Part shown: positions 1 to 64,000 of the stretch, in pieces | Layout of the letters: each line of letters begins with the position of its first letter | How positions within the stretch are numbered: the stretch's first letter is position 1 | DNA from: Oikopleura dioica | Lineage: Eukaryota; Animalia; Chordata | Length of the DNA: 64,000 bases | Direction: 5' to 3' | Assembly (NCBI GenBank): GCA_907165135.1 | Contig: OU015566.1 | Location: forward strand, 6,572,001-6,636,000 | Made by a program: the position numbers and the translations under genes | Notes under the pieces: generated by a model | Seen by the model: only the letters and a program-made list of their open reading frames with translations | What the model was told of the DNA's origin: nothing | Databases searched by the model: none

Positions 1-466
1 CATGTGCTAGTCTTTCTTTGCTTCTCTAAATAAATTGTTTATTATTATAATAAATGAAAGAAACAAGGAAGAAACTTACCCAGATAGCCTGAAGGGACTT
101 TTTGTAAGATTTATTCTTGTGCATGATCAAAGAACATGAATAAACAGTCCCATTTTTCGACTCAAATGTTCCAGCGGGCTGTCCTTAAAATTATGCTAAC
201 AAAACAATTTTAGGCGATTGTTCACCATCGTAGCTTGCTTGAAGCATAAAACCACGAAAGTCGAATTTTGACAGAATCTTTAGCTCAAAGACATCTTCCT
301 CTTCACTCGGGACTTGCTTCACATGTAGAATATCAGTTTCATGAACCATTTGGCTCTCGTTATGATGCTCTGGGAACTTTGACAAATTGCAGGGGTCGAA
401 GTTGTACAATTCATAATTCGAATAGCTTGCTCCGATATCGAGAAAAGTTTGCAAAAGAAAAAGCAT
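1..466 (-). CDS. Secreted Reeler-domain protein (5' part; runs off window start)
   Basis: Hydrophobic start MLFLLQTFLDIGASYS, then FELKILSKFDFRGFMLQAS. After a ~42-nt GT-AG intron comes GQPAGTFESKNGTVYSCSLIMHKNKSYKKSLQAIW, matching the Reeler pattern FRGFLLQA...GTF...C...H.N...K..V...W. Confidence 0.7.
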
Positions 467-621
467 CACTATAAATTTTGATATTCCCGAAAAATAAGAA
501 TCTTTAGTGCTCCGCTTCGCTTTCTTGCTGATAAATGCAAATAATTCGCATCCGTCTTTTTCCAAAAATGATTGATTTTATCTTATATAATGGCTTCAAT
601 CAGGGTTCAAAATCACCTAGT

Positions 622-846
622 TTTTAGGTGAGGTGAGGTGAGGTGATAAGTACAAAAAAGGTGCACCTTTAGGTGCACCTAAAAAAGTCCCAAATCTCAA
701 AAATTTTAGGTGAGGTGGGTGAGGTGATAGATTGGAAAAAGGTGCACCTTTCAGGTGCACCTAAAAAAGACAATTTTTGAAAAGTTTTAGGTGAGGTGGG
801 TGAGGTGATATTCCGAAAAAGGGTGCACGGTGCACCTTTTAGGTGG
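622..846. repeat. ~81-bp tandem repeat (about 2.7 units) rich in AGGTG and GGTGCACC palindromes
   Basis: Units begin TTTTAGGTGAGGTG at ~622, ~704 and ~785, each followed by AAAAAGGTGCAC blocks. Confidence 0.85.
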
Positions 847-974
847 TTGATCCTTCTACCATGATCTGGGGCCTGCTTATGGTGATCTGATTGTGTCTAT
901 GGTATGGTATCTGATTCTCTCTAGAATAAAATTTCTGTGTAAGCATAAAAATAAAAATTGCGAAGAAAGAGAAA

Positions 975-1457
975 ATGTGGCTGAAGTACTCGCTTCTTTT
1001 TGCCTGTGCACTTGCTGGAACCTGCAGCACCTTTAATCGTGTTCGATGTGGTCAAGGGCAAAGCCAAGGTAAAAATATATCGCACTGACCGTTTAAAAAA
1101 ATGAAAAGAATGGGGAGAATCTGACTGTCTTCAAGCTGGCTGCTGCTGGAACAATGATGTCACCGGTAAGTTCCCGGATAAGATTGATAAAAGCTGAATA
1201 TTTCTTAGAAATCGCCTATCGATGCACGAAAAACGACGAAGATGCTCGAAGAAGCCTCGAAGCGCGAACGACCAATACAAATTATACCGACATTTTGGCT
1301 GAAGTGATCGCCTATCACGACTCCAGAGCTGTCTGGGCTGTTCCTTTCTACACCTCAATTGTAATTCTTCCAGCTTCTTACAGTGGCATAAGAATAATTT
1401 TAGCCTTTCGTCATCATCGCTGCGTTCAATTGGATCAAGAATATTTACCAAGATTGA
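975..1457 (+). CDS. Small trefoil (P-type)-like domain, C-terminally anchored membrane protein
   Basis: Four-exon model: signal MWLKYSLLFACALAG, then TCSTFNRVRCGQGQSQ / ESDCLQAGCCWNNDVT / EIAYRC (six Cys with the GCCW motif), and a hydrophobic tail AVWAVPFYTSIPFVIIAAFNWIKNIYQD*. Not visible as a single ORF. Confidence 0.6.
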
Positions 1458-1588
1458 AACACTATCAAAGCAAAGTATCTATCATTATTTTTTATAATAA
1501 ACACTTTCTATTATTTGAAATACAACAAGAGATGCGCTGGATGATATTTTTAATATGAAGAAGTAGAAAAAACAGGAGGAAAAATATC

Positions 1589-3551
1589 TTACAACCAGTT
1601 GAATCGTTCGAATTGCGGATAGCAGTTCTCTTGATCTCGGCCTCTCTTGGTCGCCTCTTCTCGCGCATCAATGTGGTTCAGCCAGTCTTTCATGTAGTCG
1701 TCCAAATACGCGATGAACTTAATTCTGTCTTCGTTGTTTTCGGGGTTCCATGATTTGTGGAAAACATTGTGGTTCTCCTCTGGATCGAATTCGATATTGT
1801 ACAGTTCCTCTGATCCAGGAATGTATTTCATGTTTTCTTTTCGAATGGCGGCATTTTTCAGATCTGATTCGACTCCGGGAGTGTAAGCATGTGTCAGAAT
1901 CGGTTTCTTTTTCACTTCGTAGCTGGCTTCGCCTGTTTCTAGGTATGATAAGAGGCTTCTGCTGTCTGGTGCTTCGTTGCAGCCCAAGTCGTAGTCGATT
2001 AAGTCGGCAAGGGTGGCGTAGATGTCGACTGTGGAAACTTGAACCTTTGGCTCGTAGATGGTTCTTGGCGAGGGTTTTAAATAACATGATAGAAAAATCA
2101 TCTTTTATTGAGATAAATCTAGCTTTGAGAAAAATCAAGCTTTTTGGACCCTTTCCTGGGCTCGAATTTCTTCGGATAGCGCCATAAAAATGGAGTCCTA
2201 TGACTTGCCTCTCCCATTGTATTTTTGTAACCCTAATAATTTGATCGACAACAAGTCCCTTAATCGACATAAAAAGGCGAAAGTCGAATTCTTTTTTCTA
2301 TAAGTCGACCAATGCCTTGAGTTCAACAGTTCTTGCCGGTCCACCAGTAGATTCCGGCAAATCAAGTCGCCATTGACTATGCCCCCAGTTGCTAAGAATT
2401 TTCTTCCCAGTTACAGTTGGTCCATTGTCGCACATGAAAATCACGAGAGTATCGTTCACAATATCATGTTCTTCTAATTTATCAAGAATTTTTCCGACAA
2501 TCTCGTCCGTCTCCATCACCATTTCTCCAAAGAGCCCTGCTTCCGTCTGATTTCGGAATCGAGGAGGCGTGTTGAACGGTGCGTGCCCAGATTTCATTCC
2601 GTAATAGGCGAAAAACGGCTCTTCGTGATTTTCGTCGATGAAATTTTCGAGTTTTTGCTCGTCTTTTGCTCGATTTCGCGACTGTCGAAGGACTTCCCAG
2701 CGATTGTTTGGCGCATCCATGTTAGATAATAATTATTCAACTGAAATGGATCTGTGATTTCTTCTGCGTGACCAGTCGGGCCGAAATAGCCAGTGTAGGG
2801 GAAGTTATGGCCACTTGGCGAATAGTTTTCGACCGGAGTTGTTTCTGGATAAGGTTGGAGCTGAATCAAAGTATCTGCTGGTTCAGTGCTTCTTCCGTTT
2901 TCGAAGGATAAGCCGGGGCTGCAGCAAAGACCAGGCTGCGTGTACGCGTAATCATAGCCGTAAACTTCTGGTTTAGGGTTTTGTGCGTAATATCCGAATT
3001 TTTGGTGAACGGTGGCCGTATTCGGAAAGTTCAACAAACCGACTTCTTTCTTGTACTCCAACGCTTCTAGCCGGCGGGCGGTGGTTGCTTCGTTATCTTC
3101 TCGAGTAGCATTTTCGTGATTTATACCCATCGGGAACGGTTGCTGTTTTCCAAAGATTCCTGTCTTGTAGCCCGACTTTTTGAACATTTCACCAATATGC
3201 GGCTCGCCTATTTTCGAAGTTCAATAATTTTTTCGATCATAAAGAGTTTCAACAAAAAATATTCTGAACTTTCGCTTGGTTGATCATTCTAAACTGACTA
3301 TCATTCATCGAGTACCGCCCGGTCATGAGCATATATCGACTCGGCGAGCAGCGACTTGAAGCCGAATTCGCAGCTAGAAACTTCACCCCCTCATTACCGA
3401 TTCTGTCAATATTCGGCGTTGGCACTTTCGCTTCTCTGTTGTAAATTGAAAAATCTCCGATGCCGAAATCATCGACATTTAACAAGATGACGTTCGGTTT
3501 TCTCGCCTCGTTTTCAAGGGCAAAAAGGAAAAAACTTGAAAAAAGCTTCAT
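1589..3551 (-). CDS. Formylglycine-dependent (S1) sulfatase, arylsulfatase-like; apparent 1-nt frameshift near 2652-2656
   Basis: KPNVILLNVDDFGIGD, catalytic CSPSR plus LMTGRY, GYKTGIFGK, PFFAYYGMKSGHAP, TLVIFMCDNGP, GYKNTMGEASHRTPFLWRYP and DIYATLADL are all present. Confidence 0.9.
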
Positions 3552-3728
3552 TTTTCAGTTTTTTGAATATAATATTTCATAATGGGGACATAATTGGGGA
3601 CTATTTTGGCGCTAATGAGCGTTTCGTGAGTTTTGAGAAAAAAACTTAGAGATGATATATTCAAAATAAGTTTCCGTTGTCTAAAAACTAACGTTTTATT
3701 TATCGTTACAACAGTATTTTACCGTGGT

Positions 3729-4107
3729 TTTCCCACTTAAGAGCGTTTTTGCCAATATTTTCCATATTTTTTCATCTGAAAAAATCCCAACTTTAGAGCG
3801 TTTTTAGGAATTTTTAATTAATAATTAGAATAACGTTTATTTCAATCTGAAAAATCATTGAAAAAAATTGTTTTCTACGCTTTTTTTCAGGTGAAATCAT
3901 AGCCTCTGATTCAAAGATCGAATTTTTTTATCATAAAATGGTAAAAATGACCTCAGATGCATTTTAAGAGTTTTCGAAAAAGTTCATTTTATGCATTTTC
4001 ATTCATAATTTTTTTCCCACTGTCATCCTAGTTTGATCGTAAATTTTCCAACTTAAGAGCGTTTTGGTCTACCCTTGTCATCTGAAAAACGCTCTAAAGA
4101 TGGAAAA
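3729..4107. repeat. Dispersed ~16-bp motif C(A)ACTT(A/T)AGAGCGTTTT, three direct copies and one inverted
   Basis: Copies near 3735, 3787 and 4048, with a reverse-complement copy near 4085 (AAAAACGCTCTAAAG). Confidence 0.55.
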
Positions 4108-4311
4108 CGACGGTAATTAGCTCTCAAAAGAAGAATCGATACTTGAGACTTCAATAATTCGAAAATATTAGCAAATGACGAAATTATATTTACGTCAATT
4201 TAGATGCGTAATTCAGATTTACGCCAAAAAGATTTTTACGAGCATTTATTTCTTATAAAACCCGCGATTTTAGTCACCTGTCCCTAAATTACACAAAACT
4301 GAAAAATAAAA

Positions 4312-6484
4312 ATGATCCTTTTTTCTTCTCTTCTCTTAGTCGCAAATGCTGGAAATTCCTGCATTCCTTCTCATTTTCACTTCACGGGCAAATATGGAAC
4401 CGTCAACTCATTTCGAGCAAAAATCATCCATGATAGCACTTACAAAGAGATCGTTCAAAAGTGCGAAAGTGCGGGTATGAACCTTCCCGAACCAATGACA
4501 CAGGAGTTCAATGACGCTCTTGTCGAGTTCTGGGTCAGCAACGACCGATGGATGGGCGATCTCCCAGTCGGAATCGCTGCTGACTGGAAAGCTCTTTCGT
4601 CTGGAGAACCAGCTTTATTCAAACAGTTCAAGAGCCCACGACCAATTATTGGCCAAATTGATCACTACGCTGTGATGAACAAGAATGGCGAATGGCATGC
4701 AGATACGAACGAGGACAGAGTCTTCCCTAGAGCCCTGTGTTTATCCAAAGAGGGAGGCACAAAATTTGAAGGTCATTCAATTAATGTTAGTGAAAGTCAC
4801 GATCCCTGCTTTGGCAAAGAAAACTGCGAGACTTTTATCAACTCTTGCGAAACCTACCCAATTCCTTCGGACAAAATCTCGACAATCGAGGCAACTGTTA
4901 ACTTCAAATCGTCAATCGATATTCAATGCAGCCATGGAATGCCGAATGGAAGATGGTTGAACATCTTTCACATTAGCGCTGGAGGAGAGATAGGACAACC
5001 GGGCGATCGCTTCTTCGCTGCATGGAGATTCCCTCATGATGAGCGGTTGCACTTCGCCCTTGGCGCGCCAGAAGGAGGATTCGCCAAGTACAAAAACTTG
5101 AACTGCGTTGATGGCGAATGGAACAAGTACACTCTTGAGCAAAGACAAGTTCCAGATTCTCTAAACACCGTGATGCTGATTTTTTCAAGGGACGATGAAG
5201 TTCTTCTGACCGGATATTACGGTGTCAAAGATGTCTTCACCGGATCTGTTGATGTTTTCTTATCAAGAAGACCAAGTTTGAGAGAAATCGCTTCTGACTA
5301 CGCTGTTCGAAAGTTTTACTACCAAAAATTTCCCGAAATTGAGCCCGAAGAGTGTACCAATCGTTCTGACCCATGTAAAGGACTTGAAAATTGCCAAACT
5401 TTCATCGACTCCTGCACCTCAAACCCATCAACGACCAATAAAATTGGAACAATCGAAGCCACTCCGAATTTCAGAACCGCTATCGATGTTCAATGTACAC
5501 ATGGCATGAGTAAAGGACGATGGCTGAATATCTTCCATATGACTCATATGATATGAGTGCGGGAGGTGAAATAGGAAAGCCAGGTGATCGATTCTTCGCT
5601 GCATGGAGATTTCCGAGCGATGAACGACTTCATTTTGCTCTTGGTGTTCCCGAAGGAGGATTTGCCAAGTATCAAAACCTCAATTGCAATGATGGCGAGT
5701 GGAACACATATGTTCTCGAGCAGAAACAAGATCAAGATGACCCGAATGTCGTCGTCTTGAGCTTTTCTATTGACGGAAATAAAATTGCCTCGTATACTTA
5801 TGCTACTTCAGCGGTTCTCTCGGAGGTACCAGTTGATGTTTTCTCGTCTCGTCGCCCTCAACTTAGGGAAATTGCATGGAAAAGCGCTGTTCGAAACTTC
5901 TACTACCAAGAATTTCCTGAAATCATACCAGAAGAGTGCACAAATGGCTCCGATCCATGTGACGGTCTCGAAAACTGCGAGACTTACATTGACAGCTGCA
6001 AAATCACTCCATTTGCTGGAAATCAGATCGCGAAAACAAATGGCTACGATCAATTTAAAATAACTGCAGAAGTACGATGCACTAATAGAGTCGCTCAAAC
6101 GTGGGAGAATGTTTTGCATGTCAACACAGGCACTAGTCGCCAAAACTTCGGAGATCGCTACTTTACGATCTGGAAGAAACACGGCTCATCCAATGAACTC
6201 CGAATCGTCGCTCCCGTTCTCGGCAATGACTTCGATGAATTGAACGCGTACGTCAATTGCGAAGAAGGATGGCACACATTCACTGTCCAACAGAGCGCTT
6301 TCGATGAGAAACAAATGAACGTCGAGATCATTTTTGACGGAGATGTCGTAAAAACCAACTCGTTCGAAAAGAAGATGTTTTCAACGGCTCCCTGAACGTC
6401 GAAGTTGCTTCCAACTTTGGCTGGCCAGCTGCGACAGATCATTACGTCCGAAACTTCTTCCACCAAGACATGTCAAACGAATGA
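4312..6484 (+). pseudogene. Intronless secreted protein: C-type-lectin-like domain plus three ~170-190 aa 'GDRYF' modules; two frameshifts (~5539, ~6372)
   Basis: Signal MILFSSLLLVANA, then a CTLD-like segment (C..AGMNLPEP...N.AL...YAVMNKNGEWHAD...RALC) and three repeats starting DPC.G.ENC.T(F/Y)I.SC. Homology continues across frames after the 14-nt insertion at 5539 and at ~6372 (DVFNGSLNVEVASNFGWPAATDHYVRNFFHQDMSNE*). Confidence 0.75.
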
Positions 6485-6731
6485 ATAATCAGTTATTTTC
6501 AATAAATACTCATGAAAACCTGAAACATGAATGAATTTTGTCAATTCTTTATAAGAATAAAATTTGGAAACGAGTGCTCAATTGAACCACTCTGATGGCG
6601 TTTGCCATACAGACAAATATTTGAACACAACGCATGCAGAAAGACAATCGCGCTTTCCCTCTAACAAAATATTCTGCAGAAAGAGAAAAGGTTTTCGGGC
6701 GAAAAGAAGACGTCATTTTCGAATAGCTAGA

Positions 6732-9118
6732 ATGCCAGTGAGTTTGTTACGGTTACAAAATAATAGATAAGTCATCACAATTATTTTCTTAAATTATTTG
6801 TGTAACACGCAAAAGCAAGACGGACGATATGCCAACATCGACGAAGCTCAATTTGGAAACAACCATGGAGTTGCTGAGGCTTTAGACACCACGACAGGGG
6901 AGACTGTAATTGTTAAAGCGACTCTGCTTCAGAACGCTGATCATTGGAGAAATACGCAACAAGAAGCTGCTACTCTTCGAGAGCTGGGTAAGTCAACTAT
7001 TTTTACTTCTAGTGAGCTTTTGGTAGATCACGCAAATGTGGTCCGATTTGTCGATTTTCTTGATCGACAAATGCCGGATTGGGCATTTGGCTCAATGTGT
7101 TTCATTATCATGGAACATTGCGGTGGGGGCAGTCTTGCCGATTGGATCGAGAAAATGAAAGATGTTGGACGGAAACCAACGATGGACGAAGCCACTCTTG
7201 TCGGCGCTCAGATCATATCTGGTCTGAGCTATTGCCACGAGAAGAACAAGCTTCACCTTGATATGAAGCCGGAAAATTTGTTTCTCCTTTCCGACTTTAT
7301 AACGGTAAGCAAATATCATGGGAACTATAAACTAGCTCGTATCAAAGGTGAAGCTCGGTGACTTCGGGAGCGCACTTTCGATCCGCTCCGTTCAGGAGTC
7401 CATGACAACGTCCAGCGGCGATCCCATCAAATGCACTCCTCTTTATGCTGCGCCTGGTAATCCATAAAAAGTACTAAAGTCAATATTTTCGTAGAAATCC
7501 TGAAGGAAAAAGAGGGAACGTCCAGCGAAAAGGAAAAGAAATCGCCAAGATTAGATGTTTGGGGTTTCGGTCTTATCTTGCAGGTTTGGATTGAATCATT
7601 GATCATCGTTACATGTATTCAGGAGGTGCTGACATTGGAACATCCTTTTGGACGAGTTGATGGTCGACAAGCTTTCAAAACTGAGATTCGTAAGTTTCTT
7701 AAAATCCTCTTAAAAATAATAAAAATATGTTTAGTGACGAACATTCAAGTCGGAAATCGAACGACACTTTTTGAAATCTTCGGTGAAACCGATGAATATG
7801 AAGAATTTGAAATCCTCCTTCAAAAATGCACTCATCCCGATCGCAAAAGACGACCAAGAAACGCGATAAAACTTCGCGACGAAGATCTCTTCGTTGATTT
7901 CTTGCAGCGAATCGAAAATGGCGAGAGACCAAGCAACATTGTTCCTCCTCCCTTTCCGAATGAAAATGATGACGTTCAGAGGCTCAAAGAGGAGATCGAG
8001 CAAAAGGACAGGACGATCGTTGAGTTGCAGAATCGACTCAACACTTTCAACGAAATCATGGACTATCGACTCAGAGAAGAAGCGAAGCAAAAGGATGAAA
8101 AAATCGCTAAGCAAAATCGAGTAAGGGCAAGCTTATTTTATAAGAAAAATTGTTTTTCTAGGAAATCGAGCAACTAAAACGTGAAAACAGATCTGTAAAG
8201 CAAGAACACGTAAATTTGAAGAAACTCAATTCCGAATTGGAGCAAAATTTCGAGTACTCTAGCAAAATCATCGACGAGCTGAAAATGGTAAAATAAACTT
8301 ATCAACTTTTCTCGATGAAAAATTTAAGAAAACCGAATCTGAGCGAAAAGAACGAGAAAATGATCTGGAAAAGGCGAAACGAGAAATTGCAAGTCTCCGG
8401 TCACTTTTGATCGAAGAAAATGAAAGAAATCACCGAGAAAGTGCAAATCAAAAATTGGAAAATGAAAGAGTTGGACTTGAATCGAGAGAACAGCGAAGAA
8501 ACAATCAGCCAGTTGCGAAAAACGAAGTAAAGAAAGTTGAAATTAGAAACGAGGAACTGGAGAAACTGAGGAAGGAGTTGGGCACTAAGGGTGGAGTCGG
8601 CGAGTTTTATAGAAATGACAAAAGTACACTTAATGGTGGAGAAAGAAATGAAATGGGCGAAAAAGAATTGCAAAAGGTACTCAAACTGCTCTCACTTGGA
8701 CAACGAACCATCAATCTCAAGGAGAGAGAGTTTTTAATTTTTGAAAGCAAAAACGAATTTCGAAAAAGTCTCCGCGAAGTTTTTTGAGCATCTTAATTGG
8801 GACGTCGCAGAGGCAGGTTGGCACTTAGTGTTCAAAAGTGCTTTGAAAGATAAAGGAGGAGATGGCTGGTTCTACTTATCCCTCTGGAATAACGGTAAAA
8901 GTAAAAATTTCAATTTTTAAAATTTTATTTCAGAAGGCGGCATAAGATTCAAAGCCATCGCGCAACAAATTCTTTGGGAAACTGGAGAAGAGTCGAATCG
9001 GAAAGAAATCGAAAGCCAGGCGGATGGACCACGGCAAACCATCAAATATCGGTACTGCGAAACTCGAACTCGTTGGATTGATTATGTTAGATTCAATGTT
9101 TATTTTGACGCTCATTAA
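6732..9118 (+). CDS. Non-RD Ser/Thr protein kinase (NEK-like) with coiled coil and uncharacterised C-terminal domain
   Basis: VIVK, QEAATL, HLDMKPEN, KLGDFGS, TPLYAAPE and DVWGFG are spread over short GT-AG introns. A long E/K-rich coiled coil follows, then the C-terminal domain HLNWDVAEAGWHLVFK...WFYLSLWNN/EGGIRFKAIAQQ...YVRFNVYFDAH*. Confidence 0.85.
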
Positions 9119-9548
9119 AAGAAGCTGAAAAAAACTTCATTTGAATAACTTCCTGTAAAAAATCAACCCTTGCAATTCTTACAAAATTACAAATAACAGC
9201 TTAGGAGTAAGCAATATATTTGAATACTCGCAGAGCATCCTTATATTTTATTTTTGTTCTCATAAAGAGCTAATATCAGTTTATTAAAAGATTCTTTCTT
9301 GGATAGGTAACATGATTTGAAATGACTCCGAAAAGAGAGCCGTAAGGATATTTTCTAAATTGCGTTTTACTAAGTTGTTGTTGCACTTGACCGCGTTTTA
9401 TACAAATTACAATAGTTGAATAAAGCTGTTATCGGGAGGAAATGAATTGCCAGTCGGAGACTAACTCAATTAGAATAAGTTGATGAAGTAGCAGGGTAGT
9501 TGAAAAAATAGAAGAAGACGAAAGTGGAGGAGCGCGATCCCATAATGT

Positions 9549-12500
9549 CTAACGGGTGTAGTAGACTCGGTAGTAGAGGGTTTTCGAGCGCCAGAGAGAA
9601 TAAGAATTGTCGAATTTGAGAAGGTAAACTCCAGAGCCGGGGTATTGATGCGAGCCAGCGTGGACTTGCTGGTGGCAATCTCGGCGGTAGACGGGCACGA
9701 TTTCGTCTGTTGGGGGTCGATTAGATCTGAATTCATTAAATCCCCTAATTTCAAGATGAAGGGGTACCTTCTATGTCCATTTTCAGCATCCCCATGATGA
9801 GTAGCTCCCTCTTCGTCCTCCTCAGAGTCCGGATAATATTCTTCATCGGACGACTCATTCACTGCAATTGACACTTGATGCGTCGTAACATCTGACCATT
9901 CAAAATAAACACCAAAGCCAAGATCATACGAATCCGTGGCGAATTCCCAGAATAAATATGCGCCTTCTTCGTGGGTAGGAACCCGCACAGTAACGACTTC
10001 TCCGCGGCCGACGGTTAAGACGGATTCGGTGTCTTTTCTAAGCTGGTCTTTGAGTTCGCGAATTTGTGGACGAGTCCAGAGACTTGGTGGTTCAATTCGA
10101 ACTTCATTCGATGCTGAAAGCAACTATTAAAAATATCATTTTTAGATTTAAAACTTACGAAGAGGAACTTGAACAGGAGCGGGAACAGGTTTATCGCAAT
10201 CTGAAATGCTCAATTGCGCCATGTACTGTTCATAATGTTGAGTTTGTAAATGCTCAATCAGCGCTTTTTGCGCCTCTCGATCGCCCGGATGTTGCTGTGC
10301 CGCGTACTGGGAGAATTGGGCCGCGGTTTGGGCGTTTAGACCGGCGATGATTTTTTGACGATCAGCTTCCGCGGCACGCTCTTTTTCTTGCTGCTTTTCC
10401 ATCTCTACAAGAACTTATTTGAAAAAGAAAGTCTCAATTTGCAGAATTTATGAAGGGAAACACTTCAAGTTTTGAATAGTTACTCGAGGGCTCCCTACTA
10501 AAGAGAAGAGCGCTCTTTTATTCTAGCTTTCTTTCCGTAGTTTCTCATTTTCTTACCGAGTTTCTTGCGAGCTTCTTCTTCAGCACGGATCCGCTCCTCC
10601 TCTTCTCGACGCTTTCGCTCTTCTTCTTCGCGTCTTCTTTGCTCTTCAAGGCGCTTTCTTTCCTCTTCTTCGCGACGTATCCTTTCCTTTTCTTCTTTTT
10701 CTTTTTGCTGGGCGACCATGTATGGGGAGAAAACAGGGATGGATTTGTCGACTTTTTCAGGTTTTTTTATTTGTCTCTAGAATGTTCTGCTTGTTAAAAA
10801 AGAGTGACGAAAAGTTGGGTAGAAAGGGCGAAGATGGAAAACTCGGAGGACGAAAATCAAGGAAGAAAACAACCGAGTGTGGAAGAAGCTTTTCGAACTT
10901 GCCCCCTAGGAACCGGATAGAAAGGACTTTTCTCTTATCATCTTATGCTCTTATTTTATCCGATAAACAGCTGATGCTTGTATGCACCGACCCTGTTCAT
11001 GCAAGCAATTCTTCATGCTCTGCACTTCTTCCGAAGAAGAAACCTCCTGCTGTCGAGTTTTTCTACGGGTGGTTCTTATCGTATTTGGGCTAGTTTTTGG
11101 CATAGCTCTAGGAGCGCCGTTTGGATTTGCCTTTGGATATGTTGGCGCTGTTTTGATGATTCTTTTCATGCCATGCTATATCAGGTAGAAACTGGTCTTC
11201 GACAAAAACTGGTTGAAAATGGGGGATTTTTAGGCGATGGTTGAAAGCTAGGATCGACAAATGCCCCCGAAATCCGGATCGGGTTTTCGTCGGGTTTTCT
11301 TGAAGTCGGAATTTTCCGATCGGGTTTTTGTCGGGTTTTCGTCGGGTTTTTGTCGGGTTTTTTATCTGGTTTTTGTAGGATATTTTTCGGGTTTTTGTCG
11401 GGTATTTTTCGGATTTTTATCGGGTTTTAATCGGGTTTTCATCGGGTTCTCGTCGGGTTTTCCCGACACTGAAGTTGAATCAAATATAATGAATCCAAAT
11501 AGGCGAAAATAGACATAATTTTTGGCTAACAGAATTCTGGGAGCTGTCTGTGAAGAAACTAATGAGTAGATCCGAAGAGAAACCCGACGAAAAAACCCTA
11601 CAAAAATCCGAAAAATGACCCTACAAAAACCCGATTTTATAGGGTCGTCACAATTTCACCGTCGGGTTTTTGTAGGGTAGGCAGAATCCAACAAAAACCC
11701 GACAAAAACGTCGGTTTTCGATCGGGTGTCGGGTGGGACTTGTCGATCCTAGGTTGAAAGATGCAGTGCTAGAAAGTGTGGACGAAAATGGGCAGCTTCC
11801 GAAAAACAAGTTTTTCCAAAACGAGGTAAATGTACGAAATCCTATTTTTCTTGAATATGTATTTCTAGCCATACACGCCAAATGCCTCCTTCAACGTCTA
11901 AAGGAAGAAAAAAGCCTGTGCCTAAATGGATCATCTCCGTCATCGCCTCTTCTTTGCTCATCTTTCCCAGCGTGATCCAGCAATTCTGTCTGTCCTTGCC
12001 AAACCAGTCAAAATATCCGATCTCTTGCTGCTTTTCGCAACTCGCGCAGGGTCTTTTTTCTCGGTATTGAAAAGCCAGAAAATATTCACGCGTCTGTTCA
12101 ATTTTTCCCTGTGAAAGAGAGTCTCTCTCTTTCTTTCAAATAATCAATAAATCATTTCGCAAAAAAGAAGGAGCAAAAAAGAGGAGCTTCGGCTTACTCG
12201 ATACGTTACTCATTTTTTCAATTCTCGATCGATTTCAATACCTTCCCATATGTCACCTGTTTGGTCAGCGCAGCGATTTTGACCTGAAAGAAGTCGTTAA
12301 CGATAAATAATTAATTTTAACGCAGACTGATGATAAAAAGATCTGCATTATCAAAAATGAAATACGATGGTATTGGATTCTTTAAGGGTGTCAACAATTA
12401 ATTTTAATTAATAGTTATCAGGTGACTTCGTTGAATCACAATTTTTATCAGAAGAGCCCTTTGTTCACCCACAATAAGTATAGAAATAGGATAGGGCTTA

Positions 12501-14068
12501 CTATTAGTTAAACAGGATAATGTTGATAAATGACATCGGTGTAAATGAGTTTGATGTGAAGTTTTATTGCATATCGATTTCGGCTACTTAAGCCGCGGAG
12601 TTGCGTTTGGATTTTATTTCCACTTGTTCTAGTTCTCTTTGCACTGAAGATGGCTTAACTTCTCAATGCACGTGGTCCAATCATTGGACCACGGCGACTT
12701 TGAACCCCTGTAATTCCCGTTGTTGTTATCTGTTTGACCTGAATTTTGTAATGTGAAAATAGTTTCGGCCGTTGCCGAAAAATTAATCAGAAAACTAGCT
12801 CACAATATTTCGGCATTCTGCCGAAACATTTATCCCTACTAACCTGACAAGACAAAAACGAACCACTCTGTGAAGTTTCGAATGAAAACTCAAAAGTGGT
12901 GGCGTTTTGCGCCAGATTTCTCTTTCGTTCTCTGGTGAAAAATCGGAACGGATTTTTCGATTTACAATTGTTTATTTTTATAGAAGAGGGTTCAAGCTTT
13001 CTAGCAATATATTCACGAGCTTTTTACCCGACGGAAACGTCAATTAGAGCCAAAAGTCCTGAGCGCTGTTTTTCACACTCTGAATTTGGCGCGCCGCGCG
13101 GGGCTGGATAATGCATTGTGGTCCAATAATTGGACCCCGTGTTTTGAGCGCTTAGTCGCGCGCCCGTGTATTGAGAAGTTAAGTAGCCGAAATCGATATG
13201 CAATAAACAGGATAAGGGTATCATTATGTTAATTTTGAGAGAAAATCTCGATTCTTGAAGACTATTCTTTTCGAAAGACTGCGACTTTTAGCCATTTTTA
13301 TCGACAAAATGTAATGTAAAGCTTACCTTATCTTCGTAAGCCAAGTTGAAGGCCCTGCCCTCCTTATCTTTATAAAACCTAATTGCTTTTCTGTACACTT
13401 CATCGAGCGTAAAACTCCATTTGAAAGGCTGCGAAATTCCAGCTTTGCCAACTTCTGGTTCAGAAGTGGATTTCTGCTTGTCTTTGTCTTTTGATCGTCT
13501 CCTCGACTTCTTCGAAGCTTTTCTTGGAGGATCTTTCAAATTGGAAGATTCTTCTTTCGGTTCTTCCTGTTCTTTGGGCTTCGACTCTTCTTTTTTCTCT
13601 GATTTTTCGTTTTTAGAGGATTCTTCTTTTTGGGTTTTCGTGTCTGCTTGTTTTTCTTCTACAATTTTCTCCGACTAAATAAAATGTTAGATTCGCGAAA
13701 AAATTTGGGGTAAGCGACGGAGCATGACGAAAATTGCCACATGAAATTCCCGCTTTCGTCCAAGAGCGACAAATTGCGACAAAAATATGCGACAAACCCT
13801 TTTGCGACAATTCTCGACTTATCAAAAGGATGCTTTTGGGGTTGAAAATTGTCGCGAGAGGTTTTGTCGCAAAATTTTCTTCGTCGGCGATTTTCTGTCG
13901 CATTTTTTGTCGCTTTCTGTAATTTTGGAAGAGTACCTTGATTTCCTCTGCTTCATCTTCTGTACAGAGCGAGTCTGAATATAACGAGTCTGTTCTGCTG
14001 CCAGTATAAGAACTCCCAGTGTAGGAACTCCCAGTGTACGAATCTTCTGATCTTGACGATCCCGACAT
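9549..14068 (-). CDS. ACBD3: Golgi resident protein GCP60 / acyl-CoA binding domain containing 3
   Basis: ACB domain split over exons ([27 protein letters not shown] / [14 protein letters not shown] / [28 protein letters not shown]), an E/R charged helix, a Q-rich segment [19 protein letters not shown], and a GOLD domain ending [23 protein letters not shown]. Confidence 0.95.
10834..11303 (+). CDS. Small Cys-rich two-TM/hairpin membrane protein nested antisense in an ACBD3 intron
   Basis: [27 protein letters not shown], a GA-AG intron (10916-10970), then [17 protein letters not shown]...[46 protein letters not shown], a GT-AG intron, and [22 protein letters not shown]. Confidence 0.55.
11278..11740. 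repeat. ~10-bp GTCGGGTTTT minisatellite with inverted (AAAACCCGAC) tracts
   Basis: Many degenerate TCGGGTTTT units at 11278-11462, with reverse-complement units at ~11580-11635 and ~11695-11710. Confidence 0.85.
12563..13207. mobile_element. MITE-like element with 29-bp perfect TIRs and subterminal GTGGTCCAAT hairpins
   Basis: TTTATTGCATATCGATTTCGGCTACTTAA (12563-12591) is the exact reverse complement of 13179-13207. The IR continues (CTTCTCAATGCACG / CGTGTATTGAGAAG) once a 63-bp insertion is removed. It lies in an ACBD3 intron. Confidence 0.85.
12592..12654. mobile_element. 63-bp insertion flanked by TTAA duplication inside the left TIR
   Basis: TTAA (12588-12591), GCC...GGC, TTAA (12655-12658). 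It is absent from the matching right TIR. Confidence 0.65.
13763..13916. mobile_element. Short foldback element: 4x GCGACAA facing 4x TGTCGC
   Basis: GCGACAA at 13766, 13776, 13789 and 13804; (T/C)TGTCGC at 13849, 13864, 13895 and 13907. It lies in the first ACBD3 intron. Confidence 0.65.
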
Positions 14069-15211
14069 TTGTCTGAAAAACGCACTTAGAAATTGAATTA
14101 AAAGATCTGGTTCAAATCAGATCTAACTTTTGACGGAGAGACGCAGAAAAGAGATACTTGAAAATTGTGACTCAGAGAGTTTAAGAGTGACAGGGCCATT
14201 AATTTCAAAATCGGCGAACCGGGGCAATTTCTGGGAAAAAGTGACAATCAAAAGGCGGCACTAGAATGCACACTTGGCCCAATTTCAAGTCTCCATGGAT
14301 ACTAAATCGCATTTCATTCAATCAATCCTCGAAAAACTTAAAAGAGACATTCGCAAGAAAATAATTTCTTTTTTATTGAAAGAAACCATTATTTATTTTT
14401 TTACGAAAAAATTAACCTTCACCAAATCGAATTTACCGGAAAGCAAAAGGTGATTGTATGAAAATGAAGAATTACTATTCATAGTACTATACTCATTTCA
14501 CTTTTAGTGAAAATTATGATTATGATTTATTTTTTTTCGAAAGAAACCATAATTTAATTTTTGAAGGATAAAATGTATTTTCCCCAAAACTATCTAGTCA
14601 CGAAAGAAACAGTCGATTAGATGTAAAATGAAGTGAAGTGATTTCTCTGAATATTATCCAAGTTCAGAATTGGCAAATTGTTCTGAAAAAAAATCGGGTC
14701 TGGAAAGCGCCCGCTGGCTTGATTGCGCTTTCGGATTGGCCGCGCGCGCCCGGACCAGCGGGTAGATCAGCTCAAGCCGGAGCTCTTTCGACCTCAACTG
14801 ACGCTTTTTTCGGTCAATCTTCTTTCTTCCTCCTTTTTTGTCCGAAGTTTCGCACTTTAGAGATGATCCTGTTGAGAAAAAAATAGCGAAAATTTTGAAC
14901 GAAGAAAAAATATACGAAGAAAGCGATTTTTAGCAATTACGTGGCCTTAGGATTCTCATCCCTTTTTTGAAGAAAAATATTTAAAACAAAAAATTATGTT
15001 AATATTTATGTACCTTCCGTGAACAATGTCATAGATCATAAACATAGCTGTAGTCCGCTTTATTTACAGTTATGCCTTGTTAAAACTAAAAATCCCTACT
15101 TGTATAAATTCTCTTTTCATTTTTACGGTTTTCGAATTCTAGAGATTTCGGTAAGATCACTGTATAAACCTGTGTTTTTAGACTTGAAGGAGTCGTTAGA
15201 AATTCGCGAAG

Positions 15212-17541
15212 ATGCTTTGGTACTTCATCGTTATTTTCGGGATGATCGGTTTCGGGCTCTACAAAGTCTTCTCCATGGACAAAGGGAATGAGTTGCCGCA
15301 CGGATTGTTCGACGAAAAACCGAAGCCCGGAATGCGTGTTATTCAGAAATTCAAAGAATACTTTAGAAAAATTATTAAAGAAAAGGTAAGCAGCAAGAAA
15401 AGTTGGGCGAAGTCAATTTGATTGCAGAAACTGAGAAGCTGCTTGCGGCCCAGAGTAAAGAAAAGTCGATTAACCCACGCTAAGCGCGGCTTACATCGAC
15501 GATGTAACATCGTCCTTTTACTCGAAGCCGCAAGCGGCTTCTCGGTTTCAGCAATAATTTCTCAATTAGTTGAAAATTCCTAAATTAAAATTTCAGGATA
15601 CGCGTAATTTATTCTTCTTCATCTGTATCAACCTTTCATTCGCCTTCGTGGAATTATTCTACGGAATCTGGACCAACTCGCTTGGTCTCGTTTCCGATGC
15701 GTTTCACATGTTTTTCGATTGTTCTGCACTCTTGCTTGGCCTCGTCGCTGCCGTTGTCGCCAGGTGGAGTCCCAACGATAGATACACCTATGGCTACGTT
15801 CGAGCTGACACCCTGGCTGGCTTTGTCAACGCGATCTTTTTAGTCTTCATCGCTTTTTTCATCCTTTCTGAAGCCATTGAGGTGAGTTTCTCTGATTTTG
15901 ACACTCTTGGAATTCTAAAATTCTAGCGACTGGTCGAACCAGTCCACATTCACCACGAAAAACTGCTCAGCGTCAGTATCATGGGTCTGCTTGTAAATAT
16001 CATCGGCATCTTCGTCTTCGCTCATGGCGGTTCTCATGGGCACTCTCATGGAGGCCACGGACACTCGCATGGTGGACATTCACATGGCCACTCGCATGGG
16101 CACGTTTCGGCCGCTGCTGCTGATCATGGTCACTCACATGGACATTCTCATGGAGATCATGGACATTCGCACGGGCACTCGCATGGAGATACGTATGGAG
16201 ATAACTCGGTAAGTTCTTCCTTTAAGGGTACTATCTTCGATTTCACCAACTTGAGCCTTGAATAACTCGGAACTTGTAAATGATTGCTGAATCAATATGG
16301 GCTCATTGAATAGACCTGTCCTAGATCTTAACTATTACAGAGGGGTTTATTAATTGCTTGACCGAAAAGCGGCTAAATTTTGGCTTGAAGTGGTCATCTT
16401 CGCCAAAATGGCCTATATAAACGGCTGAATAACTCAAAAACAAGTCTGAAAACTTGGCCTTATTATATTTTTATATGTAATTTGAACCTTAATCTTTAAA
16501 ATTACAGAAGGAATTTTTGATTGAAAAACTAAAAATACCAAAAATAATTTTTTGAAAATTGTGTCTCGCAGATTTTGCGAAAATTGAGCATTTTTTAAAA
16601 TTTTGCGACATATTTTTGGCTCTAGAATCGAAAATATCTTGATGTAGCGATCGATACAGCTACCAACATACTGCTCTTGCTCTGAGCTTTCGAACAAGCC
16701 GTTGATCAAGAAAATCGAAGTTCAAAATTTTTTTTCGATAAAACTTCTAGTGGCCATATCTCAAGATATATTGATAATTTCGAATAGTTGTCAATAAGGT
16801 ATAATTATAAAATTTTATGAAGAATCCATCTCTTATAACCGATTCTTATAAATCTTTCGAAAGGTCACCTTCTGGAAATCGAAGATAGTACCCTTAAGAA
16901 GGCATTTTGGGTCTTCGTCGGGGGTTCTTTTGAGAGTTGCCTTTTGTATAAAATCAATTTCAGACGGGCAATATGGCGATCATGCAAGGTGCCTTCCTCC
17001 ACATTCTCGCCGACACGATGGGTTCCGTCGGCGTCATTATCTCAACACTTCTGATCGACTGGTTCGGATGGCATCGTGCTGATCCGATCGCCTCGATCTT
17101 CATTGCTATAATGACGCTCATCTCCGTAAAGCCACTGTTAATGGAAACAACGACGACGTTACTTCAGCGTTCTCCGCCAGAACTCGACAATACGCTTCCA
17201 TCGGCGTATTCTCAGCTGATGAGGCTAGAAGGAGTCGAACGGCTGGAAGAGGCACATGCCTGGACGCTAGCAAAGGGACAGACGATATGCAGCGTGAAAA
17301 TTAAGACTTCAATTGATGCTAATCCCAGAAAGTAAGTCACTCAAAAGTGGTCATTTTTAACAAAAATTTTTATCGATAATAATATCTGAGAAAGGGTTGA
17401 TAATCCTTACGAAGCATTAGTCGGCCAGAGAACTAGCCCCGAGGCTATTTTAATAACTCTCGAATTTTTAGGATCACTCAAGATGCGACCAACGCGATCA
17501 TGTCTGCCGGAGTTCACCGAGTGTTCATCCATCTCAACTAG
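15212..17541 (+). CDS. SLC30A7: Zinc transporter ZnT7 (CDF family)
   Basis: DTRNLFFFICINLSFAFVELFYGIWTNSLGLVSDAFHMFFDC, YGYVRADTLAGFVNA, a long (HG/HS)n His-rich loop, and GAFLHILADTMGSVGVI. Confidence 0.92.
15421..15555. mobile_element. Palindromic mini-MITE (GAGAAGCCGCTTGCGGCTTCGAG family), copy 1
   Basis: ~40-bp imperfect TIRs and a central AAGCGCGGCTT; same family as 63528-63625. It lies in SLC30A7 intron 1. Confidence 0.75.
16226..16893. mobile_element. 668-bp MITE with 19-bp TIRs and TTAA target duplication
   Basis: TTAA|GGGTACTATCTTCGATTTC ... GAAATCGAAGATAGTACCC|TTAA. It fills nearly all of the SLC30A7 intron after the His loop. Confidence 0.88.
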
Positions 17542-18143
17542 GCACAAATGCGATTTTTAATTATTTTTATTATTTATCAATTTTCAAACTATTAACCGAC
17601 GATACAACAAAAAAGAGATTCAGACGTTACAACTTTCTTCTTTTTCAAACTTTAATATCAAGCACTAGAAACCGTGCTGCCCCTGTCAAAAATGTATGAA
17701 AAAAAACCAATTTAGTAAAATTTTTACATACTTTCCTTCTGTATCAGAACCTCTGTAAAACTATTTCAACCATTCAACTGTAGCTCCAATTTCAACTTTG
17801 GAAATCCAAAGGAACCTGTCAACCTAAGAAAAAGTTCTTGACGTGAAGTGAATTTCCGAAACAGTCATATTTCTCGATGAAAATGACGTTCTAGTATTTT
17901 CCCTTGAGTAAAGATCATTGATCCGTTATCTCTTATTTTATTCTCTATATTAATTCCCATTTAATTTATTTCTAGTTTATTTTTACCGCCGTTAAACCAC
18001 CTTCGTTTGTGTTAATTTTATATTTCAAAGTCTGTGATGGAGGCTGCCTAATGCTTATCATGTGCAATCAACTGCTATTTCAAATGCAAAAAAGAACGTA
18101 TTCGTTATTCAACTTTTCTAACAAGCCAACCCTTTAGAATTTG

Positions 18144-19431
18144 ATGGATCACCTGACAAACATCAAGATTCGAAGATCCAAGGCTGAGGTCCATCTGAAA
18201 CCAGCAGCAAAGAAACAAGGCACACTTCAAAGTCGATGCTCAATTTGCGTCGAAACAGAGTCCAAATACACATGCCCTCGGTAAAAATTTATAATGAATA
18301 AATCATACAAAAACAGAATCATAGATGTGGAATTCAGTACTGCTCGCTGGAATGCTACAAAGATGACCGGCATCAGGATTGCTCGGAAGGATTCTTCAAA
18401 AAAGAAGTCGAAGAGGTGCTCAAATCGGACATGGTCGAGACAGAAGAGAAGAAGAAAATGATTGAAATTTTGAAAAGAGACAAGGAAGAGCGCGAAAAGG
18501 ATCTGCTGCCCGAAGAAATGCTAGAGGAAGATGAAGAAGGCGATCAAGAAGATTTTGATGCTGACGGAGACTTTGATGTGGAAGGAATGCTGGCTCAGCT
18601 TTCGAAAGAAGAGAGGGAAATGTTCGAAAAAGCGCTCAAAGGAATGGCCTTTTAGATTGAATAAGGGTTAGTTAATGCTCTCGAATTTTTAAAGCCAGAC
18701 TGAAGACAATTCAATAATCTCCGAAATATCCGAAAATCTGAATCTCTGGTGGTCCAGCAACTTCAAAGTCATTCCCGAAAATGCTCCGATTCTTCGGAAC
18801 CCGCCGCTATTATCCGATAAACTAACGCCTCACTGGACGACTCCTCTCTTTGTTTCAAACCTGGCTGTTGTCTATTGCTTTATTTACAGAAGATATCTGG
18901 GCGATCCAGAAGATTTGGTGCAAGAATGCACCGACGAGATTTTAAAATATGCCGAGTGCTTCAAACCTGCGGAAGAATCAGATCCAGAGCATCATTTGTA
19001 TTCCGTTTTTGAGACGATAGCGAAAGAATCGGATAATAAAACTGCGCTAATTGCATTTTATGACTCCGTAGAAGTCCTCGAAAACAAACTGAAGGTAAAA
19101 CTGAAAGCTAAAAGAGCAAAACTAACTAATTTTTTAGCTGAGAAGTGCATTATCCCACCTAACGAATCTACTTCAAACTAAAGGGCTGAAATCAAAGCAG
19201 AAAAAACTCGCCTCGAAGAAAGTCGAATTCTACCATTCTTGGGTTTTATCTTCGGAAATAAGTGAAAGCCTGTCATTGCCCGTAAAGCTTTTTTATCTCG
19301 ATAAAAAGCGAGAAATTGATGAATTTGCCCTCAATGCTGAGAAAGTGTCCTCCCAGTTGGAGAGCGTTAGAATTTCCGATTTCAATTCTGATACAAGTAG
19401 CAAAAAGCTGCTAATTGATGAGATGTCGTGA
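18144..19431 (+). CDS. ZNHIT2: Zinc finger HIT domain-containing protein 2
   Basis: CSICVETESKYTCPR/CGIQYCSLECYKDDRHQDCSEGFFKKEV...EEKKKMIEILKR matches the HIT finger plus the ZNHIT2-specific H..CSE.F..EV motif. Confidence 0.85.
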
Positions 19432-19482
19432 GAACTCGTTCTCATTCGACTCAAATTGATGATCAAACTTTTTCGATTTAGA

Positions 19483-20411
19483 ATGAGAGTCGGTTGGGCT
19501 TGTCTCGCGGCTCTTGCCTCAGCTGCGTCCTTTGACGAGACTGAAGCTGATTATACAGTCATTGTTGGTGCTGGACGTAGAGACTGTTATTTCCAGCCGA
19601 TGAACAAAGGTAGAGTCCATTTAAATATCTCATTTTCAATCTTTAATTGAAGGCGTGCCATTCGAAATCGAATATCAAGTGCTCGACGGCGGTGATCTCG
19701 ACATTGACTTCATGATCATCGGTCCAAGCGGTCAGGTCATTGTCGACGAGAAACGTCAAGAAGAGGGTCTTCACGAAATCCCCGGGACTGACAAGGGCCA
19801 GTATCAAATCTGCTTCAACAACATGTTCTCCCGAATGACCGACAAAACGGTCTTCTTTGAAGTCTTCACTGAAGAGGACTACGACGATTACGAATACGAC
19901 GACGATGACTACTACGATGACTATTATGACGATGGTAATTCAAGCTATTCAATTTTTGCTATTGTGTCCTTTTGTAGATATTCCTGTCGCGATGAAGCAA
20001 AAAGAAAAGAAAGGCGAGTGGAAAAAAGACCTGGTCGAGGATGAAGCCACCGAAGGAATGCTCAAGGAGAAGGTTGACGACATGATCAGGAAGCTTGTCA
20101 AAATGAAGGTTAAAACTGATCTTATTGTTCTACCCTCACATTCTTTTTCAGACAAACTTGATCCGAACCGCTCAATTCCAAGCTATCCTCCGGGCGTTTG
20201 AATCCAAGGACAGAAATATCCTCGAAGCTAATCTCAAGCGAGTCAACAACTGGTCCACTATTCATATGGTCGTCATGCTCGGTAAATTCCTTCCTAAACT
20301 CTCCCTTTTTTATCGATTATATTTCTAGTCGCGGCGATTCTCCAAGTATGCATTCTTCGATCCTTCTTCAGCTCAAAACAAACAGCTGGTGGAAACAAGT
20401 CAATGACATAA
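19483..20411 (+). CDS. p24/TMED cargo receptor, gamma subfamily (TMED1/5-like)
   Basis: Signal peptide, GOLD domain (VIVGAGRRDCYFQ; EYQVLDGGDLDIDF; GQYQICFNNMFSRMTDKTVFFE), coiled coil, RVNNWS and a C-terminal TM. Confidence 0.9.
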
Positions 20412-20624
20412 ATTCATTCACAATTTTTATAAAACCAAAATAGCCTTAATTATAATTAAAGTTAGCAAAATCAAAGTTGACACTATTCTTATTTCTGTAC
20501 TCAGACTAGTAACACTGTCAAGCTCCAATATTTTACCTTTCTTCCTCTGAGAAATATACATTCTTTCTGTAGTGCTCCTGGACCAAGAAATCTCTTGTCA
20601 ATTTTCTGGTAATTAGATTGATTG

Positions 20625-21893
20625 ATGAGCGATCGGGAGGAGAAGGATGACAAGGACGAAGAAGAAGTGTCGATGCTTATGTCCCAGTGCAAGAACAAGA
20701 GCCTAGAAAACGTACGTCTGAAAAATTTGGTCATTGTTATCGAAAAAATCAAGGTCTCCGAACACTGCACCGGCGCCGTTCAATCGCCAACAATCAGCTC
20801 TATCTGCAACTCGCCACTCCGCCCACTCTCCAACAATGAGAATTCTAACTCCTCTCCTCCTGGCCCATCTTCAAGAAGTCGCCACAGCTCGATGTCTGGC
20901 GATCATTGGGTGACGCCTACTCTGAGGAAAGAACTCGCCGCTGCATTGGAGCAAAACGCCAAACTGGAAGAGAGAATCAAAAAACTCCTCGCCGAAATTG
21001 ATGAAAAAGACGAACGAATAAGAATTCTTGAAGAAGAGCATCAGCGACAATTTAACGCAGCTGCCGGTTTTATTTTGAGCTCCCCTGAGCCGGCACCCAA
21101 AAGAGTTCGACGACCAAAGAGGCCAAAGAAAGTTAAAAAGGTGCGCCTTCATTGCATTTTTCTCACTTATCCTCCATCATTAGTTCATCGACGATTATGA
21201 CGAAGATGAGTTTTTCCACAGCTTTTCACCTGTCTCCAACGAGCAAGCTGGTCCCTCCACCTCGGTTTCTCTTCCTTCAAAGATGTACCGGACGCAGCAC
21301 AAGTCCCGAACTTATGACATCCTCAGCGGGCCGCCTCCAACCTCGAACTTGAAATTCGAGCGGGGGATTTCGACCACTCGCGTTCCGTACTATAGAAATA
21401 TCTATTCTAGCGCCGATGCATCGATTGTTATGAGCACGGAAAAGCCACAAGTACCCACGTGGAGAGTGAACGAGATCAAATCGGATGAAGAAGACGACGA
21501 ACCGGCAACTGATCCAGAAGAAGATGACCTCTCTGACTCCGTCTTTCTCAAACGCCACGAAAAAGCGGAAGAGCAAGAAAGAGCGATTATTAAAAAGGAT
21601 CAATCGTATCAAAGAGAGCAGTTTTACTACTCCCGTCTCAAGGTATGATATGAGTCGTTATTGATTTCAGTTGAAAACCTTTCTTTTCCCAGAAATCTAC
21701 CATGCCAGACCCAAAATCGGTGAAAACGTTGTACCCCTCTTTCGACGAGATCGAAAAGATCAGCGTTACAAAATCGCTTCCCCTGTCAATCTGGGGAAGC
21801 AACTTACCCAAACTTGTCGAGCAACCATTTTCGCTGCCCTGGCTCACCACAATGGAGGAAGTCAAAGCCAAAACGTCGTCCACCTTAACTTAA
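20625..21893 (+). CDS. MSL1: Male-specific lethal 1 homologue (PEHE domain)
   Basis: Coiled coil, then VPTWRV...DDLSDSVFLKRHEKAEEQERA...QREQ...RLK and LYPSFDEIEKISVTKSLPLSIWGSNLPKL, matching the MSL1 PEHE and C-terminal motifs. Confidence 0.75.
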
Positions 21894-22429
21894 AAAAATA
21901 CGATCAACAATCAATTCTATCTATTCTTCTTAAACTTTATCCTTAAAGTGCTTTTATCTGTCTTTTCTTTTACTCTAATGCAATGTATCTTGCCCGTCCT
22001 TGCGCCAATATCTTGGACATTTTTTTCTTGCGAAACTCGTTTTTTTTTTTTATTTATTTTTGTCAATTTTGTCAAATCAACTTTTGATTTTCAATCAATC
22101 AACTTTTCAAAAATCGGTGCAGCTCTTTGAAAAACAAACTCGCTGTATGTGTCTTCTTAGAATTAATATTTTTCTTGACCTATCCCTGTCCGAAACAAGT
22201 CATAGCTATCGATTTCATTCTAAATTGAAGCTACTAGTCTGTTCTTACCAATCAACCTATTGTAGGATAAATCGGTATCAAAAGAAAAAAAACGTCTTTT
22301 TTACTTTTACCTTCGCGCTCCGATCAGTTCAAAGTTAATCGCCCCGTCTTATTTATTTCTTCTGCCTTTTATATATTTTATTTTTTTTTCTTAAAAATTT
22401 TTACACGAGCAAAATAAACGAGCACCAAG

Positions 22430-25400
22430 CGGTTCAGAATTAACGGGAACGGGACGTTGCCCCGTAAACGGGGTCGGCCCGCTGCGGTTCCGCGGAACCC
22501 AAATAATACCGGCCCCATGAAGTGCGCTCCTGTTCTATCTAATGGAATCGGCAGAAATTCTAGAGCTGGTACTTCTGGTCTCATTGAGCGCATTTTCCCA
22601 GAGCTTTATGCAAAACGACAAGGCATGTATTCATTTTCTTATGCAGGAAATTCAACTCTTTGTAGAATATCTCGAGCAACTTGACGATTCTGAAGAAAGT
22701 GACGATGAAGATATTCTAGGCGAAATCGAGCAATTAAAGAGAAAGGGCAAATGGTTCGAAAAAGAGGTTTGTTTTGAATTCGTTCTCCTCCTTGATATCA
22801 CCAAAAATAAGGAAGTAAAAAGAGCAACGAAACCACCACCCCCAGACGATCTCCTGGACGTCTACCGCTCCAAAACGCCATGGGAACATGTTTGCAAAGA
22901 AGCTGCCAAAATCGGATCAGACTGGATGATGGAACGAAAATACAGACGAATTTTGACGAGGAAAGCTATTCTCGGCGTGCGAAAACTTCATCGAGACAAG
23001 GTTAATAATAAGAATAAAAACGATGAAAACGCATTGAATAAATATATATTATTGCAAATTGAATTGAAACACACTTTTCTTGTTGATGAACTTGTCGAAA
23101 TTGATCGTACTAATCATACGTCGGGATTCATAAGAGCCATGACAAGGTCGTCGATGTAGAATTCGTCTTGCTTCATTGTGTCGAACTCGTCCATGAAATC
23201 TTTGATATCTTCATCGGTCAGGAAATCGCCAAAGTCTTGAAGAAACTCTCGAAGATTCTCTATAAAGTTTTGATAAAGAAGTCATCTGAAAGATAATCAG
23301 AAATCTACCTCCTTTGATGAGATAACCGATTTCTCCAGACTCGTAAACTTTTGGCTCTTCCAGTGGCTTGAGCGCTGCATAGAGCTGCTCCTCAGTTGGT
23401 TGTTTATCCGCCGTAAAAAGGATCAACTCCATGAACTCTTCGAAAGTGATTCCCTTTGCATTGTAGGCTTTGTCGACGGATGTACTTGAGATGCCTTCAC
23501 TTGGCGCGCTTTCATCTTTGACTGAAGTTTCTGTCTCTGGATCGATGTCCTTTTCTTCATCATCGCTAAAGAATAAGATACAATTGTTTTGTGTCCTACT
23601 TGGTTTGACTCGATCAGAATCTGATCTTAAGATATAAAATAGAACGTACCCATGAATCTTGTTCAAAAACGAATTGATAAGCGTATCAGTAGCAACAATT
23701 GTCGTCTGCCGGAGAGCATCTCCAACAGATTCGTAAGGAATCAAGTCGCATTTTGCATAATCCTTGAAGACATTCAATGCCTGTTCTTCAATTTCTCCAC
23801 TCATTTTTCTCCTTTTTAAAATTCAACTATTTTGCTTTCCTTAAAAGCAGATTGATTGTACTCTCTATTCTAGAGATTGAGTTAGAGGAGCACTCTTTTA
23901 AAACTACTTTAGCTCGCCGAAGTTGAGCGCCAACAAAAGGTGAAACAAGAGGCGCAAAAGAAGCTCGCTCAGCAGGTTGGCAAGATGATCATGGCGGAGT
24001 TCTGGGAGAAAATCAAAATGGTCTCTGAAGTGATCAAGGAGCAGAAAGAAGCAGCGGAGATGAAGAAACAGCTCGACGCGGATTTAGACGACATGGTCAG
24101 CCTTTTTTATCGCCAACTTTTTTCCTAAAAATATTTTAGGTTAATCAAACGCAAAAGTTCTCCCACTCCGTCGTACAGAATCTCCAGCGTCCTTCCAGCC
24201 CAACATCTTCGACCTCATCCAAAAGAACGGATGCCATGAGCACTGCTGATTCCAGAGCAGCATCAGACTATGAAATTTCTGATGAAGATTCCGACGCTTC
24301 CGCCTCAATCGCTTCCAGCGAAGAAGATCAATCAGAAGACGAACTTAAGCAGCTAGAAGATCAGCAAGATGACGATCTACTGGAAATTTATGCAAAGCTT
24401 TATGGCCACAATCTTCCGCAAAAAGAAGAAGTCAAAAAGGAAGAAACAGTCAAAGAAGAACCAGAAGAGCCAGAAAATCCTGAGAAAAAGCCGAAACTCG
24501 AAAGACTAGATAAAATTATTCAAGAAAAAAGTATTACACCAGATCTACCAGAAACGCCTGAAAGCCCAAAAGACGAAAAAACAGAAAATCTGAACAAAAT
24601 CACGAGAACTGCGCGATCTATGCTTCCGACAGGCCTAACGCTTGGAGAGAATCATGTCAAAACTCCGATTCCTTCGCTGATGAAGGGAAAATTGAGGGAC
24701 TACCAGCACATCGGGCTAGATTGGCTGGTTTCGTTGCATGATCAAGATTTGAATGGGATTCTGGCGGATGAAATGGGTCTTGGAAAAACTATTCAGACTA
24801 TTTCTCTCCTCGCTCATCTAGCAGTAAACCAAGGCCAATGGGGCCCCCATTTAGTCGTCGTCCCCACATCTGTACTTCTCAACTGGGACTTAGAATTCAA
24901 GAAGTGGTTTCCAGGCTTCAAAGTAATCGCCTATTACGGGACGCAAAAAGAACGCAAGGAAAAACGCCGCGGCTGGTCTCGAGAGAATATGTTTCACTGC
25001 GTCATTACGAGTTACAATTTGGTGATTCAAGATCAGCGAATGTTCAAGAGGAAAGATTGGAATTATTTGATTCTGGATGAAGCGCACAATATAAAAAATT
25101 GGATGTCGCAAAGGTGGCAGACTCTCTTGGGCTTCAAATCGGAACACAGACTTTTACTTACCGGAACGCCATTGCAAAACGACTTGTTGGAGCTTTGGGC
25201 GTTGTTGCACTTTCTGATGCCAGATTTATTCGAATCGCGAAAGGGGTTTTCGGAATGGTTTCATCGGCCGATTGGTGATATGGTCGAAGGATCAGCCGAG
25301 TACAACAAAAAACTCGTCGAGCGGCTTCATAAAGTTTTGAGGCCGTTTTTGCTGCGGAGATTGAAATCTGAGGTGGAACAGCAAATGCCGAAAAAGTATG

Positions 25401-27874
25401 AGCACGTCGTGTACTGTCATTTGTCGAAGAGGCAACGAGCACTATATGAAGATTATATCTGCCGAACGGACACTCAAGAGAGGATGAAATGCGGTGGATA
25501 TATTGGCATCATCGGCGTCATCATGAATCTTAGAAAAGTAAAATTTACCAAAATAATCAACAAAAACTAATTTTGTTTGAGGTTTGCAACCATCCAGATC
25601 TACTGGAGCCTCGTCCTGTCGAATCACCATTTCTCCTTCCTCGTTTATCATTGTCACTTCCACGCATTTGCGTATCAATTCTCACTCACTATCACGCTCG
25701 CGGATTTACTGGTCGTATTTGGCAGCGCTTGCCCACTACAGGTAAAGACATCAGGACTCCCTTTATGACCATTACTTCTATAGGCTACGCGCTGGATATA
25801 CGGGCCAGAACGGAGCTCAGTATCTTCAACACATTCACGATCAACAAACTCGATGCTAGCAAAGAATATTACAATTTATACTTGATGGAATATCAAAAAT
25901 ATAAAAAGAAGAAACCGCCCAAAGGATATGAATGGTTGGCCTATCGAAGGCAGCAGAAAAACAAATCCAAATATAAAACCATGTACAGGTGAGCCCTTCA
26001 CTAAAAGTTCCTCCCTTACTTCTTCTTCAGCACTAATCGCAACCGATGCACCGTCCTACCAGCACCATCTCACTTTGCCCCAGCTAATGTTCGGCAGTTA
26101 CTAAATATTCCGATCACAGAAAAACTCGCTTTTCAAACCTTATCACCAATTTCCGAAGTTCTCAAGAAAAAAATCTCCTGTTATTGCGCTGCAGCCGAAG
26201 CACCAGGTAAAAAATCTCATATGATATTATCTCTTATTGTCCCTTAGTTCCTATCTTGGACGTGAGCTCCCCGATGTACCACATTCGAGAGCGGGAATTG
26301 AGCAAAAATATCGCTGACAACACGATTTCTATACGAGTGAAAACTCACGCTGAAGATCTTGCAAGAAGGGTTCAGTTGCCTGAAACGAGGCTTATACAGT
26401 ACGATTGTGGAAAGCTCCAGACTCTTTATAATCTTATTTATCAGAAATTAAAACCCAACGGTAAAAAGCGATCTCGAAAACCTCTTGATTTCGATGATTT
26501 TTTAGGCCATCGAGCGTTGATTTTCACGCAAATGACGAAGATGCTCGATGTCTTGGAACGATTCCTGTCGTATCATGCTTTGACTTATAGTCGTCTTGAT
26601 GGCTCAACTGCGCCTGAAGCCCGTATACAAATCATGGAAACATTCAACAGGGATCCGAAAATCTTCTGCATGATTCTTTCGACAAGATCTGGTGGAATCG
26701 GTGTCAATCTTACAGGTGCGGATACTGTGATTTTCTACGACTCTGATTGGAATCCAACGATTGATGCTCAAGCGCAAGACCGGTAAAATCATAATCTTTC
26801 GATTTCAGTTGTAATTATTTCTCTTCTAGAGCTCACCGAATAGGACAGACGAGAGACGTGCACATTTACAGATTTATCGCGAAAGATACAATAGAAGAAA
26901 ATATTTTGAAGAAGGCAAATTATAAACGAAAGCTAGGGAATGTTGCAATTGAGGAAGGACGGTTCAACATCGAGGGGCTCAAAGAAGATCAACTTCGTGT
27001 TCTCATCGAGGTAAATTCACGCTATAAACTCCGGTCCTTATTCTTTTCAAGGGTAAAGAAGACGATGATGAATCGATGGAGGCCTCTTCGGAAGAACCAG
27101 AGTCGAACGAAAGCGTGAAAAACAATCTCGCCGCGGTCGAAGACGCGGACGATCAAGAAGCAGCCAAGGTCATCCTCGACGAAGTCGGCGAAGATGAAGA
27201 AGAGTTCCAGGAAGAAAGTGACGAAGATATTGAAGATAAACTTACGCCGCTTGAGCAAATGTCGTTGAAGTGGTTCCTTGAAGATCAAGCCCGGACGATC
27301 GCCGAAGAGGAAGCTCAGAAAGCAGAAGAAGCGAGGATACGAAAGTTGAAAGAGGAGGCGAAGGCCAAAGCAAATCCTCCAGTTTCGATTTCTAAGGTAA
27401 TGATCCCTCTATCATTCGTTATTAAAACGTTCATCTTTCAGAATTTCCTGCCAAATAAACGCTCCCAACGAATCGACAAACGGCTGAAGCATGAGAGAGC
27501 GATGGAAAACGAGCTCAAGCGATGTCGTAGAACCGATAGTGACTATTACGAAGATTCCGATGAAGAAGGCTACCAACCGACTCGTCGAAAATCCTACCAA
27601 ACAAGAACGCCAAAGCCGCCAGCTCGGCGTGGGAGACCACCGCTGAACAAGGATAAAGATAAAACCACAGCGAAATCAACGGCGAAAACAGCAGATTTGC
27701 CCAAACGAAAAGCGCTCCCGAGGGATAATTCCAGCCTAAAAGTAGGGATTCTTTCCTATCAAATGAAACTTTCATCGTCATTTCTAGCTAAACAAAGTAG
27801 AAGTTCAATTTGTTGCCTGCAACCCAAGAAGAATCAGTTCAGCTCAAAGTCCTCCGTCAGAAGCAGACTGGTGA
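22430..27874 (+). CDS. SRCAP: SWR1-type Snf2 chromatin remodeller (SRCAP/domino/p400); true start codon not resolved
   Basis: AT-hook PRKRGRP, HSA domain (KTPWEHVCKEAAKIGSDWMMERKYRR / EFWEKIK), GILADEMGLGKTIQTISLLAHLA, LDEAHNIKNWMSQRWQ, a split ATPase with insert, LSTRSGGIGVNLTGADTVIFYDSDWNP and a C-terminal AT-hook RRGRPP. Confidence 0.92.
23114..23804 (-). CDS. Calmodulin/centrin-like EF-hand protein nested antisense in an SRCAP intron
   Basis: EQALNVFKDY...IPYESVGDALR; GITFEEFMELI; EEQLYAALKPLE...GYLIKG/ENLREFLQDFGDFLTDEDIKDFMDEFD...FYIDDLVMALM*, with a four-helix-pair layout and GT-AG introns. Confidence 0.75.
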
Positions 27875-28475
27875 AGATAATAAAAATTAAAAATTCCTGT
27901 CATTCAATTCACCACCTATTATTTTTAAAAATGAATAAATCAACAACTGCCAAACTAAAAATTTGCCTCGTTATTTTTGCAAAATTAGCAGTTATTTACA
28001 AAGATAGTATAATTCTGTATTATGAGTCACTAAGTGTACATTTCACGCTGTCGGCCTTGCTTAAAAACTACTTTCCAGGCGTGACCGATCGATTCAGGGC
28101 AGAGATAAATTTAAGCCTTTAGATTGGGCTACAAAATCTACCTTATAATCTACTAGCTCAATGTCCGGGCAAACAAGTGAGCCGAAGGTTTACACAGGTA
28201 AATCCAAAAATCAGTAATCAGCTCCTTAGCGTTGTAAACAGGGGTGGCTTCAGTGGAGTAGTAGAGAGCGCCTGTTTTAAAAAATTGATTGAATAAAAAA
28301 GAGGCGAGCTCGGGTTTCGGGGTTGTCCAAGAAACCAAAAGTAATCATCGCGCATTACCAGTAAAATTACTCAAACAAAATAAATCTTCCTGAGGAACAA
28401 ATCAAACATACGAGATTTTTTATAGAATAAAAAGAGAAAAGATTTGTTGAATGAAGCGAACGATGAATTTCAATT

Positions 28476-30494
28476 ATGGGCAATTTTAGATCGAAAAGGA
28501 TCGCTCCAGAAATTACAGCCGGTAATCTTTTCAATCAGTCGTAATCGATTTTTGGCGAATAACTCTATAATGATGAATTACCATAAGAATTTTTTGGGCA
28601 AAAAAATTTTGTCCGAGTTATCACTATATTCTGAAAGCGCATATCAGAATTAGTGGAATCCTAAAATTCTAGCGCCCGATGACGTCATTATGACGTCAGA
28701 AGAGATGCTTTTAGAATCAAGATGGCCAAAACTTTTTAACCGTTTTTCAGAGGGTTATTGGTTGAAATACAAGTTTTTCTTTTCGGAATATTGTTCAGCA
28801 TGAAAACTGAATAATCACCCGACATCAAACCGTCCGATATCCTCTTTAACCGGCCGGTCAAAAATAATACCGGTCGGTTCGATTAAATTTTGCTGGGTGA
28901 TTGTTCAGTTTGTCATGCTGAACAAGATTCCAAAAAGAAAAAATTGAATTTCAAACAATAACCCTCTCAAAACCGGTTAAAAAGTTTCATCTTTTGGAAC
29001 CTTTTTTGAACTTTAAATCTTCATAAATGACGCCATAATGACGTCATTAGGCGCTAGAATTTTGGGAATCCACAAATTCTGGTGTGGGCTTTCAGAATAT
29101 AGTGATACCTCGAAAAAAATTTTTTTGCCCGAAAAATTCTTATGGTAATTCATCATAATAGAATTCTTGCATCAAATTGATATGTTAATTTCAGAGGATG
29201 ATTTCAAAGAAGTTGCAGTATCATCATCGACTGAAGACTTTACGGAGCTTGAGCGTGCCAAACTCATCAATATTTGCGGCGTGGACAAGGATGGCCGCCC
29301 TGTAATTGTCGTCGCCGCTTGTCGTTTTCCGAACAATAACACAAAAGAGCATCAGCAGTTGCTCAGATTTATCAAAGCAAAATTAGGTATTGCTTTCCTT
29401 CCTTGCTCTTTTCTCATTCCGACTTTAGATATTTACGTGGAAAATGACTACTCTGTAATCTACTTCCACCACGGCTATCACAAAGCGAACAAGCCCTCAT
29501 TTGCTTGGCTCAAATCTGCCTATCAAGAGTTCGACAGAAAATACAAGAAAAACATCAAACGACTCATCGTTGTCCACCCAACAAGCTGGATGAAAATGAT
29601 CTGGACAATGATGAAGCCCTTTATTTCCGCGAAGTTTGGGCGAAAACTCCTCTATGTAAATCATCTCGCAGAGCTCAAAGAGTTCATTTGGCTAAATCAA
29701 ATTCCGATTCCAGTTGAAGTTCAAAACTTCGACGAGTCAAAGCTGAAATCTCAAGGGCTAGAGACGATAAATGACGGAACTACAATCGCCCCAGAGTCCC
29801 AGTTTTCCGTTGAGCTAGACGTACTGATTCAAAAGCAAGGAGACCTGCCGATTGTCCCGAAAGAAATTATCGAATTCTTGCTCAAAGACGACAATATCAA
29901 GATCGAGGGAATTTTCAGAAGATCCGCTTCAAACTTGGCGATAAGAGATAGCAAGACAATATACGACCAAGGAAAGACAGTTGAATTCAATGAGCCAATC
30001 CTTCCCTCTGGTAAATTTGATCGTCAAAGGATCTTTGTTTATTTAATTTTAGCGTTATTAAAACTATGGTTTCGTTCACTGCCGCGCTCGATTATACCTT
30101 CTCACTGTCTGAGAGAAATGGAAAATGTTGTCAAAGCCTCTCCAGAAAACAAAATAGAACTCATCAAAGAAACAATCATTTCTCGGATCGATGGTGCGTC
30201 GAATTTATACCGGCGATGGTTAATTCTTTTTTAGAATCACACGTGCCTCTTCTGAAATTCTTGATGAACTTCCTTGCAAAAGTAGCGGAGGAAGAAAATT
30301 CGAATAAAATGGGAAGTCCGCAACTAGCGATTGTTTTCGGGCCTTGCCTCTGCTGGAATAACTCGGTAGGTAACCACCGAACGTTACCTCTGACTGATGA
30401 TTTTCCATAGCCGTCCGGAGGAATTGAAGATATCGGGACGATCAACAACCTGATAAAGTGGTTGATTGATCACCACGAAAAGATATTTTCATGA
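28476..30494 (+). CDS. ARHGAP1: Rho GTPase-activating protein 1/8 (BCH/CRAL-TRIO + RhoGAP)
   Basis: GVDKDGRPVIVVAACRFP, YVENDYSVIYFHHG, PSFAWLKSAYQEFDRKYKKNIKRLIVVHPT and EGIFRRSAS with the arginine finger. The first exon MGNFRSKRIAPEITA is inferred. Confidence 0.9.
28561..29165. mobile_element. 605-bp foldback element with ~270-bp imperfect inverted arms
   Basis: AACTCTATAATGATGAATTACCATAAGAATTTT... is mirrored by ...AAAATTCTTATGGTAATTCATCATAATAGAATT, and homology extends almost to the centre. It lies in ARHGAP1 intron 1. Confidence 0.88.
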
Positions 30495-30729
30495 AGAAAG
30501 AGAGACGTTGACAGCTTCATTTTTTCTGTATTATTTCCTCTCAAAATGTTCTATTCTTCACCTGCAATTTTCCTTCTATGTTCAATGGAATAAATCCCCT
30601 GATGCCTATCAGAAATTTAATACGAAAAAATCAGCGTTTTCACTGATTTTTCTAAAGTAAGAGCATAAATTTATCCCAGTTTTATTTATTTTTTTCAATT
30701 TCAAACAGAAAGAAAATCATTCGATAATT

Positions 30730-33700
30730 TCAACCTTTGTCATTTTCGCCGGGGGTGGCTCGAGTCCGTGTTGCATCGAAACTTGCTGTGATTGTGGAGC
30801 CACAAAGAAGCCTAGAACAAAGATGTTTCCATATTGTAGTTCGGGAGCTTTGTAAAAAAGTAAAAGCAGTTTTGTGACATTGATTTTCCGACGTCACAAG
30901 GAAGGACTGTCTCTGACCTTGTGCGTCCGGTTGGTGTTGTTGCGGTGCAGTTGACGGCAAGTCAATCATTTCCTGCCTCGGCGGCGCTGCGCTCGTTGGC
31001 GAGTTCAACCTGAAAATCGGGTCCGTATCGTCGCGGGAAAGAAGCATCTCTTGAATAAGCGCGTCTACTTCTTGCAAGCCAAACATTTTCGTAAACTGAA
31101 ACTCTCGGAAATCCTCTCATCGATGAACAATACCTGGACAGCTTCAACAAGCTCATTTGAAATAGATTTAATCGGCGGAATCAAGCACAAAATTTCCCCA
31201 GCTCTTCCTCTTGATGCTCCATTCGCAAATATTTCCAACACGTAATCTTCCAGGTTGCAAATAAGCTTGAATAAATGAGTTAAGATGGCCATCTATTTTC
31301 AAAGACCTACCTGTTTTCTAAATTGTCGAACTCGTTTAGCTCCTTCATATGATACTTTTGGCGCAGTTGGGTCAAAGAACATTATTGCTCGCAGTATTCC
31401 ACATTCTGTTTGATCAATCTGAATGATTTTTGAACAACTGTAACTCCTACGTTTCTTCTGGGTAACGCACTTGAGAAGACCTCTCGGCGAGGTTCCCAGT
31501 GAGGTTTGTTAGAGCTCCAAGAGCTAGGTTCAGGGTTGGAAGGGGTTCGCGCGAACGCAGAACCCCACTATCAGAAATTGTGACGGACACTCCACCGATT
31601 TGGCAAAGAGATACAGGTCAGCCGCGCCGGTGTGCAATGACGCGCTTTTTTTAAGGTGGTGGAAGTTTTCTAGCCCACTTCCGCCATACCGACCCTGGAA
31701 CACCATACCTTTTCTGAATCAGCAGAAAATTTCAAGAATTTTGACCCATTAAAATTCTAGAAATCTTCACTTCCGGTCGATTCTAGAGCCGGAAAGCATC
31801 GAAATTCGGGAGTATGGGCAACTTGTGGCCTATCAAATTGATTCTCAGAAGATTCTCTATCATCTAAGAGAAAAATCAATCCCATCCACAGTCAAATCAA
31901 CCGCTAAAAACTGAAAAAAAATTCATAAATTTATGCTTTTTTCGTAGTTTTGGCGGTCGGTTTGACCGCGGTCGGATAAGTTTCTTTGAATAAATCGATA
32001 ATAAGATGATTCAGAATCTTCTGAGCATCAATTTGATGGGTCACACTTTATAAATATTCGAAAATTTCGTCAACTTCCGGCTCTAGAATCGACCGGAAGT
32101 GAAGATTTCTAGAATTTTAATGGGTCAAAATTCTTGAAATTTTCTGCTGATTCAGAAAAGGTATGGTGTTCCAGGGTCGGTATGGCGGAAGTGGGCTAGA
32201 AAACTTCCACCACCTTAAAAAAAGCGCGTCAATGGTACGGCCTCGCCATAAGGGAACCCCCTACGTGATCGAGGTTACCCTCCGCCCAGGTAAGTATGAG
32301 TTGCGAGGGACGCGCTAAGGACCCGGCCCGATCGGCGAGCGCTCGCGTTATGGTCCTTGCGTCGCGCGTTCGAAATCGATGTGCCGCGCAATTTCGGCGC
32401 GGATCGGAGAAGTTAAACTCACCCCAAGTTCTCTCATTGTTTCACAAAGCTGGTCAATGATTTTGCAAGCCAATCTTCCCATATCATTTTCTTGACAGTC
32501 CCTTCTGATAACTTGGTTGTTTGCCAAAAGCACCACCTGATTCTCCATCATTGACAGTTGATAAGTTCGCTGCGAGCACCCAATCATCAGATATTCAGCA
32601 GAAAAGGCTCTTAGCAAGGCCACCTGAACTTTTGAGGACAGTTCAGCTGAGTTCAGCTTACCTGATCATCAACTGTAAATGTAGTAAATGCGGGAATCGC
32701 TTTTGCCCATTCCACGAGAACACGCAACTGTCGATTAATACACTGAGCAACATCCTTTCTAGTTGCTTCTGAGATTCGGTCCATATCAAGTGGATCTACA
32801 GATTATTTACTGTCTGTTAAGCCTTTTTTGGGTACCTTCAGGAAACATCGTTTTGATATGCCTGAAGGCATTCTCTAGAACTTTCACGGACAAGTTCTCT
32901 TTTGAATGAGGCTCTGTTCGCTGAGGTGCTGGTCTGATCGGATCCCGTTCGTTCTGCACTGCTTCTCGTCGCATTCCAGCGCGGAAACATTTTATTAGCC
33001 GACAGTGACGGCAGGAGTTTCTGTTCGCTATCGAATCGGTTAGAGAAGGTTGATAGGAGCCGTTTACCTCTCTCAATAGTACAGTCACGCTCTCTTCTGC
33101 ACTGGTACGAATGGTTCTTCCTTATCGATCTCCTAAAGAATCCTTTGCATCCGTCACAAGAATGGGCACCGTAGTGTTTTCCAGTCGCTCGATCTCCACA
33201 TATTGCGCAGTGATTTTCTAGGGTTAGGGTTAGCGTCAGGGTGAAGGTTGGGTTAGGGTTTGAATTCCTGATTTTCCAAGGTTTCTTACGAATGGGCGCA
33301 CTTCTTGTGCTTTGGGAAGAAGTGACAGGCCGAGTACTCTGCGGCTGCACAGGGGTCAGCTCGATGGGATCTTCATGCTGCGGACGGGGGACAATGGCTT
33401 GGTTGACTAAACAGACGGGAGTCAAATGATCTGTGATCGCCCTTTGAACATGACAAAGGTCGAAGGTATTATTTAAACGCATGCTCTCTCGGCCCATACT
33501 CAGATCATTTTACAATCCTACGGCTCCAGAAATAAAGTCAAGAGCAAAAATTGATAAAATAAAAGCTAAAATCAAAAAGATGAAAAAGAGATTTATCGAA
33601 GAAGAAAAAGACTGTATAAAAGATAATTGATTTGATCGATAAAAATGACTTACGAAGAATAGGTAGAAAAGAATCCGGTAAAAGGCCGGCAAGACAGTAA

Positions 33701-34029
33701 TAAAAGCCGGTAAGTTCTACAAACTCCCTTTCTCTCATAAAGAGAATTTGAACTACAATCTGAGGCCTTTTTCTGCAAAATCTGGAGAATGTAACGAATA
33801 AAAATTTCTCTAGATAACGGAACTTATCAAACAGTACCGTTTCTGTTTAGAACATTCAAGACCTGCAGCGTTTTAGCTTTTCTTTACCTGAAGTAACTTG
33901 GATCACTTGTCCCGTCTGAGGCTGGTTGTCGCCAACATCTGCTATTTCCGATTTCACGTTTGAAATATAAAACTTGTCCGATGGTGAGCTCGAAGTCGTC
34001 ACGACCGTCGGAGGCGAGCTACTCGACAT
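30730..34029 (-). CDS. HNF4: Hepatocyte nuclear factor 4 nuclear receptor
   Basis: [33 protein letters not shown] (DGCKG P-box), [18 protein letters not shown]...DDQ/VALLRA and [17 protein letters not shown], with AF-2 DALIQEMLL. Confidence 0.95.
31638..32231. mobile_element. MITE with 157-bp perfect inverted repeat (core 31655-32214 flanked by TTAA)
   Basis: 31638-31794 is the exact reverse complement of 32075-32231, with TTAA|GGTGG...CCACC|TTAA. It lies in the large HNF4 LBD intron. Confidence 0.92.
33219..33260 (+). repeat. Interstitial telomere-like (TTAGGG)n tract
   Basis: TAGGGTTAGGGTTAGCGTCAGGGTGAAGGTTGGGTTAGGGTT within an HNF4 intron. Confidence 0.7.
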
Positions 34030-34037
34030 CTTCAAAC

Positions 34038-34700
34038 TCATAAGAGGCGCAGGACTTTCCACTTGCGCTCCTCGATCGGACCATACGATCGGACTTTGTA
34101 TTCTCTTATCAAACTGCTGAGACATAAAATTTCGCCTCTCAAAGGAGGTTTCCTGGGCAGGGTCTAATGTCCAAGCGCAGGCGCATCAAGAAAGTCAATA
34201 TTTACGAAAAAACGAGTTGATTCTCGTTCAATTTGTTTGCATACTGCTCGAAGAGTCAGGCACACCCCTCTACTTTCCGGCGTGGTACTCACTTGCTGGT
34301 TTTTCTCATGAAAAGTTTCTCAAGAAAATGTGAATCCGGTCCTATTCGACTTGTAGGAACCACTTGTTGCTGTCCACCATTCGGTTCTTCCACGGATACC
34401 ACTGATCCGACTTCCTCGAACTGATAAGGCCCCGCATGAATCCACTGAGGATGTTGAATGAAATACCCGTCCGTATTTGGAAATCTGTACATTTTTCGCT
34501 TACTAAGAAGAATTCAAAGATTTTCAGGTTGTTGGCGAGACTTACTTGTGGCGGGAAGAGTAGACTTTTGAACCTTTTTCCTTTGAACTTTGCCTTTGTA
34601 AAATCTGCGTTCTCTTTTCTTGTGGACTTTCTCTGCTGAACTTGGGACATTGGACGGGCCTTCTGTGATAAGCTTTAGGTGAAAAGACCCTCTGAGATGG
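34038..34700 (-). CDS. Hypothetical spliced exons upstream of HNF4 (separate small gene or extended HNF4 N-terminus)
   Basis: Open exons with consensus GTAAGT/GTGAGT donors (..VYSSRHK / FPNTDGYFIQHPQWIHAGPYQ...RKTS). No recognisable domain. Confidence 0.35.
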
Positions 34701-34898
34701 AGAAGACCTCCTCCTTTAGTTTTGATTTGCTTCGAGCGAGGATGTTGTTATTTTCTACTGCATATTCTCATCAATGTATTATCACCAAGTGGCAATTAAA
34801 TATCTTCGCAGGTGGGATTTGCATCTTGCGTAAGGGTGTTACTTATCTTGAAGGACCTGAGTCAACCTTGCAGAAAAACTAAGAGAGAGATTAAGAGG

Positions 34899-35536
34899 AT
34901 GAAAGTTTTATTGGCTACGGGGTTTATCTGCAGTAAGAATCTTTAGTTCGATTCCTTGTTGAACCCTGAAAAGGCCGTTGACAGTACAGTCGCGTCTGTT
35001 GTTGCCCTAGATGAGTACAGCCGTAGAATTCATTCACCAGACAAAGAGCTCTTATTAGTCCATATTTGCCAGGTAATTATAAGATCCCTATCATTGAAAA
35101 GGCTATTAACGCGTCTGAGACAATAGACAAAAACTTCCAACGACGACATCCGTGGTCGCAGTAGTCACGAGGTCTTGGAAAAGCTTCTTGCTGGAGAAGA
35201 GCGAGCGAATGCAATCAAGGAAGATTTTATAGAAAGGGTTCGTAAGAGGCTCAATGATTTATCTGAAGCTCAAAAAGAACCCTCAAAAGAATTCGCCGCT
35301 AGAAAGAAGATCAATATTATTGGATTCAAGATATTCATGATCGACGAAAAGATCCAATTGGTGCTAAAATTGTTTCCTGCGCTCATAGTGAAGGTTGCGA
35401 TTTGATTGTGATTGGAACTGGGAAACCTGAGACTAACAGACCGTTTGGCTCTACTTCTGATTATATAGTTCATCATTCGTGGGTTCCCGTGATGATTTGC
35501 CCTGTAACTGCCAGTTACATTCGAGACAAAATGTAA
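34899..35536 (+). CDS. Universal stress protein (UspA-like), 152 aa, four exons
   Basis: Exons 34899-34913, 34974-35072, 35127-35237 and 35303-35536 give MKVLLAVDSTVASVVALDEYSRRIHSPDKELLLVHI...IGAKIVSCAHSEGCDLIVIGTG...FGSTSDYIVHHSWVPVMIC. Confidence 0.85.
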
Positions 35537-35617
35537 TTCTTTTTAGTTATTAATAATAATAACTAATTATATTTTATCAATAAAAGTAATTGTCAGGAAT
35601 AAAACAAAGATTTGGTT

Positions 35618-37614
35618 TTATGCGTTTGGCACAAATATTTTTGCAAAATAATTCGAATTGTTGTGATTGTCTATCCGATTTCTCAAATTCTCAGCACGTT
35701 TTTGAGTCTTTTCAAGTTTTTCTTCTGTCTCTTCTAAATCGTCCTTCAAGTCATCAATTCGCTCCTCTAGTTTTTCAACATTGCGCTCATTCTTTTTCCT
35801 CTCATGATTCAGCTCAGATCTATGTGAAGATCTTGCTGAATTGAGCTCCGACTTTAGGTATTCTCGTTGTTTTGAGGCTTCATCTTGCTCTCGTTTGAGT
35901 TGCTTTTCGAAACTAGTCCTCATCTCACGCATTTGTCGATCTAGATTGCTTCTAGTATTTTGATGATCTTGCCGTTCTCGCTCGAGTTGGCTCTTTGTAT
36001 TTGCATGATTGTTTTGCTCTGATCGAAGCTGGTTTTCCGCATTCGTCGCTCTTGTTTGTTCTCTTTTGAATTTTTCCTCATGAAACTTCACAATCTTCGT
36101 AAGAGCTGAAGCGATTTTTTCAGTGAAGTACTCGTTGATTTTTCTTCTAAAGAGGTCATCATATTGTTCAGGGAGCAAAAATTTTCGCTCTTTGTTTGTC
36201 TCGAAAAACGGGCTTAACTTAAAGTTATCGTATATTAATTTTGAAAAATTACTTTTGTATGGCCTTAAAATCCATGCAACTTTCCGTGCAATGTGACGTT
36301 ATTAGTTTATCAGCATGCTCCTTGGCTTGTTCGAGTTGTGTTTTGTAGTGATTGTCAGCGCTTAACGAGAAAAATTAAGAAGCAAATATTTTGAAGATGA
36401 CGTTTATAATTCGATTTTTTATGAATCCTTATATACATACTTTGTTGAAACAATTGTTTTCATGGTCGGCATTTTCCCGTCTCTGAAGATGTTTGCGTAG
36501 CTCTTGAAGAAATCGAAGACATCACGGATTTTCAATTCTCCGTCGCTTAGATTCCTTTTTGGAGCAATATTGTCAACAATCGAAGTGACAAGCAGTTTGA
36601 TGTTCTCGACGAAGTCTTTGTCAAGTGATTTGACATTGCCATCAAACTTCCTTATTGTTCCCGGATGAGGGATGCAAAACGCTCGAAAGTCCTGAGAATA
36701 AAATGTTATAATTATTCAAAAATTTTTAATTACCTCAAAACAATCTGAGAAATCGATCTTCTTGTCCTGCTTTTGAACAATAGTGTCAAGCAGCTCTTGG
36801 CCTTCTTCGAATCCAAATTCATCGCTGTGTTCTATTAATTATCATTTTTTAATGACTTGGGTACTGTAAACTCACCGTAGTCCCGGACAGTAAAAATGAA
36901 ATCCTGAAACGGTTTGACCGTCATTCGATCCTTGATTGCAAGTCTACCAATTTCCGTAAAAAGATGAAGATTCGCAATGTCATTTGCGTCGATTTGTCGC
37001 GTGACATTTGCTAGTTGAACACTAAAATGTCGTTCGAATTTGACCAAGAAGAAGTTTTACCTAGCAAAAAATGTCGAGAGCGAATAAATAAGTGCGCTGT
37101 CATTGTATTTTCGTGATCGAAGGCGCCCTCTGTGTCAATCAACATAACACCGATCTCTTTCTTTATATGGAATGAAAATAATTTAATGTTAAAACACTTT
37201 TTATGGTATCAATAATCAAATTTTCCCCGTAACTGTTCTTTTGTCTTTAGCGTAAAAATCTTTGACGAGCAGTAGACACCTTGCGTTTCTCTCTCTAAAA
37301 AATAAATGAGGAAAAACCGGAAAGTAATCGCTACCTTTTCCAGACCGATATTTAAAGCAGTCTTCAATGTAGAACTCATCATCGTCCCAAACATTTTTGC
37401 CCATTTCTAGCGCAGCAAGGTGTTTGTAGAAAACGCTTTGAAGGAAGGACTTGCCTGTTCGATAAGCGCCGACGATGGAAATAACTGCAATCGGCATTGA
37501 ATCCGATTTAGCAGTACCCAGGACTTTTTTCAAAGCCACTTCATCAAGGATGAATTTCCTTGATTTATTGCCACTCTCTTCAATGTCGTCGGTTTTGATC
37601 AACTGAACGCTCAT
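35618..37614 (-). CDS. Atlastin/GBP-like large GTPase with C-terminal coiled coil and no TM; frameshift near 37100
   Basis: VISIVGAYRTGKSF (G1), RSGKERETQG (G2), LIDTEGAFD (G3), DIANLHLFTEIGRLA, KPFQDFIFTVRDY (G4) and PHPG...FDG...DFVENIK, followed by a hydrophilic coiled-coil tail. Confidence 0.85.
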
Positions 37615-37944
37615 GTTCGAATGATTATCTCGTTGAATCGAGCTCGTATTTATGCAATTTTCTTTTCCCTTTTTTTATTGATTGTTAGTTTCAATTGAAG
37701 AAATACAAATATACAATCATCAAGGATATTTAGAGATCTTAACGCACATCCAAAAGGAAAGTGGCGCCATTAAATTGAATTGCTATTAGAACAAATAGAA
37801 AGGGCGCGTCAGAATTTTGGCGAAATACTGTTTTATCCTGCAACTAAGAAGCTCATTTTTCCTAAAAATTTGCAAAAGAATCGAAATTATGATTCGTTGG
37901 AACGAATAATTTATTTATTATGAGTTCAGAACAGGAAAAGTCAA

Positions 37945-39150
37945 TCAGTCATTGCTTTCCGTAAAAATTGAAGATGCGACTGAACACATAATTGACCCGT
38001 AACACATTTCATCTTCGCAGAAATATCCACGAGCAGCGGTGTTGATCTGTGGTGCGAAGGGGTTGGTCATCTCGTCAAGTTCTGATAGCGCTCCATCAAC
38101 GGTGAGTGCAGCAACGTCGAGTATAGTGATGAGGTTGTCGAGGATAGCGTCTAAAAATTAGAATTCAATTACGTTGAGCGCTTTCTTTGCACTGTGGACT
38201 TCAGGATTTCTCATTTTGTGGGGCTTTACCTGAGTCAGCGTAGCTATCAACGACTGGAACTTTGCCCGCAACTGTGTTGAAAATATCAGTGTTCTTCTTT
38301 ACAGTTGTAGACCAGTTGTCAATGATTATTTTGGGAACAAACTTGAGTTTCTTCTGAGTAGCAACAATGAAACCAAGATCTCCACTGCAAAATTCTTCGT
38401 GAATATTAACAATTCGACTATTATATTCATCTGTAGTATCTTTGGCAGCGTCTTCGTACATCTGAAGGTACTCATTCCATTCTTCCCAGACGAAAAGACC
38501 CTTCTGAACAATCATAGAGGAGCGTTGAATTCCTTCAGTAAGAATATCAGGATCTATGAAGTTGTAGACGTCGTTGAAGGTGATGGCAGCATCCATGATA
38601 TTTCCGGCAGCACCAGCAATGTTTTTGAAGTTAATGTTATCATCGTAAATATCCTTGAAAACTACCATTGACTCAGTAATTGCGAGGGAAGCGTTGGTCA
38701 ATAACTCAAGTTTAGCGGGGTCGAGGTCAGCAGTGAGCTCCTCGGCGATCTTGTCGAAGTCAATCCCGTAGAGCGCGCTGTCAGGATTATTGATCTCGTC
38801 GACAAAAATCTCGAGAAGGTCGTTTGGAGTCAAGCGTAGGTTCCAAATAAGTCTGTAAGCAATTTTCTTCAGCACTCTGACAACATCGGCGTTTTCGATG
38901 GTAGCCAATGAGGAAATAAATTCATCAAAGTCGGGTGTAGCTTTGGCGTCAGCGTGAAGTTGACCCTGAACCTTCTCAAAAAGACTAGTGACTTGGCCGG
39001 TCCCTAGCAAGATTACATCGGCCATTCGGTCAAAGGCCGGATCAAAAGGAGTCCATGCATTTGCCCTACCGTATATGATGACATCATGAATTCAAAAATG
39101 ATCTCTGGTACTTACGATACGCCAATCGTCAAAAATCTAGACAGCTTCAT
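37945..39150 (-). CDS. Secreted acidic helical protein of unknown family, tandem paralogue A
   Basis: Signal MKLSRFLTIGVS/ANA and three exons. Clearly homologous to 39508-40654 (e.g. ATQKKLKFVPKIIIDNW vs ATQEKLKFVPNVVIDNW; QINTAARGYFC). Confidence 0.8.
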
Positions 39151-39507
39151 GATTTGAGAGTGATTTAACTAAGTAATTTTTTACGTTTTCCTTTTCAACA
39201 AGTATCTCTATACGGTATCTTTCCCTTTTGATTGCATTACGAGAAGTACAAATATTCAATAATGATGCATTGAATACTTAGAGATTCTTAGTCAGAGCAG
39301 AAAAGGTCGTGGACTTCCGGAGAGTGGCGCTATGAGATTAAATTTCTATCAGAGCAAATAGTTGAAAATATGAATAAATTGCAATAAGAAAATATTGAGT
39401 TTATTTGGTGTCATATCTGAACAACCGTGCACGTAAGTCAGTCAACCATTTCAGTAGAGATTGATTATGCAACTGAACATGTAACTGAGGCGTAAGAAAA
39501 CGCCAGT

Positions 39508-40654
39508 TTAGCAGAAGTATCCGCGGGCAGCGGTGTTGATCTGAGAAGCGAAGGGAAGGGTCATTGCGTAGAGCTCGGTGAGAGTTCCATCGACGGAGAG
39601 CATGGCGACATCGAGTTGAGCGATGAGGGTGTCGAGAATAGTGTCTAAATCTTATTGAAAGTTTGGAAAACCTGTTCTGACTTCTATTTACGGACTAACT
39701 ACTGTACCCGCTAACTACAGTAATACTGTAATAATAAATACCTGAGACAGCGTAGTTTTCGACAACTGGAATATTTTCAACAAGAGTGTTAAAGATATCA
39801 ACGCTCTTCTTGACTGGAGTAGTCCAGTTATCAATGACGACGTTGGGAACGAACTTGAGTTTTTCCTGAGTAGCCTTGATAATGCCAACGTCTCCGTTGC
39901 AGAATCGTTCGTCGGTATCGACGACTCGTCGGTTGTATTCGTTCATGGTGAGATCGACCGCATCTTCGTACATGTAAAGGTATTCCTTCCATTCTTCCCA
40001 GACGAAGAGACCCTTCTCGGCAATGACTGAGGTGTAGAAAAGACCCTGAGTAAGAGTATCGCTATCGGTGAAGCTGTAGACGTCGTTGAGAGTGATAGCA
40101 GCATCCATGATATCAGCGAAGGAGCCGACGATGTTGTGGAGGTTGATGTCGCCATTGTAAAGATCCTGGAAAACACCGGCTGACTCAGTCATAGCAAGAA
40201 GAGCATTATTGAATGGCTCGATATGAGCAGGGTCAAGGTTGGCGGTGAATTCCATACCGACTTGGCTCAAGTCCATGCCATAGAATTCACTGTTAGGATC
40301 TTGGATTTCTGCGTCAAAAATCTGGACGAGATCGTCTGGGGTAAGCCCGCCATCCAAAAGAAGCTCGATATCGATGCTCTTGAGCACTCGGACGACATCG
40401 GCATTATCGATGGCTTTGAATTTTGTGATGAACTCATCAAAGACGGGGGTAGCATCACCAGCAGCTGAGAGCTCGCCCTGGATGCTCTCGAAGAGACCAG
40501 TAACTTGGCTCATGATGAGACTTGCCATCTGGTCGTAGACGGGGTCCAGGAGGGTCCAAGCATGTGTGCTAGATCAATGATAAAACCTGCATGCAAACTT
40601 TATCTCTAGAACTTACGAGACGGCGCCAAGCGACAAAAATTTAAGAAGCTTCAT
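39508..40654 (-). CDS. Secreted acidic helical protein of unknown family, tandem paralogue B
   Basis: Signal MKLLKFLSLGAVS/THA, with the same intron positions as paralogue A. Ends SQINTAARGYFC*. Confidence 0.8.
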
Positions 40655-41202
40655 TTTGACTTGAAGAGTGAATTAGCCAAGTAGAACATGCTTTTTATAA
40701 ACGCGATTAGCAAATATAACTTCGATTCTGTACCATTGTTGAAGTCCCTTTCATTATCAAAAGCTTCCGAAGTGCGTGAATTTCCACTCGGGAAAGAGTC
40801 GATCAATACAATGTCTCATCTGGAGATGAAAATATAAGCGGATATCCAGGGCATTAATAAAACCTGCAATGGTTACCAACATTGAAAACTATTAAAATGA
40901 GTGGGCTACTCTGCTTTCCTTCATGGATGCTTGTCGATCTGCGAAACTGTTGTCAAATGATTTTCAAATATGATAATCACTTGATTATCGATTTGGAAAT
41001 GGAAGATTTTATTTGAAGTTGGGGCATGTAAAATATATATTTAGAATAAGTAAGATTTCAGGCACAGACATTTGTTTTCGTTTTCAGAGGAAGGCACAGC
41101 TTGGGAATAGAGTCAGATAGATGGTCAACAATGATATTAGTTCTTTTTTAAATAAGTAAAGTTAAATGAGTTCGTTTAAGATCTTCGTTGAATGATGAGT
41201 AT

Positions 41203-44200
41203 TTAAATAAGTCGAAACTTTTGGAGGGAGTGTGCAAGAAGGCGGTAGACGAATTCGTACTGTTCGAAGTAGGGAACATAGTTGGAGTTGGATTTTCGGA
41301 TGGATGTAAGAAGCTCATTGACTTTCGGTGGAACTTCTAAATTTTGTGAGAAGAAAGATGGCAAATTCAAGAGCTTACGGGAATAATAGGCTCCGAATCG
41401 GACGAGTCTGGAAAGAACAAACGCTCCAGAAAACAGCTCTACATTATCAGACACAATCGTGACGGGGTATTTGCGGCGCTTGAGGTTGAAAATTTTGCTC
41501 AACTCATCATCGACATCACTAATTGGAAAAGTAAAGAAACTATGACAATAGGGAAGGTCTTACCAGAAGCTTTGGATTGAGGTAGGAAAAGGGCGGCCAG
41601 AATGATCGAAGATTGGAACTACTTGAAAATAATAGAGCTTTCGTTTTTTGGACTCGCGGGAGGTGAATTTGCGGAAGACGTTGAGTTGGCGAGAGATTAT
41701 CGAGGCATCTTCGATCGGTTGAATACGATTTCTGGGAACACAAGTTATCTACTGAAATCAAGGAAGAACTTACCTAATTTCATACTCTCCGTTGATGATA
41801 TCCTCATTCGCATAATCGACTGCACCAGATAAATGAATAATAATCGTCGATTTCTCCCTCCAAACAGTCTTCCAGAAATCATGAATGTCATCCTTTGTTT
41901 TCGGCGTTGTCAGACACAAAAATTGGTGGTCTAATCCATCAAAAGGTACAGACACTCGCGCCGTTTTCTGAGCAAACTGGTCGCTTTTGATTGATGCGAA
42001 CTCGTGGCGTAATTCCGCTTCTGAGGTTAACTTTTGTTCCACCCCGTCGAGTGAGGAAATCTGTGGAGAACTCTCTTTTGAGCTTTCTTTCGAGTTTTTC
42101 ACCATTTCCGCCACATCTGCCGGCCCTTGGTAAATGCCCTCGTTCGTCATCATTTGCTCCGTTAGAATAGTTTTTTTCTACAAAAAAAACTCGCTGACAA
42201 CTGTACAAAAACGCGAGTTACCTTCACTTCAAGAGTCTTTAGTCCACCATCGACAACATTCTTCACTGCCAGTTCATGCTGTCCTTCTTCATCGGGGACA
42301 ACGACCATCGTTTGCGACGAAGTCACAGACATTGTTTTTCCATGAATTAGTTCCGGCTTCGCTTTGCCTAGTTCAAAGTCTGGCTTTGCTGGTAGAATGT
42401 TCTCGGGGTTCCATTGTTTCGCTCGGGAGACGTATTCTTCGTAAGTTGGCACTTTGCGGATGCTCGGTTGGATGCGCGGTGGAACGCGAGACTGAGTCAT
42501 TTGGGAATAGCTCTGGAAGTCTGGAGGAGGAAGGTTGTTCACTACGTTTTGGTTTTGATCCCGCATGCCTAGAGAATGATTTGAATGGGATTCTTTTGAA
42601 AAAGACGTACTTAGGCCTTCATAAGAGGATCCAAGACCCATTGCCATTGGCGGTGCTTCTTCGACATCGTAGAGGCTATTTTTTGATTTAGAAATATATC
42701 TAGCGTTTTGAGCGGCAGCGGGATACATATTATAACGAGCTTGTTGTGTGACAGCGAGATGCAGCCGTGAGCGCGAGCCGAGGCCCTCTTGATTCAGGCT
42801 TCTTTGAGAGCTTTTCAAATGGATTAAAATTTATTTCGAAGCGAATTTATCGGTTAAAAGATGAAGCAATCAATTTGATTTGTGATAGCAATTTTTAGTC
42901 CTGCCTTGTGTATTCTTCGTATGAAGGTAGCGTTGGTGGTTGGGGTTTAGCAGGCTGTGTTGGAGTTGGAGTCTTAGGTACAAAAACTGGCCCGGCATCG
43001 ATTGAGGCGAAGTTAGGGGAGACGGAAAAGCCGCTGAATTTGTGCAGATGTTCTGGAGTCGAAGTCGAAAACTCAGAATAGCGCTGAAGATTCAGGAAAG
43101 AAAGATCATTGATGATGTTTCTTACCTGCAAGCCATGGTAGTTGAATCCAGTGTTGTGAGCATGTCGACTTGACTGTCCGTTGGTGTTCGTTGGGAGGTT
43201 TCTTTCGGACGTTGACATAAGGTTTTGAGTCACGAGATCAGGCGAAGAAATGGCCTTGAATTCATTGAAAATCTCGGAAATATTTATTGCCAATCTTACC
43301 ACAGAATCGTCGTATTGAGGTCTGTTATACATCTGTCCTTGTTTTCTGTAGCGATTATGCGTATCCACCATCGATTGTGGTCGCTGCTTGTTTCCAAGTC
43401 TTGTATAAAATGTTAGATATAATGGAAATACAGAGAGAACTCTTGATGTTAGAAAAAACTTGTTTTTCTGTTAGATGGAGTTTCGCTAGATTAGTCCTGC
43501 TTTCAGGAGTCCTTTTTTGGCAATGATAATAAGTGACCACCAACGATAAGTATTTTTTGTACAAATCTATCTGGAAGAGTATTAGATTGTATAAAAATTG
43601 GGATTCTTCACCGAGAGGGATGAGTTGACCTCCTTTTACCTTTTGCGCGTTTTCTCGAACCGGGTTTGGTAGTGATTTTGGTTCGATCTGATTATTTTTA
43701 TTTTCTTTTGTGCATAACATTGTGCAAGTGACTTTTACAGAAAGAACTAAACTAAGAGTGTGTACCTGAGACTTTGAGGTCGTTGAATATGAACTGCTCT
43801 TTGGCGGCAAGCGTCTTTGTAGTCTGGCGGAGAGACGTAAGTAGGAGGGCTTTGAACAGAATTGAGACTTGCCAAAGAGTTGCCAACAGAGTTTTGGACT
43901 TGTTCGTTGTCTACAGCTTGGTCTCTCAAATGAACTTGTTGATTTTTCCTCAATGTTGGTCGACGTTCTAGTTGATACTCGCTCTTCAGTTGTCGATCGC
44001 CTTGAATTGGTTTCGTCGCTTCGGGATTTTCGTTGTAGAAGCCGATTCTAGCGTGAAAGAGTTTCGCCGTGTATTTTGTGAAGTCAGAATCGTCCAGAAA
44101 GTACTGCAGCGGGGAGGGTTCGTTGACCAATCTTAGGGCAAGAGTTGAGCCGCGAAAATCGACTTTTTTGACGGTTTCCCATTTGAAGGTTCTTTCCACG

Positions 44201-45046
44201 TCTGACTTTTCTATGACGCCTTCGAAGCTCGATCCGATGGAGATTCGCTTTCCAGAGGCATCTTGAACTGGAGTATGTTCCTCGGCGTATCCTTCCAGTC
44301 CTTCGCAAATTTGAAGATAGAGCATTTCAGCATCGCCCTTGAAAGTTCCCGTCAGTTGTTTGTATGCATCAATAGCCTTTTCGATCAGATAGATTTCGTC
44401 GTTCGCCATGGAATTGGGAAAGAGGTAAAAGTGACGTAAGAAATCCACGGTGTGTTTTTCCGGATCGTAGTCGCCTTCTTCGGCTTGCAGGGAATATGCG
44501 GCTAAGGTTACGCTTTCCAGAGATACTGAGATAGAAGAGTCGAAAGGTGGTAATAAAGTATATAGAAAAAATAGTTACTGTAAGTTCGATAAAATTCAAA
44601 TTTGTATCTTTCCTAGTATTTTTGTCCAAAATAAGATTGTCATCGAAAACATCGTTTCGAATCTGCAGAAAGTAAAAGTATCTGGTCTGCTCCTCCTCGA
44701 AAATTAACGGACTCGCGACGTAAAACATAAATCGCAGGTAAAGGACATTCGTTCCAGCATTTGAGAGCTGTCTTTTGAGAGGTTTGTTCAAGTCGATCCA
44801 TCGGGGACTTTTGTGTTCGTTTTTCGTCGATCTTGGTACGACTTTCAGCCCGAAATATTTTGTTTCCGTGAAGTTTAGTTTCGCCTGGATGTACTGGATG
44901 CAGTCCAGGCCAGTTGGTTTCCCATCTAATGGCCAGTCGAGGCTTGTCTTGTCGAGGAGGACGATTTGCACGAGACGGGAGTTCTTCTTTGCCAAGTTGT
45001 ACTGCCCCCTGATCGATGGTAAGAATGTAAAGTCAATCCGCGGCAT
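41203..45046 (-). CDS. PTPN14: FERM + PTP-fold protein, PTPN14/PTPN21 (Pez) orthologue; catalytic motif degenerate
   Basis: N-terminus RGQYNLAKKNSRLVQIVLLD, RWIDLNKPLKRQL, TRYFYFLQIRNDV and LAAYSLQAEEGDYD; a linker with PPTY and PPDY; a PTP remnant HDFWKTVW; and a C-terminal QYEFVYRLLAHSLQKFRLI* like the PTPN14/21 SRLI end. Confidence 0.85.
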
Positions 45047-45324
45047 GGCAAGGAGATCATCTCATTTAAATCTTTCCGCGAGTCCGGCAAAAAATCAGAA
45101 TTCAACGCTCTAAAATTTGGTAAAACAGGTATTTTTCTCGAATAAATTCAGATTTATTTGAAGCATTTTAAACCATGTTTTTAATTTGAAATTATCAATA
45201 CAGGAAGAGAAAGGGAGAAAAGTACATGTACTGAACAATAAGAACGTGTAGAAATACTGTAGTAACTGTCGAAGAAGAAAATACTGATTGGGCAGAAGGA
45301 AGGAATCTTTTCTTGTAGCAAAGA

Positions 45325-46745
<1,421 letters not shown>

Positions 46746-47394
46746 TCTGAAAACGCAAATTTCATTAAAAAACGAAAATTTTCAATCAAACAAAATTTCT
46801 GTCAAAAATTTCTCAGTAAAAATGTCATTTTAAAGCGTGGTGTTGATTCTTCTGTACTTTAGTTCTCTCAAAAACAGTCCACTTTCATTTAGGCCAGCGG
46901 GGTTCCTGTAAACAATCTTTCGAAAATATTTTCCAGCCAGACATTACTCGCCGTTTTGACTCACGCTGATTCAGAAAATTGACTACTCAGCGTCTTTTTT
47001 TCTCTCAGAACGCCCATTTTTTGCAAAAAAAGAGAAACATGATTTTTTCAATAGTGTATTTTTGAAACTGAGAATACTGTAAATAATGTTACTGTAATGC
47101 ATTTTGGAGTGAACTGCATTTTTGTCAGGAGAAAATGGCGCTTTTTTCAGTAAAGAAAAGGAGATTTTTCGATCCAGAGGATGAAAAAGAGCTGGAAGCA
47201 AAAGGAAAAGTTTAGCACAGAAAATAATACTTTTAAAAAGTTGGTTCGGCAATTTTTGAAATGAAAGATGTTTCGCTTTGTTTAGGAACTTGGAGGAGTA
47301 ATACTGCGATTGCACCACTACGGGGAAATTGGTAGGGTTACAGTTAATTTATAATTATAAGTTAGATGAACAGAGGAAGTTTCTTCTTGGTAGT

Positions 47395-50300
47395 TCATCC
47401 CGTCGATCTTTCGTTCTTCATGGAGCGGAATAGGCGCCGCTGCGATTTCTCAAACGAGCCAGATGGGTTTTGAATCGAAAAGGAGTGGTCGAACAGTTCT
47501 GAAAATTGTGTTAGAGATAATTCAAGAGTTTTCAGTAATTTACCTTTTTCATCTAAAGCTTGATAGCTGCTCATGTAGGTAATCAACCGTTCTCGTTTCG
47601 TAAACTGAATTCTTTTAGATCGCCAATGGTCAAAATCAGCAATCGGCCCGGTCAACTCCTTCCAGCACTTGAGCTGCTGATCTGCCGCCAAATCGCCCGG
47701 ATTCATGCACGGCTTCAGTCGGAAATAACAATCTTTCAGGAAAATCGAAAAGATCGGGATGAGGACGGGCGTGTTTCCTTCTGCTTCGAACATCTTCAGA
47801 ATCACCCTGTAGTTCGAAAAGTTGCCTTGGGGATCACAAATGTGTTGGAGGACTTTGATCTTCGTATCTTCGATTTTGTCCCAGGTTTTGGAAAGTCTTT
47901 GGACACAGGGCGACGATAATCCGGCTGTCAGGGCCATGCAGGAATTCAGATTTCCTAAAAAAGTCGTTTGATAATAAGTAGTTCAATAGCAATGAGATAA
48001 ATCTGTAGCTAATTAGACCTTCGAAGGTAGTTAATCGCTCAGGCTGAGTACTAAAATGCGCGCTAACGGCTAAAAGAGGTAATAAAAACAAGTCCTCAGA
48101 GGAAAATCAGGAGCTTTTTCATTAATCGTCATCGCTTTAACGAGTTTAAAGTGCTGTTTTAGTCATGAAAATGTCAATAGTTCGCAAATCATTGTTGACT
48201 AGGGGGTTTATCATAGTAAATTTAAAGGAGAATCGCACCTAGTCGGCAACAGGAAAGCGCGGCGTCCAGGAAGAATTCAATCATCTCAACCCGATCTGAC
48301 AGCTTCTGGCAGGACACGATCTGGCTCGCCACCAATTCTGAGAGTCGCGAGGACCAGCAAAGATAGTGGCTGACGTTGTTCAACGCTACTTTTCCTCGTT
48401 CCTTCCCCATCACTTCTGAAATGCCCTCGGTTAGTAACCAAACAGTTGATGGATTTCCTTACCTTCGCAGATTTCCGAGGATGTGATTTTGTCCATTTGA
48501 TTCTGTTCTAGATAGGTGAGGTGTTCGGCGAAAGGTTCAGGGCTGTTCCCGCTCAGATTCTTCAGCTGGACTCGGGCGGAGCTGGAGCCATTTGTGCAGC
48601 CACGATTTCGGATCAGCGACATGCTTAAAATTCAGTTTAGAAAAGGGTTTTTTCCAGTAGGAGCTCTATGCCGCGCTTTATTCTGAGAAAAACTGAAAAA
48701 ACCTTGTAAGAATCGCCGAATTCACTTGAAATTGAACTTGATTTTGTAGCTCGATAGTATTCGCCTCTTTCATTTTGACAAATTGTCTCTCAAAAAAACT
48801 TGGCGGGAAAGGCTTGATATAGCGACGGCATCAACTGATGAGGGAAAAAAATATCGCTCGTAAAAATTTCAGGGCGTTGGGTTGTAATTTCAGGAATTTT
48901 CTAATCCACACTTTTTTTATCCAACTCGTCAAACTTGTCAACGAGATCAACGAGTTGACACCTGAGCAGTATTCAAACCCAATTACTTTCTATTAAGGGC
49001 ATTTCTTATAAAAAAATTGGCTTACCTTTTGTTATGAAAATTGTTTCGTCTTGAGATGACTGGGGATGTCAGAGCATTGCTGGCTGCCCAGCCGACTCTT
49101 CGGCTCTCGGCTTCTTCTTCCTTAAAAATTCCGTTAGCTCCAGTTAGGAGTTGATTATCAAAAATGATGTGAATATTTGATCTCTAAGGAATATGTATTA
49201 ATATTTAAAAGAGTCAACAAACCCCTGTCTTCTTTGAAAAATCGAAAAATTGACCGATAAAAATACCGATAAATTGTCAGTCTAACCATAACCCTAGCCC
49301 TAGGAAAAAACCCAAATGTCGTAAGTTAGATTCTCTACTGTACCTCGATTACTCTATAAGTTTTGATAGTTGGTACACAATCAAAAATCAAGCTCATCAA
49401 TGGGGGTCTTCTTTTTACTTCGTTAAATCTCTATGATTCGCCTAGCTTCACTAGTTCATGTTGACGATTCTCTGATCAGAAAAGCAATAAGTAGTATTAC
49501 TAGGAAAAAATGAGTATCCTTCTGGCAGTCAGTCCTTTGGCTCCGTAAAAAGTGTACTTTTTATTGAGCAGAGCACTATCTTGTAGTCGTAAAAAGATCA
49601 AAATCGCGCGTGTCCCGCGACGGGATCATCGATTCTGTGCGCGCGATCAAACACTACTCCTGGTTGTTTTCGGCAGCTCCTCTTTATTACGCCCCCCGTT
49701 GATCGCGAGATTTCATTCCGAGCTTGTTAATTAGCGATTTGAACACACGCTTTTGTTGACTCAAGTGCCGTGTTCTGAGGATCAGAAGGGCGAGCGCTGA
49801 CGACGCTCTGTCTGCCCCGGAAGACTCTTTGCTCTTTGTTACTTACGATGTTTAGCTGTCCGACGATGTGGCAGATCTCGTTGAACTTGTCGAGGAACTC
49901 TTTGTGAGCGAAATCGCGGGGAAACGCGGCGACCCAGTGGTCCATCGCTCCGATTAGCGCCTAAAAAGTGATTATGGTACATTTGGTTCGTCTATCGGGA
50001 TTCGCGAGCCCTGTTACTGTACTATTGGAAACCCTAAATGGTAGAAAAAGCGATAAGAAAGAGTCTTGTTTCCGAGATAACTCAGTACTTCTATTTTTCG
50101 AAGCGACAACCACGAAAGATTAGCTCTTTTCTACTCGATCGTCAGATCTCGCCGCCTTAGCGGAAGTCGTTTACTTCCGAGAATTCCGCAAAGTGCTACC
50201 ACACGTTTTCGGTTGTAATCACTGATTACAAGTACCCCTGACCGTGTCCCCTAATCAGATTCAAATGAGCGCGCCAAAGTTTTGCGCCCCTTTTCGTAAA

Positions 50301-52139
50301 ACAAAAATATTTATTTGGCGGCGGAGGGGATCATCCAGCTGGTGGTTGATTAACTGCAAAGTCATGTTGCGGAACCGAGGCGAGGCTGGCACCGGTTCAA
50401 GATTATTTCTATTCTTTTGGATAAAAAATGGTTGATAAAAGAGAGGCTAAAATTAGCGCTGATGTTTATATTTTTACCTTTTGATTATTACATAAAGAAG
50501 CGTCGAAATTAATTGTTTCTGGAATGAATGTAGATTGAACTCGTCTAGTTCTTCTTCTTTTGATGTGTGATTTTAGGGGAGTGGGAGGTTGGGAAGCTGA
50601 AACTGCGAGAAGATTGTTTTCTGATTCGGAAATGGTCTTTTTTGGGATGAAACTTTTGCCAAAATTTGATTTATTGCTTGTTGGATTTTTTGGCATGCGC
50701 GGCTGTTTCCCCCTTCCTGAGTGTTCTTGAGACAACATCCTGGAGCAGGGCGTAGAGCTCGTTCAGCAAGCCCTTCAAGGAGGACGTTGGGCTGACCGAA
50801 GAGTGCCCGCCCGATGAGCAAATAGATCAATCTTTCGTGGTCCGATTCGGCGGAGACATCTCGTAAGCTGTCTGAACGAAAGTTAGCTCGAGCGTCGAGA
50901 GTAAGAAAAGTTGGGCGACCTAATTACTCTTTCGTGTTTATTTCTAGGCTGATCAAAAATAAAACTGTCATTTTTGGGCACCTTTATTTGGTTAATCAAA
51001 AATAATCCCCGCAAACTCTTTCTTGAACTCCTCCGGTAGTGAATCCGGATCAAACAATTAGGAACCGCAAACAGGGAAAATTTCCCAGCTGCAATAATAC
51101 CAAGTTCAAATGTTTATTATAAGGGAGGCATACGAGTGACATTTCTCATGTCAAATCTTGTGACAGCCAGAGCTAATATATTTTGACCCGCGGAGGTCAA
51201 CGCGATCAAAGGGTGTTTCCCAGGTCTAAAAAGGTGTAAGAGCCCGCTGGGTCCCATCGGAGAGGGGTAAATAAACTTCAACTTCAAGGTTTATCGTTTG
51301 ATAGATGTGATTGTTCAAGGACCACTGGATGTCGCTAAATAGACCAGTGGAGAGCACTTATTGGCAGCTGCCCAAGGAAAATGCCCGTACCTGCCAAGCA
51401 AGCAAGGTACGCAGATTTTGCACTTTTCATTTGTTTGCAGCCAAAAATGGACAATTCAAAGTTTACTCAGGTGCTGAAAAAATCATTTTCTCTTGTTTTA
51501 TTGAGTGATGAAAACAGTGGGATGTTTGAGAATTGTGAATTTATTACTGTTTCTTTTCAAACTGACTAAAAAATCCCGAAGAGTCCGAAAGGAAAATTGA
51601 ATGGATCAACATATTGATCCGATTATACGAATGACACGAAGGAAATCAGAAAACGAGGGGATCAGAGGGCAATTATCGCGAAATTTGGATTTGCTTGTCG
51701 CAAAGAAGTGCACCTGCGTGACCGTTGACGCTTGGAATTTAATTTGAAAGGGCTTGCCTGAGCTGTTTGACTAGTCATTTTGGGACAAGCTACCGGATTT
51801 TATCAATGAGAAAATATCATTTCATAAATAAAAAATTGTGCTAGAAACGTAAAAATGCGGATTTCTGTTGAGAATCTTGCGATTAAAATGTTTGTAAACT
51901 TGCCCATCCCGGATCAAAGGGCGGTGATGTTTTGGTCAGAAAATGCGGAGTACAACTCCTTATTCGTTACTCGTTCCTTTCTAGTATTTTAAAAAGTTAC
52001 CTTTTACGAAAGAATCGTTATTCGTTGCTTCAGTATTCACGGATATCCTCGAATTTCGGTATGAAATTCGACTTCCAGCGAATCCAGGAGCTTGTTGTAA
52101 AAGAACATCGAGTACCAAGTTCTGCAGCTCTTCCGTCAT
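47395..52139 (-). CDS. RASGEF1: RasGEF domain family member 1-like (REM + CDC25 domain)
   Basis: REM-like LIYLLIGRALFGQPNVLL and DHWVAAFPRDF; CDC25 FAEHLTYLEQ, SRLSELVASQI...MIEFFLDAA...GNFNS, LSKTWDKI, DPQGNFSNYR and IPIFSIFLKD. The first exon (52001-52139, MTEELQNLV) is less certain. Confidence 0.8.
49282..49302 (-). repeat. Short degenerate telomere-like tract (CTAACC)n
   Basis: CTAACCATAACCCTAGCCCTA in a RASGEF1 intron. Confidence 0.45.
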
Positions 52140-53117
52140 CTTCTGTCAAATCTCTTGTCACTACGATCTTTCTTCTAACAGCGCCCTCTTTTTCTTTCTT
52201 TCTAAAGATCCATCATTCTCTTTCTTGACGTTGATGGAAGAACTCGGCGCTGGAAAAAAGGGTTTGGCTCCCGGTGAGAAAAAAATATCGTGGAAAAAAA
52301 TTCAGTGGGGTCGCTCTTTTCTGCGCAAGTCCGCGTTTAGCTTGGCTTGAGCTGCGTGGCCCGCGGCGGCGCTACTACGATGCTCCTCCATTTTGTGCTC
52401 CTCCACTACAATCTCATTCATTCAATGAAAGCAACAAATCTCATCGCGCTATTGAAATTCGTCACTACGCGCAAGCGAGGCGCAGTCAATTCAAGCGCGG
52501 CTACGTTTTTTTCTTCATTCATTCAAGCACCTTGCTTCCATTCATAATGTTGGTAAAGCTCCTTTGAAACCCCGAAGAATAGAGCCTGAGAAATTCTCAT
52601 CAATTATGGATTTTTTACGTTTCAGAAGTGTCAAGCTGACCAAAGCTTTCATAAAAAAACAACCTTTTTTGAAGCTATGTTTTTTTCGAAATCTGATTGG
52701 CCGATCGGCCGAATGGTGAAATCTGATTGGTCCAAAGTTTGGCCAAAACTTTGGTCAAAATTAATGGCAATTTTTAATTCAAAAGTCCTGCTTTTCGGCG
52801 GTTTTCTTTGATCTTTTATGATTTCCCAAGCTCCTAAGAAGGTCCTAAAAAAATCGGATAATCCGCCGACTAAAACACCATTATTCTCACTACTAAAATA
52901 ACATGTTTATTCAAGGTACAGAAAATAAAGTCGAGCAAAGAACATTCATACGACAACAAAAGCCGGGAAGCGGGCGTACAGTGGCTTTCGCAGGGCTAAA
53001 TATTTGGCGACAGAGTTTAATTTACGCTGATTTTACTGTTTACTCGAACTGCCCAGTTGTCGAAATTACTCGATTTTCCGTTTGGTTTTTGATTGTATCA
53101 AAAATTTGTTTACAATT

Positions 53118-55833
53118 TCAAACGAGGCCACTGAGTTTTTTCCTCGAACTGCTCAAAAAATTCTTTGACAGGTGTTTTGAGCGGGGTGACCTTGATTTAG
53201 CCCTGGACAGAGGTGGAATTGGAGAAAGAAGCCGCTCGCTTTCTAGGTCGAAGCATTCGACCGAAATGATTCCGACTGACCCAGTCTGAAAATTAACAAT
53301 CAAGTTTTTCATAGATTTATGGGTTTGATCTGTACCTCGTATGAAATTCGTTGCTCGCCGCCGAGAATGTATATTCGCTCGTTAGCAATTACAGCGCTCA
53401 AGTTGTGCCGAGGGACGGATATTTTAACTTTCAATTCGGTCTCAAGGCTGACTATAAATAACTTCATGTGCTTGATAAGGTCACTATCCTAAAAGCGGTA
53501 CTCGAGCACAAATTTGCGCGGCGACCGCAAATTTGACCGTGGCCTATCACTTGCCAAATATTGTCCATTGCTTTGTACATCGATATCTTGTCTGTTGATA
53601 CGTACTCGCTATTCGGCAACCTTTTTTGATGTTTCGAATTGGACGTATGAAACATTGTTAAACAAGTCTGAAACGCATCCTTTCGCGACCACCAATATTA
53701 AACAGCTGATCGCGCCAAGCTACTGCGGCTAAGATAAAAAATCAGGGTCTATAAAACCAGCCACGTTTTTTCTTTTCTTATCGAATTCTTATCAACTTGG
53801 CGAGGCGTATTGCAAGCACTTGAGAAACACTACTTACCGGAATTCATGACCGGAAAGGGCAGTGGCGGCTGGCGATGCCACTCCTCCGTCTCCAAGTTGA
53901 AACTTTCCACGACACTTGAGAACTGGTTCAAGAATGTGCTCCTGTTTTAAACATTCGGCAAAACAGGATTTTTCTTGAGACCAGCGCCTAATCGGTCCAA
54001 CGTCGATTTTCTTGATCCCTCCAATTAGCCAAATCGAATCGAGATAAAGCGAGCACGCGAAGTGAATTCTCGACCACTTCATTTCTCCAATCGTCGACCA
54101 GGAGTTGTTTTCCGGGTCGAACATCTGGACGGGCTTGACGAGCTTGTTATGGCCATCTTGGCCGCCGATAACAATTATCTTCTTTTGGTAAAGAACGCAA
54201 GAGTGGTTGTATCGCCCAATTGGCATGTTTTCCAAGGTTGTCCATTCGTCCTCGTTTACATCGTATCTATCCAGGATTAGGATCTTCATGATTATTCTAA
54301 TTTCACCTGTAGGTTTTCGACGAGACGTTGACTTCCGGAGCTCTTGAATCTTCGTAATCGCCAGAGTAATTACTATCTTCGCGCGAAGCCCGGCAACCGC
54401 CAATCACATAGCAATACTCGCCCAGCTTGACAACTTGGAAAGCCATCAAGTCTGACGGAAACTCGCTACATACAAATTTATATCCAGGAAGCACCTTTGA
54501 TGGATCGTACCTGAAGTGTTCCCAGTGATCGTTATGCTCGCTGAATTTATAAATGACATTGTTCGCGTTGAGCTTTTTGAGATTCCTGCCGCCGAAGAGC
54601 ATCATTTCTCCGGAACGTGGCGACGCTGTCCGGAAATGGTCCCCGTTCTCCGACACGATCGACGTATTCAGCGAAGAAGAGGAGAGCTCGATCTTTGTTT
54701 CTTCAGCAAACTTTTCTTTTTCGTCCGGAGGAAGCAGCGGAGGAACTTTTTCAGGTGGTGGATTGCCGCGGTTGAGAAGCTCCGATCTTTTGTAACGAAT
54801 GCCGTCCTGAAATCATCGATTATCAAGGAACTTTGGGCAAAATACCTCGCTGAATAAAACTTGCTTCTTTCCATTTATAGCTTTGTGTTTGTACGCGGTC
54901 AGTATCAGTTTTTGGCAGTACTCATTTTCGACCAGCCAAGGTTTTTGTTCAACGATTTTGGAAAGTTCCTCCAGCGTCAGATTCTGAAAATGAAACGACT
55001 CGAAGGAGAAGAAAACTCACCTCGAGGCGTATTTTAGAAAGCAGAATAGGAATATGCTCAGAGTTTTTGCCCGCTACTTCGACCCAAGCTGCGAATGTAT
55101 CGAATATTTCTCGCTCATCGACTTCTATTTCATCTTTTGATAGAAGGGCCACAAAACAACCAGCTAGAAAGACTTCGGTTTGCTTTAAAAATGATTTGAT
55201 CTTACCATGAAACTTTGAAAGATTCGGCTGGAGCTTCAAACATCTGAAATGTCGGCAAAGAAAGGCGATGATCGTGTTAACTGTTTCATGCTCTTCTTTT
55301 TCTCGGAAATACTCGAGGATTCCTATCAGCGTAAACCACTCTTTGTCGATCTTTTTGTATGTCTCCATCAAAACTCCGCTAAGCAAGTGCTCGATGAGAC
55401 CTTCTATTTCCATTTTTGATCCGATCAAAAGAAGAGGCAGCAGCTGATCCCTCCGTAGCGTGATTTCTCCGTAATAAATAAAATCTAAATCTTCGTTATC
55501 GATTTTTGAAATCAAGGAAGACTCACCAAGAATAATTTTGAACAAGTCCGCCGTCAAAAAATCGAGCTTGATTTCCTTTCGCTGCATCGAATTCGCGTTC
55601 TGCAAGTTTTTCTCCGTCGACAGAAGAATTTTCTTCAAATGTTTTGACTGACTGGCGAGTATTACCGAATGACAAGGGAATGCGACGTTTTCTACTGTGA
55701 CGAGGCAATCGGTGAGTTTCTTGTCTCGCCAAAGAGCGGCGATATTACGCCACCCTCGTACTGCATGATTTCTCTGGTGCAGAGGTGGTTCCATTTTCTC
55801 GTTTTTTGATAATGATGGTTTTTGAATTTTCAT
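53118..55833 (-). CDS. BTB-BACK-Kelch (KLHL-family) protein
   Basis: LTDCLVTVENVAFPCHSVILASQS, LDFIYYGEI and BACK EREIFDTFAAWV; kelch repeats YCYVIGG, YDVNEDEWTTLENMPIGRYNHS, IIVIGG...FDPENNSWSTIGEM and IWLIGG; distal exons with SVECFDLE. Confidence 0.88.
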
Positions 55834-55949
55834 TTAGTGACAATCTAAAAAATATCCCTTCTAGAAAACATCAAAGTTAGCTTCAAAGTTCAGACGGCTT
55901 GATACTTCAGTCAACTCAAATCAAAAGTACCAAGAGTTTGAGATGATTT

Positions 55950-55987
55950 TAAGGGTTAGGGTTAAGGTTAGGGTTAGGGTTAGGTTA
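55950..55987 (+). repeat. Interstitial telomere-like (TTAGGG)n tract
   Basis: TAAGGGTTAGGGTTAAGGTTAGGGTTAGGGTTAGGTTA. Confidence 0.8.
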
Positions 55988-56132
55988 TCAAATGCAGAAA
56001 ACTTACTGATAAGATTTTTTGTGAGAATAGACCAGATGTCTTTATAAGTCAAATTTTTCCGAGACAAATTTTCCGACCATGTGGTTGATTCCCATCAGAA
56101 TCCTTCAGAATGTCAGTCCTGACTGATTAGTT

Positions 56133-57123
56133 ATGCAAGAGATGATCATAAGCGCCATTTTTCTAATTTTCAGTGCTTTTGCGCAAGAATGCCCGTAAGT
56201 ACTTAGACTTCAGTCTCAAGACATTTGATCTTTTATCCTTATGCAGACTCGACTACAATTACTGTAAAATTCTGTGCGAGACTGACTACTGCATAAGCAT
56301 CTGCGAGCGAGAGTACGACTGTATGATTGATTAATAAGATAAAAACTCATTAATTTTAGTGTGCAATGACAACTGTCCTTGTGAGAAAAACTGCCCCTTT
56401 GGCTGCGAAGGCTGCGACAACCCGATCTGTCCTGCTGAGGAATGCTCTGATCCTTGCTACGGGCTCGAGAGCTGCGAGACATTCGTAAACAGCTGTGAAG
56501 TCACGCCTTCTTTCAATAATACCATTGCTGAGACTCAAGGAAGCAAGAGTTATAAAATCTCTGCAGATGTCAAATGCGGCGAAATTCCCGACGAGTGGGC
56601 GAACATCATTCATGTCAATACAGGAAGTTCTTGGGACGTTCTTGGTGACAGATATTTTGCACTCTTTATCAATTCGACTGACTTGATGAAATTCTGTGGG
56701 CCATTAAATTGTTTATTGTAGAAAACTGGATTCAGAAAATACTCATCAAAGTATTATTCACATGACCAAAGGTGGATACCGAGGGGAATTTGGGGACCGC
56801 TACTTTGCGGTTTGGCATGTGCCAGATCAAAGGCTTAAAATAAACGGTCCATTTTTAAATGGTAACAAATTTTACGAGGTCGAGTACTTTGCTGAGTGTC
56901 AGGAGAATACGTGGACAACAATCTCAATTCAACAAGTTGAAGTCGAGAGAAGGGTGCTCGAACTTTCCTTATTTCAGGATGGCAACCTTCTAGTATCAAG
57001 ACAGCTTCAGCAAGACGAAGCGTTTATCGGCCCGATTGAGGTCTATGCTGGAAGTTGGGAACTGCAACCAGCGACATTTTTCCGAATCAAGAATTTTGTT
57101 CATTCTTCTCGATTACCACAATA
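56133..57123 (+). pseudogene. Cys-rich + GDRYF-module secreted protein, copy 1 (internal deletion, out-of-frame fusion of two modules)
   Basis: Signal MQEMIISAIFLIFSAFAQECP, CNDNCPCEKNCPFGCEGCDNPIC, and the first half of a module ending at TAG 56719-56721. A different frame resumes VYCRKLDSENTHQSIIHMTKGG..GDRYF to the end. Confidence 0.7.
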
Positions 57124-57266
57124 AAAATTTTATTCGCTCGAGTCTACTACTTAATTTAAGAAAATTTGCATGTCAAAGGTCTAACGCAAAATTCATATTT
57201 ACACTGTTGTGGTTTCATAATTTGAACTTTCTCATTTTTGGTCAGTCTGAAGCTTTCCCCGCAATT

Positions 57267-57930
57267 ATGCAAGAGATACGTCAGCCAACTTTCGTTTTGA
57301 TATTTCTGGGAGCTTTTGCTCGAGCATGCCCGTAAGTTAGTTGATAAACACTTCCTAGTACATCTCAAACAACCAATTTTCATAAGTGACACTGAGCTTG
57401 GAGAAGAATGCAAGGACATATCATATGTCACATATGCCGAGTTGAATTTTCTCGCTGTCGACTTCTTTGCGAGAGCGATTACTGTTTGAACCAGAGAAAG
57501 GTTCAGAATTTCAGCAGAAGTCTTTTGCGGCGAAATTCCATCTACAGTAGGCTGGAAAGAGTGGCGAAACATTATTCATGTCAATACAGGCACTAATTGG
57601 GATGTTTTGGGCGACAGATATTTTACACTATTTATAAACGCACAAGGATACATGAAATTCGATGGATCCTTGAAAGGAGAACAATATGATATGGTCGCTT
57701 TTTTCCCAATTTGAACGACTGGCGAATGGAACACTTATACAGTCCAGCAGATTGAAGTTGATGGAACCCTTGAATTATCACTTTCTATTGATGATAAGGT
57801 CCTCGGTACTTTTGATGTTGAACTAGAAGATGCATTTTCTGGAAAGCTGTATGTAAATGTCGCAAATGAGTTTCATGGTGCTGCTGACTTTTTTCCCGTT
57901 CGCTACTTTTATCACCAAACATTTCAATAA
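57267..57930 (+). pseudogene. Cys-rich + GDRYF-module secreted protein, copy 2 (deletion, frameshift, nonsense)
   Basis: Signal MQEIRQPTFVLIFLGAFARACP. After CESDYCLN it jumps out of frame to ERFRISAEVFC, and there is an in-frame TGA at 57712-57714 where copy 3 has Cys. Confidence 0.85.
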
Positions 57931-58006
57931 AAAGCTTAACAAAAAAGGTCGATTTATTGAATTATCAGTTTTATATATTTTTCAAACAGCAGGTTAGAGT
58001 ATGCAA

Positions 58007-58270
58007 CTAGCATTTTTCAAGCGTCCGCCAAACTCTCTCTTGTCGATTACGCTCTTCCTGGTGCTCTTCCTGATGCTCTTTGAGAAACTGTAAAAACAAT
58101 CGTTGTCGTTGGAGAAAACTCTCTTCTGTTTCTTTCATCGGGCCTTCGATGTACTCTTCTATCTTCGAGATTCTGCGAAATTGCCAAAACTCGAACCAAA
58201 AAAGAACAAGTACTAAAAGCGAAAGAACCAGGGCAATCAAACACCCAAGGAAACAGTTTTCTGGTTTCAT
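58007..58270 (-). CDS. 87-aa single-pass membrane protein, orphan
   Basis: TTTTTAG immediately before the ATG, TM FLGCLIALVLSLLVLVLFWFEFW, a charged helical tail and AATAAA downstream. Confidence 0.55.
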   Translation of the reverse strand: MKPENCFLGCLIALVLSLLVLVLFWFEFWQFRRISKIEEYIEGPMKETEESFLQRQRLFLQFLKEHQEEHQEERNRQERVWRTLEKC

Positions 58271-58597
58271 CTAAAAATTTCAGATGCATCCCTTTTTATA
58301 CTCGCGATTAATCATTGACAATCATTTTTTAGCGACTTGTCACTAAGTACGTGAACAAACGTGAGAAATTCCAATGGATTCTTGATCCATCGCGCAAACG
58401 ATTATGCAATTCTTCTCACTAGAAGTCACTTGAATTGATCCACCATGAGAATTTTATTATAGTCGTTTCACAAAATTTGCATATGCGCAGAAACGCAATC
58501 ATGCCATGAAAATTTCATATTTACACTTCTGTGTCTTCATCGTTTGAACTTTCTCTTTTTCTTTGATCCGCCACCTAAAGTTTGACCCACAATAACT

Positions 58598-59633
58598 ATG
58601 AAAGAGATTCGTGAGGCATTTTTCCTCTTATCACTTTTCGGAGCCTTTGCTCAAGAATGCCCGTAAGTTCGTTAAAAGCAAATTTATACCCCTTACTAAA
58701 GGGCCCTTAGTAGGGTTAGGTTAGGGTTTAGGGTTGGGTTAGGGTTACTAACCCTGGCTTAGGGGAAGGAGTCCCGTCTGCTAAAATTATTCTTAGAGTT
58801 AGGGTTAGGGTTTACTGTATGATTCATACATTATATTTTTATTAGAGACGCGGATCTTGGAGAAGACTGCAAAGACATATGCCGAGTAGAATTTACTCGT
58901 TGTCGACTTCTTTGTGAGAGTGATTACTGTCTCTCGATCTGCGAGCGCGAATATGAAAGTAATAATTTCAATTTTAATTGATCATTTCATCAAAAGTATA
59001 GTTCGTAAAAACGCTTGTCCGTGCGAGATTGACTGCCCTCTTGGGTGCGAATCTTGCGAGAATAAAATTTGTCCGGAAATCATCATCGACCCCTGCGCTG
59101 ATCTAGAAAACTGCGAAACCTTCGTCGACAATCGTCAAATCAGTCCTTCCTTCAACAACACTATTGCGGAGATATATGGCGAGAAGAGATTTCGAATCTC
59201 CGCAGAAGTGTATTGCAATGAGATTCCGGGATTCGATGAGTCCGATCAGAGTACCAAAAGCTGGCGCAATATTGTCCATGTGAACACTGGTCAAAATCAT
59301 GCTGTTCCCGGCGACAGATATTTTGCGCTTTTCCTTCACTTGAATGGTACAATGAAGATCGTTGGACCCTTGAAAGAAGGATATCAGAACATGGCTGCGT
59401 TTTGGACAACAGGATGTACAACTGAAGAGTGGAATACTTATGGCGTTCAGCAAATTGAGAAGAACGGAACTCTCGAATTGTCACTTTCTATCGATGATGA
59501 AGTCCTTGGTACTTTTGATGTTGAGCCAAAAGATGCATTTTCCGGAAAATTATTTGTAAATGTTGCGAATAAGTACCACAGTCCTGCTGACTTTTTCCCC
59601 GTCCGAAACTTCTACCACCAAACTTTTCAATAA
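58598..59633 (+). CDS. Cys-rich + GDRYF-module secreted protein, copy 3 (apparently intact)
   Basis: Signal MKEIREAFFLLSLFGAFAQECP, DCKDICRVEFTRCRLLCESDYCLSICEREYE, ACPCEIDCPLGCESCENKICP, then one full module ending VRNFYHQTFQ*. Confidence 0.85.
58689..58812 (+). repeat. Telomere-like (TTAGGG)n-containing insertion with a terminal near-palindrome
   Basis: CCCTTACTAAAGGGCCCTTAGTAGGG followed by TTAGGG variants. It is in intron 1 of copy 3 and absent from the short homologous intron of copy 2. Confidence 0.75.
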
Positions 59634-59991
59634 ATTGCTTTAGAAAAGACATTTTTTAGGACTTATTTGATCTTTTTTTATTAAATAAACTTATATTATA
59701 ATTATTGTGATTGACAGCTGCTATAATGAGCTGCCAGAGGCAGGTTTTTGACAGTATTTTTTTATCAAGATAAATAATGTAAACTGTTGTGCAGTGGTTG
59801 AGAACGAAAATTTATCACTCACTTGAAGAAATCTTTTTTATCGGTGCCCGATCCTTAAGTTTGTGTAAATACAGTTAATTTGATAGTTGTTCGCTTTCTG
59901 CTTTGAATTTGCAGCTTTCGTACTGAATACACTTGGTTCGATAAATTAAGGAGGTCCTCGCGGTTATTTTAAATTTGCTGAGGACATGGTG

Positions 59992-62900
59992 TTATCTCTT
60001 CGTCGTGCTCTGGAAGACCTCTTCTCCGAGAATTTCGATTTGAGTTGCGCGCAGTTTATTTTCGCGGTCGCTTATTGCTGGTTGAGGAGGTATCGAGGTC
60101 CAGGATCGTTGGAGTTCCCTGACATAGAAAGTATTATTCTGGTGAAGAAAGTCCTGAAATTACCTGATATGGTCTCCATATTTGACCTCTCCCCAGTTCA
60201 TTTTTCGACATATCTCTGGTGAACCTTTCCGCAGGACATTTCGTTGAATCCAACTGTGTTCTCGCTGAGTATCGACGCTCTAAAATGGATGTTATTTACT
60301 TTACGATGGAATCTTTTAAAGTAAGCTACTAAGATAAAGGAGGTCCTTTAGGGAACACTATGATCGGATTAAGTACCTCTACGCATTGTTCTTTGACCGC
60401 TGCGATGTTCTTCCTGAGCTTCATGACTTCTTGCGCCATTCTCGTGGTGCCAAACGCCTTGATTTTTTCGTTGAACACAGCAAGAAAGTGATCGTAGATC
60501 GCCGTGTCGAGCTTGTTCCAGCTGCGGATCTTCTGGCTGAGGACGGGGTCCACGGCGACTCGCTCCGTGCGCGTCTTCAGCTGCAGATACACCAAGTCTT
60601 CATCCGTCATGCACATCAGCTCCTAAACACGATCAATTTTGAACGATTTCTAGAATTTCTCGTTCAAACGTTCAACATTCCGCTTCTATGTGAACATTTG
60701 ACTTTGGGAGATTACAAGGGCCGATCTGCAGATGGCAATAAAGTCCTCGGCTGTCGAGAGGACGGGCCACTTACTTTGAGGAGGATTAGCGACTCTTCGA
60801 AATAGTCAGTCAGCAGGACGAGATGGTATGTTTGTTCTAGTTCTTCGATGGCACTTTCGATGTAGCTTGCGCTCTCGCTTTCATGTTCAAGCCCGAGATC
60901 GAAGGACATGTAGTTTTTCCCTCTAAAAATAATGATAAGCGGATTCAATGAACTTTGAACTGATTGATTCTATCAGTTGGTGTTTCTAGCTACCTGAAAT
61001 ACCAAGGAGTCTTCTTGTTATACAGTCCGCTTGGATTTTTCATGAAATCAATAATCGTTCCATTTTCTCCAACCCATTGCGGGAAAGGATAATCTCGGAA
61101 GAAGCCGAATTCAGATTCGAAGTTTCCAACGGGATCTCGGAGCATGGTGATGAACACGTGATCTGGATGGGTTACTTTTTTAATATCTGGGCCATATCTT
61201 CCATGATTTCAAAAAAGGAGTTTTTGCTTAAAATTTGTAGTAAAACTAAACAAATAGCGGAAAAAGAGAAATTATCTTTTTTGAAACGCTTCCTGAAATG
61301 GTGGCACATAAGATTGTACTTGGGCAAAATCGGATCTATCAGTTCCGTGTCAAACAAGCCAGGGTATCCTGCCAGTTCCCAGTGGGAGCCAAATGGCAGT
61401 CCCGTCACCAAGTGATGTTTCTCCGCATACCGCAGCAGAATATTCGTCAAAGTCGTGCCCCCTGTTTTATGCGTCTGAAAAGTATGTTTTTCGAACTCGC
61501 TTTGATGTTTTCTTAGTACCTTGGTAAAGACTAAGTTTCTTCGCGGCACTCCTTCGCAGCTCGGTAAATTCGGCCTTTGATAAACTTTCGGGTGATTGAT
61601 GTACTCTTCGTGTTGAACTGTCGGGACTCCCTTAATTCGCGGTTAATAAAACATCATCAATAAAAAAATTGAGACAGGTTAAGTGCGAGCTTGTTGAAAT
61701 TATTTCTTATAGTTTCAATTAGTTTAATGACCAATAAAAATAAAAGAAGATTTGTTTTTGTCCTGAAAAAAAAACCGGGTGTCATAAAAATAGTTTGCCA
61801 CTGATGAACTATCAGCTATATTTACCCTGCTCATTCTAGCGCGAACTTCGATCTCATAGTTCATCTTTTGCGCCCTTGCCCTTGCCGTGATAAACAGTAG
61901 CGCCCCAACTACAGTAGCAAAGGCGATAACGTCTCTCATGTTCCAGCATAGGAGTTTCCTGCTACTCAATCTTTTCTTTTTCGCCCTCATCGACTTTTCA
62001 CTACTCGGCTGTCCGCGAGCAGGCTTGAGCTCATCTCTGGCCCTGATTTTCGAAAAGACGAAATCAAAAAAAAACTCAAAATTGGAAGCTTAAAAATTTG
62101 AGCGCCGCGTCCTGGCAGCGTGTCCGGCGCAATTTAAGAAAATCTGAAAAAATTAGAGAGAGATTCAAGAGCACCGCCGCCGACCGCGGATTTTCAGCGA
62201 CACGAGCGCCAAATTTTCACCTCCAAACATGGCTCCCGGCGCATTTTCTATCATGTACTGCAGGAATAGGTTTTACAGCTTTCATGGATTAGCCGCAAAC
62301 GGGGCGCCAAGGAAATACGGATTCTGGATTAAATATCTCCGGCATAATTTATCTGCGCTCCATGATTTGGGAAATTAGGATTTTCTAGCGCTTTGTTTTC
62401 AAGATTTTCAATGCCCAAGCTCAGCAACCTGTTTCAAAACCTGAGTCAGGGTCTGATAAGATTTTGACTAAAGAGCCGCACAGCGGCATTTTTCTAACGA
62501 AGCCGCGGAGCGGCTTTGCCAAATTTATCCTCGATTTTTGAGACACGGATCTTCTTGGACCCTGGGTCAGGTTTCTACACAGTTTCCCAATCTCAGCTTG
62601 AAACGACCTTAAAATCAAAAAAAGAGTCATCAAAAGAGACGACATACGGCTTTTCCCTGCACAAACTAATTTCCCTGCAACATGTCAAACAGAGAGAAAG
62701 GCGTAATCAAGACAAAGGAGCGTGTGGCTGAAGATGCACCAGAAAATTGTTGTGGCTCGAGCTACAATAGCGGCGACCTTTCGCGGTTGCGCCATGAAAT
62801 GTCTCGCAGGGAGGTTTTTTAGGATTTCTTAACATTCGTCTATATTATAGACTCTATAATTAATGAGTTTAAATTTTGGTCTGGATTTTTTCAATCCTTT

Positions 62901-63769
62901 GGCTGTTAAAATCATGTTTAGGCAGAAATAATTCATGAACTAGGAAAAACGCTCAATAAAAAAATAAAAGATAAAGAAGTGTTAATTTTTTTATGATTTG
63001 TACCGAGAAAATAAACTTACCACGGGAGCTTCGAATAAAAAATCAGCGAGTGCGCCTTTTTTGTTCATCAGCAAGTGGATATTGATCATCAGCACCAACA
63101 TAAAACAGACAATCGTGATGAAGTATTTGCTGTCCCATCTTCTATAAACAATTTTCATTTTTACGCTTTTCTCTTTGCTTTTTTTCCCAAAAGAATTTCA
63201 AAGAAATTTTCTCTAAATCATAAAAAGTCGACGATGATTTCGGAAATTTCGATTAATTTATTCACGCCTGGTCTCTTTTAAAGCGTAACTTGAGCCGCTT
63301 TAGGCTTATTTTTATGATGCGCCGCAGAAAATGGAGGAAAAACGGGCAAATATTCACCGGCAAACGTTTGCAATTGCCATAAGCAAAAGAGCCTGACTTT
63401 GATTTCGAACATTTTATGAATGAAAAAAAAGCTTACAAAAGAGAAGTAATTTTAATCAGTTTTTCAGATGTTCAAAAGCTTGAATTTAAAAAATGAAAAT
63501 TATCAAAAAATTTAATTATTGATAAAGATCGAGAAGCCGCTTGCGGCTTCGAGAAAAAAACTTTAGCCGCGCAAAGCGCGGCTTTTTCTTTCTTTTTTTC
63601 TCGAAGCCGCAAACGACTTCCCGATTCTTACGATTTTAATTATATAAAATTATTTTATTATTAATAAATTATAAACAATAAATAAGGTTTACCTCGGCAA
63701 AAGAAAGAAGCATAATCTCGTGCGTTTTAATCTCTCTATGTCTACCCTAACTTTCGTCGCTCTTGACAT
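59992..63769 (-). CDS. Galactose-3-O-sulfotransferase (GAL3ST family) with two candidate signal-anchor N-termini
   Basis: NLVFTK/THKTGGTTLTNILLRYAEKH (PAPS-binding), GKNYMSFDLG, YHLVLLTDYFEESLILLK and IRSWNKLDTAIYDHF. TM exons start at ATG 61990 and at ATG 63769. Confidence 0.9.
63528..63625. mobile_element. Palindromic mini-MITE (GAGAAGCCGCTTGCGGCTTCGAG family), copy 2
   Basis: 33-bp TIRs with 3 mismatches and a central palindrome AGCCGCGCAAAGCGCGGCT. Confidence 0.8.
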
Positions 63770-64000
63770 TTTAAATCCGGAAAACGAAACGAACGCAAAC
63801 GTCTAACTACTACGAGACTGATGGGCTCTTTTCCGGTCATGCTGCGTCAGGCTCTTGAGCTCATAAACTTGATTTAATAATCGGTAATTAAACAATATGC
63901 GCTGTTATTACATTGGCCGCTTGGTCGGTCAATGCTCGTGCATTATCCCTAACGCGTTTTTTCATTAAAATGTCAAACTTGAAGGCTTTTCTTTGTATTA

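What the first reader, a model, noticed from the sequence alone, without database searches (positions are those of the whole stretch)
4312..6484. An unnamed ~170-aa secreted module ('GDRYF') mixed and matched with different N-terminal heads
The module reads DPC.GLE.CETF..SC...PS..N.I......F.I.A.V.C....W.NI.H...G....GDR(Y/F)F..W...L....C..GEW.TY...Q....L....D.....D.F.G...V.....VRNFY.Q.F. It occurs three times here behind a C-type-lectin-like head, and at three more loci 50 kb away (56133, 57267, 58598) behind a Cys-rich head. Alternating hydrophobic residues and conserved Trp/His/Arg suggest a ConA/galectin-like beta-sandwich with a sugar-binding face. Domain shuffling, tandem duplication and frequent disruption point to a fast-evolving secreted glycan-recognition system, either house structural proteins (oikosin-like) or innate-immune lectins. 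This is my best candidate for an undescribed system in the window.
Basis: partly seen in the sequence, partly recalled or inferred. Interest (0 to 1): 0.8.

Follow-up and report, generated by a model that had tools for sequence, protein, structure and literature searches.

The report
Divergent LamG-like module of Oikopleura house proteins
The repeated 'GDRYF' module is real: it is a very divergent laminin-G/concanavalin-like beta-sandwich domain, copied more than 150 times in the Oikopleura dioica genome and present in a proven 'house' protein (Oikosin 30c), so it is an unannotated branch of a known fold, not a new kind of system.

Summary
The window has six copies of a ~185-aa, six-cysteine module: three in tandem behind a C-type-lectin-like head (gene A, 4312-6484) and three behind a Cys-rich head (genes B, C and D, 56133-59633).

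It holds at least 152 matching segments, in tandem arrays of up to 8 modules.

- **Databases:** Pfam and PDB sequence searches find nothing above threshold.
- **Fold:** AlphaFold2 (pLDDT 93) gives a ConA-like/LamG jelly roll (VIA Z 10-11.6).
- **Relatives:** an exhaustive profile search finds repeats in Hydra and chlorarachniophytes. Pfam calls some of these Laminin_G_3, and profile-profile homology is 99.5%.
- **House link:** Oikosin 30c, a named house protein, carries one full module that Pfam leaves unannotated.

My reading is a secreted matrix building block. Ligand binding is untested.

Three of the four window genes are damaged:
- Gene A has a real 14-nt frameshifting insertion.
- Gene B is a truncated a/b hybrid.
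- Gene C is a pseudogene.
- Gene A's second 'frameshift' is an assembly homopolymer error.

Verdict: a new variant of a known kind, of moderate interest. This scan has not noted the module on other DNA.

Side lead: the 14-nt insertions belong to a genome-wide class of 22-nt scars that look like hAT excision footprints.

The parts
4312..6484 (+). Gene A, single exon: signal peptide, CTLD-like head, three tandem modules. The reference haplotype is truncated by a frameshift.
   Evidence: ORFs, sequence, reads. AATAAA lies at 6501-6506.
4354..4800 (+). C-type-lectin-like head (149 aa). No Pfam hit and no EPN/QPD or WND motif.
   Evidence: AF2 pLDDT 69, pTM 0.65. The listed Foldseek hits (top 50) are all CTLDs or CTLD-containing complexes, TMq 0.41-0.59. 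Pfam is blank. Paralogous copies sit inside four other proteins.
4801..5367 (+). Module 1 (subtype d), intact.
5368..5951 (+). Module 2 (subtype d), broken by a 14-nt insertion. The resulting stop is TGA at 5554-5556.
   Evidence: contigs spanning 5265-5650 with 0 differences.
5536..5557 (+). 22-nt scar of the form T(1-7)+revcomp(T)+T(2-8) with T=CATATGAG. It is a net 14-nt insertion.
5952..6484 (+). Module 3 (subtype c; 82% identical to the second module of the 8-module array at C4:5.80 Mb). The apparent frameshift is an assembly error: one base is missing after 6349.
   Evidence: (table 4: A or C put in behind 6349 in all contigs).
56133..56721 (+). Gene B, three exons (56133-56194, 56247-56320, 56360-56721): signal peptide, Cys-rich head and the N-terminal half of a subtype-a module. 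It ends at TAG 56719-56721.
56762..57124 (+). C-terminal two thirds of a subtype-b module downstream of gene B's stop. It is a remnant of an a-b pair with an internal deletion.
   Evidence: b clade, 100 support.
57267..57930 (+). Gene C, a pseudogene copy of the gene D type. Half of the head and about 35 aa of the module are deleted. It has a 22-nt scar at 57415-57436 and an in-frame TGA at 57712-57714.
58598..59633 (+). Gene D, three exons (58598-58662, 58846-58958, 59002-59633), 269 aa: signal peptide, Cys-rich head of about 65 aa and one subtype-a module. The frame is open, but the conserved third Cys of the cap is Arg.
   Evidence: (GT-AG introns of 183 and 43 nt).

Best explanation
The 'GDRYF' module is a disulfide-stapled beta-sandwich domain of about 185 aa. 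It has six conserved Cys, four of them in an N-terminal cap (C-x(3-7)-DPC-x(5)-C-x(6)-C). It belongs to the concanavalin-A-like / laminin-G superfamily and lies closest to Pfam Laminin_G_3, but it has diverged too far to be called by Pfam.

In Oikopleura dioica the module has been amplified into a large family of secreted extracellular-matrix proteins:
- tandem arrays of up to 8 modules behind various heads;
- single modules attached to VWD/C8/TIL, EGF_CA, CTLD, ShK, Cys-rich or Thr/Pro-rich mucin-like segments.

At least one member, Oikosin 30c, is a proven component of the filter-feeding house.

I infer that the modules act as multivalent binding and cross-linking units that help assemble the house matrix. 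Their likely partners are the cellulose or glycan scaffold, or other oikosins.

The window lies at the edge of a module-rich stretch of contig C4 (about 5.80-6.63 Mb) and holds four small, young members:
- Gene A (CTLD head plus d-d-c modules) carries a 14-nt frameshifting scar in the assembled haplotype.
- Gene B is a truncated a/b hybrid.
- Gene C is dead.
- Gene D is open but lacks one cap cysteine.

Shown: repeats, fold, homology, partner domains, presence in Oikosin 30c, and the disruptions. Inferred: secretion (read from the N-termini), a house location for the window genes, and ligand binding.
For: - Copies in the window and in the genome.
- Alignment and conserved Cys.
- AF2 model with pLDDT 93.1 and pTM 0.89, 12 strands.
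- ConA-like/LamG matches: Foldseek; VIA Z 10-11.6, with 125 chains at Z>=8, to BoNT Hcn, the ADGRG4 PTX-like domain, LamG/LNS, CBM40 and GH16; Laminin_G_3 clusters in the ESM Atlas at TM 0.62-0.68.
- Exhaustive profile search: 548 representatives at E<=1e-3. The named ones are O. dioica, Hydra vulgaris, Bigelowiella and Lotharella.
- The Hydra and chlorarachniophyte repeats pass the Laminin_G_3 threshold. hhalign of A1 against A2 gives 99.5%, E 2.9e-22, 161 columns.
- Partner domains VWD/TIL/C8/Lectin_C/ShK/EGF_CA.
- Oikosin 30c (P0179) has a full module at 1733-1907 (86 bits, i-E 5e-27) directly after C8. Pfam sees only VWD, C8 and TIL there.
- Two intact 8-module array genes with Pro/Thr-rich linkers.
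- Saturated dS with dN 0.1-0.6 between copies shows long purifying selection.
- Module subtypes a, b, c and d, and the origin of the window copies.
- Hosp et al. 2012 (PMC3390340) identify the oik30 family as house proteins and report 35 of 80 oikosins with no detectable similarity.
Against: - No window module reaches a Pfam threshold. In the alignment only 4 of 54 members hit Laminin_G_3 and 13 of 54 hit 3keto-disac_hyd, all below threshold.
- There is no RNA evidence for the window genes. The two RNA runs gave only partial reads at 90-95% identity, from a relative or another lineage.
- No ligand-binding residue could be mapped, because the tools return no model coordinates.
- Only one named oikosin was shown to carry the module, and its copy is a divergent subtype (GSR instead of GDR, cap altered).
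- Three of the four window genes are damaged, so these particular copies may have no function.
Confidence: 0.7

Rival explanations
1. The module proteins are soluble innate-immune pattern-recognition lectins. They would recognise microbial glycans and evolve fast under pathogen pressure.
For: Lectin-like folds for both the head (CTLD) and the module. Large copy number, tandem duplication, pseudogenes and about 10% divergence between haplotype contigs.
Against: The only characterised relative is a structural house protein. The partner domains (VWD, C8, TIL, EGF_CA, mucin-like linkers) are typical of polymerising matrix proteins. The CTLD head lacks the EPN/QPD and WND sugar/Ca motifs on reading. 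dN is well below a saturated dS, which argues against diversifying selection overall.
Confidence: 0.12
2. The module is a passive structural spacer. It would be a rigid bead in a beads-on-a-string fibre, with no specific ligand.
For: Arrays of 8 near-identical-length modules with short linkers. Conservation is mostly of core and Cys positions.
Against: A surface-loop motif (H-x-T-x-G ... G-D-R-x-[FP]-x-x-W) is conserved from Oikopleura to Hydra and chlorarachniophytes. A pure spacer would not be expected to keep such a motif. ConA-like/LamG domains usually bind ligands (established knowledge).
Confidence: 0.13
3. The module is a catalytic ConA-like domain, such as a GH16-type glucanase or a polysaccharide lyase, that remodels the house polysaccharide.
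For: GH16 laminarinases and glucanases and a polysaccharide lyase are among the structural matches at Z 9.6-10.6.
Against: No invariant acidic pair exists. The invariant columns are C, P, S, R and W only, so a GH16-type ExDxxE motif is absent. The structural matches are no better than those to non-enzymatic LamG, pentraxin or BoNT Hcn domains.
Confidence: 0.03

Closest known systems
Pfam Laminin_G_3 (PF13385), Concanavalin A-like lectin/glucanase clan
   Same: The same jelly-roll beta-sandwich. Profile-profile homology (99.5%) to Hydra and chlorarachniophyte repeats, some of which pass the Laminin_G_3 threshold.
   Different: No window module reaches the Pfam threshold. The module adds a four-Cys N-terminal cap plus two core Cys. 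It also has its own signature (W-N-I-x-H-V-T-x-G...G-D-R-[YF]-F...V-R-N-F-[YH]-Q).
Oikosin 30 family (Hosp et al. 2012; Oikosin 30c, W8W0Z5_OIKDI)
   Same: Oikosin 30c contains one full module at 1733-1907. Okinawan relatives P0073 and P0178, and the Norwegian protein CBY13343, also carry one.
   Different: Those proteins are VWD/C8/TIL proteins of about 250-400 kDa with a single, divergent module (GSR instead of GDR, cap altered). The window genes are small (about 30-80 kDa) and consist mostly of modules. The 2012 paper did not annotate this domain.
Hydra vulgaris uncharacterised multi-repeat proteins (e.g. LOC100212432, LOC105845300) and chlorarachniophyte proteins (Bigelowiella natans, Lotharella globosa)
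   Same: Tandem arrays of 5-17 homologous units with the same H-x-T-x-G...G-D-R...W and ...S-D-P-W-Y...N-L motifs.
   Different: They lack the Cys cap and score only 15-50 bits per unit. They combine with TSP1, DUF5648 and CBM_4_9. No function is known for them.
LamG/LNS domains of laminin, neurexin and agrin; pentraxin-like domains; BoNT Hcn; CBM40
   Same: Shared fold at VIA Z 9.4-11.6 with 134-158 aligned residues. Many of these are Ca2+- or glycan-dependent binding modules in extracellular proteins.
   Different: Sequence identity is 5-13%. The rim Ca2+/ligand site could not be checked. The disulfide pattern differs.

Membership tests
Pfam Laminin_G_3 (PF13385) | Score at or above the Pfam gathering threshold (27.6 bits) | tested here: not met
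   None of the window modules reaches it. In A1, 4 of 54 members give sub-threshold hits, best E 0.001.
Pfam Laminin_G_3 / ConA-like clan | Concanavalin-like two-sheet jelly-roll fold | tested here: met
   AF2 pLDDT 93, 12 strands. Foldseek gives 427 PDB hits at E<=1e-3, all ConA-like folds among those listed. VIA Z reaches 11.6. Atlas LamG_3 clusters score TM 0.62-0.68.
Pfam Laminin_G_3 / ConA-like clan | Sequence homology to bona fide members | tested here: met
   hhalign of A1 against A2 gives 99.5%, E 2.9e-22. 12 of 33 A2 units hit Laminin_G_3 at E<=0.01, and the one unit shown passes the gathering cut-off. Whole proteins score up to 5e-42.
LamG/pentraxin-type ligand-binding domains | Rim Ca2+/ligand-binding residues | not testable with these tools
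   The tools return no model coordinates, so no residue mapping was possible.
Oikosins (house proteins) | Protein detected in the house proteome | not testable with these tools
   Not testable for the window genes. The relative Oikosin 30c is a named oikosin (Hosp et al. 2012) and carries the module.
Oikosins (house proteins) | Expression in the oikoplastic epithelium | tested here: inconclusive
   Two whole-animal RNA runs gave only partial reads at 90-95% identity, from a relative or another lineage. No tissue data were available.
Oikosins (house proteins) | Secretory signal peptide | tested here: met
   Met by reading only, since no predictor was available. Genes A, B, C and D each have a short hydrophobic N-terminus followed by Cys-rich sequence.
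C-type lectin-like domain (head of gene A) | CTLD fold | tested here: met
   AF2 pLDDT 69 from a 7-row alignment. The listed Foldseek hits (top 50) are all CTLDs or CTLD-containing complexes (tetranectin, collectins, CLEC9A), TMq 0.41-0.59. Confidence is moderate.
C-type lectin (Ca2+-dependent sugar binding) | Pfam Lectin_C hit plus the EPN/QPD and WND motifs | tested here: not met
   No Pfam hit even at E<=10. The motifs are absent on reading the alignment.
GH16-type glucanases | Conserved catalytic ExDxxE acidic residues | tested here: not met
   The invariant and near-invariant columns of A1 contain no such pair.

The most novel reading that the evidence does not exclude
This one hyper-diverged LamG-like module may be the main building block of many of the 'orphan' oikosins (35 of 80 with no detectable similarity). 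If so, much of the apparently de novo house proteome descends from an old domain shared with cnidarians and chlorarachniophytes. The modules would then be the missing cellulose- or glycan-binding units that pattern the house scaffold.
Probability: 0.2. Interest if true: 0.7.

Novelty: new variant of a known kind. Interest (0 to 1): 0.45.

Why it matters
The Oikopleura house is a model for how a complex extracellular machine evolves. Almost half of its known proteins were reported to have no recognisable relatives.

This work gives a fold (ConA-like/LamG), a profile and outgroup relatives to a family of more than 150 modules, one of which sits in Oikosin 30c. That makes three things directly testable:
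- How much of the 'orphan' house proteome is really diverged old domains.
- Which modules bind the cellulose scaffold.
- How tandem arrays and head swapping generate new matrix proteins.

The profile could also seed a new Pfam family, which would improve annotation of appendicularian, Hydra and chlorarachniophyte genomes.

Tried and rejected
- **Pfam on all window pieces and heads**: nothing above threshold.
- **PDB sequence searches** with one module and with the profile: only chance-level hits.
- **Word-indexed protein search** with gene A's first ORF and with alignment A1: only 3 and 2 unnamed metagenome proteins, so no names. The third search, with P0073, did give Oikosin 30c.
- **ESM Atlas by sequence features**: only weak LamG_3 leads.
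- **Literature**: no description of this domain in Oikopleura. Supplementary tables give molecular weights and accessions but no sequences. I therefore did not pursue size matches, such as 8-module arrays against oik40/41.
- **RNA support for gene A**: not obtained.
- **Micro-intron reading of the 14-nt insertion:** rejected. It has no GT-AG and is far below intron size.
- **Gene B joined by a 61-nt GT-AG intron:** this is possible in frame, but it would duplicate the GDRYF strand. It has no RNA support and I treat it as unlikely.
- **dN/dS by NG86:** failed for most pairs because dS is saturated.

Handling of sequences:
- The spliced models of genes B and D were only translated in a local script.
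- For the dN/dS comparison only, the 14-nt insertion was left out of module 2 inside a script.

Full report
**What is there**

The genome has 64,281,565 bases in 19 contigs. The window is C4:6572001-6636000.

- **Gene A (4312-6484).** A single-exon gene: a short hydrophobic N-terminus, a 149-aa head, then three modules.
- **Genes B, C and D.** They start at 56133, 57267 and 58598. Each has a signal-like N-terminus, a Cys-rich head split by short GT-AG introns, and one module.

**The module**

An alignment of 54 non-redundant copies from the window and the rest of the genome (A1) shows a unit of about 185 aa. Invariant residues are C3, C9, P20, S38, C43, R70, C102 and W107.

**Is it known by sequence?**

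Pfam gives nothing above threshold for any window piece. PDB sequence searches with one module or with the profile give only chance hits. Scanning all 54 members gives only sub-threshold hits, and these fall in one clan: 3keto-disac_hyd in 13, Laminin_G_3 in 4, Laminin_G_2 in 2.

**Fold**

AlphaFold2 on A1 gives a confident all-beta model with pLDDT 93.1, pTM 0.89 and 12 strands.

- Foldseek against the PDB returns 427 hits at E<=1e-3. Those listed are all ConA-like jelly rolls: NEL TSPN, CBM40, BoNT Hcn, legume lectins, pentraxin, collagen IX NC4 and galectin.
- The independent VIA search gives Z 10-11.6 over 134-170 aligned residues to BoNT/NTNH Hcn, the ADGRG4 pentraxin-like domain, LamG/LNS domains, sialidase lectin domains and GH16. 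In all, 125 chains reach Z>=8.
- The nearest ESM Atlas clusters are mostly Laminin_G_3, at TM 0.62-0.68.

**Relatives**

The exhaustive profile search of 1.84 billion representatives finds 548 proteins at E<=1e-3. They fall into two classes.

- **High scorers.** Hits above about 60 bits per unit, many of which keep the Cys cap. Every one that carries a name is from O. dioica. The rest are unnamed marine-metagenome or Logan proteins.
- **Remote repeats.** Units of 15-50 bits without the cap, in arrays of up to 17. Where named, these are from Hydra vulgaris, Bigelowiella natans and Lotharella globosa.

Pfam calls those remote proteins Laminin_G_3, up to E 5e-42 for the whole protein. Of 33 excised units, 12 hit Laminin_G_3 at E<=0.01, and the one unit shown passes the gathering cut-off. 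Their consensus keeps the same motifs: H-F-T-x-G-x-N...Y-G-D-R-x-P-G-x-W and A-S-D-P-W-Y...N-L. hhalign of A1 against these units gives 99.5% probability, E 2.9e-22, over 161 columns.

The Oikopleura module is therefore a hyper-divergent, Cys-capped branch of the Laminin_G_3 / ConA-like superfamily. It is unannotated, but it is not a new fold.

**Size and architecture of the family**

The genome holds at least 152 matching segments, which is a lower bound. Many fall on C4 between 5.80 and 6.63 Mb, which includes the window, and on C1 between 13.8 and 16.8 Mb.

Two genes examined in full each have 8 tandem modules. They sit behind a different N-terminal region and a Pro/Thr-rich linker, in open frames of 1597 and 1826 aa.

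Single modules also occur in other contexts:
- with VWD/TIL/C8, Lectin_C and ShK (CBY13343);
- with five VWD stretches and TIL (OKI chr1.g3625);
- with EGF_CA (CBY10238);
- behind a head of about 165 aa with no Pfam hit (chr2.g5799).

A quick maximum-likelihood tree shows well-supported module subtypes. The careful search did not finish, and support is SH-aLRT only.
- Genes B (N-terminal half), C and D carry subtype a.
- Gene B's downstream piece is subtype b.
- Gene A's modules 1 and 2 are subtype d, and module 3 is subtype c. Module 3 is 82% identical to the second module of the C4:5.80 Mb array.
- That array runs b-c-d-d-d-d and then two further modules of another clade. Gene A's d-d-c order is therefore a rearrangement, and gene B looks like an a-b pair with an internal deletion.

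Mixing and matching of modules and heads is real.

**Link to the house**

A search with the VWD-containing member P0073 returned 'Oikosin 30c' (W8W0Z5_OIKDI, 2450 aa). The A1 profile finds a full module in it at 1733-1907 (86.4 bits, i-E 5e-27), and a weaker C-terminal piece. Pfam sees only VWD, C8 and TIL in that protein, and the module starts right after a C8 domain.

Hosp et al. 2012 (PMC3390340) identified the oik30 family (253-400 kDa, VWD-containing) as house proteins. They also reported that 35 of 80 oikosins had no detectable similarity to anything. The module is thus a component of at least one proven house protein, which favours the matrix reading. No such evidence exists for the window genes themselves.

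**The heads**

Gene A's head has no Pfam hit. An AF2 model from a shallow 7-row alignment (pLDDT 69) matches only C-type lectin-like domains among the listed hits. The Ca2+/sugar motifs are absent on reading.

The same domain, at 56-57% identity, is inserted in two paralogous 669-aa proteins, and more distantly in two others. It has therefore been moved between genes.

**State of the window genes**

Short-read contigs of two DNA runs span 5265-5650 without any difference, so the 14-nt insertion in module 2 is real in this haplotype. It truncates gene A after 414 aa. All contigs carry one more base after 6349, so the second break is an A-run assembly error.

A second set of contigs differs by about 10%. 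It does not align across the insertion site, so the state of the other allele is unknown.

- Gene B ends at TAG 56719-56721, inside the module.
- Gene C lacks part of the head and module. It has a 14-nt insertion and an in-frame TGA.
- Gene D is open (269 aa), but Arg replaces the third cap Cys.

dS between copies is saturated while dN is 0.1-0.6, so the family evolved under purifying selection and the breaks are recent. The two RNA runs laid gave only partial reads at 90-95% identity. Their loose ends read like an orthologous or paralogous module, so expression of the window genes is not shown.

**How it most likely works**

Shown: a secreted-type architecture, a LamG-like fold, multivalent arrays, matrix-type partner domains, and presence in Oikosin 30c.

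Inferred: the modules bind the cellulose or glycan scaffold, or other oikosins, and cross-link the house matrix. The loop motif conserved as far as Hydra suggests a specific interaction rather than a passive spacer.

The immune-lectin and enzyme readings are less likely, for the reasons given under rival explanations.

**Side observation**

Both 14-nt insertions have the form T(1-7)+revcomp(T)+T(2-8) for an 8-mer T. The CATATG version occurs 39 times in the genome, against 0-1 for a reversed control. Nearly all cases obey the rule.

This fits hAT-type excision, in three steps:
- an 8-bp target duplication;
- flank hairpins;
- annealing of the opened hairpins through the 8-nt complementarity.

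O. dioica is reported to lack classical NHEJ (PMC6635534), and earlier notes report young hAT elements in its exons. This is a lead, not a result.

**Verdict**

The module is a new, unannotated variant of a known domain superfamily, and it is of moderate interest.

Noticed in passing
window 5536-5557, 15492-15513, 57415-57436, 62838-62859; also L009:2886, L012:2896, L052:400, L057:6977: Recurrent 22-nt scars of the form T(1-7)+revcomp(T)+T(2-8) for an 8-mer T, each a net 14-nt insertion. Two of them frameshift module genes. The CATATG form occurs 39 times genome-wide against 0-1 for the control. They look like hAT excision footprints repaired through the 8-nt target-duplication microhomology, in a genome reported to lack classical NHEJ.
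   Followed up: partly
window 6349-6350: The assembly lacks one base in an A-run. All short-read contigs of two runs have an extra A or C here, which creates a false frameshift in module 3.
   Followed up: yes
window 4250-6550: Short-read contigs fall into two sets, one identical to the window and one about 10% different (for example 50 differences in 513 nt). This is either a very divergent second haplotype or a collapsed recent duplicate. The divergent set does not align across 5328-5558.
   Followed up: partly
window 55945-55990 and 58712-58815: Short interstitial telomere-like (TTAGGG)n runs lie about 140 nt upstream of gene B's start codon and inside intron 1 of gene D.
   Followed up: no
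L052:1198-3207 (-), L053:193-2202 (+), L054, L055: The CTLD-like head of gene A is also inserted in the C-terminal part of two paralogous 669-aa proteins (56-57% identity), and more distantly in two intron-containing paralogues. This is a domain insertion shared between unrelated genes.
   Followed up: partly
window 2594-3551 (-): A sulfatase-like gene lies just upstream of gene A on the opposite strand. It has a signal-like N-terminus and a C-S-P-S-R motif.
   Followed up: no
L056:1681-6471, L057:1113-6590: The two 8-module array genes share another unannotated N-terminal domain (about 100 aa...F-T-E-P-V...W-N-H-P...D-G-N-F...S-A-Q-x-C-R-C) ahead of a Pro/Thr-rich linker.
   Followed up: no

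Follow-up and report, generated by a model that had tools for sequence, protein, structure and literature searches.

PTPN14 is a tumour suppressor, and the need for its enzymatic activity is still debated. The human proteins PTPN14 and PTPN21, which represent the Pez family, have been classed as (likely) pseudophosphatases (PMC9464862). PTPN14 restrains YAP by PPxY-WW binding, without a need for phosphatase activity (PMC4929422). Its catalytic cysteine is dispensable; what it requires is its WWC1-binding PY motifs (PMC11481495). In PTPN21, the PTP domain binds both HPV18 E7 and the FERM domain of the same protein, and so is an interaction surface (PMC10901363). Inactive PTP folds are also used for binding or regulation in the D2 domains of receptor PTPs, in PTPRU and in PTPN23/HD-PTP (PMC7320164, PMC9464862). 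However, these belong to other subfamilies and have other partners, and most of them keep more of the active-site signature than the protein described here. A Yorkie orthologue has been recovered from Oikopleura, in analyses that were not shown (PMC4761220).

The window, meaning the whole stretch of 64,000 nucleotides that was analysed, comes from Oikopleura dioica and carries a Pez/PTPN14/21 orthologue. The spliced model has 12 exons and encodes 1009 amino acids in the order FERM-linker-PTP-like (Table 1). It was built by comparative genomics alone, using reading frames and splice sites and setting the gene beside L011, a complete orthologue from a sister lineage. The spliced protein was used for local translation, dN/dS, profile alignment against fetched proteins and tree building, and the database searches used exon or ORF pieces. 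All of the relatives reached by a metagenome scan belong to the O. dioica complex.

Table 1. Features of the Oikopleura Pez gene, in window positions (L001, L004, L005 and L011 are contigs of sister lineages)
Feature	Position	Strand	Remarks
Whole coding region	41203..45046	-	12 exons; from frames, splice sites and L011 comparison; ORF unbroken in window and L011
FERM domain, residues 1-304	44035..45046	-	Pfam, PTPN21 match and tree; interrupted by intron 44612-44513
Intron, GA..AG, non-canonical, 100 nt	44513..44612	-	Splits FERM; missing from L011
PPTY and PPDY, adjacent, residues 367-376	43819..43848 (PPTY 43848-43837; PPDY 43830-43819)	-	Identical in L011 and P0004
Micro-exon, 48 nt, in frame, residues 394-410	43640..43687	-	AG/GT-bounded in window and L011
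LPSY, residues 538-541, candidate additional WW ligand of [LP]PxY type	42919..42930	-	LPTY in L011
Intron, GC..AG, 94 nt	42811..42904	-	Sole donor preserving frame; same GCAGGA donor in L011
PTP-like domain (predicted pseudophosphatase), residues 771-1009	41206..42051	-	Exons 42177-41774, 41731-41564, 41518-41379, 41336-41206
DFWKTVW, kept structural motif (DFWxMVWE)	41860..41880	-	Sequence motif
IFD at WPD-loop site	41605..41613	-	IFG in L001, L004, L005 and L011
P-loop equivalent PVTIVSDNVELFSGAFVL	41413..41466	-	His->Val, Cys->Ser, Arg->Phe; other lineages PITIVSDNTELYSGAFVL
QYEFVY, kept Q-loop and alpha-6 motif	41245..41262	-	Sequence motif
C-terminal RLI and stop	41203..41214 (RLI 41214-41206)	-	Usual Pez-family terminus
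Stop codon	41205-41203	-	Directly after RLI
AATAAA, likely polyadenylation signal	41008..41013	-	About 190 nt past stop; inside block common to all lineages

FERM matches and a tree indicate that the gene is a member of the Pez/PTPN14/PTPN21 family, as an earlier note on this DNA had proposed. The FERM domain, which that note had listed as retained, is detected by Pfam in all three parts (FERM_N, 2.5e-11; FERM_M, 6.3e-09; FERM_C, 5.6e-05). Against solved structures, the FERM piece scores 86 bits with PTPN21 (1.6e-23; 8gvl, the closest), 45 bits with protein 4.1 and 26 bits with PTPN3; no FERM family other than PTPN21 exceeds 45 bits. In the FERM tree the Oikopleura protein falls within a clade with SH-aLRT 99 that contains all 35 RLI-ending proteins. 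With 1.66 substitutions per site, its lineage has a very long branch, and the exact position inside the Pez clade is therefore unreliable. Oikopleura proteins are highly derived in general.

The linker and the C-terminus are also typical of the family. Both PPxY motifs lie exactly where the earlier note had placed them, and Pfam finds no PDZ or other domain in two ORF pieces of the linker (42898-43470 and 42165-42830). The protein ends in FRLI, so the terminal RLI claimed earlier is present, and 37 full-length family matches likewise end in RLI.

The most informative part of the protein is its C-terminal segment. A profile was built with a local script from 28 Pez PTP domains with an intact HCx5R (300 positions), and the spliced C-terminus aligns to positions 83-300 of it with 40 bits (E 1e-14, one target). 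Searched exon by exon, the Pfam profile Y_phosphatase (PF00102) gives 19.1 bits and 11.4 bits, both below the cut-off of 20.9, and a PDB search with the last-exon ORF returns no PTP match. A word-index protein search with the same ORF finds only three fragments, all from sister lineages. On the profile evidence, the segment is homologous to Pez PTP domains, in a shortened and degenerate form, and is not a chance resemblance. The span first given for the domain (41203-41900) falls short upstream: the domain starts near 42051 and extends over four exons. The conserved core motifs, together with the selection described below, suggest that the PTP fold itself has been retained.

The alignment also indicates that the catalytic machinery is gone, including the Cys, Arg, His, P-loop glycines, WPD Trp and phosphotyrosine (pTyr) loop. 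Among the 46 columns that are at least 90% conserved in the 28 domains, Oikopleura keeps 18, has gaps in 14 and substitutes 14; the substitutions (profile numbering) include H233V, C234S, G237V, G239L, R240F and W191I. Ser942 aligns with the catalytic Cys and Phe948 with the Arg. The core of the site at which VHCSAGxGR is expected reads IVSDNVELFSG (41457-41425), and the active-site signature (I/V)HCxxGxxR(S/T)G does not occur in Oikopleura Pez. The loop that is WPD in PTPN14 or WPE in PTPN21 is IFD or IFG instead. Nothing in Oikopleura corresponds to profile positions 1-82, the part with the KNRY and DYINA motifs; the pTyr-recognition segment and the DYINA segment have been deleted. These results bear out what had been reported from the first reading, namely a signature without Cys or Arg (placed nearly correctly at 41425-41467), a WPD loop that reads IFD and an unrecognizable pTyr-recognition loop. 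The dead P-loop motif is kept in all four of the lineages sampled across the P-loop. Because the Cys, Arg, glycines, Trp and pTyr segment are lost, and in sister lineages the Asp too, the domain is predicted to be unable to hydrolyse phosphotyrosine and most likely also unable to bind it.

Has the gene simply been released from constraint? Comparison with sister lineages argues that it is a real gene that is not decaying, and that its dead PTP-like domain is under purifying selection. L011 has 74% DNA identity to the window gene and keeps the reading frame (1006 codons) and all shared splice sites. Introns are wholly diverged between lineages and exons are conserved. The protein is identical to that of L011 at 90% of positions over its whole length and at 86% within the PTP-like domain. 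The dN values are 0.054 (FERM domain), 0.055 (linker) and 0.083 (PTP-like domain), and the proportional synonymous differences (pS) range from 0.58 to 0.78, which is near saturation. Because of this near-saturation, which holds for the window against each of the other lineages, the dN/dS ratios of about 0.03-0.07 against L011 (about 0.07 for the PTP-like domain) and of 0.04-0.07 for the PTP-like domain against L001, L004 and L005 are rough. Among the three closer lineages themselves, L001, L004 and L005, dN/dS is 0.09-0.16 over the last 146 codons. The check on the PTP fold that had been suggested beforehand, an estimate of dN/dS, thus gives purifying selection.

How does this compare with the known members of the family? 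Human PTPN14 and its vertebrate orthologues (e.g., P0017 and P0018) likewise run from FERM through linker to PTP, carry PPxY motifs in the linker and end in SRLI or RLI. However, vertebrate PTPN14 keeps VHCSAGVGRTG and WPD and only its KNRY loop is degenerate, whereas Cys, Arg, glycines, Trp and the whole pTyr-loop region are missing from the Oikopleura protein. The Oikopleura domain is also some 40-50 residues shorter than that of vertebrate PTPN14, with about 45 residues at the N-terminal side of the fold missing. Human PTPN21 (PTPD1), whose FERM domain is the nearest one with a solved structure, has a WPE loop and weak enzymatic activity and, unlike the Oikopleura protein, keeps HCx5R. The residues of the human PTPN21 FERM domain that touch the PTP domain seem, by eye, not to be conserved in the Oikopleura FERM domain.

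In the tunicate Ciona intestinalis, the PTPN14-like RefSeq models (P0009, P0184 and P0185; 727-771 amino acids) have a FERM domain together with PPPY and a motif of the PDYE type. They stop without a PTP domain, which is either real or due to a truncated gene model, whereas Oikopleura retains a dead one. In the FERM tree, Ciona PTPN14-like is sister (SH-aLRT 100) to P0179, which comes from a plankton metatranscriptome and still has WPD and QCx5R. Word-index searches with the PTP part of P0179, aimed at a stray PTP exon of Ciona or at further tunicate Pez proteins, gave no usable match, which is no evidence of absence.

Other Pez-family proteins have lost the P-loop Arg. They come from the nematodes Parastrongyloides trichosuri (P0023), Pristionchus mayeri (P0032) and Steinernema hermaphroditum (P0055), from the planthopper Lycorma delicatula (P0031, with P0047 and P0054) and from the fish Scleropages formosus (P0057, PTPN14-like). 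These proteins share the architecture and RLI end of the Oikopleura protein. However, all of them retain the Cys, and most His-Cys, and in none is the signature as near-totally erased as in Oikopleura. No discussion of these broken P-loops was found in the literature searched. The recurrence of P-loop erosion in other Pez members suggests a family-wide tendency. The locus had been described at the outset as a natural experiment in pseudoenzyme evolution. The part of that claim that stands is the dead, selected domain; its singularity is smaller than the description suggests, given human PTPN14/21 and the relatives with broken P-loops. Because similar partial losses occur in other animals, Oikopleura Pez makes a clear case but not a surprising one. 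The novelty is modest, PTPN14/21 being already regarded as pseudo- or weak phosphatases with catalysis-independent functions.

The best explanation for these observations, which we consider probable, is a selected Pez orthologue with a catalytically dead PTP domain that would act as a non-catalytic scaffold. Several other explanations deserve consideration. The gene could be a pseudogene in decay, or a faulty exon model could have produced the dead motif; the sub-threshold Pfam scores of the individual exons and the very long branch in the FERM tree would fit. However, the gene has an uninterrupted ORF of 1009 codons in the window and one of 1006 in L011, shared splice sites are all preserved amid scrambled intron sequence, and dN/dS is low. 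Furthermore, the P-loop segment occupies the central part of a conserved exon and has homologous helices on both sides. Decay or artefact is thus highly improbable. Equally hard to credit is membership of another FERM-PTP subfamily, PTPN3/4 or PTPN13. Those proteins do likewise combine FERM and PTP domains, and so long a branch makes placement within the clade unreliable. Nevertheless, the FERM scores favour PTPN21 over PTPN3, Pfam detects no PDZ in the linker ORFs, the RLI terminus and PPxY motifs are those of Pez proteins, and the Oikopleura protein is on the Pez side of the SH-aLRT 99 split.

A different possibility is that catalysis is rescued elsewhere, whether through an alternative exon that supplies HCx5R or through another Pez paralogue that is active, in which case this copy would be a subfunctionalized duplicate. 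Marine-metagenome FERM fragments with 38-43% identity (P0005, P0006, P0015 and P0042) could in principle be paralogues. However, they have diverged from one another like orthologues of different species, and a post-FERM RRPTLRK is common to them. As for an alternative exon, a replacement HCx5R or CSxGxGR is absent from all frames of the gene region of the window and from the gene's strand of contigs L001 and L011; an exon with HCSAGxGR, named in advance as the finding that would overturn the reading, is among the things not found there. Even with a second copy, the domain of the present gene remains dead, and rescue is unlikely. It is very unlikely, too, that the domain is a STYX-like reader, inactive but binding pTyr or another phospho-ligand, or that it uses unconventional catalytic chemistry. 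What makes a reader conceivable is that Ser at the Cys position is the classical substrate-trapping substitution and that the second Q-loop Gln and the Asp of IFD are retained in the window. However, STYX-type proteins retain the phosphate-binding Arg and glycines despite a lost nucleophile, and here the Arg has become F or Y and both phosphate-cradling glycines are replaced (G to V or T, and G to L). In addition, the pTyr-recognition loop is deleted, and the Asp is Gly in the other lineages. As to unconventional chemistry, no motifs of other phosphatase classes were found by eye.

What, then, might a dead scaffold do? The FERM domain would target the protein to the cortex or junctions, and the PPxY and LPxY motifs would bring in partners with WW domains, for example Yorkie/YAP and Kibra/WWC. 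What would keep the dead PTP fold in place is its use as a surface for protein binding or FERM docking. A role as a Hippo scaffold through PPxY-WW binding is plausible by analogy with the mammalian literature. The PTP-like domain is conserved by selection though its catalytic residues are lost, and it is therefore probably a docking scaffold only. Put another way, the catalytic residues have been removed and yet the domain is under nearly as much constraint as the FERM domain, which argues for a non-enzymatic role of the PTP fold itself. One could go further and propose that the Pez PTP fold in general has a conserved structural job that involves neither catalysis nor pTyr binding, for instance as a dock for the protein's own FERM domain or for a Hippo-pathway partner. 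This proposal is tentative, and we would give it somewhat less than an even chance. If it is true, Oikopleura carries the cleanest natural separation-of-function allele, and the losses in nematodes, planthopper and a fish paralogue would mean that Pez catalysis has been repeatedly dispensable across animals. The Oikopleura domain also offers a comparator for experiments on conserved surfaces, on FERM binding and on binding of Kibra, LATS and Yki.

Some features of the gene structure are unusual. In L011, the exons on either side of the site of the GA-AG intron are fused, and the protein is identical there. In the lowest-energy structure of this intron, AGAUAC near the 5' end pairs with GUAUCU near the 3' end, although its overall folding energy is no better than that of shuffled sequences. 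The ends of the GC-AG intron are not paired in its lowest-energy fold. The long intron of the gene carries a conserved block. A comparison of this block with Rfam gives nothing credible (SNORD24, E 1.1, opposite strand), and covariation is absent from a two-sequence consensus fold. Finally, 47 of the 48 bases of the micro-exon are the same in L011, a nucleotide conservation that far exceeds that of the other exons.

The Oikopleura gene belongs with PTPN14, PTPN21 and Pez, as the earlier note had proposed. Searched against solved structures, its FERM piece scores 86 bits with the PTPN21 FERM domain, compared with 45 bits for protein 4.1 and 26 for PTPN3. An exhaustive phmmer search returned 453 relatives, and the top full-length ones (about 850-1400 aa) carry PPxY, WPD, VHCSAGVGR(S/T)G and a terminal RLI; every named one is PTPN14, PTPN21 or Pez. 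A quick maximum-likelihood tree was also built from 108 FERM domains. One of its splits, with SH-aLRT 99, sets 43 other FERM proteins apart from a clade in which all 35 RLI-ending proteins group with the window gene and its counterpart on L011, an orthologous metagenome contig that covers the entire gene. At 1.66 substitutions per site the window branch is very long, which makes its precise spot within the clade unreliable. Pfam searches of the linker pieces turn up no PDZ domain. The PTPN21 match, the tree clade and the PDZ-free linker are the reasons for classing the gene as a Pez orthologue, one in which, on sequence grounds, the catalytic features of the family are absent.

Exons were drawn by combining alignment to orthologous contigs with reading frames and splice sites. 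The model has 12 exons encoding 1009 residues without an internal stop. The introns are very short. Nine are GT-AG, of 42-240 nt, one is GA-AG and one GC-AG. Both this intron style and the marine-plankton source of every related contig fit Oikopleura dioica. An AATAAA lies about 190 nt past the stop, and the block around it is kept across all lineages.

Positions in the window of the Pez gene, its motifs and its neighbours (all on the minus strand)
Feature	Position
Gene upstream of Pez	about 45330-46490
Exons 1-4	45046-44613, 44512-43766, 43687-43640, 43399-43300
Exons 5-8	43254-43126, 43083-42905, 42810-42611, 42568-42222
Exons 9-12	42177-41774, 41731-41564, 41518-41379, 41336-41206
Stop codon	41205-41203
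GA-AG intron, within the FERM domain	44612-44513
PPTY motif	43848-43837
PPDY motif	43830-43819
Linker, residues 305-770	43765-42223
Micro-exon (48 nt)	43640-43687
Conserved blocks in the 240-nt intron	about 43440-43575
GC-AG intron	42904-42811
IFD at the WPD position	41613-41605
P-loop equivalent, PVTIVSDNVELFSGAFVL	41466-41413
Core of P-loop equivalent, IVSDNVELFSG	41457-41425
C-terminal RLI	41214-41206
Tandem paralogues, 274 and 277 aa	38201-39025, 39695-40528

The C-terminal domain is where the gene departs from its family. Searched exon by exon, Pfam clearly detects FERM_N, FERM_M and FERM_C, while Y_phosphatase stays below threshold in single exons (19.1 bits for the DFWxxVW region, 11.4 bits for the Q-loop region). 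Against PDB the DFW exon gives generic PTP matches and the last-exon ORF gives none. A profile of the C-terminal 300 residues from 28 HCx5R-bearing members of the Pez family does align with the spliced C-terminus, over positions 83-300 (40 bits, E 1e-14 for a single target). In this alignment the His, Cys and Arg of the signature are replaced by Val, Ser and Phe, two glycines by Val and Leu, and the Trp of WPD by Ile. Positions 1-82, which include the pTyr-recognition loop and DYINAS, are unmatched. Among 46 columns at least 90% conserved across the 28 domains, 18 are kept (including DFW..W, QY.F and the RLI tail), 14 are gapped and 14 are substituted, the last group taking in all the catalytic ones. 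The earlier claims of a lost catalytic Cys and Arg, an IFD in place of WPD, an unrecognisable pTyr-recognition loop, a PPxY pair and an RLI terminus are all borne out. The altered P-loop is also present, at coordinates for which 41425-41467 was nearly right. Could an alternative exon supply HCSAGxGR? Neither HCx5R nor CSxGxGR occurs in the window's gene region, whichever frame is read, or on the gene's strand of the orthologous contigs.

Searching with the last-exon ORF gave three ORF fragments of about 80% identity, and their contigs (L001-L006), together with L011 from a metagenome scan, represent at least three further lineages; their orthologous DNA shares about 74% identity with the window. 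On L011 the coding sequence is open throughout and all shared splice sites are kept, the GC donor included, while intron sequences are unalignable. By Nei-Gojobori estimates against L011, with synonymous sites near saturation, protein identity, dN and pS are 91%, 0.054 and 0.78 (saturated) for FERM, 90%, 0.055 and 0.69 for the linker, and 86%, 0.083 and 0.58 for the PTP-like domain. The last of these has a dS of about 1.1 and a dN/dS of about 0.07 at such near-saturated sites; three closer lineages (dS 0.16-0.26) give dN/dS of 0.09-0.16 over the last 146 codons. The dead domain evolves about 1.5 times faster than FERM, yet it is clearly constrained, and by these comparisons the gene is a living one. 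Stability extends to the dead motif, the P-loop equivalent reading PITIVSDNTELYSGAFVL in other lineages. There the WPD position is IFG, so the Asp of the window's IFD is also unconserved. The linker is as conserved as FERM between lineages saturated at their synonymous sites. This is unusual for a presumably disordered region and suggests many binding motifs.

What might such a protein do? All catalytic and phosphate-binding residues are lost and structural motifs are retained, with FERM, linker and PTP-like domain strongly constrained. We infer that the protein would act as a scaffold. The PPTY/PPDY pair and an LPSY match the [LP]PxY consensus of WW ligands and are kept between lineages (LPSY becoming LPTY in L011), making them putative WW ligands of this scaffold. 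YAP control via PY motifs does not require the catalytic Cys (PMC4929422, PMC11481495), and there is a report, with analyses not shown, that a Yorkie orthologue was retrieved in Oikopleura (PMC4761220). A retained but dead PTP fold could instead read phosphorylated partners in the manner of STYX. However, with the P-loop Arg and glycines lost, such a role is unlikely. For the scaffold reading there is a plausible reason to keep the fold, by analogy with human PTPN21, whose PTP domain serves as a binding surface both for HPV18 E7 and for the F1 lobe of the protein's own FERM domain (PMC10901363).

That the Oikopleura gene is a pseudophosphatase version of Pez appears real and well supported, and its active-site erasure is the most complete among the family members examined. 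It is, nevertheless, one instance of a tendency already visible in the family and the literature. HCx5R is missing near the end in 9 of 37 full-length RLI-ending relatives. Arg is lost and Cys kept in the nematodes Parastrongyloides trichosuri (P0023), Pristionchus mayeri (P0032) and Steinernema hermaphroditum (P0055), in the planthopper Lycorma delicatula Pez (P0031) and relatives P0047 and P0054, and in a Scleropages formosus PTPN14-like paralogue (P0057); these losses point to recurrent inactivation. The tardigrade Hypsibius exemplaris (P0014) keeps Cx5R with Val for His, and P0038 lacks the P-loop segment entirely. PTPN14 and PTPN21 have already been reviewed as pseudophosphatases with altered KNRY and WPD loops (PMC9464862). 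Their HCX5R is intact, whereas that of Oikopleura Pez is lost. Both the broken P-loops and such reviews temper the novelty, although our literature search found no publication on Oikopleura PTPs of the Pez family. Ciona intestinalis differs again. Its PTPN14-like RefSeq models (P0009, P0184 and P0185, 727-771 aa) stop after the linker without any PTP domain, whereas Oikopleura retains a dead one. Either the domain was lost in Ciona or the models are truncated. Their sister in the FERM tree, P0179 from a plankton metatranscriptome, keeps both WPD and QCx5R.

Some features of the gene concern its RNA or DNA. The in-frame micro-exon agrees with L011 at 47 of 48 bases, unlike the remaining exons, which differ at most synonymous sites. 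The pattern is that of selection on RNA or DNA sequence beyond protein alone, and the micro-exon may be a regulated cassette exon. The unusually long 240-nt intron shares several near-identical blocks with L011, one of about 23 nt starting CTTATCGTTGG. The gaps separating these blocks are not multiples of three, and they look like a conserved non-coding element; Rfam gives no match for them, and comparison of the two sequences shows no covariation. L011 lacks the GA-AG intron, which implies a gain or loss inside the species complex. The two ends of this intron are able to pair (AGAUAC with GUAUCU), although with a fold energy no better than shuffles. The GC-AG intron is common to both (L011 about 1980-2060), and its lowest-energy fold leaves the intron ends unclosed.

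Upstream of Pez, ORF pieces look aspartic-protease-like by eye, with a DTGSS motif. Just downstream lie two tandem paralogues. The sister-lineage contig L001 has an apparently single copy (2215-3039); the duplication is therefore perhaps restricted to the lineage of the window. The shared copy has a dN/dS of about 0.08.
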